Positions 1 through 64,000 of a stretch of 64,000 nt of DNA are shown one piece after another (position 1 is the stretch's first letter; every line of letters begins with the position of its first letter). Below the pieces are notes generated by a model that did not search any database, was not told the origin of the DNA, and worked only from the letters and a program-made list of their open reading frames with translations. Where the stretch lies: contig NC_091475.1 of the NCBI RefSeq assembly GCF_036971445.1, positions 157,418,001 to 157,482,000 of the forward strand. Reading direction: 5' to 3'. The translations under genes and the position numbers were made by a program. This stretch comes from Narcine bancroftii (lineage: Eukaryota).

Positions 1-228
1 GGCAGCAACCTCCTTTGAAGAAGACCACAGAGCCCACCTCACTGAAAAAAGTCAAAGGAGGAAAAACCCAACACCCAACCCCAACCAACCAATTTTCCCC
101 TGCAGCCGCTGCAACCGTGTCTGCCTGTCCCGCATCGGACTTGTCAGCCACAAACGAGCCTGCAGCTGACGTGGACTTTTACCCCCTCCATAAATCTTCG
201 TCCGCGAAGCCAAGCCAAAGAAGAAGAT
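1..228 (+). mobile_element. RTE-clade LINE, 3' end (cut by window edge)
   Basis: Same sequence as the 3' end of the copies at 36.9 and 43.6 kb; ends ...gcgaagccaagccaaagaagaaga (AAG-type tail). Confidence 0.85.
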
Positions 229-239
229 TATAGCCTAAT

Positions 240-1075
240 GAAACAAACGGCTTTCTCACTGCCTGTGGGAAGAAGCTGTTTATCAGCCTGATGGTCCTGG
301 CTCTGATACTCCTGTATCTCTTTCCCGATGGGAGGAGCCAAAAGATGCTGTGCGTGTGGTGGTGGAGGTCCTGAACAATTTTATGTGCGCGCTTCAGATA
401 ATGGTCCCAGAAGATCAAGTTGATGGGGGGGGGGGGTGGGGTGGGGTGTTGGTGGGGAGGGAGCCCTGAGTGATCCTCTCTGCTGCTCTTATGGTCCTGT
501 GGATTAACCTCCAATTGAATGCTCTCCAGCAAATGTATCTCACTGTGATGCAGTCAGCCAGGACACTCTGGATAGAGCACCTGTAGAAAGTTGACAGGAT
601 TGTGGTCAGTGACCTTGCCTGCCTCAGCCTTCTGAGGAAGTGCAGTCACTGTTGTGCTTCCTGACAAGTGAGGACATGTTTGTCCAGGATGGGTCTCTTC
701 TTAAGTGGACTCCAATGAACTTTATGGTCTCTACTCTCCCCACTACTGAGCTATTAATGTGAAGTGGAGGGTGGTCGTCTTGGTCCTCCTGAAGTCCACA
801 ATCATCTCCCTGTCTTGTCCATCTTGAGACTAGTTGTTATTCTTGCATCATTTCACGAGTCTTTCCACCTGTTCTCTGTAATGCGACTCATCATTGTTGC
901 TGACGATGCCAATTACTGTCATGTAAATTGCAAACTTGATGACTCTGTTGGAGCTGGATCAGGTGTTGTAGTTGTGGGTCAGTAGCACGAACAGAAGTGT
1001 GCTGAGCACACAGCCCCTGAGCACACAGCGTGACAATCTGCTACCAACACAGACAGGCTGTGGTCTTTCTGTAAT
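240..1075 (-). mobile_element. Rex1/Babar-like LINE, 3' RT region, decayed
   Basis: Minus ORF 179..532 contains LLPSGKRYRSIRARTIRLINSFFPQAVR, typical Rex1/Babar C-terminus; homologous to 11.0-11.7 kb. Confidence 0.8.
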
Positions 1076-1202
1076 GACAGCTTCTCTAGTAGCCTCTGGG
1101 GAATGATTATTATTCTCTAATGACCTTCTGGTTTAGTAGTTGAGCCTTGACTGCTCTCTGAAAGGAGTGGGAAACCATATTTCAGAGACAATTGGTCTAG
1201 AG

Positions 1203-1319
1203 CAGTGGTTCTCAACCTTCCCTTCCCACTCATATACCACCTTAAGCAATTCCTTACCAATCACAGAGCACTTATGGCATGGGGTTGCTTGAGGTGGAAT
1301 GTGAGTTTGAAAACCACTG
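1203..1319. mobile_element. hAT/Charlie-like MITE
   Basis: TIRs cagtggttctcaa...ttgaaaaccactg; 8-bp flanks gtctagag / atctagag; same family at 61472-61831. Confidence 0.8.
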
Positions 1320-1489
1320 ATCTAGAGGTTTCAGACTTCAGGCTGCTGTTCCTTCTGCCTGAAGTGAGAAGAGACCAAAATCAGGGTTGGCAGGCTGGCA
1401 AAAGACTTCTTCCTGCAGGCTGTGAGATTGATGAATAGTATTCTGTAACGTTGGGTGTCTTTTAAACAAAATGGAATAAATTATTCCAA

Positions 1490-1630
1490 CATGTTTCTAT
1501 ATATTTTATATTTTTGTGTCTATTTTTGATTATGTGCTATGTATTATGTGTGCATTTGTGTCCACCATGGTCCAGAGAAACACTATTTCAGCGGGTTGTC
1601 AATGTATAGTCAGAGGAAAGTAAACTTAAT
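1490..1630 (+). repeat. Rex1-like LINE 3' UTR fragment
   Basis: Resembles the 3' UTRs at 11.8 kb and 48.55-48.66 kb (ggtccagagaaacactatttc...aaacttaa). Confidence 0.45.
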
Positions 1631-1973
1631 GCTTCTCCCTGCATTTCTCATGGAGTGATTGTGTATGGTAAATATCTGGGCAATGTGCTTTCCAGGTTGT
1701 TAATAATTGTAATCCTGTTGAATGGAGGGAGTTGACACAATTATTGGAGATGGCATTTGTGTTTTATGAATATTGGATTGGTGAAGTTGTGATCAAGCGG
1801 TTTGAAACCAGTCTTCATATTCTCTGTTAAGTTGTACCAACCAAAATGAGCTCAATTTCCTTTTGCAGGCGATTTTTTAAAAACTCCTGACAGTTTAGTA
1901 GTATGTGCAAAGTAAATGTTGAAGGGCCTGTACTGTGGTGTAATGTTTTATTTTCTAAATGAATCTTGAAAGG

Positions 1974-2266
1974 TGTGGTGGTACACCACAGGCCTACTGC
2001 AGGGGGAAACCTCTGTACCTGTAGGAGTGTAAGGGGACAGGACAAAACCTGACTGGCTGTCAATCAGTCGGCCTGAATGGATCAAGCCCCACCCGGTCAG
2101 GTGTCAATCACCCTCTGGGATATAAGCCTGTGCCGGCATCCTGAGGCCTCACTCAGAATTGCTGCAGCCCACAGCCAGCCTGGCTCTGTGGAAGTCTTTG
2201 TGGATTAAAGCCTGTTGTATAGTCTTTACCTTGTCTGTGTCTGATTTTGTCTATCAGCACACCACA
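1974..2266 (+). repeat. 5' LTR (TATA-like gatataag ~2119, ATTAAA 2204-2209)
   Basis: Direct repeat of 6455-6739; begins tgtgg, ends ccaca. Confidence 0.92.
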
Positions 2267-2297
2267 ATTTAATCCACAAAATTTTCCCACAGCTGCC

Positions 2298-3050
2298 ATG
2301 GAAAAACTCCTGTGCGTAGGGAGCCTTGAAGTCGACTCACACCACCCAGAAGCCCAGACACGCTTCGAGATCTGGCAGCACGCGGTCGAAGCAATCATCG
2401 AGTCACACGAGGGCGACGTCCTGGACTCCGATTGGAAGAGGTTGGTCCTACTCTGGTCAAAGCTGGGTCCCTGCACCTTCCAGGTAACCAAAGGATGCTC
2501 CACGTACAAGAGTGCAATGGATACTCTCGAGAACTTGTACAAGCCCCCCATGAATGTGGTCTGTGCAAGGTATCTCCTCAATACCCTAGCCCGGCAACCC
2601 AGGGAGATGGCTGAGTCTTACCTAGGATACTTGCAAGAGTTGGCCCGACCATGTCTGGCTGAACCCAGGGTAGGTGTAGAGGAGGTCGAGAGGCTGATCC
2701 GCGACGCTTTTGTCCGAGGGCCACACTCGAGGGCCATCCGGCAGAAGCTGCTGGAAGACAATATCTATGCCCTAATCAGGACTGTGGAAGTGGTCCAAAC
2801 CCTGGAAACAGCAGCCCTTCACATCAAAGCCTTTGATTACAGGTTCCCCCAGGCTCCCTCATGGCCCTCTCACACTGTAGCTGCAGCCCCAGGCTGAGCT
2901 GGGGAGGAGAACATCACTGTGGTAGGCGCCCGGTGCCCCTGTTAGTACTGTGAGTCCTGGTGTGGGTCAGATTGACGATCGCACCAAAACTGCCCAGCTA
3001 GGAACCAGTATTGTTCCTGATGCGGCAAGAAAGGCCAAAAGTGTGCCTCT
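2298..3050 (+). pseudogene. gag: Gypsy gag (capsid plus degenerate zinc knuckles)
   Basis: ORF 2247..2897, likely start MEKLL at 2298; includes LIRDAFVRG..IRQKLLE; after the stop, CPARNQYCS.CGKKG knuckle remnant. Confidence 0.85.
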
Positions 3051-3654
3051 CTAAACCTGCCGGCAGCTCAGCGGCCCTCTGACCTCCCCACCTCCCCCGC
3101 GGACCCCCCCATGTGCATGTGCTGGGTGGCGCCATTGTCCCTGCGATGACTTCCCCCTTCCTCGACTTCGACCGCGCAACATCCGGCCCCGCCAGCGACC
3201 ATCACAGCATGTGCCCCAAGTATCTGCACCAGCCCCCGCCGCTCACTGAGAACTACAGCGATGTCACTTCCAGCTGACATAATGACGTCACTGCTGCCGG
3301 CCGTGATGAAGTCACTTCCCCTGGTGCAGCGGACACGGCTGAGGAAGGAGGCCAGCCATGCAATGGCCCCCCACGTGTCACTGCCATCTTGGGCCAGGCA
3401 GCACCCAACATGGAGGGCCCCTGGAATGTTGAGAACAACGTGGTCAATATGGGCATTGACCAGACCACCCAACCAACGCTCCCCTCACCTCTGGATACTG
3501 CATGCTGCACCTCACGACCGATGTTGATGTAGTCAACATGGGCAATGACCAGGCCACCCTATCGACACTCTCCATCCCTCCGGATAGCGATGACTCCGAG
3601 ATGGTCCTGGCCGCCACCACGCTGACCAGGGACATCCCCCATGATCTCGAGCGC

Positions 3655-6114
3655 TCGATGATGGATGTGTGAGTCAACGGGCAGGTAACAAAGTGCCTGT
3701 TGGACAGTGGCAGCACCGAGAGCTTCATTCACTCGAGTGTGGCCCACTCCCTAAGGTTAAAGGTCCACCCCACCACCTGCTCGATCACCCTCGCCGCCAA
3801 GGATAAGACTGTTGGTACCCTCAGGCACTGCTCGGTTGATTTAACGGTGAGAGGGGAGACTTACACAGGATTCAGGCTCCTGGTCATGCCCAAACTCTGC
3901 ACACCACTCCTCCTGGGCCAGGATTTCCAGTGCCACCTGTAGAATGTCACCCTTGCCTTTGGGGGGCCCCAACCTCCACTCACATTGCACAGCACGCCAA
4001 CCTACCAGCCCCGGCCAACCTGCAGCCTCTCCACACTGTGCATCACCCCATCAGTGCTTTTTCCACATCTTGCGCTAGGCTGCAAGCCGATCGCCCCCAG
4101 AAGTAGGCACTATTGCACTGCAGACAGGCACTTCATCAAGGCAGAGGTTCGGCGACTCCTGGCGGAAGGTGTTATAGAGCCCAGTAATGGCCCTTGGAGA
4201 GCCCAAGTCCTGGTGGTCAAAGGGGGAAGTAAGCTGAGGATGGTCGTGGATCACAGCCAGACCATTAATTGATACACCCAGCTGGATGCCTACCCCCTGT
4301 CGAGGATCGCCGACATGGTCAATGAGATAGCGCACTACTAGGTTTTCTCCACAATTGACCTGAAATAGGCGTATCACCAAATCCCTATCCACCAGAAGGA
4401 CAAGCCTACACCGCCTTTGAGGCGGACGGGTGCCTGTACCAGTTCCGCCGGGTTCCTTTTAGGGTCACGAATAGGGTCTCCATCTTCCAGTGGAAGATGG
4501 ATCACATGGTAGACCGGCACAAGTTGAAGGTGACGTTCCCAAATCTGGATAACGTCACTATCAGCGTATTCAGCACCACCCGCTTTGCTATTCTGGGGTA
4601 CATCGTGGCTCATGGAGTTGTCGGCCCAGATCTGGAAAGGATGCGCCCATTAATGGAGTTACCCCTCCCCCCCACACTAAAGGCCCTCCGCAGGTGCCTG
4701 GGTCTGTTCCCTTATTACTCGCAGTGGGTCCATCACTTCTCGGACAAGTTCCCCCACTGGCCCAAGCCACAACTTTTCCCCTCCCACCTGAGGTGCAGGC
4801 AGCCTTCACCTGCATCAGGCAAGACATCGCGGATGCCACAATGCAGGCTGTGGATGAGGACTTCCCCCTTCCAGGTAGAGAGTGATGCCTCTGAGGTGGC
4901 CCTCACTTCTACCCTCAACCAAGAGGGCTGCCCCATTGCCTTCTTCTCCAGGACCCTCCACGGCTCCGAGCTAGGGCACTCTGCCATTGGAAAGGAGGCC
5001 CAGGTGATTGTGGAAGCGGTCCGCCACTGGTGCCACTACCTGGCCAGCAGGAGATTCATACTCCTCACAGACCAGCAGGCCGTGGCGTTCATGTTTAACA
5101 CTACCCACAAGAGCAAGATCAAGAACGACAAGATCCTGCACTGGAGAGTCGAGCTGGCAACCTACAGCTATGACATTAAGTACCGCCCTGGGAAGTTTAA
5201 TGACTCCTCTGATGCCCTCTCTCGTACCTGCGCATCTATGCATGACGACAGGTTGCAGGGATTGCATGAGTCCCTCTGCCATCTGGGCGTCACCCGGTTG
5301 TACCATTTCGTTAAGTCCCAAAATCTGCCTTACATCGTCAGGGACATGACCGAGGCCTGTTAGGTCTGTGCAGAGTGTAAACCCCGTTTTTTCCGCACCC
5401 CAGGCCCACGTTGTAAAGGCTACTCAGCCTTTTGAACGTCTCAGCATGGACTTCAAACAGTCCATGCCTTCCACGAACCGAAACGTCTACTTTCTCATGG
5501 TAGTGGACGAGTACTCGTGCTTCCCTTTCGCCATCCCTTGTCTGGACACCTCCATGGCCACCGTCATCAGGGCCTTGGCAGATTTTCACCGGGGGTCTAG
5601 TTTCATGAGTGACGAGCTGCGCCAGTACCTGATGGCGAGGGGCATCGCGACCAGTTGCACGACAAGCTATAACCCGAGAGGCAACGGGCAAGTGGAACGT
5701 GAGGATGGGGTGGTCTGGAATGCCGTCCTCCTGGCTCTCAGGTCAAAAGGATGGGCCATCGAGTACTGGCAGGACGCCCTGCCCGAGGCGCTCCATGCCA
5801 TTCGGTCACTGCTATGCACAGCTACTAACGAGACCCCTCACGAACGTCTTTTCTCATTCCCCAGGAGGTTGGCAACTGGAATGCCACTTCCAGCATGGCT
5901 CACGTCCCCGGGACCGGTGCTTCTGCGTAAGCATGTACAGTCACACAAGGCCGAAGCCCTGGTAGAGCAGGCTTTCCTCCTTCATGCAAACCATAACTAC
6001 GCTTATGTTGGGTTTGGCAGTGGCAGAGAGGACACTGTTTCAACCAGGGACCTGGCACCAGCAGGAGCACCCACCACACCACGCCACCCTCCAACCAGGA
6101 TGACACTGATCTAG
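3655..6114 (+). pseudogene. pol: Gypsy pol (protease, RT, RNase H, integrase), many stops and frameshifts
   Basis: LLDSGSTESF protease; PWRAQVLVV/RMVVDHSQTIN/LDAYPL RT; VESDASEVAL..TDQQAV RNase H; PFERLSMDFK..YNPRGNGQVER..PGPVLLRKHV integrase. Confidence 0.92.
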
Positions 6115-6454
6115 GATGATACATCTCCGTCCCCAGACAACTATGGGGCACACAGGGCCTCCTTGACTACCAGGGACCTGCTTCAGACTTAGGAGATGAA
6201 CCCACCTCCCACCCATCCAATACGACCCGCATTCGTCGACCCCGGCCCCCCTGGCCACCCCTCCGCGCGGCACCACACCAGCCACATACGCCCCTGCTGC
6301 CAGCCACCCCACTTCCCCTCTGACCAGTGACCAGGAGCCATTCCTACGACAGTCACAGAGACCCCGGTGGCCGCTGAATCATCTCAACTGTAAATATAGT
6401 GCGATTCCTTGTTACTGTCCCCCACTCCGGGATAATTTTAAAGAAGGGGGTGAA

Positions 6455-6739
6455 TGTAGAGGTACAACACTGGCCTACTGCAGGGGGAAACCTCTGTACC
6501 TGCAGGAGTGTAAGGACAACACCTGAATGGCTGTCAATCAGTTGGCCTGAATGGATCAAGCCCCACCCAGTCGGGTGTCAATCACCCTCCAGGATATAAG
6601 CCTGCGCCGGCCTCCCGAGGCCTCACTCAGAGTTACTGCAGCCACAGCCAGCTTGTCTCTGTGGAAGTCTTTGTGGATTAAAGCCTGTTGTACAGTCTTT
6701 ACCTTGTGTGTGTCTGATTCTGTCTAACAGCACACCACA
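6455..6739 (+). repeat. 3' LTR
   Basis: Follows the polypurine tract; direct repeat of 1974-2266. Confidence 0.92.
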
Positions 6740-7242
6740 GAAGGCTACAAACTTTTGACTGTCTCCAGAGTGATGTGACAAAAGATAAAGTCAAAAGGAC
6801 AAGGAATTTTATGAAAGTGAATTGAAAGTCAAGTGTCTTTGTGGTGAAGTTACCTGTTTATTGCCAGAGTAATGTCTGAGACTCTGCTTGAGAACAATCT
6901 ATACAAGCTATATGATAAAATATCTTGTAACTTCAGTCATTGCTGCAGGCTTTTAAATAGCATTCACTAAACCTTTGTAACAGATTTTAAAAATAAATCT
7001 GGGTAAAAATAATGCCTGCCATTGAAACACTGCAAAACGATCCTTTGTAGAGTTCTAGATATCAACTGAACACAAAAATGTGATTTGTTCTTTCTCTGGT
7101 TTGTTTTCTGGCTTGCAGACTGCTTTTTTTTTCCTGTACCTTTGCTAGTTATTTGTGCTGTAGTGTGATTGAGAATTTCTGTGAGAATGAAATACAAAAA
7201 TGACAGTTGCTCTAAAGTGCACTCAAATCGCCATCAGTGATT

Positions 7243-7345
7243 TAGTCCTAATGCAGGGTCTCGACCTGAAACATTAACAATTCCTTTCCCTTCACAGATG
7301 CTGCTTGATCCACTCAATTCCACTAGCAGCTTGTTTTTGTTCCAT
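7243..7345 (+). repeat. Penelope-like terminal (pLTR) fragment with degenerate hammerhead core
   Basis: ctaatgcagggtctcgacctgaaac followed by cacagatgctgcttgatcc...cagc; similar to 46.6-46.8 kb and 49.2-49.4 kb. Confidence 0.55.
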
Positions 7346-8287
7346 TAGTTCTAACTGAAACGACCTTTTCTGAGACATTGGGCATGCTTGCTTGCATTAC
7401 TCTAACATTATTTTCCTCAATTGATGATAAGGCTGGTCTCATTGAAGTCACCTCTACAATGACGATCAGAATGAGGTAAAAGACCAAATATAAATTATTC
7501 ATTTATTTTACCCATTTGCTCTTGGATAGATCATACGCTCAATATTGTGCATTTCGTGGACAGATAGGCTTTGCTCAATTTCGGTTGGATAGAGCTATAT
7601 TAATCCTATTGCAGATCAATAGGAATTCAAAGTTGCAGAGTTTTAGACCTGTTACAGTAGCAGGGAGGATATTTGTCCTCCATCCCTGCAATGACATCAT
7701 CCTCCTCTTCCTCCCTCTCCCCCCATCCCCAGGGTCTTCACCAATACTATTCCTAAAGCTTTCCAACTGTGCAGTGAAGATCATCCTCTTTACTGCCATT
7801 AGACGTTAAAATTATCTAGAGCTTTTGCACAGTGAACCTTCAACTTCGCCATAATGAAACAGCTGATGGTATGAAACGTTAAAAGTTTCCTCAGCACTTG
7901 TGTGTACTGCATGTATTTTGTGCATTTTTGACAGTTTTTACTCAATTCTTGCCCAGAATTTTTTTTTTAATGGATGTGCTTACTGTGAAATGTTGAACCC
8001 TCTAGGAATCAATTTCCATCTGCTAATGTATAGGAGACATCCTGACGTTATCTGTTCATAGCTATGGACAAATCTCAGTGATCTGATTTGCTACAGTTGC
8101 TCTGGACTCATTCCTTTCAAAAGTAATTCTAAAAATACCTCAGTTTTTGATTTGAATTCAACTGGTCACATACCTAACGATCTCCTTGTAAAGCTTACTG
8201 ATCTGTTTTGACAATTAAACAATTGCTCACTATGAGATTGCAAAAATATACTGCTATGTTGGCAAAGCTATTTTGTGAGGAAATTGG

Positions 8288-8727
8288 AAGGTCTAGGACA
8301 TTTTGGCGTCCACAGCTTGGTGCTGGACATTTTGGCCTGCCACCCCACTCACTGTCTGCTGACCCACTCTGTCCCGTCACACTTATTTGTATGATTATTT
8401 AATGTATAACAATAAATCCAAAATGTTTTCTGGGGAAGCGATTTTCTGTGGGGAGGGAGTTTCTGCAATGCAGGGGATTCAGGCAGTGGTTTCTGAAATG
8501 CTGGCACCCAGGCCAGCACCAAACATGTATATCAATAAATATTTGCTGGGGGAGGGTTAGATTATATGTAGAGTGAGTGATTATTTAATAAGTATAAAAA
8601 TAAACCCCAAAATGTTTCTGAAGTGATGCAGTGCCGGAGTTTGCTGGGCCAACGCCAAACTGTCCAATGGCCTACAAAAAATCATTTTTTCTTTGCCAAA
8701 ATGTCCAGCACCAAAATGTCTGATTCT
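8288..8727. mobile_element. Non-autonomous DNA transposon / MITE with repeated ggacattttgg subterminal motifs
   Basis: Left ggacattttgg x2 (ggtgctggacattttggc) mirrored by gccaaaatgtccagcaccaaaatgtc; flanked by direct repeat ggaaattgg (8279-8287, 8728-8736). Confidence 0.6.
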
Positions 8728-9369
8728 GGAAATTGGAAAGAGTTCTCGATTAAACTTTTAGAGTTTATATGTCAAAGCATCTATCACAAATCTAGGAGAA
8801 TCCCTGACATGTGTTCCTGTGTATATGGATTGCAAGACTCACTCCAATGCAAATACCACTGAAATTGCATTTTGGTAGGAGCACAACTGCACTGTAAATT
8901 ACTCTTTGTTTCTTGTGACATTGGGCATGGAAAATAGCAGAACATGTGTGCATTGGACACTCCAGGTTATTCAGATCATTATTTCATTAATTGTGTGTTA
9001 CCAAAATAATCACAGTGTGATATTTTGGCAGAGTTAAGCTTGAAGGAGAGTGAAAAAGGGAAAAGATCAGATTAGGGAGGCATTCCCAAGGTTAGGGTTT
9101 TTTTTGTACCTGAAGGCACATCTGTGAATGTGGAATGAATACTGTTCGGTTGATTAAAATTTTAGAATTAGAGAGAGTCCGGTGTATTGGGAGTTGGGGT
9201 GGGGTGGGAAGGGGATGCTGGTTTTAGGACTGAAGGAGATGAGAGAGAAGGGCAGACCATAGAAAGATTTGAAATCAAAGATGAACATTTTAAAATAAGA
9301 ACTTTGGCTTCGTGCTTCCCAAGGAGAGGGATAGTGTTGAAAGCAAGGCATCAGAAAATGTGATGCAGA

Positions 9370-9690
9370 CTAGATCAGATCAGATCCTATACTATTTATT
9401 GTCATGTAATAAAGCAGAAATAGTAACATTGCACGAAAATGCCTTTCTTATGACAAAGATTTTCCATTAGCATTGCCAAGTGCCCCTTACAGTCAGAGAA
9501 AGAGAAGCAAGAGAGTATCCTTAGAGTCACTGAGTGTCTGTGGATTCACCTCCAGGGCTCTTGCAGCCTGTGCCACCGCACAAGATTCCAGTTCAAACCC
9601 TAGCCCATATCCAAACCATTGACACGATAAGAAAGCCTTCAGCACCCAACATTCTTCGGGAGCCCTTCTTGGCCTCAGCATCCTCTTGAA
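9370..9690 (-). repeat. Unclassified retroposon 3' region (tail (tctga)n plus AATAAA on minus strand)
   Basis: agatcagatcagatc..tttattgtcatgtaataa..agagaagcaagagag; similar copy at 63228-63365. Confidence 0.45.
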
Positions 9691-9694
9691 TCCC

Positions 9695-11898
9695 AGTTGT
9701 TACGAGAGTGGCGAACACATTGGACCTTGAGTACACGAACATATTCTGACGCATATTGGGTGGAGCCCTGTCCCTACCTCGAATACTCAGACCACATCTC
9801 TGTAATGTTAATCCCTGCATACAGACTGCTCATGAGATGCTACAGACCAGTCCTGAAGCAGGTTAAAAGCTGGTCAGTGGGGACCATTCACGCACTTCAA
9901 GACTGTTTTGAGCTAACCAACTGGCACGTGTTCAAGGAAGCAGCAACCACTGGTGAATGTATAAACCTGGAGGAGTATATGGCAACAGTGATCAGCTAGG
10001 TTAGTAAGTGTAGTGACAACATCACTGTGCCCAAGTCCATCTCTACTCTCTCTCATCAGAAGCCATGGATGATGGAGGTCTGGGTGCTGCTCAGGAAATG
10101 AGATATGGCCTTCAGAGTGGGGGACAAGGCAGCCATAATGATGGCAAGAGCCAAGCTATCTAAGGCCATCAGAGGGGCAAAGCATGTGCAGGCCCAATGC
10201 ATTCACTGTTAATTCCTGGACAGCAAGGATGCATGTGGAGGGGGATCCAGGACTTCACTAATCATATGACCACACCATTTGCAGGTGCTGGTAATGCCTT
10301 CCTCCCAGATGAACTCAATGATTTCTACACGTGGTTTGAGGCACAAAACGATGTGGTGGCAAAGAAGACTACCCCTCCTCCAAGTGATCAGGTGCTGTGT
10401 CTTACAGTGGGCAATGTTAAGAGAGAACTAGACAAGGTCAACCTACAGAAAGTTGCTGTCCCGCATAACCTTCCCGGCAGAGAGCTCAGGGATTGTGCGG
10501 CTCAGCTAGCAGATGTTCTCACTGACATTTTTAATATCTCTCTGAGAAACACAGTGGTCCCAATGTGCTTCAAAGCCACCATCATTGTATCTGTGCTAAA
10601 GAAGTCATATGTGTTTACCGTCTTGCCACATTCATATCCATCATCATGAAATGCTTCGAGAGGCTCATCATGGGCCACATCAAGCATCTGCTCACTGGAC
10701 CCCCTGCAGTTTGCATATTGAGCCAACAGCTCCATGGACAATGTTATCGCCACCGCCCTTCATCTAGTCCTCACCCACCTTAGGAAAACAAAGACTTGTA
10801 TGTTCGAATGCTGTTTACTGACTTCATTTTGGCATTCAACATAATCATACCTCTGTACCTGATAAGGAAGTTGACTCTGCTGGTTCAAAACACCTCCTTC
10901 TGCAATTGGATTCTCGACTTTCTGATGGGGAGACCACAGTCAGTCTGGATAGGAAATGGCACCTCCAAGACCATCAAACTGAGCACAGGGGGGCCCCTCA
11001 GGGCTGCGTGCTCAGCCCACAGCTGTTTACTCTGCTGACCTATGATTGTGCAGCCAAGCACAGCTCGAAGCACATCATCAAGTTCATTAATGACATGACA
11101 ATGGTGGGCCTTGTCAGTAAGAACGAAGAGGGAACATATAGAGACTAAGCACAGACACTAATGAACTGGTGCAGAGCAAACAACCTGTATAATGTTTTTT
11201 TTAAAAAAAAATAGATGATTGTTGACTTCAGGAGGTCCTGGGGAGATCATGGTCCCCTGACCATTGACGGCTATACCATTGAGGTTGTCAAGATTATCAA
11301 GTTCCTCAGAGTGCTCCTGGCAGAGAATCTCACCTGGTCCTTTAATGCCAACTCCATAGCCAAGAAAGCCCAGCAGCTTTTCTACTACCTGTGAAGGCTG
11401 GAGAAAGACCACCTCCCACTCTCCATCCTCACTACATTCTACAGAGCAACTGCATCACCACCTGATTTGGAAGTTGTACCACCTCAGACTGCAAGACACT
11501 GCAGAGGATAGTGAACCTCTTTTTAGCATGAAGGACATCTACTACTCTCGATGCAGGTGGAAAGCAATCAATATTGTGAAAGACTCCATACATCTCGCAT
11601 GTAAACTGTTTTCCTTTCTGCTACCTTGGTGTAAGATATCAAAGGACTCAGGGCCCTTATGTCCAGAGTGGGGAAACTACATTTTCCCCAAGCCATCAGG
11701 CTCCTGAACTCCCAGTATAGATATGAATAGTGTGCCATGGACTTTGTATTTACATCTTAATACTTTAATATTATAATGTGTTAACTGCTTTCCTAACTTG
11801 CATCTAATTCGTTTCTCCTTGGTTCTGGAGAAGCGGTATCTCATCCTATCACGTGAGCATGGTATGAACAATAAATAAAGTTGGCTTGACTTGACTTG
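9695..11898 (+). mobile_element. Rex1/Babar LINE, 5'-truncated, decayed
   Basis: ORF fragments [73 protein letters not shown]; tail aataaa..(cttga)n. Confidence 0.9.
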
Positions 11899-12169
11899 GT
11901 TCTCATGAGCTAGTCTCCAGCATCACATAGCCTGGTGTAAGTCCTTTGACCTCAAGGTGACTGTAATCCTCACAACCTTTCATTACACTAATACATCATG
12001 GAAACTGGATCCATGGTCCACCAAGCATGTGCCATCACAAACCCATTTACACTAATATTTTATTACTATCACTGTGCACACCTTTTGGTTGTGTGCTTAA
12101 AGTGCAGCATCCAAAGCAAATGCATGCGGTCACAAGAGATGTACAACTTCCTCTGTTCCAAGGAGAATG

Positions 12170-13350
12170 ACCCCAGAAACCTCACATAACTCAAGCTCCC
12201 ACCATTTAAATCACTTTTGTAATGTTATCTACATTCTTCTCAAAATCTTGACATTTTAAAAAGTGTAATGCCAAGAACCGAAAACCGTACTTAAATTAGG
12301 ACGGAACCAGCGTTTTACAAAAGTTCATCAAGATTTTCTTCCTCCATTACTCTGTCACTAAATAATCCAGGATCCCACCGGTTTTCATTCAAACCACTCT
12401 CTTACCTGCTCTTCGATTTTTCCATGATATCCAAGTCTCTCAGTTCTTGTGCATCTTGGAATTAAGTGCTCTGGTTAGTATTGTCTTTTCTCCATTCTTC
12501 CTACAATTCTTAGCACTGTTTATGTGTCACTGTCCACACTTTTTGAAGTCATTTAATATTCCTACAGTTCACTGCACCTCAGCATTTTATATAGCCTGTA
12601 AATTTGGAAATCACATTCTATAGACCCAAGTCCAAACAAATCATTTAAGATATAGTAAGGACAGTGGGTACTAGTACTAACCCCTGTGGAACTTCTGTGC
12701 ACATTTCTCTGCAGTCAGGAAAACAATCTTCCATTGCTTCTCTTTCCTGTTAATTTGACAGAAGATTTCCATAATGCTACAGGCCCTTTCATTTCATAAC
12801 CTTCATTCTTGACTACATGTTTGTTATGTAGTATGTTACCAAATGAATTTTAGAAGTCCATACCTCATTAACTCTTGTCATTGCTTCAATCTAGTTAGAT
12901 GTGACACGTTTAACAATTCCCACTGGCTTTCTATAACTAAGCCATATTTGTCATTTTTATAAGATTTTCCCAAACACCAAGGTTACACTGACTGATCTAC
13001 AGTTGCTAGATTTATCCCTGATATTTTTTTCTTTGAATAAATGTGTAACATTTACAGTTTTCCAGTGTTCAGGTGTCACTTCTAAATCTATAGATGTTTG
13101 GAAAATTATGTTGCAACTCGCAATTTCCCCATAAGTTAGGATAAATCCATGTGGGCCTTGAAATTTATTCACTTTAATTATAGCTAGTCTCTCTAATACC
13201 ATTACTTCTTGTGTACTGCATTCAAGAATGTTTTCCCTTGCTGAGACACCAGAAAGAGGCAAAAAACTAATTTATCATATTAGCCACTCACTCCACCTGC
13301 ATGAGTAAATGGCCCTTTTGATTTCTGATCAGTCCCACTTTTCCTCCAAT
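12170..13350 (-). mobile_element. CR1-type LINE, old decayed RT region
   Basis: Minus ORF 12957..13262: KVNKFQGPHG..PEHWKTVNVTHLFK..SNCRSVSVTLVFGKIL; boundaries approximate. Confidence 0.7.
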
Positions 13351-13627
13351 AATCCTTTCTCCTGAATGAGTTGAAACCATTCCCAGGGTGTTGGTTGTCT
13401 GATTGTCTTGGTCAAATGCTTCACATTATGCTCAGTATTGGGCCTCAGGTTTAAACTTAGTCCAATATGATAACCTTAAGATTTAGTCCACTGCTGTATG
13501 ATCTTATTTAGAGTGACTCACCCAAAGCTAAGCCTCTTTGGAGTTCAACAACTTAATTAAATTGGACAGATGGAACAATTAAATTGAAATTAAATTAGAA
13601 CTGTTGTTACCCCCTTCCGAGGAACAG

Positions 13628-14293
13628 TGTTATGAGCCCAGAGGACCCATAAACCCAGCAACAATAGATATTCACCAAGACAAATGGTTACTTAAACAAA
13701 AGTTGGTTTTAATGATCTTTTAAACATGAAAATAGAATCAAATTTTAACTTATCATTATTGACTTACTTAACCTAACTTAAACCCCTTCTAATTCTAAGC
13801 ACATGTGTATGTGTGTAAGTTCAGAAAAGTTCTTTGGTTCACAGTCTAATCTTACTTCTCATTCCTCCAAGTTCACTGGTTGCAGGAAGTTCTTATACTG
13901 TGTACAGAATTTAACATTTATAAAGTTCACCAGGCTTTGGTGCTTGAAAGGTAAATGGTTACTGCTCAGGAAAGTTCTTGTCGGTTTTCAGAGAGATATT
14001 GTTGTACGATGGACACCCACAACTGATGTACTTCCATCAGCCGCTTCAGTGTCTTGCTGACGAAACTTGCCCCCTCAGGGTTCTCCAGATGATAACCTCT
14101 TTCTTTCAGGTCACCACAGAGTTCCATTTTGTATCTCTTATTCCAAGTGAAACATTAGACAGCCAGTCCTCTCCTCTTGCATGGACCACAAGGGCTTTGA
14201 CCAGGCTGAAATAAGAACCTGTCTTCCAAATGGGGTTTTCCACAAGCTTGCCAGCTTGTGCTGTTGTTGGCTGTAACACTGTAGAAGTTCTTG

Positions 14294-14338
<45 letters not shown>

Positions 14339-14633
14339 CCCCCTTGCAAAACCACATGACCCTCTTAGAACAGCTCCAGACAATCTGTGGCTCCAATGAG
14401 ATCTTTCATCTCTTGCCTTTTTGTAAACAACAATCCATTAGTGAAGTCTCTTGAGCACTCTCCAAAGCTCTTACAAAGACTATAGGCCCTGACATGTCTA
14501 GCATGGGGAAAAGCTCCAATATTTTAAATATGATCTATTTTAAATATGATCTGTTTTAAAGTGTTTGTATATGACCTACTCTAACAAACCTTTCCCAGTT
14601 TATCTCCCAAAAACATATCTATATATTGTTACA
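13628..14633 (-). mobile_element. ~1-kb solo LTR
   Basis: TG...CA termini (tgttatg...tgttaca) flanked by 4-bp direct repeat acag; no coding domain; contains (TC)n; orientation tentative. Confidence 0.7.
14297..14333. repeat. (TC)n microsatellite
   Basis: Direct reading. Confidence 0.95.
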
Positions 14634-15089
14634 ACAGTCACTAGCCCTCCTTCCAAGGGACAGTCGCTAGCCTGCCACCAACCAACTCCAAAACAATAAA
14701 CTCAGAGACTTTTAGCAAAGTCAGTTTGTTTGTACTTCTTTCTTTACATTTCTTTCTTTTGTATGCTTATCTTTTCTGAGTACAGTTTTTTTGTACTACC
14801 GATACATAGAAATTCTGCCTGGCTCATAGAGGATTTTTTAAAAAACTCAGGGTAATATGTAATGTCATTTATGTCCTCTGACAATAAATCTGAACTTTGA
14901 AACATTCAGCAAATATCCTAATATCTGAGCTGTTGATTTGGGGAAAATCATTGATAAATATGTAGCCTTGCATGCATCTTGAGATGACCATTTTCTTTTT
15001 TGGTACGTATTGTTGCAAGCCTCTTTTTAGTTAGTGAGTTACTTTGGGTGTTGGAACAGGGTGCAAAAACACTCATAGACTTCATAACA

Positions 15090-16010
15090 ACATTTTTATA
15101 GAAGCAGAGGCACCCAAGTCCAAGCCATATACAGAGTTAATGGTCTCAGTTTAAAAACCAGAACAATGGATCATTTTCTTAAGAACGGAAATCTGGTGAA
15201 AGAATTCATTTGATGTATGAGTCATGTTTTTGTGATATTGAAGCAGAAACTGAAGGCAGTTTTGATCAAGCAACTCATGTGATTGAGACACTTGAAGAAG
15301 CAAGATTGATAATAAGTAACCAGAGAGATCTGCAAGAGTCAGGAAGAGAAGTAACTTTGTGTGAGATGGATACTTCTCTGGTTTCTCCTTGATTGGGGAA
15401 ACAGTGATCTGCTGTGACTATTGTAATGGTCATTTTTGATTGACCCATAGCTGGGTAAAGGAAGCAAGATCATTCTTGCATTTGGATCATGACCATTTCA
15501 TCTGATCCTTGCCTGGGTTTTTGAAAGAATCCTGGAAGTGACACATTTTGTTTTCCCCCTACGCAAGGAAGAGAGGAATTGTGAAAATCATTCGTATGAA
15601 AGAACATTTCTCTGGAAACAACTCAACAAGGATTTGTGAGTTTGAGCAGTTTGATCACTCTGTGTTTTATATACTTCATAAGTACTTCTAAACATTAGTT
15701 TAAAGGTTTTGAGTTTCAACACAGGATTTTTACAACTTAGTTTTGAGAATTGACTTCCCATAATTGTGCCTGAGTTGTAATGGTTTGGATAAAACACACA
15801 TGGACACATAGACAGACACATATAGACATGCGTGAGTGTACACAGACACACACAGACAGATGTGCGCACACACACAAGCACGCTCACATAGACTGACACA
15901 CACACATAGAGCTTTAAATTAAGTTGTTATATTATTAATAGTTATTAATAAGTGTATTTAAAAAATAGTCTTGGTGAATTTCTATTGTTACTGGTCTATG
16001 ATGTGACTGT
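15090..16010 (+). mobile_element. Related LTR-like element, opposite orientation to 13628-14633
   Basis: tcttggtgaatttctattgttactgg (~15969) is the near reverse complement of ccagcaacaatagatattcaccaaga (~13657-13680); CA-rich tract at 15793-15908; boundaries uncertain. Confidence 0.45.
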
Positions 16011-16984
16011 ATCATTCATGTCATCAGAGAATTTTTCTGTGATTTCCATTAATTTAACCTCGCACTATATCAAATGGTGTCAAAATGTCATGTGTATTTG
16101 CTTTCATCTCAATGCTAGCATCCATCTAGTTCTATAGCAATGGGCAAAAGTCTGGTCTATAGCTGATCAATTCTATTGGAAGATGAATAACAGCAAAGGG
16201 GTGAAGGTTTGAAGAAAGTGAATGTGGTAGTTACTTGTCAGATTGGACTTGTTTTGCTTTTTATGTACAGGACATGCATTTGCAATTTCCTACATTGTTA
16301 GGTAGTTATTTATCCTAACTTCAGACCTAATTATATAATTCAGAATCATTGGTTGGATTTGATGATTTCTGGGTCATTAGTTCAGGCTTACAAATTGCTC
16401 ATCCACTTACATTAACATTCGGACTATATGATATACAGAGAAGTTCAGCTTAGTGGGCCATTGAACCCTTATGAATTTCTCCCCACAAAACATCTTGAGC
16501 ATTTTATGAATAATGTAATTTTATTGTATTTTATTCATTTTTTAATTGTATTTTCTGATCCTTGCTAACAGGTTATGTATTTTCATAAAGCTTTCTGTAC
16601 ATATACAGTGTGACATTTTATTTCCACAAATTAGCCTCTGTTCCAGTATTACAAAATAATTTATATTGCATTTTAGATGCTGCTTATGGATTATGGATCC
16701 TTTCTATCGAGACAGTTCATCCAATAGTATTTGCTTTTGCTTGGTCATGTTAGGATGTTGCCTTCCTCATGAATATTTAGTATGTTCCGATTGCACCATT
16801 ACTGAGATTATTAGCATTGGAAGAATGTTTCTTTCAAGCAGTGGTCTAAGAGTCAACAATGACATTCTCCTGATGATATGCACACCAGAGCTGAGATTTC
16901 AGTATTAATATTTGTTAAGTGCATTGCAACACACTTTAAAAAATGCATTATTTTAATTTTTATTGAAAGTTTATTTGATCTTTC

Positions 16985-17578
16985 TTCTTAAAATATTTTT
17001 ATTGATGTTTATATTATACATTATAAATACTTAAACAGTACAGTTATATATTGTGCTATATGATTCAAAAGAAAAAAAATAAATTATTACAAAAAAAGCT
17101 TTCCATCATTAAAAAAAAATCCAGAGCACAATTGTATTGAAGCATAGAATTAACCATGCAAAAAACCCAAAAGAGGAAAAAAAATCAAAACTCCCAACCT
17201 CTAAGCAAGGTTAAAAGTTAAACATGTAGGAATCAAGTGACAACTACTTTGAAATGGACAACACAGCACCAAAGTTTCAGAACAACCCAAATTCTTAAGA
17301 TTATGATAACAGATCGTAAAAGGGCCCCATGTCTTTTGGAAGTTAATATTGGAATCTTTGATATCATATCTAAATTTTTCTAAACTTAAACAAGACATAA
17401 TATCACTTGTCCATTGTGTACGTGTAGGTGGAGTATCATCTTTCCAGTTGATCAAAATTGTACGTCTGGCTAGCAATGAAGCAAAATATAAAATTCAGGT
17501 TTTAGCTGGAATCAGTAAAACATCATCATCTTGAAATGATCCAAATAGAACAATTAAAGGGCAAGGTTCTAATTTAAA
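16985..17578 (-). mobile_element. L1/Tx1-type LINE 3' end
   Basis: Minus ORF 17201..17476 LARRTILINWKDDTPPTRTQW..LSLEKFRY..FQKTWGPF, like fish L1 ORF2 C-terminus; AATAAA on minus near 17000. Confidence 0.8.
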
Positions 17579-20500
17579 TGTTTCTTCTAAAAAAGAAACT
17601 TGTTTTTTTTTTGTATCACTAATATTTTATTATCAACTTATGACCTCATGGGACACACCCATTTTGTGCATCTAACCCAAGGTGGGACCTTCCATCTCTG
17701 ATGCCCTCTAGTGGTTCAGGAGGATCACCAACTTCCAATCACCACATCCTCTTTCCTTAAGATGTTCAAACTAGCAACATTATACAGTAATACAGTATTC
17801 ATTTCAATAGAAATCAACAGCACAATTTTTTTTTAAGTGTGGAGTTCTTTTTCTTTTAGAGATTCAACCTATCACGTGCTTTGATAACACCTGTGGATCT
17901 TCTCAACACAAGTGCAGATTTCAGCTCCACTGGTCCACTTCTGTTTAGCACTGGTGGTGTTTCCTCTGTTGCTGTGCAGGCTGAATTTTATGCATTTGTC
18001 TGTTCTTGCAGCATCATTTGTGCTTTCAGCAGACTATTTTGATTTGTCCTCCATATTTGCCCATTTTTCACCCTGACCATGTAGGATCTTGGATTTACTT
18101 CCTCCAGAATAGTGGCCATTTTGTCCCAGGTGTTGGAATCTCTGAGTCTCACTGTGTCGCATTGTACCAGTGGTCCTAAGCTTCTTGCTGACTTGTCATA
18201 GTTGGCTTTTTGTCTCCTTTGCAGATGCTTTTGACATCTCTCTTCTTGTTTGGGCCTGCAGAGTAGGGAAGAGTGGTGCATAGTCGACGTACCAGCAGGA
18301 GCTCGGTGGGTGACGTGCCATGTTCAAGTGATGAAGCTCAGCAACTCAACAGAGCTAGATAAGGATCTGAGTCACTGACTTGTGCTTTCATGAGCAGGTG
18401 TTTAACTATGTGAACTTCTTTCTCTGGTTTACTGTTTGATTGGGGATGCAGAGGACTTGAAGTCGCATGCAAAAAATAGTACTCTTTTGCAAAGTTCTGG
18501 AATTTTCTACAACTGTAGCATGGTCCATTGTCACTGTAGATGTTTAGAGGAATTCCATGTCTTGCAAAGATCAACTTCATGTATCTGATCATGCAGGCAG
18601 CAGACATGTTGGGAAGCAGCACCATCTCAGGATAGTTCAATAAGGTTGTCAAAAGTCAGCAGGTAAAAATTCTTCCATCCAGGTGGAACAGATCAGTCCC
18701 AACTTTCTGGCATGGCTCCCTCCTCTGGTAAGTCAGATATAGTCATGGATTTCTTTGGCTGCTTTGTGTTATGTTTCAGACAGCCCTCACAGCTTGAGAC
18801 CATATAGCCCTGGCCAATAAACACCATTTCTTGTATTTTCCATTCCAAGGTTCTCATTTTCAGCATGTCTTATTGCAGTGATTGAGGAATAATAATTCTG
18901 CTCTGTCTTAGTAGAAGCCCATTGACAACACTCAGGTCAGCTCTGATGTTGTAGTATTGCTGACATTCACCTCTAGGCCAACCTTCATTCAAATTCTTGA
19001 TGACCTTCTGTAGAACTAGGTCCTTTTCTGTTTCAGCTGGAATCTGCTTGGATTTCATGTCAGATACAGGAAGAGATTCAGTGATCAGGTTCACATGGAG
19101 TTTCACATCTGTCTTTGTGGAACTCTTATTCTGTGCATCACTCAGTGTCATTGCCCTGGACAGTGCATCAGCCAGAACAATAAGTTTCCCTGGTGTGCAC
19201 ACCAATTCAAAGTCATAATGTTGTAGCTTCATCATCAGCCTTTGTATTCACGGTGTCATCTTACTGAGGTTTTTCTTGATTATGGCTATTCAAGGCTTGG
19301 GCTCTGTCTCTGCCATGAATGTTGGTAAAGCATACACATAGCTGTGGAATTTCTCGAGTCCATAGACCAGTCCTAGGCACTTTTTTTCTATCTGTGCATA
19401 TTGACATTCAGATGTGATCATTGTCCTCGATGTGTAGAAACTGGCGTCCAATCTTCTCCCAAAGCCTGAAGTAGGACGGCACCTATTCCATCTTTTGAAG
19501 CATGGGCCAAAGAATGGCAAAAGCACAGATTCTGTAGTTAGAATGGCCTTCAGTTATCCCAATTACTCCTCATGGTTGTCCACCTGAATTTACATTTGTT
19601 ATGCAACAGCTCCCTCAGGTACATTGTTTTGGAAGACAGGTTTGGTATGAATTTATCAATGAAATTGGTCATTGCCAACACTCTCAATATGTCCTTTTTG
19701 TTTGTGGGTCTGGGCATCTCTAGAATTGCTTTCACCTTGCTCTTGTCTGGCTCCATACCTGCCTCTGACAGTTTATATCCCAGAAAGCTGATTTCCTTCA
19801 CACCAAACTGACATTTTGCTCTGTTTAGCTTTAATCCATACTTCTGGAAGTGTTGTAGCACTTTAATGAGCCTTTCGTTATGTTGCTTCTGTGTGGATCA
19901 TGTCATCATGTACATGCATACCCCATTATGCCTTTTATAATGTGCTCCTTTGACCTGTGGAACACTTCAGGAGCTGAGGATATTCCAAAAGGCTTCCTTA
20001 AACAGGAGTATTGGCCAAACCGTGCATTTAATATACAGTATTCTGTGCTATTTTCATGCAGTTTTAATTGCTAGAAGCCCTAGGTGTATCCAAATTTGGT
20101 GAAGATCTCATTTGGCCATCTCACTTACAATTTCATCCTTTGTTGGAATCTGATAATGTTTCCTCTTCATATTGGCATTCAAGTCGTTTGGGTCCATGCA
20201 CACGTGTAGGCCACCGTTCTTCTTTTTGACACATACCATTGAATTCACCCACTTTGTGGGCTCCTCCACTTTCTTTATGACTCCTCGTGATGTCATTCGG
20301 TTGAGTTCCTGCTTGACCTTGTCTTTTAGTGACACTGGAACCTGTCTTGGGGCATGCACTACTGGCTGTGTCCTCCTTTAACTGTATATTATAGATGAAT
20401 GGTAGAACACTAAACCCCTTGAAGATGTCTGGAAATTGATCCAGTATATCCTCTACATTGTTCTGCACATTGGTTAATGTGGTGCACCCTCTTGACTAGG

Positions 20501-21894
20501 CCTAAGTTTTCACATGCTTTGTCACCAAGCAATGAATCTTGTCCATCTGGGACTACTACAAACATGAGGTGGTGCTTTTTACCTTTAAATTTCACCTAGA
20601 GTCCACATGTGCCTTTCAGGTCATTGTAGGCCTCGAGCTGAACAGAAATTTGATGGATAGGTGGATTTATCTTCATTGCCCTAATGATGCACTCACAGAT
20701 CAAATTGGACTTTTCCCCTGTGTCCAACTTGAAAGGAATATCTGATTCATTTGTATGCAATGGCACTGTCCATTTGTCATATTTGTTGGCTTGAAACCTT
20801 CCTGTGCTACCATGCCCACGAAAAATGTATCACTGAGGGCAGTTTTGTCTATAGTGTGCACACTTTCACTTCTGTTTGTTTCCTGTTAGAAAAACATTGC
20901 ATAGTGATTCTGTCCTTTGCACTTATTAGAAATTTTTCCATAGAATGGGCATTGTTTTGGTACATATTGAGTGCCACATTGTTTACAATTGAACATCTCT
21001 CCTTTTTGTTGTTTTCTATGTTTATTTGTTTATTTGTGTGTCCAAAGACTCTATGGCTGTCCCTTCATTTTCACCACCCATTGCACTCTCACCAAACTTT
21101 TTCATGTGCTACAGAGATAATTCACTGGCGTGGCATATCTTCACAGCTCCAGCTAAGGTAAATTGTGTCTATCGTAGCAATCTCTCACTTTCTTGTCAAT
21201 AATTCCAAACGCAATTTTATCATGGATCATCGAATCCTGCAGCAATCCAAAATTGCAACTCCTAAAGGACTCCATGTGTTTGCCTCTATTCCTTGCATGA
21301 ATTCATACACCTCTATGAGATTACCCCTTATCCTTATTTGCTTTAAATTTCAAGTCTGTTTTTTTTTAAAAAGCATCAAAGCTCTCTCCCTGCAGCTGTA
21401 TCCATGAGTGAAATGTATCTCTTGAATGTTTCTTTTTTTTAAAAGTGAGCAGTGTCCTTGTGCATCTTGATAACCTTGTCAAAATTTCCCTCATCATCTG
21501 TCTTGGCAAAAACAAACATAGTGAAAACCTTAGTCATGGTAAGTAGCAGTGCAATCTTCTGTGCATCCAGTTTGCTATAGAGTCCAATGGCTTGTAGATA
21601 GAGCATGAATCATTGTTTGAACAAACGTCACTTGTAGTCGACATTCCTAGTCCAACTCAGAGTGTCAGTCGACTTCACACTTTCCATGTCTCCTGCTGAT
21701 ACCCACTTATACCCCACTCCATGTGATTCCATGTGATGCTTATTCTATTGTGCTAAAGAAACTTGGGTTCTTTTGTATTACCTATATTTTATTGTCAACT
21801 CACAACCTTGTGGGACACACCCATTTTGTGATCTAAACTGAAGTGGGACCTTCTTTCTATAGTGGTCAGGATGATCACCAAATCCCAATCACCA
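17579..21894 (-). mobile_element. Decayed Ty3/Gypsy (possibly Mag-like) LTR retrotransposon with short LTRs
   Basis: LTRs ~17579-17746 and 21732-21894; TGG-starting PBS remnant next to 21731; PPT ttaaggaaagagga (17747-17760 minus); gag MESVK at 21687; RT PTKWVNSMVCVKKKNGGLHVCMDP; RNase H YAQIEKKCLGLVYGLEKFH; IN FARHGIP..YSDNGPCY..TSSPLHPQSN. Confidence 0.9.
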
Positions 21895-23298
21895 GTTTTC
21901 ATTCTCCACATTTTTGTGTTGATAATACAAGTGCCTTTTCACTTCGAGGTAAAAGGGATATCAAGTCCAGATGCAGAAGACTTCCCAAATATTCATTTGA
22001 GAAAGTGCTTAGTGTCAATGAGCAACAATGACATTTCTCACCTTGGTGAACAATAAAAAAAATAAACTGAAATCCAGTATTGAATTTTCTAGATGAAAGC
22101 CCAGATGTTGTGGTGGAACAGGAATGAATTATTAAAGAGAATTCTCTTCTATCTGTGACTACTTGCAATTAAGTCTTGAATTGCAATAGATCATTGCAAA
22201 TGGTGATTTTATCAGTTCATTCTATTTTGTGTGGTGGCATTTATAGATACTGTCAATTAAAATACCATTGAAGTCTAACCTTGATAAAAGTCAAGCCAGT
22301 TGAGTTGATCATAGCTCCATACTGCTAAGATTCTTCCTCAAGTAACCAGAAAAAAGTGAATAAGTGGTGTCTGTGGTATATAAAATAAAAGCTACTATTA
22401 CACTGGAATCCTGAAATGAGCCATTTTTTGCCAGCACAAGTTTAAAAAAAAAATCTGTAGGCATGACAAATTCGGGATTAATTTTCAAGTGGAGGAAGTA
22501 TTTCTTTGACATACTAGGCTTTTTAATGGATGCTCAATGCTGTAATATTAAACTTTAGCATGTAAATAAATAATTGAATTACTTCATTTAGCATTAACTA
22601 TTTATTTTGCAACAGGTTGAAAAAGATAGGCCGTAACTTTGTGCCATATTTAATCAAATCTGGAAACAGAAAGATAAAGAAAATAAAACTATAGGCTTGT
22701 TTAAATAATTAAGTGAATGAAATGTGCAACCTTAATTAAGGTTTTTGAGAGTCTTAGTACTGTACTCTAGGGTAATGGATATGCACAGACCTATCATATA
22801 TATAAGACATTGTTCTGAAGGAGATCAGACATGACTAATTAAAAAGGCAGCTATTATCCACCTAAGGTTTGTGGCTTTATTGTCTCTCCATCTTTTAACA
22901 ATGCCATCAATCATAATTTTACTAGTCTTTTTCAACCTACAGGTAATGTCCTTGAATCCGTGAAAGGTGTATCTCAAAATAAAAATTTGTAGTTCCAATG
23001 TACTTCATTAGCAATAAAGAAGAGAATATTATTAAAGCATTTCCATTATAGGGTTGATATACTCAAACCACTGGGGCAATTTTAATGAGGAACAGATGTA
23101 TCTTTTTCATAAGACTACAGTAATGATTGTCTGAAAAAGACAGAAATGAAAGATTTTTCATTATCATTTCAGCTTTAATAAAGTGACAATGTTATAAGTT
23201 CCAAATTGAAGCAAGATGAACACTTTGCAAACCATTGTTGAATGTTCATTTAACTTCCCATTTTGTACAGATTTTGGATAGCATTATCTATACTTGTA

Positions 23299-23895
23299 TT
23301 CTTCTTTCTTTGGCTTGGCTTCGCGGACGAAGATTTATGGAGGGGGTAAGAGTCCACGTCAGCTGCAGGCTCGTTTGTGGCTGACAAGTCCGATGCGGGA
23401 CAGGCAGACATGGTTGCAGTGGCTGCAGGGGAAAAATGGTTGGTTGGGGTTGGGTGTTGGGTTTTTCCTCCTTTGCCTTTTGTCAGTGAGGTGGGCTCTG
23501 CGGTCTTCTTCAAAGGAGGTTGCTGCCCGCCAAACTGTGAGGCGCCAAGATGCACGGTTTGAGGCGATATCAGCCCACTGGCGGTGGTCAATGTGGCAGG
23601 CACCAAGAGATTTCTTTAGGCAGTCCTTGTACCTTTTTTTTGGTGCACTCTGTCACGGTGGCCAGTGGAGAGCTCGCCATATAACACGATCTTGGGAAGG
23701 CGATGGTCCTCCATTCTGGAGACGTGACCCACCCAGCGCAGCTGGATCTTCAGCAGCGTGGACTCGATGCTGTCGACCTCTGCCATCTCGAGTACTTCGA
23801 CGTTAGGGATGAAAGCGCTCCAATGGATGTTTTGGATGGAGCGGAGACAACGCTGGTGGAAGCGTTCTAGGAGCCGTAGGTGATGCCGGTAGAGG
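23299..23895 (-). mobile_element. RTE LINE, 5'-truncated
   Basis: Near-identical to 36891-37589 and 43560-44160. Confidence 0.9.
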
Positions 23896-26800
23896 TAGAG
23901 GTATTATTCCCCCCAAAAAGCTGCAAGTCTCTTTTGATTAACATTAAGTAGATGTCTCTATTATTTTCTCAAAAATGACATTAAAGTAACTAAACAATTT
24001 CTGATGTTTGATTCTTTGTAGATGCTTTTAGATCTGCTGAGTATTTCCTGTAGTTTTGTCATTCATTTCAATTTCTGCTGGATGGATGAGTTCAAGTTCT
24101 CTCCCCATAGGGGTTTCCATCAGGTTGATAAGTATGTAAAATTGTACATCCAGGAATTTGAATCAAATATAAACTGTCTTTAGAAGTGACATGTCAGCCC
24201 TTTCTTGCTGGACGGTTCTGTTTGAACATTTCAAAGGTACCCACTATATCCATAGCAATGAATGTTTTATGTCAAATTGAACAGGCTTCATGTTATTTGT
24301 CACAAAGCTCCATATGCAGTCTGTATTTATATGTTGGGAATGTTTTTATCTACAGGGAAGATAACCACCTTGTCATTTACAAACCATACGCTTCAGTGAC
24401 TCACAGTGTTTCTGCATAATGTTAGAACCCTGACTGTTTGTTTTACTGACAATGTTGACCTATTACAGGATTCATTAAAGTTTGTACAATGTATTCACTA
24501 CATGATAAATTGATTTTCCATAACTCAAGCAACAGTCCCATTTATCTATTTTAAATGTCATACTAAATGATGAACAATTGAAAATATAACTCTGTCTATC
24601 AACCTGACTTGTACCCTCCTGTCCTTGACCTATTTAACTATCCAGTGGAGGATAGAAAGTGTCCATGGAACTACAAGTGGTGCTTTGCTATTGATGCAAC
24701 TTAGTTACCCATCAGTCATGATAGCATTCTTCTGGTACAAATCAGTAATAATATTACTGAAATAATTTAATTTGTTTTGTTTTACTTTTTCCAAATGGTT
24801 TTGAAAATAAAGCATACATTCTTTTAGGGTTGATGACAACAAATGGGCAAATAGCAGAGTGTACCTGCTGCTTAGGCATCACTGCAGCTTGGTACTGGTT
24901 ATTTTGAGGTCCCAGATGCAGTGAACTATGTGTGTTCCTGCAGCAGTTTCACAGAGTTGGAAGGGAAATAACTTAATTGGCTCTGAAACTGAGATAACTG
25001 ACAACCAGCACTGGATTGATGAGAGTGGGTGTTGTGAGGAGGATAGGTCAAGGGTCAATACTCTTGCTCAAGCAAACAGCCAGCTGGACATTTTTGTTGG
25101 TCCCAAGAGCAGTGGTCTTGCCTTTGTGGAATACAATGTACTGTCCCAGGTCTTTGGGCAGTAGGATCAACACCGATCACATTAATCTGTTTTTATCAGA
25201 TCAATGAGCAGTGCATTATTGGAACTATCAGAAATGACGAGCAATGTCAGATGCACCCAACATTAGAGGCTGTGGTATGCTGAAGTGAGCTATTTTAAAG
25301 TACAAACAAAAATAATTTAAATTAAGATGAAAACAATAAAGAGCACATAGAGGCACCAAGCAGATGCAGTGATCTACGAAAATAATTACTGGCAAAGTCA
25401 AAAATCGTATTTTAGAACATTAAATGCATTTAACTGATATTGCAGGGTGATCTTGCTGTATTAATATTAGATATGTGTTTGTGGATGTTCTTCAACCCAT
25501 CTCACCTGACCATCCACCTGGCTGGAATAGGGTGACTGGATTTTTAAAATTGCCTTGTGCCCCAAGCGAACATTTTGAGGGGAAACATTTCAAGGATTGA
25601 GTTTTTTGAGGCTTAGAGCAACATAGCTATTTTTTTAGAGACCACAAAGAAAACTGGGCTTTACTTTCCCATTTAGCAGATTCTGCTAATTATTTTCATA
25701 TCTTTTACAAGTGATGGTGTGTGGACAGTTGCCTGCCAGAATGCAATTCATTCCCAAGTTAGAATCACCATTTATTGGGAATGTGGAGTGCAGAGTTGAT
25801 ATATATTTTGCCCACTATCCATCCAAAGCTTTCATCCACTGGAGCTGACATTTGCACAATTTTTTTTGTTATAAACTGTTGAAGATTAACCATTGGTGTC
25901 GTGTGTTAAAATGGACAAAGGGAAAGGGGCCACCAATAGAAGGCTGAACTTCATCAGTATTGTTCTGTAAAGAAGTTTTTACAATTCAAACCCATCATTT
26001 TAGTTCTTGTGAATCTCTCCTCCAGGCAGACCATAATTATATTTCTCAGTGATAAACATTTTGTGAAAAGAGCAGATTTTTCGTTGAAAACCTAGGGTTT
26101 TTGATTCTGTTTCCCATTTAATAAGTTGATGAGTTGCTCTAGCTATCAGGCAGTCTGTTTGATTAAACATTTCTATGGCAACAAGGATGGTGGTTGATTG
26201 CTAACCATTACTACTACCCACATTCTGCTTAGCCACTGAGTTGATATTTCATTTTAGTTGCATTATGTGCTATGGTGAAAAGATCATTCACATTCATCCA
26301 TTCTTCAGACCAATCCACACATTCCCCCGATTGAACAGATTATGGTATCTTTGTATTTAAACAGACATGGTACAGCATCTTACAACATCTTCACTCAATT
26401 TACAGATATTCTTTTACCAGCCAATCAGGTTAAGGTGGGCTCACATTCTTTGATTATCCGACGTCCTCTACTCCTAACCTCCCAAGTGCATGAATTAATC
26501 TGTGGGAATGGAACTTCCCAGCTGACCATAGTTAAATTACATACTCAGAACAACATTCACTCTCACATTTTATCCCAGGGTCTCTGGTAATCTATTCATG
26601 AGTGTGAGGGACTTATTTGTGTTTTATTTGTTGTCTTTCTCAGGTTTAGGAGGATTATTTAGTCCTTCTTTTCTCTAATCTGTCACACTGCTTGATTTTG
26701 CACCCCACCTCCCACCGCAGACCCTTCAATCTTAGCAAGTGGATACTGTGACTGCCTTACCCAGGCTGATACTCTTCCTCATGGTTTTACTGTTTCCCCA

Positions 26801-27899
26801 CTTTATCATGCAAAATGTACATTGACATCAACATAGTGCATGCATTCATTAAGCAAAGTATTTCTATAGATTTAATTGAAAAGAGCTTCCTGATATTAAT
26901 TTAACTGATCAATAAACCATGCATAGTACCTAGCTGTGTCTGCATTGTGTGTGTCCAGTGTCCTGGGAAAATTCTCCATTGCCCTTGTACTTCACAACAA
27001 TCAACACAATCTTGTTTTTAAAATCTAATTGAAAGTTGTTGCATGAACAAATCAGACCGTCAAAATGGAACAGTGGATTTTGAGTCCTTGGCTGCAGCTT
27101 GATAAATTCTTGACTGTTGATGGGAAACCATTTTTTCCTCTAAGTGATAAAGTCAAAGGATGAACTGACAACACCCTTTTATTCAAGATCATAATAACCT
27201 GCTGCCAACGACTGATGGATAAAGCGTAAAAATAGTGAAATTAAATATGATCAAACAACAAAGCATTTGAGAGCACACACAAAATGTTATGTCAATCATT
27301 CCATTTTAGTAGTTTTGTCTAGGGTTCTGCTATTTAGTATGACAACATAAATATAAAATGATACAAAGCCCATGTTCACACCATCTGTTATTCATCAAGA
27401 TAGGAGGAAGAAAGATTTATGTGTGAATCCATATTAAGCAGTTTTAGGCATGGAAAGGGAACACCTTTACAATTATGTGCAGATTCATACATCGATTTTA
27501 ATGTGTTCTATAGTTTATTTCATCCTGAGGAAAAAAGATGATTCAGACACTGTGATACAATCTTTTTGTTTATTGCTGACCTGATATTGGCAGCTTGTTG
27601 AATCTGATTTGGCTGTTTCTGTTTAGTTGTAGCAATCATATTTTATCTTTCTTTTGGCATTTGTTGAAAGAACTGAAGGAAAAACAAAAAAAAAATCAAG
27701 AATCTGTTAAACAGAGCACAAATCATTGTTTCAAACATTTAGAGACGATTTACAAACTTTCACCTTCATTAGCTATTCAAATTAAAATCATGTAAGTTTT
27801 TTTTCACATTAAGACTCTCTAAAGGTGTAGACAATGAAAAGTGTATTTAAAGTGCAAGTTTATTAAATAGGAAAGTCTGTGGATGCTGGGAATATAGAG

Positions 27900-28190
27900 C
27901 AGTACACAAACAGCTGGTCTCGTGGTATCTATATATCAGGTCACTCATCTGAGTGCTACTGGTACCATGTAACCCAGCGCTACCTGACATGGTCAGCAAC
28001 TCTACCAGCTCCCCCACCAGGCTTGCATGGGGAGGAGGGTGGCTAGATGCCCTGAAGGATGAAAAACAAAATAAAGAGCGGATGAACCCTCTCATAGGGT
28101 CAATGGCCATCTAGCAAACACATGCCGTGAAGCGTGGAAAGGTATCCCTTGCATCGAAGTTTGGAACAAGAGCAATGAAACTGAAAGATC
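27900..28190 (+). repeat. GC-richer structured repeat, possibly a retrotransposon 5' UTR with an HDV-like fold
   Basis: Several nested complementary segments (see findings); family not identified. Confidence 0.3.
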
Positions 28191-29444
28191 GTTACTCTGT
28201 TACATGTTTTTATCTCTAATTTTGTCAATGTTTGTAATAACAGTGCTAGTGATCCTCCTGACCACTAGAGGGAATCATAGACTAGTTTGTTGCAGCTTTT
28301 GTAGATTCAAGATGGATGCCTCCATACAGTTTTGAGTTCTATAGCTAATAAAATATAGTTATTTAAAAAAAAACCCAAGTTTTAATTATAATAAAAGAAA
28401 CATCACGTGGTACCAGGAATGAGAATCAGTCAATGTATCAGCAGAGAAATGGAAAGTGTGAAGTATCCTGATTTTTTAAATTTGATTGGAAATGTCAATC
28501 ATGAGTGGAGGCTGTTCAAATAAAGATTCATGCAAGCCATGGGAGTCAATAGCAATCCTAATGCATGGAAAACTGCACTGCTGCTTACTGTAGCACTGAG
28601 ACCAAGTATTAGAGGTTCTCAACACATTTGTTTTTGCCGAGGCAGAAGACCAGGGGAAATTTGATAAAGTTATTGAGAGGTTTGATGAGCACTATTCACC
28701 AAAGAAAAATGAAACGTTTGAAATGTACTTGTTTCACTTTTGCATGCAGCTGCTGAAAGAAAACTTTGATACTTCCTTAACTGACTTAAAGCTAAAAGCA
28801 AGAACGTGCAATTTTGGATTGCGGCAAGATTTGATGGTCCATGATCAAACTGTGTTCGGGGAAAGTTTTAAAAATTTATTTATAAATGTTCAAACTCGAC
28901 CCATTTCCAGTAATCAAACACAAATTACAGTTATCAATTATATACAAAATTTTCCATAGAGTCTGATCCATTTTTCCCCTTCCCTCCCCCTACCGCCCCC
29001 CCACACTCAACAGACCACAGTTATGCAAAACATTCAAGACACCTGCAACAATGGTAAGGAACACATCAGGGATTTGTCATGGCCCAACAGCTGACATCTA
29101 TAGGCTGTTACATTTTACTTGACTTTATTTGATTGACATGGAATGGACCCATGCCCCTCCCTCAGTGGAAGGATAGACAGGGAAGGCTGGCAGTGAGACG
29201 TACAGATCCACACTATAGCTATGCTCCTATGAAATTTAGATATGGTTGCCAAATTTTTAGTAAGATGTTATAATTTTCCCTGAAGGTGTAGGTAATTTTC
29301 TCCAGGGGAACACGGCTTTGCATTTCAATATTCTAGAGTGCAATGTCCAAGTGAGAGTCAGATTTCTAGGTAATCTCTATGCACTTCCAGGCCACTGCCA
29401 ATGTGATCATTACAAATTGAATTTGGAATTCGGTCAGCTTCATC

Positions 29445-29880
29445 TTTTAAAAAAAAAAAAAATTTTATTGAGTTTAGCATAACAATCAATATATAAGATA
29501 TTAATAAAGTTAATTTTAAATTCATTTTAAATTTAAACACATTTTAAATTCCATCCCTTATTATTAAATTAGATTGTCTATTAAAACAATTATACATGTC
29601 TGCCTGTCCCGCATCGGACTTGTCAGCCACAAATGAGCCTGCAGTTGACGTGAACATTACCCCTCCATAAATCTTCGTCTGCGAAGCCAAGCCAAAGAGA
29701 AGAAGAACATGTAAATCATATTATACCTTAATCGCATTATACCTTAATAAAATGGGGAAATAAAGGGTATTATCCAGGATAGTCATAATTAAACCCCAGA
29801 TATCTATTTATCTTAAAAAAAAAGAAAAAAAACCTAAAACTAATACTTATCTAATCCCTCCCTCTCATCAAAGTTACAGA
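29445..29880 (-). mobile_element. L1-like 3' UTR insertion inside the large L1
   Basis: Flanked by 10-bp direct repeat cagcttcatc (29435-29444, 29881-29890); AT-rich with minus-strand AATAAA. Confidence 0.65.
29597..29707 (+). mobile_element. Short RTE 3' fragment
   Basis: Matches 117-228; flanked by acatgt direct repeat. Confidence 0.85.
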
Positions 29881-32800
29881 CAGCTTCATCCTAAGCCTTA
29901 CGTTCATCATGTTTCCAAATAGGAAAAGCTTGGGTCCTGTGGGAATTCTTTACCTTTAATTTTTTTTCTAGGGCTTGGCTAATTCCACCAGAAGGGTCTC
30001 ACCTTGGTACATGTCCAGGTTGAGTGCACAAAGGTTCCTCTCACAGTGCCACATCTGAAGCATGGTCTGAAATTTTTGGTTTAGACTTATTCAGTTTTTG
30101 TGGTGTCAGATATTGTTGGTGGATAAAGTTATATTGCAGCAGCCTGTGCCATGCATTATACTGAACCAGCCTGTCACCTGTCTGACCAGCACTGCTCATC
30201 AATCATTGTTCGTAAGTCTGACTCCCACCTTTACCTTGATTTGTGAAGGCACGGTTTAGGGCCTTCCATTTGGACTTAATTTGTCTCTCAAGAAAGATCT
30301 TATCTGAAGGTAGGAGAGGAACGTCTTATTTGACAAGTCATATTTATTTCTGAGTTTCACAAATTACATAAGTTGTGCCCGCTCATAACAGTTCTCTGTA
30401 CACCTGACCCACCTTCAGCACCAGATGTCCAGGATCTTGTTGTCCACCGTCAATGTGACTAATCTATTCGGAGTCATGGGCATTTTTGGGGACAGCCCCA
30501 CTTTAGACCCTATGTATTAATTAATTTTGTTCCATATAGAAATTGTTTTAATAAGGGCTTATCTTTTTTGCCATATAATAATTTAATATCCTACTTATAA
30601 ATAAAGTCTCCTTCAACCTTACCCACCATGTGTAGACCAATTTGTGCCCAGGATGGTACACATTCTTCCCCCCCCCCACCTCAAATAGTGAGGTGATATA
30701 TCTCAACTCGGCTGCCGAATAATATTTCGTAAAGTCTGGTAACCTTAAACCACCAAGACTGAAGTCCAAGGTTAATTTTTCCATAGAGATCCTGGCTACC
30801 TTACCAATCCACAAAAACATTCTAGTATGTGATTATATGCTATGGAAGAGGTACTGAAGCATTGGCAACACATTCATTTTAACACAGTTGACCCTACCCA
30901 CCAGCATGATAGATAGGGACATCCACCTATTTGTTCTCCTCAAATATTCTGACCAAGAGGGTATTGTTTACTTAAATAAATTATTCAGCTTATTATCCAC
31001 CCTAACTCCTAGGTATTTGATCCCATTTTGCAGCCACTTCAAATAACTATTCTCTTGATATTGACTGAAACCCCCTTAGTAAATGGCATGACTCCACTCA
31101 TCCCAATTGATCTTATACCCAGAGACCTCTCCATAGTCTTCCAGAGTAGAGTACAGCCTGGCCAGTGAGTTTACTGGGTCTGTCAGATATATCAGCAGCA
31201 AATAGATTGATTTTGTTCCTCCTGGCCTACTCTAAATCCTTTGATGTCTGGATCCTGGCGAATGGCTTTGACCAATGGATAGCTTGTATGAATAGAGCTG
31301 GAGATAATGGACACCCTTGTCTGTTAGATCTTGACGGTGGGAAGGGTGAAGAAATTTGCCCATTGGTCACAACTTTAGCCTTGGCATGTGATACAAATCC
31401 AATTTATAAAAGTTGGCCCTAGCCCCAATTTTTTCCAGCACCTTGAACAAGAAGTCCCACTCCAGTCTGTCAAATGCCTTCTCTGCATCCAGGGCTATAG
31501 CTATGCTTCTTTCATCCTTTGACTGTGCCAGATGCATAATACTCAGCAGTCTGCTTAAATTGTCTGCTGCCTGCCTTTTTCGCACAAAGCCTGCTTGATC
31601 CTTATTTATTAATTTTGGTAAATGTTTCACCAAACTATTTGCTTTGGCAAGTAGCTTATAGTCCATATTTAATAATGAGATTGGTCTGTCAGAGGACAGT
31701 TTCAGTGGATCCCTGCTTTTATTTGAGAATCATTGTAATAATTGCTGTTGAAAAGGATACTGGAAGGGTATGGGTCTCACTCACCTCCATAAAAAGGGGT
31801 GTCAATAAATCCTTAAACTCCTTGTAGAACTCAGGCAGGAACTCAACCTCCCCTAGAGATTTGTTAGTCTGTAGTGAACTCAATGCCTTTCCTATTTCTT
31901 TCTCTGTGAAGGGGAAATCTAACCCTTCCTGTTCTTCTAGGTCTAAATTTTGTTGTTCCAATTTTGACAGGAACTCTGATTTTATCTGGTTCCAGAAGAG
32001 AAATTTATCTAGAGTAGACGTGTAACTGGTCTCATATATTCTGTTTTCTAACAAAGCTACCGTCTCTTGCTTACCCAGCATTTCTATGATTAATGTCAAA
32101 GGTGAATGGTCTGACAGAATCCTCACTGTGTACTCAGTATCCATGATCTTACTCTCTATGTGGGTTTAAGCCAGAAATAAATCTATCCTGGAATAGGAAA
32201 CTTGTTGCCTCAAGTAGAAGGAGTAATCCCTCTCCATATATCTATCAAATTCAGCTCCTCCATAAAATCAATGGTAACCCTTACTGCCTTTGTCTTTGCT
32301 TTTTTTTTCATTGACTTGTCCAGGACAGGATCTAGACTTAAGTTAAAGTTCCCCCACCAACCAGAATATTTTATCTTCCCTCTGCCAGTTTTGAGAAGCT
32401 ATCTTGTATGACATTTTGCTATCAAGATTGGAGGCATATGCATCTGACAATGCAGCATTACAAATCTCCCTGTTCTGTCTGTGACCACACTTTCTACTCT
32501 CACCAGAAATCTTTTTCCTATCCAGCACCATTGCCCTAGAACCAAATGAGGAGGCTATTACCTGGCCCAGCCATCCCCTTTTCAACTTTTGATGTTCCCA
32601 CTCTGTTAAATATGTTTCCTGGAGGAAGGCCAGATATGCCCCTGTTTTCTATGTGTGCCATGACTCTTTTCCTCTGCACTCTTCCATTGAGACTGTTTAC
32701 GTTAAAACGTATATTTGATATTATTAGACATTGCCGCGGGACTCTTCCCAAGTCTGTGTTTCCCCCATACCCTGACTGCCCCATGTACAACATCCATCCA

Positions 32801-33649
32801 ATCCTTTTCCTTCAGACAGGCACTCCAGTCCACTGAGTCCACAACAAATCCTAGAACAGAAAAATAATAAAAGAGACATAAAGGTCAAAAAAGACAAAGA
32901 TAACAGCATAAAATACAAAAAAGAAACTAACGAATTCACATTTATCCCCATCTATATCCTGCTCATTTTAATCTTCCCCCCCCCACCAGTGATTTCACCC
33001 TCGCGTCGTCACCATCCCCCTCCTCACCACAGGCTGTGCATTTTGCACCCATCTACTTCTCACCATCCTCAGGGGGGGTGGCGGGGGGAAAGGATGCAAC
33101 ATAATCTCCTCGAGGCTCGGGCCACTCCACAAGCCCCTTGCCTCCCAACGACCAGTCAGAAACTGCTTGGTCTCTCATCTTTGGGTCGGTCTCACCTCTT
33201 GCTGCCCTCCCGATGAGTACTGGCCACATACTGTGGGTTGTGCCTCTGTTGTCGGGACCCTGCTAGACCTTGGACCCAGAATCAGTGTTGCCATCTTGGG
33301 TTCCATGAGGCAGGCTCGAATGGGTGCTGGCAGTTGCTCCTACCTTACTAAATGGTTTTATTTAACTGGCATTTTTCCTCCCCATTTTTGTCAAGTAGAA
33401 CCTTTATTTATTTGTTCTTGCTATTTTTAGTGTTTGTACTTTCTTTTTTTTTTGAAACTGTTTTTGGCTTTCTTGGTCCAGGAACTCTAGGGGTTCAACA
33501 TCCTACTGCTTCCTCCACATCACATGACCTAGTGTTTGGGATTATTGATAAGAAAGCGAGAGAGAGGTTGAAAATGTTCATGAACAATCTGGCTAGTTGG
33601 TTGACACAGATTTTCGGTACCCAGCCAAGTACGCAGTCAGGGCCTGAGT

Positions 33650-34230
33650 GATGTCTCCCTCAGAGACAGATATCACAGGGTCCTCAGCCTTTGCAGGATT
33701 CTAGTAGGCACTGTTTGGTTCTTCTTCTCAAAGTGGGCATAGAAGGTGTTCAGCTCATCGGATAATGAAGTGCAACAGCCATCTATAGTGTTCGCCCTCA
33801 CTTTCTAGGCTGTAATGGCCTGCACTCCCTGCCATAACTTGCATGTATCTGTCTCTAGTTTCCTCCGAAATTGCCACTTTACTTCAGACATGGCCTTCTG
33901 CAGGTCGTACCTGGACTTCTTGTAGAGATCTAGATCCCCAGCCTTAAGCACCCTTGTTCCTGACCTCAGCAGGTTGCAAATTCTCTGATTCATCCAGGGT
34001 GACTGGTTGGGGAACAGACACACTCATCCACATAGGTCTTGATGAAGTTGGTGACACCTTTTGCATATTCGTTCAAGTCTACGGATGAGTTCTTGAACAT
34101 GTTCCAGTACAGCAATTCAAAGCAGTCCTGCAAACACTCCTTGGCCTCCCTTGACCTTACTTTTGCCGTCTTTACCACTGGTGCTGTGGTCTTCAGTCTA
34201 TGCTTGTATGCCAGGAGTAGAAGTACAGAC
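33650..34230 (-). mobile_element. Rex1/Babar LINE internal fragment
   Basis: CLQDCFELLYWNMFK..DLNEYAKGVTNFIKTYVDEC and FPNQSPWMN; homologous to 9.85-10.4 kb. Confidence 0.75.
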
Positions 34231-34419
34231 TTTATTTTAATTTTTTTCCCAAAATTATATAGTTACATTTTAAATATACAATATATTAAACTTTTTCTCA
34301 CAAACAAAACTAAATAAAACAAAAGTTTCTCCCTCCGCCCTGCCCCCTTTTCCATACATACAGACCCGTTCACCATCAGAGTTTACATTTAAGTATATAG
34401 AGAACTGTTGGGGAAACTG

Positions 34420-34489
<70 letters not shown>

Positions 34490-35625
34490 AAATCTTTTAT
34501 ACCCTTGTTCCTTTATATTACTATATTTAGGCCTCTATATGCTCCAGGTATGGCTGCCAGACCCTTACAAAAGTATAATATTTATTCTTTAAGTTATATG
34601 TGATGTTTTCCATAGATATACTGCTGTTCATTTCCGCAGTCCATCGTGCTACAAGTAAAGGGGGGTCAGATTGCAAGTGATCATGAAGAAGATACGAGAA
34701 ATCTAGCCTTTGCAGCTAGGTAATATTTTTTGAAATCTGGAAGTCTTAGTCCTCCCAGCCCATGGTCCCATGTTAGTTTTTTCCAGAGCAATTCTTTACT
34801 ATTCTTTACTTCCATAGGAACTGTCTAATAATGTTTCTTGTATGTTCTTATTCTTTTTTTGGTAAAACTGTATAATTGTGGTTGACAATGACTCTGGGAG
34901 GGTCTACGTTTCTGCAGCTTGGTCCAGGGCATCCAATAAAAGGGACATTAATAATTCTTTGAATTGTTTATAAAACTCAGGTGGCAAACCATCCTCGCCC
35001 AGTGATTTACTAACTGTAGGGTGCCCAAGAGTTTTTCAATTTCTTCCCTTGTGGAGGGAGTATCTAATTCTATCCTTTCTCTTTCTCCCAGCCTTGGAAG
35101 TTTGACATTCACCAAAAAATTTTCCATTTCTTTCTCATCTCCTAGTAATTCTGATTTGTAAAGTTTCATGTAATATTGTCTAAAAGTGTCATTAATTTCT
35201 TTTTGCTTATATACTAGAGTGCCTGTTTCTGCTTTTATAGCATTTATCATTTTTTTGAATATTTTATTTAGAATCAACACATATAACAATTACTAAAATC
35301 ATAAATCACTATTATAAAACATAAAAACATGTGAATTGTATAGAAAAAAGAAAAAAACTACAAAAGAATAAAAAACCCCAACTAATCCCTTCCTCCCACC
35401 AAACCCCTACTAAAAAAAAACCTAATTGCTAATATATATAATAAACATAATTATATATTGATTTGGATTCCTTCAGAAGGCTCTCAAAGGTCCAACAAAA
35501 ACATTCTTCTTAAAAACAAAAATGTTATTTATTTTAAGGGAAGACTTCACCAGTCTGGAGGATTCAAAGGAATAATTTATAATTTTAATCCCATTGTTTG
35601 AGTAAATACAGAATATTTACCCCTC
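34231..35625 (-). mobile_element. Two L1-type fragments (3' end plus ORF2 piece; second 3' UTR from ~35250)
   Basis: ORF 34948..35289 INAIKAETG..EINDTFRQYYMKLYKSE; AT-rich 3' UTRs with minus-strand AATAAA. Confidence 0.65.
34424..34480. repeat. (GT)n microsatellite
   Basis: Direct reading. Confidence 0.95.
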
Positions 35626-35629
35626 AAAT

Positions 35630-35856
35630 TATATGTAATGTTTTTTAATGGAATACAAATTTGAATCTCTGTTTGCCAGCTTCCAAATGTCAATTAAACA
35701 TCCTTTCTCTGCTTTACTGTTTGACTGTGGATACAGTCGATTGTAGGCTTTGAGCTGTACAGGATTTGTATGAATATATAGCTTTATCTTCAATGCCCTG
35801 ATGTTGCGCTCACAGATCAAATTGACCTTTGCCCCTAAGTCCAGCTTGAGAGGAAG
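35630..35856 (-). pseudogene. Gypsy protease fragment
   Basis: Minus translation PLKLDLGAKVNLICERNIRALKIK..VQLKAYN; homologous to 20590-20740. Confidence 0.75.
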
Positions 35857-36564
35857 TCAGGGGAACACAACCCAGTCCTCATCAAGGACTCAGTAGTGGA
35901 GAGAGTCAAGAGCTTCAAATTCCTGGGTGTCAACATCTCCGAGGATCTGTCCTGGAGCCTGCAAGTTTTTCAGCTTGGCTGATTTCAGAGACTGAGGATA
36001 TCTGGGGATATGGGTGACCTTGGAATTAGAAATGCAATCACAAAGAAGCCTCACCATCGGCTATACTTTGTGAGGTGTCCAAGGAGTATGTCACCGAAGA
36101 TTCTCGTAAACTTCTACAGGTGTACCATGGAGAGCATTCTGGCTGGTTGTATGGAGGCACCAATCTCAGGAAAAGAATAAACTCCAGAGGGTTGTTAACT
36201 CAATCTGTGACATTACAGGCACTAGAATTCACTTTATCAGGGTCATCTACATGAGTATTAAAAAAGTAGCCACTATCTTCAAAGACCCAGACCATGCCCT
36301 CTTCACTCTGCTACCATCGGGAAAAAAATGTACAAGAGTCTAAAGAGAAGTACTCAGAGGCACAAGGACAGCTTCTTCCCAAATGCCACCACATTTCTGA
36401 ATAATCAATGAACCAAAGGTACTGCCTTACTTTTCGTGCACTATTATTTTAATTTTTTTCATAGTAATGTTGTAAGATAGTTATAATATGAACATTTGCT
36501 CTATGATTCAGCTGCAAAACATTAAAGTTCATGACTTGTTCATGACAATAAATTCTGATTCTAA
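35857..36564 (+). mobile_element. Rex1/Babar LINE 3' part
   Basis: VERVKSFKFLGVNISEDLSW; LLPSGK; tail aataaattctgattcta. Confidence 0.8.
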
Positions 36565-36890
36565 TGTATTAGTGTGTCATGTTGTTAGATTAAACATCTC
36601 AAGGAAAGGGAATGTAATGATAGAATGCTAGTGATCCTCCTAACCACTAGAGGGAGTCAGAGACTACTTTGTTGCAGCTTGGGTAGATTCAAGATGGATG
36701 CCTCCACATGGTCTTAAGTGAGTTCTATAGCTAATAAAATATAGTTACTTAAAAATAACCCATTTATTTATTACAATAAAAGAAACATCACAGTTTCAGT
36801 AAACATTGTGAAGGCAAATATCTTCTGGTTGACACAAGAAACTGCAGCTGTTGGAATCTAGAACAACAAAACAAACTGCATGAGCAACTC

Positions 36891-37589
36891 CTTTTCTTTG
36901 GCTTGGCTTCGCGGACGAAGATTTATGGAGGGGGTAAAAAGTCCACGTCAGCTGCAGGCTCGTTTGTGGCTGACAAGTCCGATGCGGGACAGGCAGACAC
37001 GATTGCAGCGGTTGCAGGGGAAAATTGGTTGGTTGGGGTTGGGTGTTGGGTTTTTCCTCCTTTGCCTTTTGTCAGTGAGGTGGGCTCTGCGGTCTTCTTC
37101 AAAGGAGGTTGCTGCCCGCCAAACTGTGAGGCGCCAAGATGCACGGTTTGAGGCGTTATCAGCCCACTGGCGGTGGTCAATGTGGCAGGCACCAAGAGAT
37201 TTCTTTAGGCAGTCCTTGTACCTTTTCTTTGGTGCACCTCTGTCACGGTGGCCAGTGGAGAGCTCACCATATAACAGGATCTTGGGAAGGCGATGGTCCT
37301 CCATTCTGGAGACGTGACCCATCCAGCGCAGCTGGATCTTCAGCAGCGTGGACTCGATGCTGTCGACCTCTGCCATCTCGAGTACTTCGACGTTAGGGAT
37401 GAAAGCGCTCCAATGGATGTTGAGGTTGGAGCGGAGACAACGCTGGTGGAAGCGTTCTAGGAGCCGTAGGTGGTGCCGGTAGAGGACCCATGATTCGGAG
37501 CCGAACAGGAGTGTGGGTATGACAACGGCTCTGTATACGCTTATCTTTGTGAGGTTTTTCAGTTGGTTGTTTTTCCAGACTCTTTTGTG
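36891..37589 (-). mobile_element. RTE LINE, 5'-truncated, open frame
   Basis: ORF 36948..37595: VYRAVVIPTLLFGSESW..QLRWMGHVSRMEDHRLPK..FPCNRCNRVCLSRIGLVSHKRAC. Confidence 0.92.
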
Positions 37590-37860
37590 GGTCATGCAAT
37601 GTCTGTAGGAAAACAGACAGTTGAAGTATTGGGTTGAAACCCTGCTTCAGGATTGAGAAAGGAGAGAGTTGAAGGGCGATATTAAAGAGGAGACGAGGAA
37701 AGGTTAGAAGGTGATACATGAACAATGGAAGAGAGAACGATTATGAACAGGTGGAGCCAGATGGGGAAACAAGAGGGGTGGAGTTGGGAGACTGAGTCAG
37801 GAGAATAAGAGGTGGAAGCGGACAAAGGAGGTAAAGAAGGTAGATGATGGCAGGATGAGG

Positions 37861-37863
<3 letters not shown>

Positions 37864-37914
<51 letters not shown>
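37864..37914. repeat. (GT)n microsatellite
   Basis: Direct reading. Confidence 0.95.
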
Positions 37915-37915
<1 letters not shown>

Positions 37916-38264
37916 TGACCTCAACAGATTAGAAGCAAAGAAATGGACCCGGGGAGGTGGCTACTATAAATTGGAGAATTCAATGTTAATATCGTTGAAT
38001 TGTAGCCTACCCAGGTCAAATATGGATTGGCCTCATCAGTGCAATAGACGAGGCTGAGAATAAACTGGTTAATATAAGAAGGGAAATTAAAGTGGCTTGC
38101 AACAGGAAGCTCTCGTTGGCATGTGATGGCAGAGTGAAGCAGGGCAGGGATTTTTGGCAGAGCATTATTAACTCTAGAACTAAATTTGCTGGAAACTTTC
38201 CAGCTTGGCTGATTTCAGAGACTGAGGATATCTGGGGATATGGGTGGCCTTGGAATTAGAAATG

Positions 38265-38450
38265 AAAACAGGAAATAATCAAAACATTTATCAGGCCAGG
38301 CAGCATCTGTGGAAAGTGAAACATTTTATGCTACAGGTCTGAAACTTTTCAGCCTGGACCTGAAATCTTTCTCTTTCCATCAATGCTTTTTGACTTAATG
38401 AGGGTTTCCAGCATTTTCTGTTTTTATTTCAAATTTCCGTCATTGGCATT
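38265..38450. repeat. Palindromic Penelope-terminus-derived short repeat
   Basis: aaacaggaaa..caggcagcatctgtgga..caggtc mirrored by gacctgaaa..tccatcaatgct..ccagcattttctgttt. Confidence 0.45.
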
Positions 38451-38629
38451 ATTTTTGATTTTTCTCCATTATTGGACAAGAACACAGAAGATGGGGGGGG
38501 GAGGGGAGGGGGCAGCAGGTGGACCAGTTGGCCTAAAATGGGCCTAAAACTTTGAGTGGGCCTCCCTCTGGTAGGGACCCTTTGCCTTCATCCAACAGTC
38601 AAGATCAGTGTGGTCATTCTCTGATTCAC

Positions 38630-39075
38630 ATTTTAAAAATATTTTATTAAAAATTTTAAATCGCATCAAAAAATACATAAATGGATGTATTGATATCAAA
38701 TTACATGTGGATATTTTCAACCCTCTCTCTCTCCTCCCTCCCAACTTCCCTCCCAAACTCTTCCTCTTTCTAATCTAATGATAAAAATAAAAGATAGATA
38801 AAAGAAGGAATATATATATGTAGATAATATAGAAGCATGTCAATCCAAAAATATAAATTGATCTAAATCGTGGAGTACAGGTTATCCCATCAGACCAGAT
38901 ATTGAGAGATCTTTAAATTTTAAAACCAACTCTTTTTGTATACGAGCTCCATATTTTCAAAAAGAAATGATACTTATTGCATAAATTATAAGTATTTTTT
39001 TCAAGTGAAATACATGAACTCAATTCTGCGTGCCATCTCTCTAACCCTAAATCTACATTAGATTTTCTGATTCAC
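38630..39075 (-). mobile_element. L1-type 3' end
   Basis: Resembles the L1 3' ends at 17.0-17.4 and 34.2-34.7 kb. Confidence 0.55.
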
Positions 39076-39477
39076 ATCGATGGTGATGTCTAGCTAGGAA
39101 GTCAGTAATTGATTTAGACTTTCTGACGGCTTCTTCTTGCATTTTGACATGATGCACTACGTTCAAATTTTTTCATTGTGAAAATCTTCTAGGTCAGTCA
39201 TTTTACTTCCACCCATGACCAATAGTAATATTTTGATATTAATTAATAAAACAAGAATCAATGTAAGTTTATAACATTTGATTCAATGTTTCTGCTGCCT
39301 TCAGTATGATACCTCTGACAGAAGCATCATCCCTCCCCATCAACATTTACAAAGGGGTTTCCCTCTTTAAACCCCTGATTCATTCTTTCACTAAGACTAA
39401 GACCTTTTCACTTCCACTCCCCCTTCAACCACGCGACCTGTCCTTTGACCTCATTCCTTCCCACCATCTTGGGAGAT

Positions 39478-39650
39478 TTGCTGTTCAAATTCAGTGCTGT
39501 CAGTAAGGAGTTTGTACGCTCTGCCTATGGTTTCCTCCAGGTGATCCGGTTTTCTCACAGCCACTAAAAACATAAGGGGTTTGTTGGTTAATTAGGATAC
39601 TTGGACAACAGGGGCTCATGGGGGAGAAAGGCCTGCTTCCACGCTACTTC
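39478..39650 (+). mobile_element. V-SINE (HE1-like) fragment
   Basis: gttcaaattc B-box-like motif, then V-domain-like gtaaggagtttgtacg..ggtttcctccaggtgatccggttttctcacag. Confidence 0.65.
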
Positions 39651-40306
39651 CATGCTACTCGTAGGGGACACCCAACTCAAAAGGATGCCAAAATTACTTC
39701 AGGGTGAAAGTGTTCTTTAACATCATTGCCTTTGTTATCAAAGGCCTTCACATCGCTTTTCTGCAGTCAGGGACATCTGTGGACTTTTTGAATTTTCTGT
39801 GACACTTTAGCCAGTTTAGATGAGAATGAGTTGCTACTAAAAGCTAATCAGTTTTAGCTGCGATACCCAAGACATATTTCAAGTGACACTCAGAGTGAAG
39901 TGTATCTTCTTGAAAGAAGTTTTGATGTGAATTTCAAACTCGATGCCATATTACCAAAGACATTTTATGGTCAAATTTTGAACTTGAGAATGGGCAATAT
40001 TTTCCCAAATGTCCTCATCGTGTGGTGCATTTTTCAGTCATTGCCAGCACAACTGTGGCCTCTAATGAGACAAATTAAGTCATACTTTTGATCACAATGG
40101 TACAAGAAAGTTTGAATGGATCAGCAATTTTGAACATCAACAGTGACAATACAAAGTTGCTTGATTTTCCTGATGTAATTGATGAATTTGTCTAAAGAAA
40201 AGCACCCAAACGATTTCTGAATGTGAAGAAGTGTTGACCATTTCTGATCTGAAATTCCAAAATCATGAATGTACCATTGCATTTACTATTTCTTACTACA
40301 GTACTG

Positions 40307-41181
40307 TTCTTTGTCTTGGCTTTGAGGATGAAGATTTATGGAGGGGTAATGTCCACGTCAGCTGCAGGCTCGTTTGTGGCTGACAAGTCCGATGCGGGAC
40401 AGGCAGACACGGTTGCAGCGGTTGCAAGGGAAAATGGGTGGGTTGGGATTGGGTGTTGGGTTTTTTCTCCTTTGTCTTTTGTCAGTGAGGTGGGGTCTGC
40501 GGTCTTCTTCAAAGGAGGTTGCTGCCCGCCGAACTGTGAGGCGTCAAGATGCACGGTTTGAGGCGAGATCAGCCCACTGACGGTGGTCAATGTGGCAGGC
40601 ACCAAGAGATTTCTTTAGGCAGTCCTTGTACCTCTTCTTTGGTACACCTCTGTCACGGTGGCCAGTGGAGAGCTCGCCATATAACACAATCTTGGGAAGG
40701 CGATGGTCCTCCATTCTGGAGACGTGACCTACCCAGCGCAGTTGGATCTTCAGCAGCGTGGATTCGATGCTGTCGGTCTCTGCCATCTCGAGTACTTCGA
40801 TGTTAGGGATGAAGTCGCTCCAATGAATGTTGAGGATGGAGTGGAGACAACGCTGGTGGAAGCGTTCTAGGAGCTGTAGGTGATGCCGGTAGAGGACCCA
40901 TGTTTCGGAGCCGAACAGGAGTGTGGGTATGACAACGGCTCTGTATACGCTAATCTTTGTGAGGTTTTTCAGTTGGTTGTTTTTCCAGACTCTTTTGTGT
41001 AGTCTTCCAAAGGCGCTATTTGCCTTGGTGAGTCTGTTGTCTATCTCGTTGTCGATCCTTGCATCTGATGAGATGGTGCAGCCGAGATAGGTAAAGTGGT
41101 TGACCGTTTTGAGTTTTGTGTGCCTGATGGAGATGTGGGGGGCTGGTAGTCACGGTGGGGCGCTGGCTGATGGAGGACCTC
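40307..41181 (-). mobile_element. RTE LINE, 5'-truncated
   Basis: ORF 40544..40786; nucleotide similarity to 43560-44450. Confidence 0.9.
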
Positions 41182-41354
41182 TATTGTCTTATATCCATTT
41201 TGAATAAAATTACTTGCCTTTACCTTTTTTTATAAATTGCGTTAGTTCTTTTTATTCTGTTCTGTTACTTGTAGTTACATTATGTATATGTATATACCCA
41301 TACATAAACTATATGTATTTAGCACTGATTACAAAAATACTTAATGAGCAGTTT

Positions 41355-41715
41355 GAAATGGGGCCTACATTTCCCACCTGGCCTGGGCCTATTACCAGCT
41401 TTGTATGGACCCTTTGCCTCTCATTGATTTGCTAACCTATATAAACCTATTCCACCATCAATCTAACATTTCCCATCCTCACAGTCCATACCGTCTATTT
41501 TCATTATATCCCTATTGTACCAACCTCCACCACCACCACCCCTGGCAATGCATTCCAGTCACCCTCCACTCTCTGTGCATTTTTTTCCCTCTGAAATCTC
41601 CCCTAAACGTCCCTCCACTCATCAAAAACAGACATCCTCTGGCATTGACTATAACTGCCATGGGAAAATGGTACTAGCTGTCCACCCTAGCATTGCCTCT
41701 CATAATCTTATACAT
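41355..41715 (-). mobile_element. CR1-type LINE 3' end
   Basis: Reverse-complement similarity to 45200-45640. Confidence 0.55.
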
Positions 41716-41719
41716 CCCA

Positions 41720-41995
41720 TGCTGTCTGCCCCAGCCCCGTAGTCCCGTGCCAGGGGTGGGGAGGGGGGGCTGTCAGGCAGCGAGGAGGGGGCTGTCGGCA
41801 GTGGGGAGGGGAGCTGTCAGACAGCTGCCCCTGCCCTGACTCAGGAGCTGGCATTTGCTCCATGGCACCTCTCTCCACTGCGGTCCTTTCAGGTGGCAGA
41901 ACATTGCCTTCAGCGCTGCCACCTGAACTCCTTTCGCAGACACCTGCAGCCGCTCCGGAGCCGCATTCTCCAGACGATTCCACCTGAAAGCGGCT
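41720..41995. mobile_element. GC-rich Harbinger-like MITE fragment (right terminus)
   Basis: Ends cacctgaaagcggct|aa; internal inverted ttcaggtggc..gccacctgaa; relative at 59643-60060. Confidence 0.5.
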
Positions 41996-42172
41996 AAAGA
42001 TACATGACCAACATTTTGAGCTTGAGCCCTTCATCAAGGTATGAGCTCGAAAGATTGGTTATACTGCATATCTTTATCTTTGCTACAAAAAGGACCCCGC
42101 TTAACCTGCTGATTTTCTTCCTCATTGTATTATTATTCAAATCATGGTGCCTGCGGCCTTTCATGTTTTACT
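41996..42172. repeat. Penelope terminal fragments in inverted arrangement
   Basis: Minus cttgatgaagggctcaagctcaaaat, then plus gagctcgaaag..acctgctgattttcttcc. Confidence 0.45.
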
Positions 42173-43559
42173 CTTATAATGGGGAAACCAGACTGAAAAC
42201 AAAAATTGAAGTAAAATTTATTTATTATTGGCGGGGTTTTGGGGAGAGGGGGAATGATTGGTTTATCATGAACTGACTTACATTAGGTGGGTCAAAACTG
42301 TATATTACAGTCCAAAGTTCAGTGGTAATTTTTTATCAATGCACAATTGATTCATGCTCACTGGCAATGAACTGAAACTACCCACACTCACTCATACAAA
42401 CAGCTATTATAGCAAGCAGGCAAAAAAATCTAAAGTCATCATCCTGTATTTAAGAAGTGAATTCTGTTTTCTCATCCAATGAGTATTTATTTGATGGACA
42501 GCTTCACTTGTTGATAATAAACACGATAAGGAAAAAGTGTATTTTTGACCGATAGTTGTTAAAACTCATTAACAATGAGCCTCTCACCTTTTTTTTAAAG
42601 TGTGGATGGAGAATGATCTCTATAGAGGGAGCCAGTAAGTTGTGTTTAACTTCATTCCGTCTAACATACTTCACATTAATCAGAATGTAATTTATTTACT
42701 CGCTCTCTGGAGAATGAAATAATTCTCCCAAATGTGAAAATATATTTTCTTAAACACCGTCAATTTTTTATATCCTCCTTCTGAAGTTTATGTTTGTGAT
42801 GTAATTATTAGTAAAAGAAATATGAACTAATGTAATTACCTTGTGTTTCTGTCACTGCAGGATTCAAGTTAATATATATTTTCTCCCAGTATTTATATAT
42901 GAACCCAATATTCATACATTGAAATCAGTAAAGTAATGTGATTAGCTTGTCTTAAAGTTACTCTTTAAAAGTAAGTGGTTAATTATTTATAATGCCCACA
43001 TCAATAACACTAATTTTCATTTTTATTGAATCTTTCAGCATGGAAAAATATGGCAAGAAGTTTTATAGAAGTATAATCAGGGCAGAAATAGCTATGGAGA
43101 AAAAGAATAGAAAGTAGGACAGTAATGAAAGATTAATCGAAAGAGCAGATTTTCAGGAGCCAGGAATTTGTAAGGGAGGAATTTCTCAATTTGGCCAAAT
43201 ATCACTGATGTTCAGCTCATAAATGTTGAGGTGAAAGGTAGGTCAGTATTAGAGGAGAGAGTTGGACAGGGGGGAATCTGAGGATAGAGAGGGAAGGGTA
43301 TGAGGAACTTAAAAATATGAGAATTTTAATTTTAGAACAGTGAACTATGAAGGGCAACAATATTTGGCATAACTGAATAGCATCAGCAGAATTTTTGGAT
43401 TAACTCAAATTTATTGAGGGGCTGGGGAGAGATTAACAGAGAGAATAGGTTCAGAATGTTCAAATATGAAGGGGACAAGGAGATGAATGAATATCTTGAA
43501 GGAAGAAAGGTTGATGCTGGAGAAGAGCACCAAGTCCAAAATTATTATATTTTTTTCAC

Positions 43560-44936
43560 TTCTTTCTTTGGCTTGGCTTCGCGGATGAAGATTTATGGAG
43601 GGGTATGTCCACGTCTGCTGCAGGCTCGTTGGTGACTGACAAGTCCGATGTGGGACAGGCAGGCATGGTTGCAGCGGTTGCAAGGGAAAATTGGTTGGTT
43701 GGGGTTGGGTGTTGGGTTTTTCCTCCTTTGTCTTTTGTCAGTGAGGTGGGCTCTGCGGTCTTCTTCAAAGGAGGTTGCTGCCCGCCGAACTGTGAGGTGC
43801 CAAGATGCACGGTTTGAGGCGATATCAGCCCACTGGCGGTGGTCAATGTGGCAGGCACCAAGAGATTTCTTTAAGCAGTCCTTGTACCTCTTCTTTGGTG
43901 CACCTCTGTCTCGGTGGCCAGTGGAGAGCTCGCCATATAGCACGATCTTGGGAAGGCGATGGTCCTCCATTCTGGAGATATGACCCACCCAGCGCAGTTG
44001 GGTCTTCAGCAGCGTGGATTCAATGCTTGCGGACTCTGCCAGCTCGAGTACTTCGATGTTGGTGATGAAGTCATTCCAATGAATGTTGAGGATGGAGCGG
44101 AGACAGCGCTGATGAAAGCATTCTAGGAGCCGTAGGTGATGCCGGTAGAGGACCCATGATTCGGAGCCGAACAGGAGCGTGGGTATGACAACGGCTCTGT
44201 ACACGCTGATCTTTGTGTGTTTCTTCAGGTGGTTGTTTTTCCAGACTCTTTTGTGTAGTCTTCCAAAGGTGCTATTTACCTTGGCGAGTCTGTTGTCTAT
44301 CTCTTTGTCGATCCTTGCATCCGATGAAATGGTGCAGCCGAGGTAGGTAAACTGGTTGACCATTTTGAGTTCAGTGTGCCTGATGGAGATGTGGGGGGGG
44401 AGGGGGCTGGTGGTCATGGTGGGGAGCTGGCTGATGGAGGACCTCAGTTTTCTTCAGGCTGACTTCCAGGCCAAACATTTTGGCAGTTTCCGCAAAATAG
44501 GATGTCATGCACTGGCGAGCTGGCTCTGAATGGGCAACTAAAGTGGCATCGTCTGCAAAGAGTAGTTCACGGACAAGTTGCTCTTGTGTCTTGGTGTGAG
44601 TTTGCAGACGCCTCAGTTGAAGAGACTGCCATCTTTGCGGTACCAGATGTAAACACCGTCTTCATTGTTGAGGTCTTTATTGGTTTGTTTCAGCATCATG
44701 CTGAAGAAGATAGTAAAGAGGATTGGTGCGAGGACGCAGCCTTGCTTCACGCCATTGTCAATGGAGAAGGGTTCGAAGAGCTCATTGCTGTATCTGACCC
44801 GACCTTGTTGGTTTTCGTGCAGTTGTATAACCATGATGAGGAACTTGGGAGGGCATCCGAGGTGCTCTAGTATTTGCCAAAGGCCTTTCCTGCTCACGGT
44901 GTCAAAGGCTTTGGTGAGGTCAACAAAGGTGATGTA
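43560..44936 (-). mobile_element. RTE LINE, longest copy (RT plus C-terminus)
   Basis: ORFs 44613..44993 (FVDLTKAFDTVSR..GVKQGCVLAPILF) and 43593..44417 (FTYLG..C-terminal CxxC..H..C). Confidence 0.93.
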
Positions 44937-45160
44937 CAGCACAGAAGAAACTGATTCCAGTGATTGAAACCCATCCAGCCCAATTACATCCAATTAACCT
45001 ATAACCCTGCACATTTTGTATGGTGGGCAGAAACCAGAGCATCTGGGGTAAATCCATGCAGGTCACCGGGAGAGGATAAAAACTTCTAACAGACAATGTT
45101 GGATTTGAATCTGGGTTGCTGGCGCTGTAATGGTGTATTGGTGACCGTTATGCGCTAACT
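44937..45160 (-). mobile_element. V-SINE (HE1-like)
   Basis: Homologous to 45925-46167. Confidence 0.6.
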
Positions 45161-45199
45161 ATGTTATTGCATAGTTGTCTATGTGACAGAAAACAAATG

Positions 45200-45648
45200 G
45201 TATCATGAGCTTTGCTTTAATTTGAATACACAGTTGGGGTTAAGATCACCAGGTCGATAGGCTAGACCTTTATTCTTTGGAGCAAAGAAGGATGAGGAGT
45301 GACATTATAAAGGTTTATAAGATCATGCAAGACATAAATAAAATGAATGCTCGGTCTTCTTCCAATGGTAGATGATTTTATAACTAGACGGCATAGGTTT
45401 AAGATGAGAGAGGAGAGATTTTAGGGACTTTGAAGGTCAACATTTTGGCTTGGAGAGCTGTCCATATCTGGAATGAGCTGCCAGAGGAAGCTATATGATG
45501 GGGTCCAATTAGAAAAAAGAAATTTGGACAGATATATGGATAGGAAGGGTTGAGAAGGATGTGAACCAAATGGGAGTAGACCAAGGTGCCAACTTAGTTG
45601 GCATGAATGAACTGGCCAAAGGGCCTGTTCTATGAATCTATGGTCTAG
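45200..45648 (+). mobile_element. CR1-type LINE 3' end
   Basis: LYSLEQRRMRSDIIKVYKI-like sequence; tggaatgagctgccagag; end gggcctgttctatg. Confidence 0.7.
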
Positions 45649-45924
45649 CCTGAAATTGTGACTGAGCAGGCCAATGGAATTGGAAGCAAACAAGCAGAGT
45701 AGGCATTGGAGACTGAAATTACTGGCCTTTGTCTTCCCAGCATTTAACTAGAGAAGATCAGGTTCATTTTAAACATCCTCAGACAGACCTGGGATCCTTG
45801 TGCATGAAACAAGAAGGGCGAGCTTGCATGTACTGTACTAAACATAATTAGGAAGGCTATCAGAATGTTGATCTTTATGGCAAAGAGTATAATTTTTAAT
45901 TTTAATTGAATTTAATTTTTTAAA

Positions 45925-46167
45925 TTTTAGGTATAAAGCACGGTAACAGGCCCTTTTGGCTTATGAGCCCGTGCTACCCAATTACACCCAATTAACCTAC
46001 AACTCCCAATAGGTTTTGAACAGTGGGAGGAAACATGACACCGGGGAAAACCCATGAAAACACGAAGAGATTGTACAAACTCCTTACAGGCAGCACTGGA
46101 TTCAAACCCTGGTCCTAACCGCTGGTGCTGTAACAGCATTGTTCTAACCACTGGGCTAAGCATGTCA
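45925..46167 (-). mobile_element. V-SINE (HE1-like), near full length
   Basis: Minus strand: tRNA-like head (ttagcccagtggttag..gggtttgaatcc), V domain gtaaggagtttgtac..gggttttccccggtg..tttcctccca, LINE-like tail. Confidence 0.75.
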
Positions 46168-46604
46168 CTCAGTATGGAACATAAATATAAGAAAGTTTTT
46201 ATGCAATGTTTTAGGGTATTGGTGGGACTGCTCCTGGAGTTCTGTATATAGGTTTGGTCTTTTTAAAGAAAGATGTACTTGTATTGAAGGCAGGGAGGAT
46301 TCTGGGATGAAAGGGCTGACATATGAATAAAGATTAAGTAAGTTGCACCTATACTCTTTGCTGCTTTGAAGAATTCGAGGTGGTCATATTGAAGCATAAA
46401 ATTCTGAGGTGGATTAGGATAGATGGAGAAAGAATGTTACCCCTCTGCAGAAAAATAGAATTAGGGACATAATTTCAGATTAGAGGGTTGTCCTTTTTGA
46501 TGGATATGAGGAGGATATATTTTCTCTTAGAGGTTTGTAAAGGCTTTGGAATTCTATATCTCATTGTGCTGTTAAGACAGACTCATTAAATATATTCAAT
46601 GCAA

Positions 46605-46830
46605 AAGAGTGAAACAAGAAAGTCTGCAGAACATGTGATATACATAGTAAAGACACAAAATTACTGGAGAAACTCAGGAAGTTCTGCAGTGTCTGTAGGA
46701 GGCAAGGATATATAACTAACATTTCGGGCCTGAAGCCTTTATCGAGGTATTCAGGCACCTGAATAAAAAAAGTGGAGTGAGGAAGGAAGAAGGGGCAGGG
46801 GGAGGAGCATAGGCCAACATAAGCCTTTCT
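46605..46830 (-). repeat. Penelope-like terminal fragment
   Basis: Reverse-complement similarity to 49240-49385; minus ctcgataaaggcttcaggcccgaaat. Confidence 0.55.
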
Positions 46831-47039
46831 CTCCTGCTCTCTTATCTTGGCTGTTGGCTTCTTGACTCTAAGAGGCACCTTTCTTTTTCCATTCAGAGGA
46901 ATGGTGGGTACTTGGAATGAGGTGGCAGAGAAGGTGATTGAAGCAGGTGCAATAGCAACATTGTAAAGACATTTGGATAGGGGCACAGATAGTAATAATT
47001 TAGAAGGATATAGGACAAACACAGGCAAATGGGATTGAA

Positions 47040-48660
47040 CACCTTCTATTCACGGTTTGATGAAAAGAACAGGATGACGCCAAAGAAAGCTCTGTGTCCT
47101 CCTGATGAACTGGCCCACTGCATAGCTGGGGCTGAGGTGAAGAGAACCCTATCCAAGGTGAACTCACAAAAGGAGGCTGGCCAGACAACATACCTGGTCA
47201 AGTACTGAAGAAATGCGTAGACCAATGTCTTCATGGACATCTTCCACACTTCTCTGCAGCAGTCCATCATTTCTGCAGGGTTCAAGACAGCCACCATCAC
47301 CCTGGTACCCAAGAGGGTGACAATAACAGGCCTCAATGACCACCACCTGGTGACACTTACTTCCACCATAATGAAATGCTTCAAGCGTCTGATGATGGAA
47401 CTCATCAAAGCACACCTCCAAGAAATGCTGGATCCATTTCAATTTGCCTATAGAAGAAAAAATTCCAGACAATGCTATAGCCTTGTTGTTTCACTCCATC
47501 CTGGCCCACCTGGAGAATGATGCCTCGTATACCAGGGTGCTGTTCATCAACTTCGGATTGGCATTTAATACGATCATTCCCCAGAGGCCAGTGTGTCCCC
47601 ACTGGGACTCAACACTCCTCTCTGTAATTGGATACTGGACTTCCTAATGGAAAGACCATGGTCTATCCAGGTCGGTAGCAGAATATTGAGGACCGTCACA
47701 CTGAGCAGTGGTGCACCTCAGAGCTGTATGCTCAGCCCGCTCCTGTTCATGCCACTGACCCATGACTGCATCACCAGATCCAGCATCAACAGTGTCATCA
47801 AGTCTGCAGATGATGCAACAGTAGTTGGTCTCGTCAGCAACAATGATGAGTCACGCGACAGAGATGAGGTGGAAAATCTAGTGAAATGATGTGAGAGTAA
47901 CAAGCTGTACAAGAGGAAGGAAAGGATTGTGGACTTCAGGAAGACCAGGAACCATCTCTGCAGTAAAGAGAGTGGAAAGCACTATGTTCCTTGGAGTTCA
48001 CTTAACTAGTCACCTATTGTGGACACTCAACATCTCCTCACTTGTCATGAAGATGGAACAGTGATTGTACTTCCTGAGAAGACTAAAGTGGGCAAGGCTA
48101 CAACCACTATTTTGTCAACCTTCTATAGGAGCTCTCTCAAGAGCACCCTGGCCAGCTGCATCATAGTGTGGAACGGTTGCTGTGGAGAAATAGATCGGAG
48201 GTCAATCCACAGGGCCATAAGAGTGGCAGAGAGATCACTGGAGTCTCCCTCTAACCTCCATCGACGTGATCTAATGGGATCGTTGTCTGAAGAGGGTGCA
48301 CAAAATTATTGAAGACCCCTTCCACAATACACATAGCATCTTTTAGCTACTCTCATTGGGGATGAGATACAGGAGTATCAGATCCAGCACCACCAGGCTG
48401 AGGAACAGCTTTTTCCCATGAGCAGTGAGAATGCTGAGTGACCAAAGAAACTGCTCGCATTAACTATCAGAGATTGTCATTAGTGCTAAACAACATTTAT
48501 TTACACATTTAATTTATATAGATATAATATTTGTCTTGCATATGCATTATTTGACTAGATATATGTTGTGTCTCTGCATGTTTGTACACAGAGGACTGGA
48601 GAACACTTTCGTTTGGTTGTACTTGTACAATCAAATGACAACAAACTTAACTTAACTTCT
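47040..48660 (+). mobile_element. Rex1/Babar LINE, 5'-truncated
   Basis: FKTATITLVPK..LNDHHLVTLTSTIMKCFKRL..DPFQFAYR; GAPQSCMLSPLLF..KSADDATVVGLV; tail (cttaa)n. Confidence 0.9.
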
Positions 48661-49385
48661 AACCTCTCCTCCCCCCATCCACCTCACCTTCCCCTGGATT
48701 TGTTTCTCTCCCTTTTCCCTGTCCTTGCAATATAGATATAATCAATTCTCACCTTTTCCCTTTATCATATCCAATGAACAGCTTTTGTTGGTCTGGACTC
48801 CTCCCCCAGCCAGCACTGTCTCTATTCTGAAGCCCCTTCACACTTTCATACGAGTAAATCGGCATTTCAGTGTCCTGGGATAGGAATAGGGTTTTGCCCT
48901 TTCACACTAGACCACTCCTAACTGGGACACTGAACACTTTCACACTTGCAAGGGTTTATCCCTGGCGTTTGGTCTGTTCTACCTTTAATTAAATGCAATT
49001 GCCCGTTTCACACTTGCCTGATCTTGACGCCAGCATCTGCAGATGCTGGGGATTGTATTAGGGATCAATACTGGCAATCCCCGGCGTGCGATGACATCAT
49101 TTGATGCCGGCATTGAGCAGATTTTGCTTTCACGCTTGCCACTATAAAGGACGATTGGCGTTCGATTCCTGGGATCACTGGCAAGTATGAAAGGGGCTTG
49201 AGATTTCCTGTTTATGGCTTATTCTGCTTATTCTTTGTTTATTCCTTAAAGAAGGCTTTGGCCCGAAACATCAGTAATATATCTTTATCTCCTATGGACA
49301 CTGATAGACTGAATTCCTCCAGCATTTTGATGTGCTTTTACTATAGTCACAGCGTCTTGCAGACTTTTGTGCTTCACTTTTATTT
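48661..49385 (+). repeat. Penelope-like 3'/terminal fragment interrupted by a MITE
   Basis: Pyrimidine-rich start; cttaaagaaggctttggcccgaaac; tgaattcctccagcatt. Confidence 0.55.
48831..49198. mobile_element. PIF/Harbinger-like MITE
   Basis: TIRs agccccttcacact..aagtatgaaaggggct; 3-bp TSD tga on both sides; internal ttcacact repeats. Confidence 0.75.
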
Positions 49386-49535
49386 ATTATGGTACAGTCA
49401 GCGCTACGTTAAAGTAAACAATAAACTTCAATTGATCATTTATTTTTATACCACCTCTTGGCTTTTAAATGTTCTTCAAGGACAATAAATTATCTTTTGA
49501 AAATAAATCAATTTTCCCCAATAACAAAAACACCA

Positions 49536-50530
49536 GACCTCATCCAATTATTTTACGTATATAGTTGCCTGCATGCACACCCACACACGCTACAATATCC
49601 CCCTTATCATGGATTCCACTCACACTCTGATTCCTAGGAACATACCTTCAGTGTCGAGAATAGCAAATTCTAATGCCAGAGTTTCAATAAATTTTGATGT
49701 TCTTGATCTTGACAAATCCTTAATTTTAATTTTTTTCTTCCAGGTAATAAAGACATCTTTGCTAGTGTATGATAGTTTATCACCAACCTGCCTGCGACTC
49801 TGAATATATTTTGTACAGTGATGTCAGTTGCCTCACACTTATAATTATGTTGTAGGCCACAAATACAATCCTTTAATAAAAATGTCATCACATTGTTCAC
49901 AAATAGCTATAAGTTGTTATCTATTCTAATGGTTGAAATTATGAATGTTGACCAGGATAATAGAAATATATCCTTTTATTTAAAAAAAAATGCCATGGAC
50001 ACTTTTATGTTAATCTGAACAGTTAAATCATTTTTTAATTTTCAGTAAAAATTCATCACATGAAACAATACATTTGTCCCTCAGTACATGGTTCAATGTC
50101 TGATGTTGAGGTTGAACCTGCTTTAATGCCAATGGAACTAACAACAATAATGAAATAATTCACTTTGTTAATATGTGATGACATTTTTATTAAAGGATTG
50201 TATTTGTGGCCTACAAAATAATTATAAGTGTGAGGCAACTGACATCACTGTACAAAATATATTCAGAGTCGCAGGCAGGTTGGTGATAAACTATCATACA
50301 CTAGCAAAGATGTCTTTATTACCTGGAAGAAAAAAATTAAAATTAAGGATTTGTCAAGATCAAGAACATCAAAATTTATTGAAACTCTGGCATTAGAATT
50401 TGCTATTCTCGACACTGAAGGTATGTTCCTAGGAATCAGTGTGTTAGTGGAATCCATGATAAGGGGGATATTGTAGCGTGTGTGCGTCTGGATGCAGGCA
50501 ACTATATATGTAAAATAATTGGATGAGGTC
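49536..50530. repeat. Long inverted repeat: 358-bp arms (49536-49893, 50173-50530), 279-bp spacer
   Basis: Direct comparison, 7 mismatches by hand count; mirror-image ORFs in the track (49670..49900 - vs 50175..50396 +). Confidence 0.95.
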
Positions 50531-50920
50531 CAGAAAAGGTTTATGAGAATGATTCCTTTGATGTGGGAATAGACAATGGAACAGCTTTGTTTGGAGAAGC
50601 AATGGTTGAGGGAGATTTGAAAGCTGTCTTTAAAATGAAGGGGTCCAGATTGTATAGAGGCTGTTTGTGCTGGTAGACTAAAGGTTATAGGCATAAAACA
50701 AAAGTGAAGAGAATTAAAATTGTGTGAGAAAATAACTTCATGCAGAGTGTGAATCTGGAATATAATGTCTGCAGATGTGGTGCTGCAGGTGTCAGAGGAG
50801 CCTTCAACAAGGACATGCATGAGAAAAGTAATTTTGAACCTAGGGAGAAAAGTCCAGTTGGTGGAAGACTGGAGTTGCTCTCCACAAGACACAATTGGCT
50901 AAATGACCTCCTTCCAGGCA
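50531..50920 (+). mobile_element. CR1-type LINE 3' fragment
   Basis: cagaaaaggtttatgagaatg..ttggagaag..gagggagattt..tctggaat..ggctaaatgacctccttc. Confidence 0.6.
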
Positions 50921-53900
50921 GTAACCATTTGATGATTCTTGATTCTCAAATCCAAATAGTGAAGATAAATGTAAATGACCTTACTCCTACCATTGCTCCT
51001 ATTAGCAGTACATCATTATTGAAATAAATGAATGTGGGAATCCTGGAGTAGGTCTGACCAGCCAAAGGTTCTGCAAGCAGATTCGCCAGCGCGAGTGTTC
51101 AGGAATTCCCTGCTGCTGCTCTGTCGTTGGAGTCTGGCTCCTGGGAAATGGCTAGTGGAGTATGACAACACGTCTGGGACACCTGCTTTCATGCTCGAAT
51201 TCTGAATCCGCTGCCACTTTTGGTGTAAACACTGGCAAGGGAAATGTGTTTGAAATTTCTGACAAATAAATGAGAAACTGTTACTGCTAAGAAAAGGGTC
51301 AGCGACAAATGCAACATAATGGACAATGTAAGCAAATGGAGAAGGGAAATTATTTTGGGCAGCAAGTTATTGCAATTTGCAAAGCCACATATAAAAAAGG
51401 AAATAAATGCAATTAGTGGAGAAAGAATAGGACAGAGCTTTTAAAAGAATTGCTTCCTTTCATGCTGGATGATTCTGTGTTAACAAAGATTACATTTTTA
51501 TATTTCTGGAGATTTTACTTGTGAGCTCATAGAGACATTAAATATTTGTTCTTTTAAATTATTTAACACCTTTTTAATGATCATTTTTTGCACATCCTTT
51601 TGTTTATAGTTCATGAGCAATGACTCATTTGCATGGAGACAATGTGACTGCTTTTAGTCTATTTTTTATTTCTCAATTTGGAAGAAACAATCTAAAGAAG
51701 GGCAAATATTTAAGAGAAATTTGCGGCTTGTGCACAAACCTTCCTGCTCCTACAAATTAATGCTATGGAGATTTTAACACCTTTAGGTGATGGGTATGTT
51801 AATACAAACCTGAGGTGACAGTTACTGGTGTATAAGACAGATTGTGTGATTAGAACTTCCATTAAACTTTACATAATTGCTCTATTTAAGCAAGAGCGTG
51901 AGATTTCATCCTGAATTGTGCCAGTATTGGGATCACCAAGGACAATGATTTATCTTGCTAGCCTACCTTGTCAATATCAGTGATTCATATTAGACATCCA
52001 TTACACGGAGCACTTTTCTGCATAGCCAAGTACAAGCTGTTGAAATATCCACCAAGATTTTAATTTAATAGGCAAATTCTGATATTTGATGAAATTACTT
52101 GCAAGTTATTTCAAGTGCCCTGTTTTAATATCTGTTACATATTTTACAAGGAGCTGGTTAATGATATGACTTCAAATGAAATTTTAACAACAAATGTGTG
52201 GCAATTCATTAAACATTAGCAAAGGAAATCAATCTGCTTAAAATATTGCCAAATACATGTATTCTTCATTAAACAATTTTTTTTTTGCTGAGTACTGAGC
52301 TTTGCCAACTTTTTAAATCTACCTTCATTTTGTTTGCATATATAAATTGGTGTCATAGCTCATTTGTTTGGACATTTTAAATGCAATGGAAACATTCATG
52401 AGGAGGAGAGCATATTACCCAGCAGTAATTACAGAGTTCATTGTTGATCTCTACAGTTTAGGCCTAAATTTCAGAACTCCCTCTAGTTCCACAGAAAGTA
52501 CTGAACCCCGATGTGATTGCTCTTCGCAATTAACAGTCATTATGTTAAGTTCTTATGATCTCCAGTATGTGAAATAGCATCCAGTTTCCTTCATGTGACT
52601 GGTCAGCTCTCTCTACTTCAGAACAGTTTCAAGAACTCCAGGTGCAGCCTGGTTAGGAATAGGGACCAGTAAAGATGTGCAAATGCTTCAGTTTAATTAC
52701 CTTCCACAGCTGCTTTTCTCCCAGATAAAGGCTATTACAACTTGAAACAGTGAGTTACCCTCTTAACTGTTGCATTGACCAAAAAGCTGAACAGTTTTCA
52801 ATTTTGACTGATGCTCCTCAGTGGGGATAACAGAGTGGAGCAGAGAAAATTAAAAAAGTATCATCAAACCTATATGTGATCATAAGTTAACTTTTGTTCA
52901 AGCTACAGCATTTGGCAGAATTACAAGTAATTTATTTGAAATATACAAAAGGGGGTGTCACTCAAACACTTGAAAAATAAATTTAAACTGTCAAATAAGT
53001 AACATTTCCAACATCTGCAGATCTGTTCAGGATTTAATACTTTAGTCACTTAAATGACTAATGCTGGAACACTATAGATGTCAGTTCAGGGTGACTGATA
53101 TAAAGATGGTGATGAATAAATGATGAATTCACTTGATTTAATACATCAGGTTGAAGAAAATTATAGAAAAGTGAAAGAAGCAATAAAACCTAATGCCTCG
53201 ATGTGTAGATTTGGAGGAAAAATGTTGTTAAGTGAACATGAAAGTGAACATCAAAGTGCACAAACTATTCTTAACACCAGTCATTCTGGAGAGGACAAAA
53301 AAGTTAGCTCTTTAAATCGATTGGGAGTGTAGCAGCATTGTTTTAAACTGTGTGATAAGGGAGAATTTTTGTCCAGTCTAAATCTGAACAGGTCTCAAGA
53401 TACTGGTGATTGTGGTATTGGAAACAGTGAAACGGAGAATATTATGGAATCATAAATTGGCATGCAACTCCTATGAAGAGAATAATTCTCAAGAACAGAA
53501 AAAGAAGGCATTATCTGCATATGATATAATGGAGAAAAACTAAGTTTTCTGGCAAAATTATTAGGTCTACAGGCAGCTCAAACTGCTGAAAGACCCCACT
53601 GGAAAGAGCTTGGAGACCCACAATCCAGTTCTTCTGCTGAGCTCAACACAGCCTCTGAATATTACAACTTGAAAGGTGGGGTTTGGGGGGGGTGGGAGTG
53701 AGGGAAGTAATGTATAAATATCCATCCCCATCCATCCCACTAGTCACCCAAATGCTCCTTTGTAAATTCAGGATGCCTACAAGTCAAATGCTCGTATTCT
53801 AGGCAAGATGTAGATCTATGTCTTCTGTGACTGAAAGGTCACATATGTATTTGGGCTATTCTGGAAGTTGTGATGCTCTTTTCAATAAGGAAGAAATAGT

Positions 53901-54321
53901 GAGGATAGTGAATAGAAGTTTGGAGCAGATTTGTCAACAATTAACTGCAGAAGCTCTTGCTGTCTCATATCATTCTTGGATTGGGACATTCGCTTAGTGA
54001 GTATGAATTATTGTGTTGTTCATGTTCATATTTTTGTTTTATTTAGCTTCTGTCAGTAATTTATTAGTCATGAATGTTACATTGTAATGTTCATCTGTGC
54101 CTGAAGTAGATTAATTTGGAATGTGGTTTAAAGCACAAACAGGGACTTATAGAGGATTCATCAGAGGGACCCCTTCCACTTGCCAAGACCAGTAACATAG
54201 GCCTATCATTACCCAGGTAGGCTTGACCACCACAAAGAAGATCTTCTTGTACAATCTATAATTGGCTTGACAAGGAAGAATACTGTCTAAGCTAAAATAG
54301 TCTTGTAGAGTTAAGGTACGC

Positions 54322-54592
54322 TGTGGTCAGCAAACAAACACAAAACTCGAGAAGACTACTACAGGCTTTAATTTTAAAGTTAAACACTGGGTGAACACCA
54401 GGTCTGTGTAGCTTCTGTTTCCACGTGCCCGACTGATTTAGGAAGGGGCTGGCTTGAGTCTTTATATGGCCCAGTGATTGATAGTCAGAATGGTGGAGCC
54501 AGGCTCCCAGGTTGTCTATCTGAAGGTACAGTGGTTGCCCCCCTGCAGTAGGCCGGTGGGAGTGCGGCCAGTGTCTTGGTTGTATCACCACA
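54322..54592 (-). mobile_element. Solo LTR related to the 1974-2266 LTR
   Basis: Reverse complement starts tgtggtgatac..ggcctactgcagggggg..ctgtacct, has atataaag and attaaagcctgt, ends ccaca; no clear TSD. Confidence 0.8.
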
Positions 54593-54980
54593 AGGGTGGA
54601 ATTCAGAAAACCCATGGTGAGCTTGGAAACCGAAGGAACGTGAATAATCACTGCTAAGTTGGATGCGTTTCACTGTTTCATTCAGATAAGGTCTTCAAAA
54701 TGAATAAGGTACTTGGCTTTGTCAAAAGTGAGGGTGAGGAAGCTTACAATTCTCAATTGCACATGAAAATATGCTATTCTGAGACCTGAATGAAGAATAA
54801 AAGGTAAGATTTACATGAAGGATTGACATCTGTTGAATAATAATCATTTTGAAGAATCCATGGGCTACCCACAAATGGCAAGGTTGAGCACTCTCAACCT
54901 GCACACATGTTCTTTTACTATTGTCCCTCCAACTAGCACCCAGGGCCTGCAGGTTGTATTAGGTTATCATCTGTTTCCAC

Positions 54981-57900
54981 GAACAATTAAATCACCTTTA
55001 AGTTTTGGGCCACGGACAAGGTAATACACACAGATAAACTTGACACCGATGCTAAGGATCCAGAGGCCTCAGTCAAATTTGACCAATGGGTGCACTGCCT
55101 CAATGCGTTTATGCAGCGCAATGATGTGTGAAGTGAAAAAAACAAATAGGATCTGCTCTTTGCTCAGGTTAGCCACCAGGTCTTTCAAACAATAAGAGAC
55201 TGTCCTACTCACACTCCTACAATGGTCTTCCTGCAGACAGTACCAGGCCCCAACAAACATGATCTATACCTGATTTCTCCTGGGCAGTTGTAAACAGGCA
55301 CCCAGTGAGTTCGTTGACGAATACATGTGGGTGCTGTGGGAGCTGGGGCGAGCCTGCAACTGACGAGAAGTCTCAGCAACTGCCCACCTTGAAGCCCTAA
55401 TAGGTGACGTGTGTGTGGCTGGATTCAGGTCTGATTAGATCAGACAGAGACTGCTTGAAAAGGGTGATCGGAGCCTGCTAGAGGTCATGGAATTGGCGAA
55501 ATTACTCAAGATATCACAATGGGACGGTGAAGCGTTCTCCTTGGGCAATGTGGATGCCACATGGGGAATGTGGACACTGGCATCTTGGGACACGAGGTCT
55601 ACATCACCGCCGCCCCCATTGAGCACCCAAAATACTACATCTGTAGACATGGGAAACATCCCCAGAAGAGCTTCCCGCCCTGAAACGTGACGTATTCCAC
55701 CTGCAGGAAGAAGGGACACTACACAAAGGTATGTAGGTTCCAACTTTACATCATCAATGCCACATGGGGCCTCCAGCCCCCGCCATCTTGGACCACACCA
55801 CTTCCGGATCCACCTTCGGCATCACTTCTGGTCGCAGGCAACGACTCAGCGGGTCCCTGGGGATGGCAAGCTGGGGTGCCATCACTTCTGGTGCCACGTC
55901 TGGCAATGGAAGACAGCACAGCGTGCATGACATGGGGGCCACAATCTTGCCTGGCATCCATGAATCAGTACAGCAATGACTTGGACAGCAATCAGATGCT
56001 GGCCTCCATTGTCCTCAATCAAGACACCCCACATCAATTGGCCAAGGCCATTATGACTGTCAAGATAAATGGCCACACCATGAACAGCTTACTCAACACA
56101 GGAAGCACTTAGAGCTTCGTTCACCAGGGATCTGTACAACACTACTCCCTTGGGGTAACCCCACCAAACTCTTAAGCCATCCACCCCCTCCGAACACTAC
56201 CTGCGGCCTCTCTACCCTCTGGGTCCCAATGCTGCACCTGTTCGAGAACCTCACCCCCGGCTGCAAGCCTGTCGCCACCAAGTGCAGGCAGTATAGCCCT
56301 GGGAACAGAGCATTTATCAAAGCAGGTCAAACGTCTTCTGGCAGAGGGGATCATAGAGCCCAGTACCAGTCCCTGGAGAGGCCAAGTAGTGGTTGGAAAG
56401 GGTGGGGAAAAATGCCATGTGGTCATTGATTATAGTCAGACTATAAAATGCTTCACCCAGCTGGACGCCTATCTACTTCCCTGCATCGCCGACATAGTAA
56501 ATGAGATCGCCCAGTACTGGGTCTTCTCAACCATTGACCTTGTTGGCATGCAATCAACTGCCCATCCAGCCAGAGGACAGCCAATACACTGGCTTCAAGG
56601 CAGAAGTCATCTCTACCACTTTCTCAGTGTCCCTTTTGGAGTCGCCAATGGGATCTCTGTCTTTCAGAGGGAGATGGACCGCATAGTGATGTCCATGGAC
56701 TTGAGGCCACATTTCCCTCCCTGGACAACGTGATCATCTGCAGCCATGACTAGCAGGACCATGATGCCAACCTCCACAATTTTCTCCAGCTGGCCAAAAG
56801 CCTCAATCTGACCTATAACCAAAAGAAGTGCATCTTTAACAGTTCAAGGCTGGCCATCCTGGATTGCGTGTTGGAGAATGGCGTCATTGGGCCAGACCCA
56901 GACCACATGTACCCCCTGTTGAAACTCCCATTACCCCAGACCCTCAAGACTCTGTAAAGGTTTTTCTTATTATGCCCAGTGGGTCCCCAATTACGTGGAT
57001 GAAGCCTGCCCCCTGGTGAAATTGGCCACCTTCCTCCTGTTGGCAGAAGTCCAAACAGCATTCACACACATCAAGGATGACATCGCCAAGGTGGAGATGC
57101 ATGCTGTAGATGAATCCATCTCCTTCCATGTGGAGAGTGATGCATCTGACTTTGCCCTGGCTGCCATGCTCAACCAGGTGGTCAGGCCCATGGCATTCTT
57201 CTCCCGAACCCTCCAGGGTCCTGAACCGGCATTCAGCCATTGAAAAGGAGGCCCAAGCTATAGTCGAAGCTGTGCGCTACTGAAGGCTCTATTTTGCTGG
57301 AAAACTGTTCACCTTGCTGAATGACCAATGTACAGTTGCTTTTATGTTTAATAACAAACAGCGGGGAAAAATCAAGAAAGTCAAGATCTGAGGAGGAGAA
57401 TTGAACTGTCCACCTACAACTACAAGATCTTGTACTGGCCCAGGAAGCTCAACGAGCCTCCTGATGCACTGTCTCGGGGGACATGTGCCAATGCACAGTT
57501 GAACCACCTCCAAGCCCTTCACATCAACTTCTGTCTACCCAGCATCACCAGGCATTACCACTTCGTCAGAGCCCATAACCCCCCCTACTCTGTTGAAGAC
57601 ATCAGGGAGTTGACATGGAACTGCCCAGTCTGCATTGAGTGTAAACTCCAATTCTACTGGCCGGACAAAACTCACCTCATCAAAGCCATCCACCCCCTTC
57701 AAGTGGCTGAGCATGGACTTTAAGGGACCCCTCCTGTTCACAAATAGCAATGAGTATTTCCTCAACATAGATGAGTACTCCCATTTCCCCTTTGCCATCC
57801 CCTACTCGGACATGACCACGGCCACCATCATAAAGGCACTGTGTGGCATCTTCGCTCTGTTTGGATACCCCTGCTACATTCATAGCAACTGGGGATTCTC

Positions 57901-58731
57901 ATTCATGAGCGAGGAGATGTGCCAGTACCTGTTGGCCAAGGGCATAGCCATGAGCAGGACCATGGGCTATAACCCCTGAGGGTTATGGACAGGTAGAAAG
58001 GGAGAATGTCACTGTCTGGAGGGAAGTCCTCCAAGTCCTAAAATTGAAAGGCCTGTCCACTTCCCGGTGGCAAGACGTCCTTCTTGAGGTGCTCCATGCT
58101 ACCAGGTCTCTCATCTGCACTGCTACGAATGCCACACCACATGAAAGGCTCTTTTCCTTCCCCAGGAAGTTGGCATCGGGAACAGCATTGCCACCCTGGC
58201 TGAACCCTGGGCCCATCCTGTTCCAGAGGCATGTCATTTACCACAAGACTGACACCCTGGTTGAGAAGTTACACTTCCTCCACACCAACCTCCAATACCC
58301 CTACATGGTACCCACTGTACCAACAGCCCCGCCCCCCCCAGCCGCTGGAGGGACCGCCTGTCACACAAGACACTGCCCAGGAATCAGCAACTGTGCCTCA
58401 GCAGACCCTGTGATGGTTGGAGCAATGGACGAGACTGCTGGACAGGCTAAATCTGTAATGAACATTGTACCACATCACCCCTGCCGGACTTTGTTTTAAA
58501 AGAAGGGGTGAATGTGGGTACTATCACTGTGTGTTACCACTATGTATATTGTATGTAGGTGCTTATGGGCTGGCCTGCCCCTGATATCACCATAAAGGCT
58601 GTTATGCCCAAACCTCTCCCTCAGTACCTGCCTTGGAACCGGGCCAGTAACAAGTAAGATGTGCTGACATCTAAAAGTGATTAAAGCCTATTAATCACAG
58701 ATCCTTGTCTAATGTGGTTGGTAGTACACTA
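54981..58731 (+). mobile_element. Decayed Ty3/Gypsy element, same lineage as 1974-6739; 5' LTR mostly lost
   Basis: gag (ACG)DKVIHTDKLD..KFDQW at 55012; CSTCRKKGHYTKVC-like knuckle; LLNTGST protease; VIDYSQTIK..LDAYLL RT; VESDASDFAL RNase H; WLSMDFKGP..GYNP..PGPILF IN; PPT aagaaggggtgaa then 3' LTR 58513-~58731. Confidence 0.88.
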
Positions 58732-59642
58732 GTCTTCTCAGAGAAGCAATAAATTAGCCATAATTTCTCATGGCTTTAATTAGCAATATAAAGTGGTTGG
58801 ATGGCTTCTTCATTATTCATTCGCTTGCCCACAAATGTGCTTTTTTTTTTGCACATATAAAGTTCTTTCCAATTTGTTAGATTTGATGTTCTGTTTGTTA
58901 AGCATGGGCAGATGGACCAATTTGGGCAAGGACTAGAATTTCCCACAGCTGCTGGCCTCGCAACCCAGAATTAAATATCCCGCTGAGCGTAAAATAAACA
59001 CAGGGATACCTGGCTGGCTTAAACATTGGAGTTGTCACTAGTGTAAATTCTTTGTGACATGAGCTTTCAGTAAGTTCTATAAAAATTACAATTTATAGTC
59101 TTTTCAATGGTTCATGAAAATGCAAGATTACGAGTATATATGAATCAAAATTAATGGAACAACAACAGCTGGTATTTTATTGCAAGTATTGAATGCAGCT
59201 TGTAACACTAGTTGTAAATTATACAAAGTGCATCTGAATATTTTTGTGCAATTAACTTGTTCCAAATTACTCATGAATATATTGCACCAGCACATCATTG
59301 ATGCCAGCTACAACTAACGAAACAGTGGTCTTTCAAGGGTTAAACAGAAGATGCTTCTTAATTCTAAGTAGTAAGCTTTGGTCTGTGTGAATGATTTTAT
59401 CACTTTGAAGATGTATTATTAGCTCTCCAACATAAATAAGAAATATTAACAAGTTTGGTCTTGGGGATTGTTCGAAAGATGTCAAGAAATAAGTGACTCA
59501 AGGAATTTGAATGTATGTTAGAAAATGGTGTGGCACCTCTGAAACCAAACACAATCTGCTGGAGAAACTCAGTGGGTCGAGCAGCACCAGTGGCAGACAC
59601 ACAAGCACATTCAAGTGACCAAAATGCCCCAATGTAAGGCCT

Positions 59643-60060
59643 CATATTATGCCCCTATGCGGATGTCGGGAGGCCACCTGAAAGCGCAGGAAGCACCTGC
59701 GAGGCGCACTTTGTAACCCTCCTCTGGGGGGGATAGTCGTCGGAGGACTCAGGTCCCCCCAGGCACCTGAATGCAGGCACCTGAAAGTGGCTGCTAAGGG
59801 GATGACAATCAGCTGGCGAGCGACTGACAGCCCCCTTCCCGAGCGACTGACTGACAGCCCCCCTGCCCCCTGCGTGGGCTGGCCACCCCAGCGCTGACAT
59901 CCCATGCCGCCTGCCCCAGCGCTGATGTCCTGAAGGGACAGGAGCCGGAGTGTGCTCCGAGGCGACTCCCATGCAGCTGTCCCTTTCAGGTGGCCAGTGC
60001 TGCGCTTTTAGCACTGCCACCTGAACGGCAATTCCACTGGTCCGATTCCGGTCTGCAGGC
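59643..60060. mobile_element. GC-rich Harbinger-like MITE fragment inside a palindromic Penelope-derived repeat (~59545-60200)
   Basis: Repeated cacctgaa motifs; cctttcaggtggc..gccacctgaac shared with 41720-41995; flanks ctgctggagaaactcag and ctgagttcatccagcag are inverted. Confidence 0.5.
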
Positions 60061-61189
60061 ACATTCTTGGTGGAGAATGGTCGGTGTTTCGAGCTGAAAT
60101 TTTTCATCAAAACTGCTTTCTTATTCTCATTCTTCTTCTTGCACTGCTGAGTTCATCCAGCAGGTTGTGTTTGGCTTCAGATTCAGTCTTCTGTGTGTCT
60201 CCATATGACGCCTCAGTGTTGTTTCATGCATTTTGAAATACCTCTCCAGGGTTGTTAACTACTGCAGGTCAGAAACAAATTTAATGGCGAGCTATTAAAG
60301 TTAATCTGATGAGTAGATGGGAGACCATATATTGTGGAGTTTAGCGATTTGGGTCGGTGAGGATTTTTCAATGCATGCTTGCAATGGGTGTGAAGTGGGT
60401 TGAATATCTGACTATCTTGGCAGAAGACCTGAGGCATTCTTGGGTATAAGTTCCACTTCATTGAATTATCGGATCATAATTTTGAGGAGGCCATTTCATG
60501 CCAGTGCTAATCCTTTGCAAGAGCTTATCTGTTAGTTTCGATCTGATGTTCTTTTCCCATAGTTCTGAAAGCTATCAAGGCTGAGCAGTCAGGAATACTT
60601 ATTATTAGAACACTTACTGAGACAAGAGAAAATGCATGTAAAAATGAATTTATTGTATTTCCGTGTTAGAAATCATTTAGAATGAATATTTCATACAGGG
60701 CTCTGAAGGCCTTTGTGGAGGAAACTAGTGGGAACTGGAAATGTACTCTCATGAGGGGGAATGTGCTTGGCAAAGACTTAAGCAAGTGTTCATGGAGGAC
60801 AAGTAGGGAGATGGCAAGTTTTCTGATCAGAATGATGATGTTAGGTCTCCAAGTAATTATGGCCCAGAAACAGGAAAATGAAAGCTAGAGTACTTGATTC
60901 TGAATGATATTCCTGTTGAAAATTATGCACATGATAAATATACAGTTAGTTTAATTGACTCAAAAATAAATAATTTGCTTGGATTTGCACAAAAATGCTG
61001 TTATCTGTTTGAGCAAAAGATATCAGTGAAACTTGAGTTCGCAGAAAATAAATGGGGGGAGAAAAGTGAACATAAAGCACAATTCCCAATCGATGTAATT
61101 CTGTTTTTCCACTCTTACATGTTCCTTCAGTATTACATCTGCTGGGAGTTGCAGCATATCAGTGCAAAGGCTTCCAAATGAATTCAAGA

Positions 61190-61440
61190 GGTATTTTCTT
61201 TCTTTTTCAATTTTTTTAAACATTTCATAATGTACACAGCATAAGGAGGATAGAAATAACACAATTAAAAAGGTATTCCCAAGTCTACATAGTATAAGTA
61301 TCGTATAAATTTGAAAGAGTGAAAATGTGACATATTAGAATAATTCTCCTAACAAAGAAAATAGAGATAAAGAAATAATTATAATATTATATAAAAACCC
61401 CAATTAATTGATTTAAAAAATAGAAAAACAACTGAGCGGT
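61190..61440 (-). repeat. L1-like AT-rich 3' UTR fragment
   Basis: Composition and layout like 35250-35620 and 38630-38850. Confidence 0.35.
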
Positions 61441-61471
61441 TTATCCCAAAGAGCTGTCAAATAGTTTAAAA

Positions 61472-61831
61472 CAGTGGTTCTCACCCTTTTTCTTTCCACA
61501 CATACCACTTTAAATATTCACTATGCCATAAGTGCTCTGTGATTAGTAAGGGATTGCTTAAGGTGTTATGTGGAAGGAAAGAAAAAGTTTGAAAACCACT
61601 TTTTTAATTGTACCTAATTGACTTGTTATGTGCATGGTTTCATAACTCCAAAGAAAAGGGGCCAATGACAATTTTTCTCAAGCAAAATATTTCAGTAACA
61701 ATTGGGTCTAGAGCAGGGATTCTCAACCTTCCCTTCCCACTCACATACCACCTTACTAGTCACAGAGCACTTGTGGCATAAGGATTATTTAAAGTGGTAT
61801 GTGAGTGGAAAGGAAAAGGTGAGAACCACTG
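61472..61831. mobile_element. Composite hAT MITE: two ~120-130 bp units (61472-61601, 61714-61831) in inverted orientation plus spacer
   Basis: Outer TIRs cagtggttctcacc / ggtgagaaccactg; flanks gtttaaaa / gttttaaa; inner TIR copies. Confidence 0.8.
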
Positions 61832-63227
61832 GTTTTAAACATGGATCCAGTCCACAGATTGCAAAAATGGGAAGAATTATATTACATTGGAAAGGAAGAG
61901 TTAATTCATAGAATAACCCCATTTATACAAATTTAGTATCTAAAGTACAACTTCTGATTTTTATTTTCTAGATTTAAGAAAGACATAACATAATGTAGGA
62001 GAATCAGTCTTTCCATTTCAGTAAAATTTCCATTCAAGTCCGGAGTTATTTTCATTGCCTCTGTTGTGCCAAGCCTTCAGAACTCTGATGTAGAGGGACA
62101 ATTAGTTTGGTGTAAGACAAAAAGCTACAATTTATTAGCAATCATTTTTCAGATTCCCAGGCCACATCTTTGTCTGGAAAAGTAGGCCAAAATTATTTTC
62201 TTTGAACTTGGATCTGCCTTGGGTCATCTGAATCAGTGGAGTGGGAATTTCTGGATTGACCACACTAATAATTCTTCTTTGTAAGAGGAAATTTGGATCT
62301 TCAGTGTTCATCAGAAGCTGAGAGTTAGAGCTCGCTGCATTTAGTGAACAAAGGAATGGCTATTTTGTTCTTTTTCCAAGGGAGTGATAGGTTGGTGACC
62401 AGCAAAATACCTAAGAATTTTTAACCTCCGTTTGTTTAAAAATAAATCAGTAAAGAGAAATTATTTCTTCCAGATATTTGTTCCTCGAATTCAACATTCA
62501 CAGATAATTCCCTGAAGTGTGATATGCTACATATTCTTGAAGCTTGCCAATGTGCTGCTGGCATCTATATTGTCTGCAAGACTTGAATGTCAGCCAAAAA
62601 GTAAAGCTGACATTCTTTCAGTTATGTCAAGCAAAACGGTGTAAAAATACTAATTGTGGGGGATGGACCTTGGCATCTAGATCAGACAGTCAATGAATAC
62701 ATGATGATTTTGCAATGAATTGGTGGTCTTCAAGATGAATATCACACCATAAAAGAATAATATTTTAGCTGTGAATGAAGATTGCATGAACAATCTTTAA
62801 AGTACGATATGCACAAAGTAGCTTTGGTTGTGGCTTGCACAACTTCAGTACTTTTTATGGATATTCTTATTTGCAGATCTCTGACAGGATAGAATCACAT
62901 TTTAAATCATGAATAATTTTAAACCCAGTGTAAATTTATCTAAAATTACTAAAACCCGGAAAAACTAATGTGGACATTTTACTGTTTTGTATGAATTCAA
63001 CTGGAAAATCCATAGTCATGTAATTGCAGAAGACCAAAATATTAAACAAATTGAACTGGCTCATGTGATGAGCATAAATACAAGGTGATCATAAAATGAG
63101 AGAGATGGGAGTTTCAAAACATGATACACAGTTTTCTAATTTTGCTCTGTGACATTCATTAAACAGGTGCAGTGCTCTTGAGATTGAGCTACCTAAATGT
63201 ACCCACCCTTTGTACTGGGGAAGAAGA

Positions 63228-63365
63228 TATCTTTTATTGTCACATAATAATACATTAAAAATGCATGATATACTTCAAATTCTGTCTGTCTTAAGGCAAA
63301 CAAAGAGTCACCTTGATCATTGCCTGGAACCCCTAACAATACGTCAAAGAGAAGCAAAAGAGAAG
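63228..63365 (-). repeat. Copy of the unclassified retroposon tail at 9370-9520
   Basis: tttattgtcacataataa..cattgcc..cccctaaca..aaagagaagcaaaagag. Confidence 0.4.
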
Positions 63366-63708
63366 ACAGAATGCAGGTAGAAAATAGTATACAGATGGGA
63401 AAAATGTAGCTTCAAATCTGTAAACCAAAAAATTTACTAGTTTTTTTTTCTTCCTTCTTTCTTCAGACCCACTGATGTCTCACTGCCAGTTTTAGAGTTT
63501 CTCTACACTGTAGCACCTCCTTGACAGACAAGCATGTAGTTGAAGCATGATGCCTAGTACTCCAGAGTGATGTCTCTTATAGGAATGTCTGGACTGGAAA
63601 TCCTGAAACAATGGGGAACAAATGTGCTTTCATCATCTTTTCCTCTTTAGATACCTAGTGCAACCTATTGGTTAGAAAGAGGGAAATTTGATGTGTTGAA
63701 TTTTCATG

Positions 63709-64000
63709 TCTAAGTTCAAGTTCATTATCATCTGACTGTACAAGTACCACCTGATGAAACTGTGTTCTCCAGTCCTCTGTGCAAAAACATACAAACAAAT
63801 ATGACACACAATACATGTGAAGTCTTGCATATCATTAAAAAAATATTTTCGGAGGGTTTGTATGAGCAGTTCATCAGTTGTTCAGCAGTCTCACTGCCCA
63901 TGGGAAAAAGGTGTTTTTCAGCCTGGTGGTACTGATTCTGATGCTCCTATATCTCTTTCCCGATGGAAGTAGCTGGAAAACATTGCTTGCGTGGTGATAG
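63709..64000 (-). mobile_element. Rex1/Babar LINE 3' end (cut by window edge)
   Basis: Tail (aagttc)n; ctcactgcccatgggaaaaag..ctcctatatctctttcccgatgg matches 254-331. Confidence 0.8.

Follow-up and report, generated by a model that had tools for sequence, protein, structure and literature searches.

How does a Gypsy retrotransposon start copying its RNA into DNA when no tRNA-type primer site follows its 5' LTR? This question is raised by an element at 1974-6739 of the window, the whole stretch of 64,000 nucleotides of Narcine bancroftii DNA that was analyzed. The element is an old, decayed Gypsy copy, and all of its features lie on the forward strand. Its 5' LTR (TG...CA, 293 nt, 1974-2266) and its 3' LTR (6455-6739) are 92% identical, and the copy is flanked by AAAGG (1969-1973) and GAAGG (6740-6744), a target-site duplication matching at four of five positions. 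The gag-PR-RT-RH-IN coding region (2298-6114) has no chromodomain and is interrupted by stops and frameshifts, and a polypurine tract, recognized from its sequence, lies at 6440-6454. The TG...CA LTRs, the polypurine tract, the target-site duplication and the PR-RT-RH-IN order are those of Ty3/Gypsy elements, and the best solved relative in the alignment is Ty3 Gag-Pol. A gag search with the window copy gave no match. Elsewhere in the window, positions 1-220 and 9631-11450 hold fragments resembling LINE remnants (a C-terminal zinc-finger-like piece and RT-like frames).

There is no TGG within 25 nt past the 5' LTR, in agreement with the preliminary description. After the terminal CA come a single A (2267) and then TTTAATCCACAAA (2268-2280), which is the exact reverse complement of TTTGTGGATTAAA (2197-2209), an arm within the LTR whose final six bases are the ATTAAA poly(A) signal. 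This 13/13 pairing, the starting point of the earlier proposal, is confirmed, and a 13-nt match between leader and LTR is reached in one of 5000 dinucleotide shuffles. In two-LTR copies the stem starts 1 nt past the LTR end. Folding from RNA starts between 2140 and 2186 predicts 11 of the 13 pairs with probabilities of 0.8-1.0, and gives 0.64 and 0.41 to the two innermost. The window's family (family A) has 1112 genomic occurrences of its normal LTR-leader junction. Of its 30 best-scoring copies, 25 retain the complete stem of 13 pairs if G-U is included, and the other five keep 11-12. The low variation of the arm among these 30 copies (~1% versus 4-7%) was discarded as evidence, since the arms are free of CpG and the copies are top matches. 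An extension of the stem from CTGTGG to CCACAG had also been claimed. It appears in the predicted fold of the window copy, where the remaining leader up to the gag ATG (2281-2300, with the ATG at 2298) would pair imperfectly with 2181-2196, but across families the outer extensions rise only weakly above shuffled controls (17/26, p=0.058), and most family copies have CCACGG, with a G-U pair, in place of CCACAG.

Priming by a tRNA was rejected: TGG is absent, and the post-LTR site matches the host tRNAs over 5 nt at most, in a comparison with 22 distinct genes (30 loci) that samples a small part of the host repertoire. A self-cleaving ribozyme as the cutter was also dropped, as nothing in Rfam matched the window between 1900 and 2400 and ribozyme cleavage leaves a cyclic-phosphate end, which would not prime.

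The strongest argument for self-priming comes from other families, in which the site varies and always matches its own LTR. A perfect leader-LTR stem of 11-18 bp is present in 22 of 31 loci from metagenomes or MAGs that hold the gag start and at least 150 nt upstream. In the other nine a perfect stem of at least 11 bp is absent, and five of these (L135, L140, L148, L161, and L168) show none. For comparison between families, 26 representatives were chosen by eye (8 from the same genome and 18 from elsewhere; those five loci, near-duplicates and degraded copies were excluded), with the LTR end set at the last CA-N-TT before the ATG. Within these hand-picked representatives, the 13-mer lying 1 nt past the LTR pairs with its own LTR at 12.6 of 13 positions on average, and at 12 or more in 23 of 26. 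The 650 cross-family pairs reach a mean of 9.2/13, and three of them reach 13/13. The family's own LTR is the best or tied partner in 24 of the 26. Comparison of 12 disjoint pairs of representatives, some of them without support as sisters, shows compensation in 37 of 44 differing columns, a count biased in favour because the arm was located by complementarity. LTR and leader thus show compensated, family-specific pairing at a fixed position and, together with the lack of a match to the 22 host tRNA genes compared, this supports the self-priming interpretation first put forward in the preliminary description. It is established for retroviruses that the primer determines where an LTR ends on its right side. 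A binding site that differs between families while matching the LTR of its own family therefore requires a primer derived from the element, and we hold self-priming as such to be very probable.

The arm sits 23-67 nt upstream of the LTR end in the 26 representatives. It ends in AAA in 25 of them, and RCC comes next in 22 (GCC at 2210-2212 in the window copy). AATAAA or ATTAAA is found in 17 arms, others carrying for example GTTAAA, TTTAAA, or GGTAAA, and the nine arms without AATAAA or ATTAAA still keep the stem and its position. Because the hexamer is present in only these 17, the proposed coupling of priming to poly(A) suppression is not obligatory, and the constant feature is AAA|RCC.

Where the arm lies within the RNA depends on the position of the transcription start, which had been placed near 2150. 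This fits a TATAA at 2121 (the TATA-like box, 2121-2125) and an initiator-like A at 2151, which precede the arm end by 89 and 59 nt, respectively. Counted from the arm end, TATA is found at -84 to -89 in six and the initiator at -52 to -59 in five of the eight same-genome representatives, window included (-89 and -59), and motifs at such spacing are mostly not found in the 18 outside representatives. A search of the genome for A-tails yielded three loci. One of them, L461, is a LINE-made retrocopy from the young sister family C of the same genome, with a 17-bp duplication, an extra G before A141, and a terminal A-run that begins ~16 nt past AATAAA. An extra 5' G is expected from copying of a cap, and this single retrocopy, in a sister family, maps the start: the cap is at LTR position 141, an initiator ~32 nt past a TATA-like box, and the arm end is at 192, 52 nt away. 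An arm lying 45-60 nt inside the transcript, as had been estimated, is therefore supported in family C, and the 59-nt offset predicted for the window's family rests on the same spacing of TATA and initiator. The other two loci, L462 and L463, belong to the window's family and turn into A-runs 15 nt past ATTAAA, making 2224 the likely poly(A) site and end of R. With A-tails 15-16 nt downstream in three genomic copies, the hexamer (ATTAAA or AATAAA) does act like the poly(A) signal it was taken for. The mapped start and the A-tails imply that R spans from ~52-59 nt upstream of the arm end to ~15 nt past it, and thus place the arm in the interior of R, with a hexamer that is functional in polyadenylation. 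Contigs from four runs presumed to be RNA cover L220, a family C copy whose LTRs are 99.2% identical, from end to end, with no starts, ends, or tails; no sequencing run containing the element is on record as RNA.

We propose that the element likely primes its minus-strand DNA with its own capped 5' RNA fragment of ~52-59 nt, cut after the arm. In the window copy the RNA would start at about 2151, and the arm would pair with the primer-binding site in cis across a 58-nt loop. A single cut at AAA|GCC (2209/2210) would leave a capped 59-nt primer (2151-2209) on its binding site with the 3'-OH in place, and the same cut would create the new 5' end of the template. A 3' end right after the A-run, as the preliminary description had imagined it, fits the fixed inner end of the stem. 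Purely by analogy with Tf1, the cut may be made by the element's own RNase H. Strong-stop DNA would then end at the new template 5' end, as in the inverted-U5 copies described below, and the first strand transfer to the 3' end would go through the ~15 nt of remaining R. Plus-strand synthesis would meet no modified base in such a primer and could run on to the cap (the stop-then-jump copies), or else the plus strand could fold back on its own arm (the palindromic solo copies). Read-through of an unmodified primer would explain why mis-copied insertions are so many. As a possible side role, the stem may cover the 5' poly(A) hexamer in the 17 of 26 families that carry one; the 3' LTR holds its own copy of the arm (6670-6682), with no primer-binding site downstream to serve as partner.

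The genome preserves aberrant copies that can be read as fossils of reverse transcription. In L233, for example, the leader runs on into inverted LTR sequence from upstream of the arm. Junctions made of the LTR end, an A, and the inverted arm and upstream LTR occur 53 times in family A, 276 times in family B, and 296 times in family C, while control patterns give 0; since the patterns needed ~22 nt of copy, shorter primer copies are invisible in these counts. Altogether 50 (A), 70 (B), and 90 (C) junction loci were examined; the exact-junction walk worked for the young family only, and the counts for A and B were obtained by gapped extension.

In the inverted-U5 copies, the LTR runs to the arm and is followed by an inverted U5 and then by the interior. 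Of 55 such loci, 42 end no more than 11 nt from the arm end, which in the window corresponds to the GCC at 2210-2212, and none ends 10 nt or less from the start site; many of the ends are 4-11 nt inside the arm, further than a clean cut would allow. The point at which inverted-patch LTRs resume (19/20 at the cut, by eye) was discarded as evidence for the cut owing to microhomology. The distribution of ends bears on whether the primer is the 5' fragment in cis or another piece of element RNA, either a trimmed 3' copy of R or the cap-to-poly(A) RNA of a solo LTR acting in trans on an uncut 5' end. Such a primer is available in principle, because the arm is also in the 3' LTR and L461 attests to a short, R-only, capped and polyadenylated RNA, and the junction sequence would be identical whichever copy primes. 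However, an uncut template predicts strong-stop ends at the cap, where none of the 55 is found, and the 5' arm is 58 nt from the binding site and folds with it, whereas the 3' copy is 4.4 kb off. We therefore consider a primer of this origin improbable.

The cis fragment reading is also addressed by the stop-then-jump copies, whose inverted stretch of upstream LTR breaks off and jumps into the interior of the element. In family C they make up 13 of the 90 examined loci, with 11 distinct junctions, and all stop between -6 and +14 of LTR position 141; a fourteenth locus, L410, stops at +10. Family B has four, at -24, -3, +14, and +18 of the predicted start. Family A has none among its 50 loci, and L263 of this family stops at LTR position 179, near the predicted 178. 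Two family C loci that enter non-element DNA stop at 118 and 80. These stops speak to the length of the primer, which might instead be of Tf1 size, 11-15 nt, if the RNA were cut on both sides of the arm or if a second start lay at the arm. Tf1 uses 11 nt, according to the part of PMC7175516 consulted, the perfect stem is just 11-18 bp long, two ray families have a second initiator-like motif 18-19 nt upstream of the arm end, and the cap-stopping copies could stem from a second RNA. Against so short a primer, the stops cluster at a start 52 nt upstream, a partial test given that the patterns needed ~22 nt of copy, and we regard the short primer as decidedly unlikely.

The long capped primer that we prefer has its own difficulties. 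Five loci (L262, L308, L364, L435, and L447) pass through U3 into the interior, which tells us that template switches to a second RNA do happen, and the cap-stopping copies could have arisen when plus-strand DNA primed on another RNA molecule that was still uncut. A DNA hairpin centered on the initiator in families B and C could bias the stops as well. This second-RNA route, the hairpin, the inverted-U5 ends lying inside the arm, and the ~22-nt limit of the patterns are what keeps our confidence in the capped fragment at likely.

That the aberrant copies arose during reverse transcription is indicated by two further observations. Palindromic solo insertions (the LTR, an A, and the inverted LTR up to the arm) carry perfect 5-bp duplications in 13 of 17 cases, and hence integrase inserted folded-back cDNA. 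The aberrant share of counted junctions is 19% in the young family C versus 4.5% in the older family A, the opposite of a slow chromosomal build-up, in a comparison where the search patterns differ between families and palindromes may vanish with age. Together, the duplications and the higher share in the young family point to an origin during reverse transcription. A third alternative would leave priming to a host RNA, give the stem no role but to mask the 5' poly(A) signal or the gag start, and attribute the aberrant copies to DNA-level switching at the inverted repeat. In its favor, the hexamer does function in polyadenylation, the HIV-1 polyA hairpin controls the use of AAUAAA (PMC2645353, in the part consulted), and inversions between arms exist (L058/L221). 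We nevertheless regard it as very unlikely: the nine arms that lack AATAAA and ATTAAA keep stem and position, the host primer would have to differ from family to family, no tRNA among the 22 distinct genes compared matches over more than 5 nt, palindromic solos have their 5-bp duplications, LTRs with an inverted U5 patch past the arm have the leader and primer-binding site beside them in 0/20, and aberrant junctions are commoner in the younger family.

The lineage to which the element belongs is widespread, with integrase homologues named from rays, catsharks, a prawn, a sea anemone, a tunicate, a crinoid, and a nematode. One electric-ray protein has a gag start that matches the genome at 98-100% in at least 150 places, many in long open frames. 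Among 40 polyproteins, a Chromo or SH3_Tf2-1 domain is found in none and an RNase H domain in all, the fish controls carrying both Chromo and SH3_Tf2-1. An RT-RH tree places the lineage on its own branch (100/99), away from the 10 chromovirus-type fish proteins included. Its RT is 32% identical to fish chromodomain elements and, at about the same level, 29% identical to two Gmr1-like pieces. Judged by these sequences, the lineage lies outside the sampled chromoviruses; the tree, unrooted and with three groups only, does not prove an independent origin. The element would thus work like Tf1 in its self-priming, yet the features examined place it outside the Tf1/sushi group: it has no chromodomain, its RT-RH does not fall within the chromoviruses, and its primer, with the cap mapped 52 nt upstream of the arm end in family C, would not be the first ~11 nt of the RNA. 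A Repbase group named Smaug may have come up in connection with self-priming. Searches of viral contigs gave no relative, and an Atlas search gave generic gag clusters only. Bacterial MAG records L171-L178 contain this animal-type retrotransposon, some with LTRs, and are probably contaminated by host DNA. The same genome also harbors decayed Gmr1-like Gypsy elements with integrase before RT, together with chromovirus-type remnants (L213-L216, L218, L219 and L211, L212, L217).

Several known systems resemble this one. In the parts of the sources consulted, Tf1/Tf2 and Tj1 of fission yeasts and the Tf1/sushi elements likewise have no tRNA primer-binding site, their site pairs with their own 5' LTR RNA, and a cut past the paired stretch would free the primer (PMC7175516; PMC4600332; bioRxiv 10.1101/2022.12.06.519325). 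Tf1 RNase H cuts between bases 11 and 12 (PMC7175516, in part). The Tf1 primer is the first 11 nt of the RNA, whereas here the arm ends 52 nt past the cap (family C), near the end of R, and usually in the poly(A) hexamer. The chromodomain and SH3_Tf2-1 found in the Tf1/sushi group are seen in 0/40 here. Of the three duplexes of the Tf1 "pretzel," the central one is predicted here (mean 11.1/13 pairs), a post-cut hairpin is predicted in some families, and the outer extension is the weak one described above. For the plant elements Tcn1 (Gypsy) and TAR/Houba (Copia), sequence-predicted complementarity to the LTR starts 0-5 nt past the 5' LTR, as it does here; they belong to other lineages, and the part of the article consulted gives neither a primer length nor an overlap with the poly(A) signal (PMC6317226). 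The HIV-1 polyA hairpin also covers AAUAAA (PMC2645353, in part), but it lies within R at both ends and goes with a tRNA primer, while here the partner is the primer-binding site and the pairing is restricted to the 5' end.

In the portions of the literature covered, self-priming is on record for Tf1/sushi, Tcn1, and plant TAR/Houba, and priming is unexplained for Skipper, GalEa, and the bivalve TRIMs. This literature comprises parts of PMC6317226, PMC3601003, PMC5006619, PMC2836005, PMC2864245, bioRxiv 10.1101/2022.12.06.519325, PMC13524379, PMC6934838, PMC4600332, PMC6238403, PMC11042837, and PMC7175516. Within these parts we found no self-priming or long primer in an animal Gypsy element outside the chromoviruses and no earlier mention of the fossil mapping of primer ends; Repbase, GyDB, Butler et al. 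(2001), and the Levin papers fall outside this scope. The portions of PMC5753468 and PMC2774666 seen hold nothing relevant to self-priming, and the motif was not found in five of the six supplements of PMC6238403. The pairing of leader and LTR itself may already be on record. A broader proposition, to which we give slightly less than even credence, is that an animal-wide Gypsy lineage evolved self-priming apart from Tf1/sushi, with a capped primer of 50-60 nt ending in the hexamer, a stem that shields the 5' poly(A) signal, and a long unmodified primer that turns up to about one fifth of the counted LTR-end junctions aberrant, so that both primer ends are recorded in the genome.

In the portions of the literature covered, tested self-priming rests on yeast Tf1 and its 11-nt primer. 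If the mechanism proposed here is true, self-priming extends to a large animal lineage outside the chromoviruses and has a different geometry there, with a long capped primer, ~5 times the length of the yeast one, cut near the end of R and often at the poly(A) signal. Control exerted by the supply of tRNAs or by their fragments would not reach such elements, and they would be overlooked by annotation software that demands a tRNA primer-binding site. The mis-copied insertions, in addition, make it possible to read primer ends in an assembly alone, and they give exact coordinates for RNA ends.

Some of these insertions are of interest in their own right. Three family C loci (L317, L337, and L386) share a jump from the start-site region to the interior at ~664-674, where there is a 10-nt microhomology, and this is either a hot spot or one amplified deletion variant. 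Inverted segments are seen in the 5' LTRs of L058/L221 and L060/L222; in L058 the U5 is flipped between two arms and the 3' LTR is normal, probably a DNA-level event. Two hairpin-derived insertions, L326 and L408, each have one end at a TG inside the LTR (positions 164 and 162). The 5-bp duplication of L326 is perfect, which suggests that integrase can use internal ends. Finally, the palindromic junction of family B is repeated in tandem at a 278-bp spacing (L300-L304 and L428, from G000:C1:468290247 onward, and G000:C9:30112841-30114257), apparently a small satellite born from an aberrant cDNA.

Follow-up and report, generated by a model that had tools for sequence, protein, structure and literature searches.

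In the window, by which we mean the whole stretch of 64,000 nucleotides of Narcine bancroftii DNA analysed here, a short leader segment in front of the gag start of a Ty3/Gypsy element is complementary to part of the element's own LTR. What does such a pairing serve? An initial annotation had pointed out that this second Gypsy element keeps the LTR-leader pairing of element 1, a related element in the same window, with different letters. The observation is true and extends to about 20 families, and the leader segment (54987-55000) is the element's primer binding site (PBS), a function which the initial annotation had left unnamed. To our knowledge, self-priming has been proven only for Tf1, and it has otherwise been taken as a hallmark of the Tf1/sushi chromoviruses and of a small number of plant lineages. 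For the element described here and its relatives, self-priming of reverse transcription in some form is very probable.

The window copy and its parts

Positions 54983-58728 hold a decayed copy of a Ty3/Gypsy element (Table 1), whose gag-pol lies in at least seven segments across all three frames and carries at least 13 stops. The letters at 54987-55000 are TTAAATCACCTTTA, and their reverse complement is identical to 58672-58685 at 12 of 14 positions. Coordinates and letters had been given correctly in the initial annotation (12/14 pairing, ACG at 55012, hairpin arms at 58677-58698). For a single copy 12/14 is modest, a scan of both strands having found a second 12/14 place in the window at 12219 on the minus strand. 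Matches to sister copies begin at 54983; hence 54983-55000 belongs to the element as had been supposed, whereas 54981-54982 are flank.

Of its 5' LTR the window copy retains only the last three bases: the DNA upstream scored 82 against the 3' LTR, equal to the shuffle mean of 82, and had no match in any retrieved locus. Since this LTR is lost, the window copy is itself unable to form the pairing between PBS and LTR. The calculated duplex energy of PBS and R segment is -6.5 kcal/mol with the window letters and -15.3 kcal/mol in sister copy L004.

Elsewhere in the window, 49536-49893 and 50173-50530 form an inverted repeat of 358 nt, 98% complementary, with 279 nt between the arms. Positions 1-222, 23305-23895, 36893-37485, 40306-40895 and 43563-44151 are young copies (93-97%) of one interspersed repeat.

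Table 1. Positions of the element under study and of related elements in the window
Feature	Position	Strand	Basis or remark
Last 3 bases (ACA) of the lost 5' LTR	54983..54985	+	Sister matches start here; whole LTR upstream in sisters
Spacer of one base, LTR end to PBS	54986	+	A in 18/20 families
PBS, against own R segment	54987..55000	+	12/14 here; 14/14 in 6/26 sisters
gag start codon position, mutated here	55012..55014	+	Standard start in 21/25 scorable sister copies
Decayed gag-pol: gag, zinc-knuckle region, protease, RT, RNase H, integrase	55012..58307	+	tblastn with P0011; translation
Polypurine tract	58498..58512	+	Sequence; tract also precedes 3' LTRs of sister copies
3' LTR (TGT...ACA), small deletions relative to sister copies	58513..58728	+	
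TATA-like box (predicted)	58591..58598	+	Equal distance to pairing segment in 19/34 family LTRs
Initiator-like TCAGT, predicted transcription start 63 nt before 3' end of pairing segment	58621..58625	+	28/34 family LTRs
R segment complementary to PBS, ending in ATTAAA; 3' end is predicted primer end	58672..58685	+	
Local 8-bp hairpin spanning ATTAAA, family-specific	58677..58698	+	Fold
Element 1 (related family), 5' LTR	1974..2266	+	Pairing segment 2197-2209
Element 1, PBS	2268..2280	+	13/13 complementary to 2197-2209
Element 1, 3' LTR	6455..6739	+	
Solo LTR, third family	54315..54592	-	Full copies of third family pair 15/15, third sequence

Pairing in sister copies and across families

From 29 non-window loci of the family, one leaderless copy, one with a rearranged LTR and one duplicate were removed, leaving 26 sister copies with 5' LTR and leader. 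Pairing reached at least 12/14 in 17 of the 26, and was complete (14/14) in six. At the two positions where the window copy is mismatched, the pairing base is present in 26/26 and 23/26 sister copies. Both mismatches, which the initial annotation had proposed to check against a family consensus, are private decay of the window copy. Every intact copy shows LTR-CA, one base and the pairing segment, in that order. In one subfamily (L299, L300, L320 and L321), one base of the LTR segment and the matching PBS base are changed together, a compensatory change within the family.

Four families in the ray genome pair, using four different sequences: besides the window family, that of element 1 (13/13), that of the solo LTR at 54315-54592 (15/15), and a young family (15/15 in 9 of 10 copies). 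Many copies of the young family are 99-100% identical and carry identical LTRs, indicating recent movement. The protein P0011, whose source label is Narcine bancroftii, is 99-100% identical to copies in the ray genome. Among metagenome relatives (80 loci, 30 with a gag start and 28 testable, a score of at least 10 counting as a pass), pairing was detected in 23 of the 28, representing about 16 families, and was lacking in five; with random anchors 3 of 300 passed, two of these three being on real leaders. The pairing is 11-19 bp long, with different letters, in the three further ray families and the 23 metagenome relatives. Relatives of the clade occur in sharks, rays, a cnidarian, nematodes, a tunicate and insects.

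The order LTR-CA, one nucleotide, pairing was found in all 20 families compared, and in none of them does the PBS start with TGG, the complement of tRNA CCA by which tRNA-primed elements are recognised. In retroviral reverse transcription the 3' end of the primer determines where U5, and with it the LTR, ends. Since the pairing segment lies one base behind the LTR end, it is the PBS. Given 20 differing PBS sequences, a PBS complementary to an internal fragment of one host tRNA seems unlikely.

Covariation was followed in one copy from each of the 20 families, the counts taking no account of kinship. At helix positions 1-3 there are T-A pairs with hardly any variation, while two to four Watson-Crick pair types occur at positions 6-9 and 11-13. 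Over positions 5-13, a PBS is paired at 8.5 of 9 positions on average with the LTR of its own family and at 4.9 with the LTRs of other families, averages which include one mislocated row (L287, true pairing 15/15); at least eight of these positions are paired in 18/20 own-LTR and 12/380 cross-family combinations. The varied pair types and the preference for the own LTR support the proposal of the initial annotation that the change is compensatory and was under selection. The end of the partner segment lies 34-67 nt upstream of that of the LTR. At helix position 10, 19 of the 20 families have a C-G pair, and the bases behind the partner segment are mostly GCC or ACC; both may set the geometry of the cut.

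RNA folding and the predicted transcription start

Five real single copies were folded from the predicted transcription start. The PBS helix was dominant, with pair probabilities mostly between 0.85 and 1.0, and the fold z was -2.1 to -3.5 in four copies and -0.16 for the leader of the young family. An inner R-U5 helix was predicted in four of the five folds and an outer one was variable. The local hairpin gtgatta/taatcac that had been noticed in the LTR is real, with an 8-bp stem and -5.8 kcal/mol, but specific to the window family, being absent in that register from the other three ray families. Its suggested competition with the leader pairing is weakly supported: when the 5' LTR and leader were folded for alternative conformations the PBS helix won, and the 3' arm of the hairpin paired with U5 instead. 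The hairpin could arise only at the 3' end of the RNA.

TATA-like and Inr-like motifs lie 84-95 and 52-63 nt, respectively, upstream of the segment end in three families. From such motifs, the distance between predicted start and partner 3' end is 63 nt in the window family (28/34 LTRs), 54-58 nt in family 1, 60-72 nt in family 3, and 52 or 55 nt in the young family. In family 1, a TATA-like word 30 nt before the pairing segment is absent. Together with the ends of the inverted arms described below, the predicted starts suggest a capped primer of 55-63 nt rather than the 11-mer of Tf1.

Fold-back insertions in the ray genome

In the young family, a junction consisting of LTR, PBS and inverted R gave 115 exact matches, against 120 for the normal junction and 0 for reversed controls; the exactness of the junction is inherent in the search motif. 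The 100 places listed among the 115 exact matches yielded 98 loci, and all except one of these fell into three classes.

Class A (27/98) comprises whole palindromes, 20 of the 27 being flanked by an exact 5-bp target duplication. Class B (20/98) has a whole LTR, the PBS and an inverted R, and 15 of the 20 go on into sense internal sequence. The inverted arm of class B ends at 26-56 nt in 16 of 20 loci and never at 57-74, four arms being longer; when one duplicate junction is left out, the arm stops within 56 in 15 of 19 (p 4.5e-7 against a uniform distribution of ends), with 10 at 42-56 and 0 at 57-71. Among 15 class B loci examined, a 3' LTR and an exact duplication were present in 2/2 testable cases. 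Class C (50/98), read on the other strand, consists of U3 and R up to the partner end, a T, and an inverted U5, which measures 19-59 nt in 43 of the 50 and is followed by sense internal sequence in 37. The class C arms are centred on the predicted cut (48), yet exceed 48 in 24/50, so that no sharp cut is mapped; among 20 examined, the 3' LTR and an exact duplication were found in 6/6 testable loci.

In the window family there were 688 candidates; 40 of them were scored, and 11 of these had fold-back junctions. Of the exact motif matches, 3 of 15 were fold-backs. Target duplications are exact at L188 and L203 and 4/5 at L294. The two arms of L188 share six rare alleles, and no other LTR shares more than three with it (0/61); the same test gave a tie at L183 and was empty at L203 and L119. 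Raw identity failed to put the own arm first, which ranked 11 of 61 and 17 of 64. At L323 the inverted R is 62 nt long, against 63 predicted, and is followed by a second U5 starting at the last bases of the partner. Locus L119 reads LTR, spacer, PBS and inverted LTR, the last of these extending from ATTAAA to the beginning of U3, and a 5-bp target duplication encloses the entire structure. In the solo LTR L322, T and about 14 nt of inverted U5 have been inserted behind ATTAAA. Family 1 showed no fold-back among 30 junction loci (L151-L180), despite equally good pairing.

The exact target duplications around both LTR ends indicate that the molecules were whole before integration. All products hold a DNA copy of the PBS running into R; a plus strand that copied a primer made of the element's own R should give just this. 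In two families the predicted starts agree with the arm ends, at the wall of 55-56 and at 62 nt, as would suit a primer consisting of a capped 5' fragment. In class B of the young family, reverse transcriptase could alternatively be stopped near 50-56 by a small hairpin predicted 44-59 nt upstream. Class A can be made by plain DNA snap-back alone, which needs only a copy of the PBS and its complement in the LTR, and no RNA self-primer.

Several single loci depart from these patterns. L357, L397 and L404 are fold-backs whose right side is closed by the final 19-20 bases of U5, which leaves them with normal LTR ends; L404 has flanks that seem duplicated. At L425 (C16:12196134-12197157 of the ray genome), three junction motifs of alternating orientation lie within 200 bases, a repeated fold-back. 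L343 and L353 have a read-through end in common and continue in gag, and a deleted read-through element was possibly itself copied. At L182 the inversion begins after the gag start, and at L208 the LTR is followed by a short inverted R/U5 piece.

Proposed mechanism and alternative explanations

We consider it probable, from sequence, that priming takes a long-primer form, with 54987-55000 as the PBS of a decayed Ty3/Gypsy element and a fragment of its own 5' RNA as primer. Transcription would start about 55-63 nt upstream of the R segment end, as judged from the TATA and Inr motifs, and the R segment, ending in (T/A)AAA, would fold onto the PBS with 13-16 bp. The RNA would then be cut directly behind the R segment, presumably by RNase H in analogy with Tf1; we infer the cut position from the LTR end, class C giving no sharp cut. 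The capped 5' fragment, with only its last 13-16 nt paired, would prime minus-strand DNA, and the remaining 15-25 nt of R, which lie behind the cut, would be used in the first strand transfer. Plus-strand strong-stop DNA would often read past the PBS along the primer to the primer 5' end, producing an end complementary to the LTR and not to the minus strand. Such an end may fold back or re-prime on R, giving palindromic LTR-LTR insertions, or jump into internal sequence, giving deleted elements. The primer could come from the same RNA or from a second packaged copy, and in families with the poly(A) hexamer inside the R segment, the 5' poly(A) signal would in addition be hidden by the helix.

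A broader proposal has in our view an even chance of being right. It states that a widespread animal Gypsy clade outside Tf1/sushi evolved self-priming separately, using as primer its capped 5' fragment in full length, released by an internal cut at the poly(A) signal; that the unpaired primer tail promotes plus-strand read-through to such a degree that about half of the recent PBS junctions in this ray are folded back or mis-transferred; and that the genome records both primer ends, with hundreds of LTR palindromes.

If the geometry were identical to that of Tf1, transcription would start at the first paired base, the primer would measure only 13-16 nt, and every inverted product would arise by snap-back of plus-strand DNA. 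In Tf1 and its relatives the RNA 5' end is the self-primer, according to the accessible parts of PMC7175516 and 10.1101/2022.12.06.519325. Snap-back accounts for the 27 full palindromes, and the starts in the ray families rest on motif prediction. We nevertheless regard this geometry as unlikely in view of the motif positions in three families, the missing TATA-like word in family 1, and the inverted arms, which stop at 56 and, in L323, at 62, matching the motifs in two families.

The 5' LTR poly(A) signal of HIV-1 is masked by the polyA hairpin, and the helix described here might likewise hide a poly(A) signal while some other RNA primes. It can form only at the 5' end, and a canonical AATAAA or ATTAAA lies inside it in 11/20 families. 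The other nine families have no hexamer in the helix, three of them carrying one outside it, so that masking is not the common cause. Nor would masking require that the partner begin, in all families, a single base behind the LTR end, and some other primer would be needed to fit PBS sequences that vary from family to family, all of which makes this reading very unlikely. That the primer is a separate LTR-derived molecule, either a processed small RNA or another transcript's 3' R, and not a piece cut from the folded 5' end, is decidedly improbable. Sequence is blind to cis versus trans and the 3' R holds the same segment, but the pair probabilities of the intramolecular helix are near 1, the gap is kept at 34-67 nt, and read-through stops at the predicted cap, as suits a 5' fragment. 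As sources of the inverted insertions, host rearrangement or integrase-independent insertion of cDNA into existing LTRs through PBS homology would be silent on priming. The single-stranded PBS of Tf1 cDNA does direct integrase-independent insertion (PMC11042837, accessible text), and the inversion of L365 runs on into the host flank and thus arose or was extended after integration. Exact 5-bp duplications in 20/27 palindromes and in 6/6 and 2/2 testable loci of the other classes, with LTR ends on both sides, largely refute this explanation, which we find scarcely credible.

Implications

What is new here is very probable self-priming in a Gypsy clade that has no detectable chromodomain, together with integrated fold-back products. 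If the second geometry, with internal cut, long capped primer and overlap with the poly(A) signal, is true, tRNA-free priming arose or persisted more widely, and self-priming elements would escape control by tRNA fragments. The integrated by-products would make reverse-transcription intermediates readable straight from genomes, and the fold-back products would explain a class of short palindromic repeats. Annotation of the PBS by tRNA matches would mislabel this clade.

Comparison with known systems

The clade has the Ty3/Gypsy domain order of protease, RT, RNase H and integrase, both by Pfam on P0011 and by tblastn order in the window, and the best solved relative is Ty3 Gag-Pol. TG...CA LTRs, a polypurine tract before the 3' LTR and target duplications are all present, the duplication of the window copy being not scorable with its 5' LTR lost. 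No chromo family was detected by Pfam at E<=0.05 in the full-length proteins P0011, P0020 and P0103, a search which diverged chromodomains can escape. A search of viral contigs found no relative, and gag was found in none of the longer proteins searched.

The Mag lineage and other non-chromoviral metazoan Gypsy elements (Cigr-1, MolGy) resemble the ray clade in lacking a chromodomain and in their wide metazoan range. In having two zinc knuckles in gag, the ray clade presumably resembles Mag as well. The accessible parts of PMC6238403 and PMC8556966 hold nothing on PBS or priming, and no matching protein motif was detected in 4/5 and 11/14 of their respective supplementary files. Saci2/lennie of flatworms are likewise compact Gypsy elements with TGT...ACA LTRs, a single gag-pol and a variable PBS (PMC12471100, in part). 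They differ from the ray clade, which makes 5-bp target duplications, in having a tRNA PBS and mostly 4-bp duplications (available portions of PMC4558846 and PMC12471100); the supplement of PMC12471100 has no PBS text. Identity with Saci2/lennie was weighed and left unsupported. Self-priming has been predicted from LTR-PBS complementarity for plant Tcn1 (Ty3/gypsy) and TAR/Houba/Osr-1 (Ty1/copia) in the accessible text of PMC6317226. These belong to other lineages and hosts than the ray clade, Tcn1 grouping with Tf1/sushi and TAR being copia. The literature searched, which included few subscription papers, held no report in its accessible parts of the long-primer geometry or of palindromic insertions, and the Tf1/sushi papers examined, as far as accessible, describe no abundant palindromic insertions.

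With Tf1 and Tf2 of Schizosaccharomyces pombe, Tj1 and Tf1/sushi, the ray clade shares a PBS that lies directly behind the 5' LTR, is complementary to the own LTR and has no tRNA match. The PBS of Tf1 also begins with A behind CA (ATAAC; PMC11042837, accessible part). The clade thus works like Tf1 self-priming, yet it is not placed in Tf1/sushi, because no chromodomain was found and the group is defined as chromoviral, with the self-primer at the RNA 5' end (10.1101/2022.12.06.519325 and PMC4600332, both in part). Tf1/sushi elements are chromoviruses in the accessible text of the former, in contrast to the ray clade without detectable chromodomain. The Tf1/sushi group has a 'pretzel' of three duplexes; in the folds of the ray clade an inner R-U5 helix is likewise predicted, and the outer one varies. 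In Tf1 the RNA's first 11 bases are the primer, freed by RNase H (PMC7175516, accessible portion). From start to primer end, the ray clade would measure 52-63 nt, as predicted from motifs and read-through ends, whereas the primer of Tf1 lies at the very 5' end.
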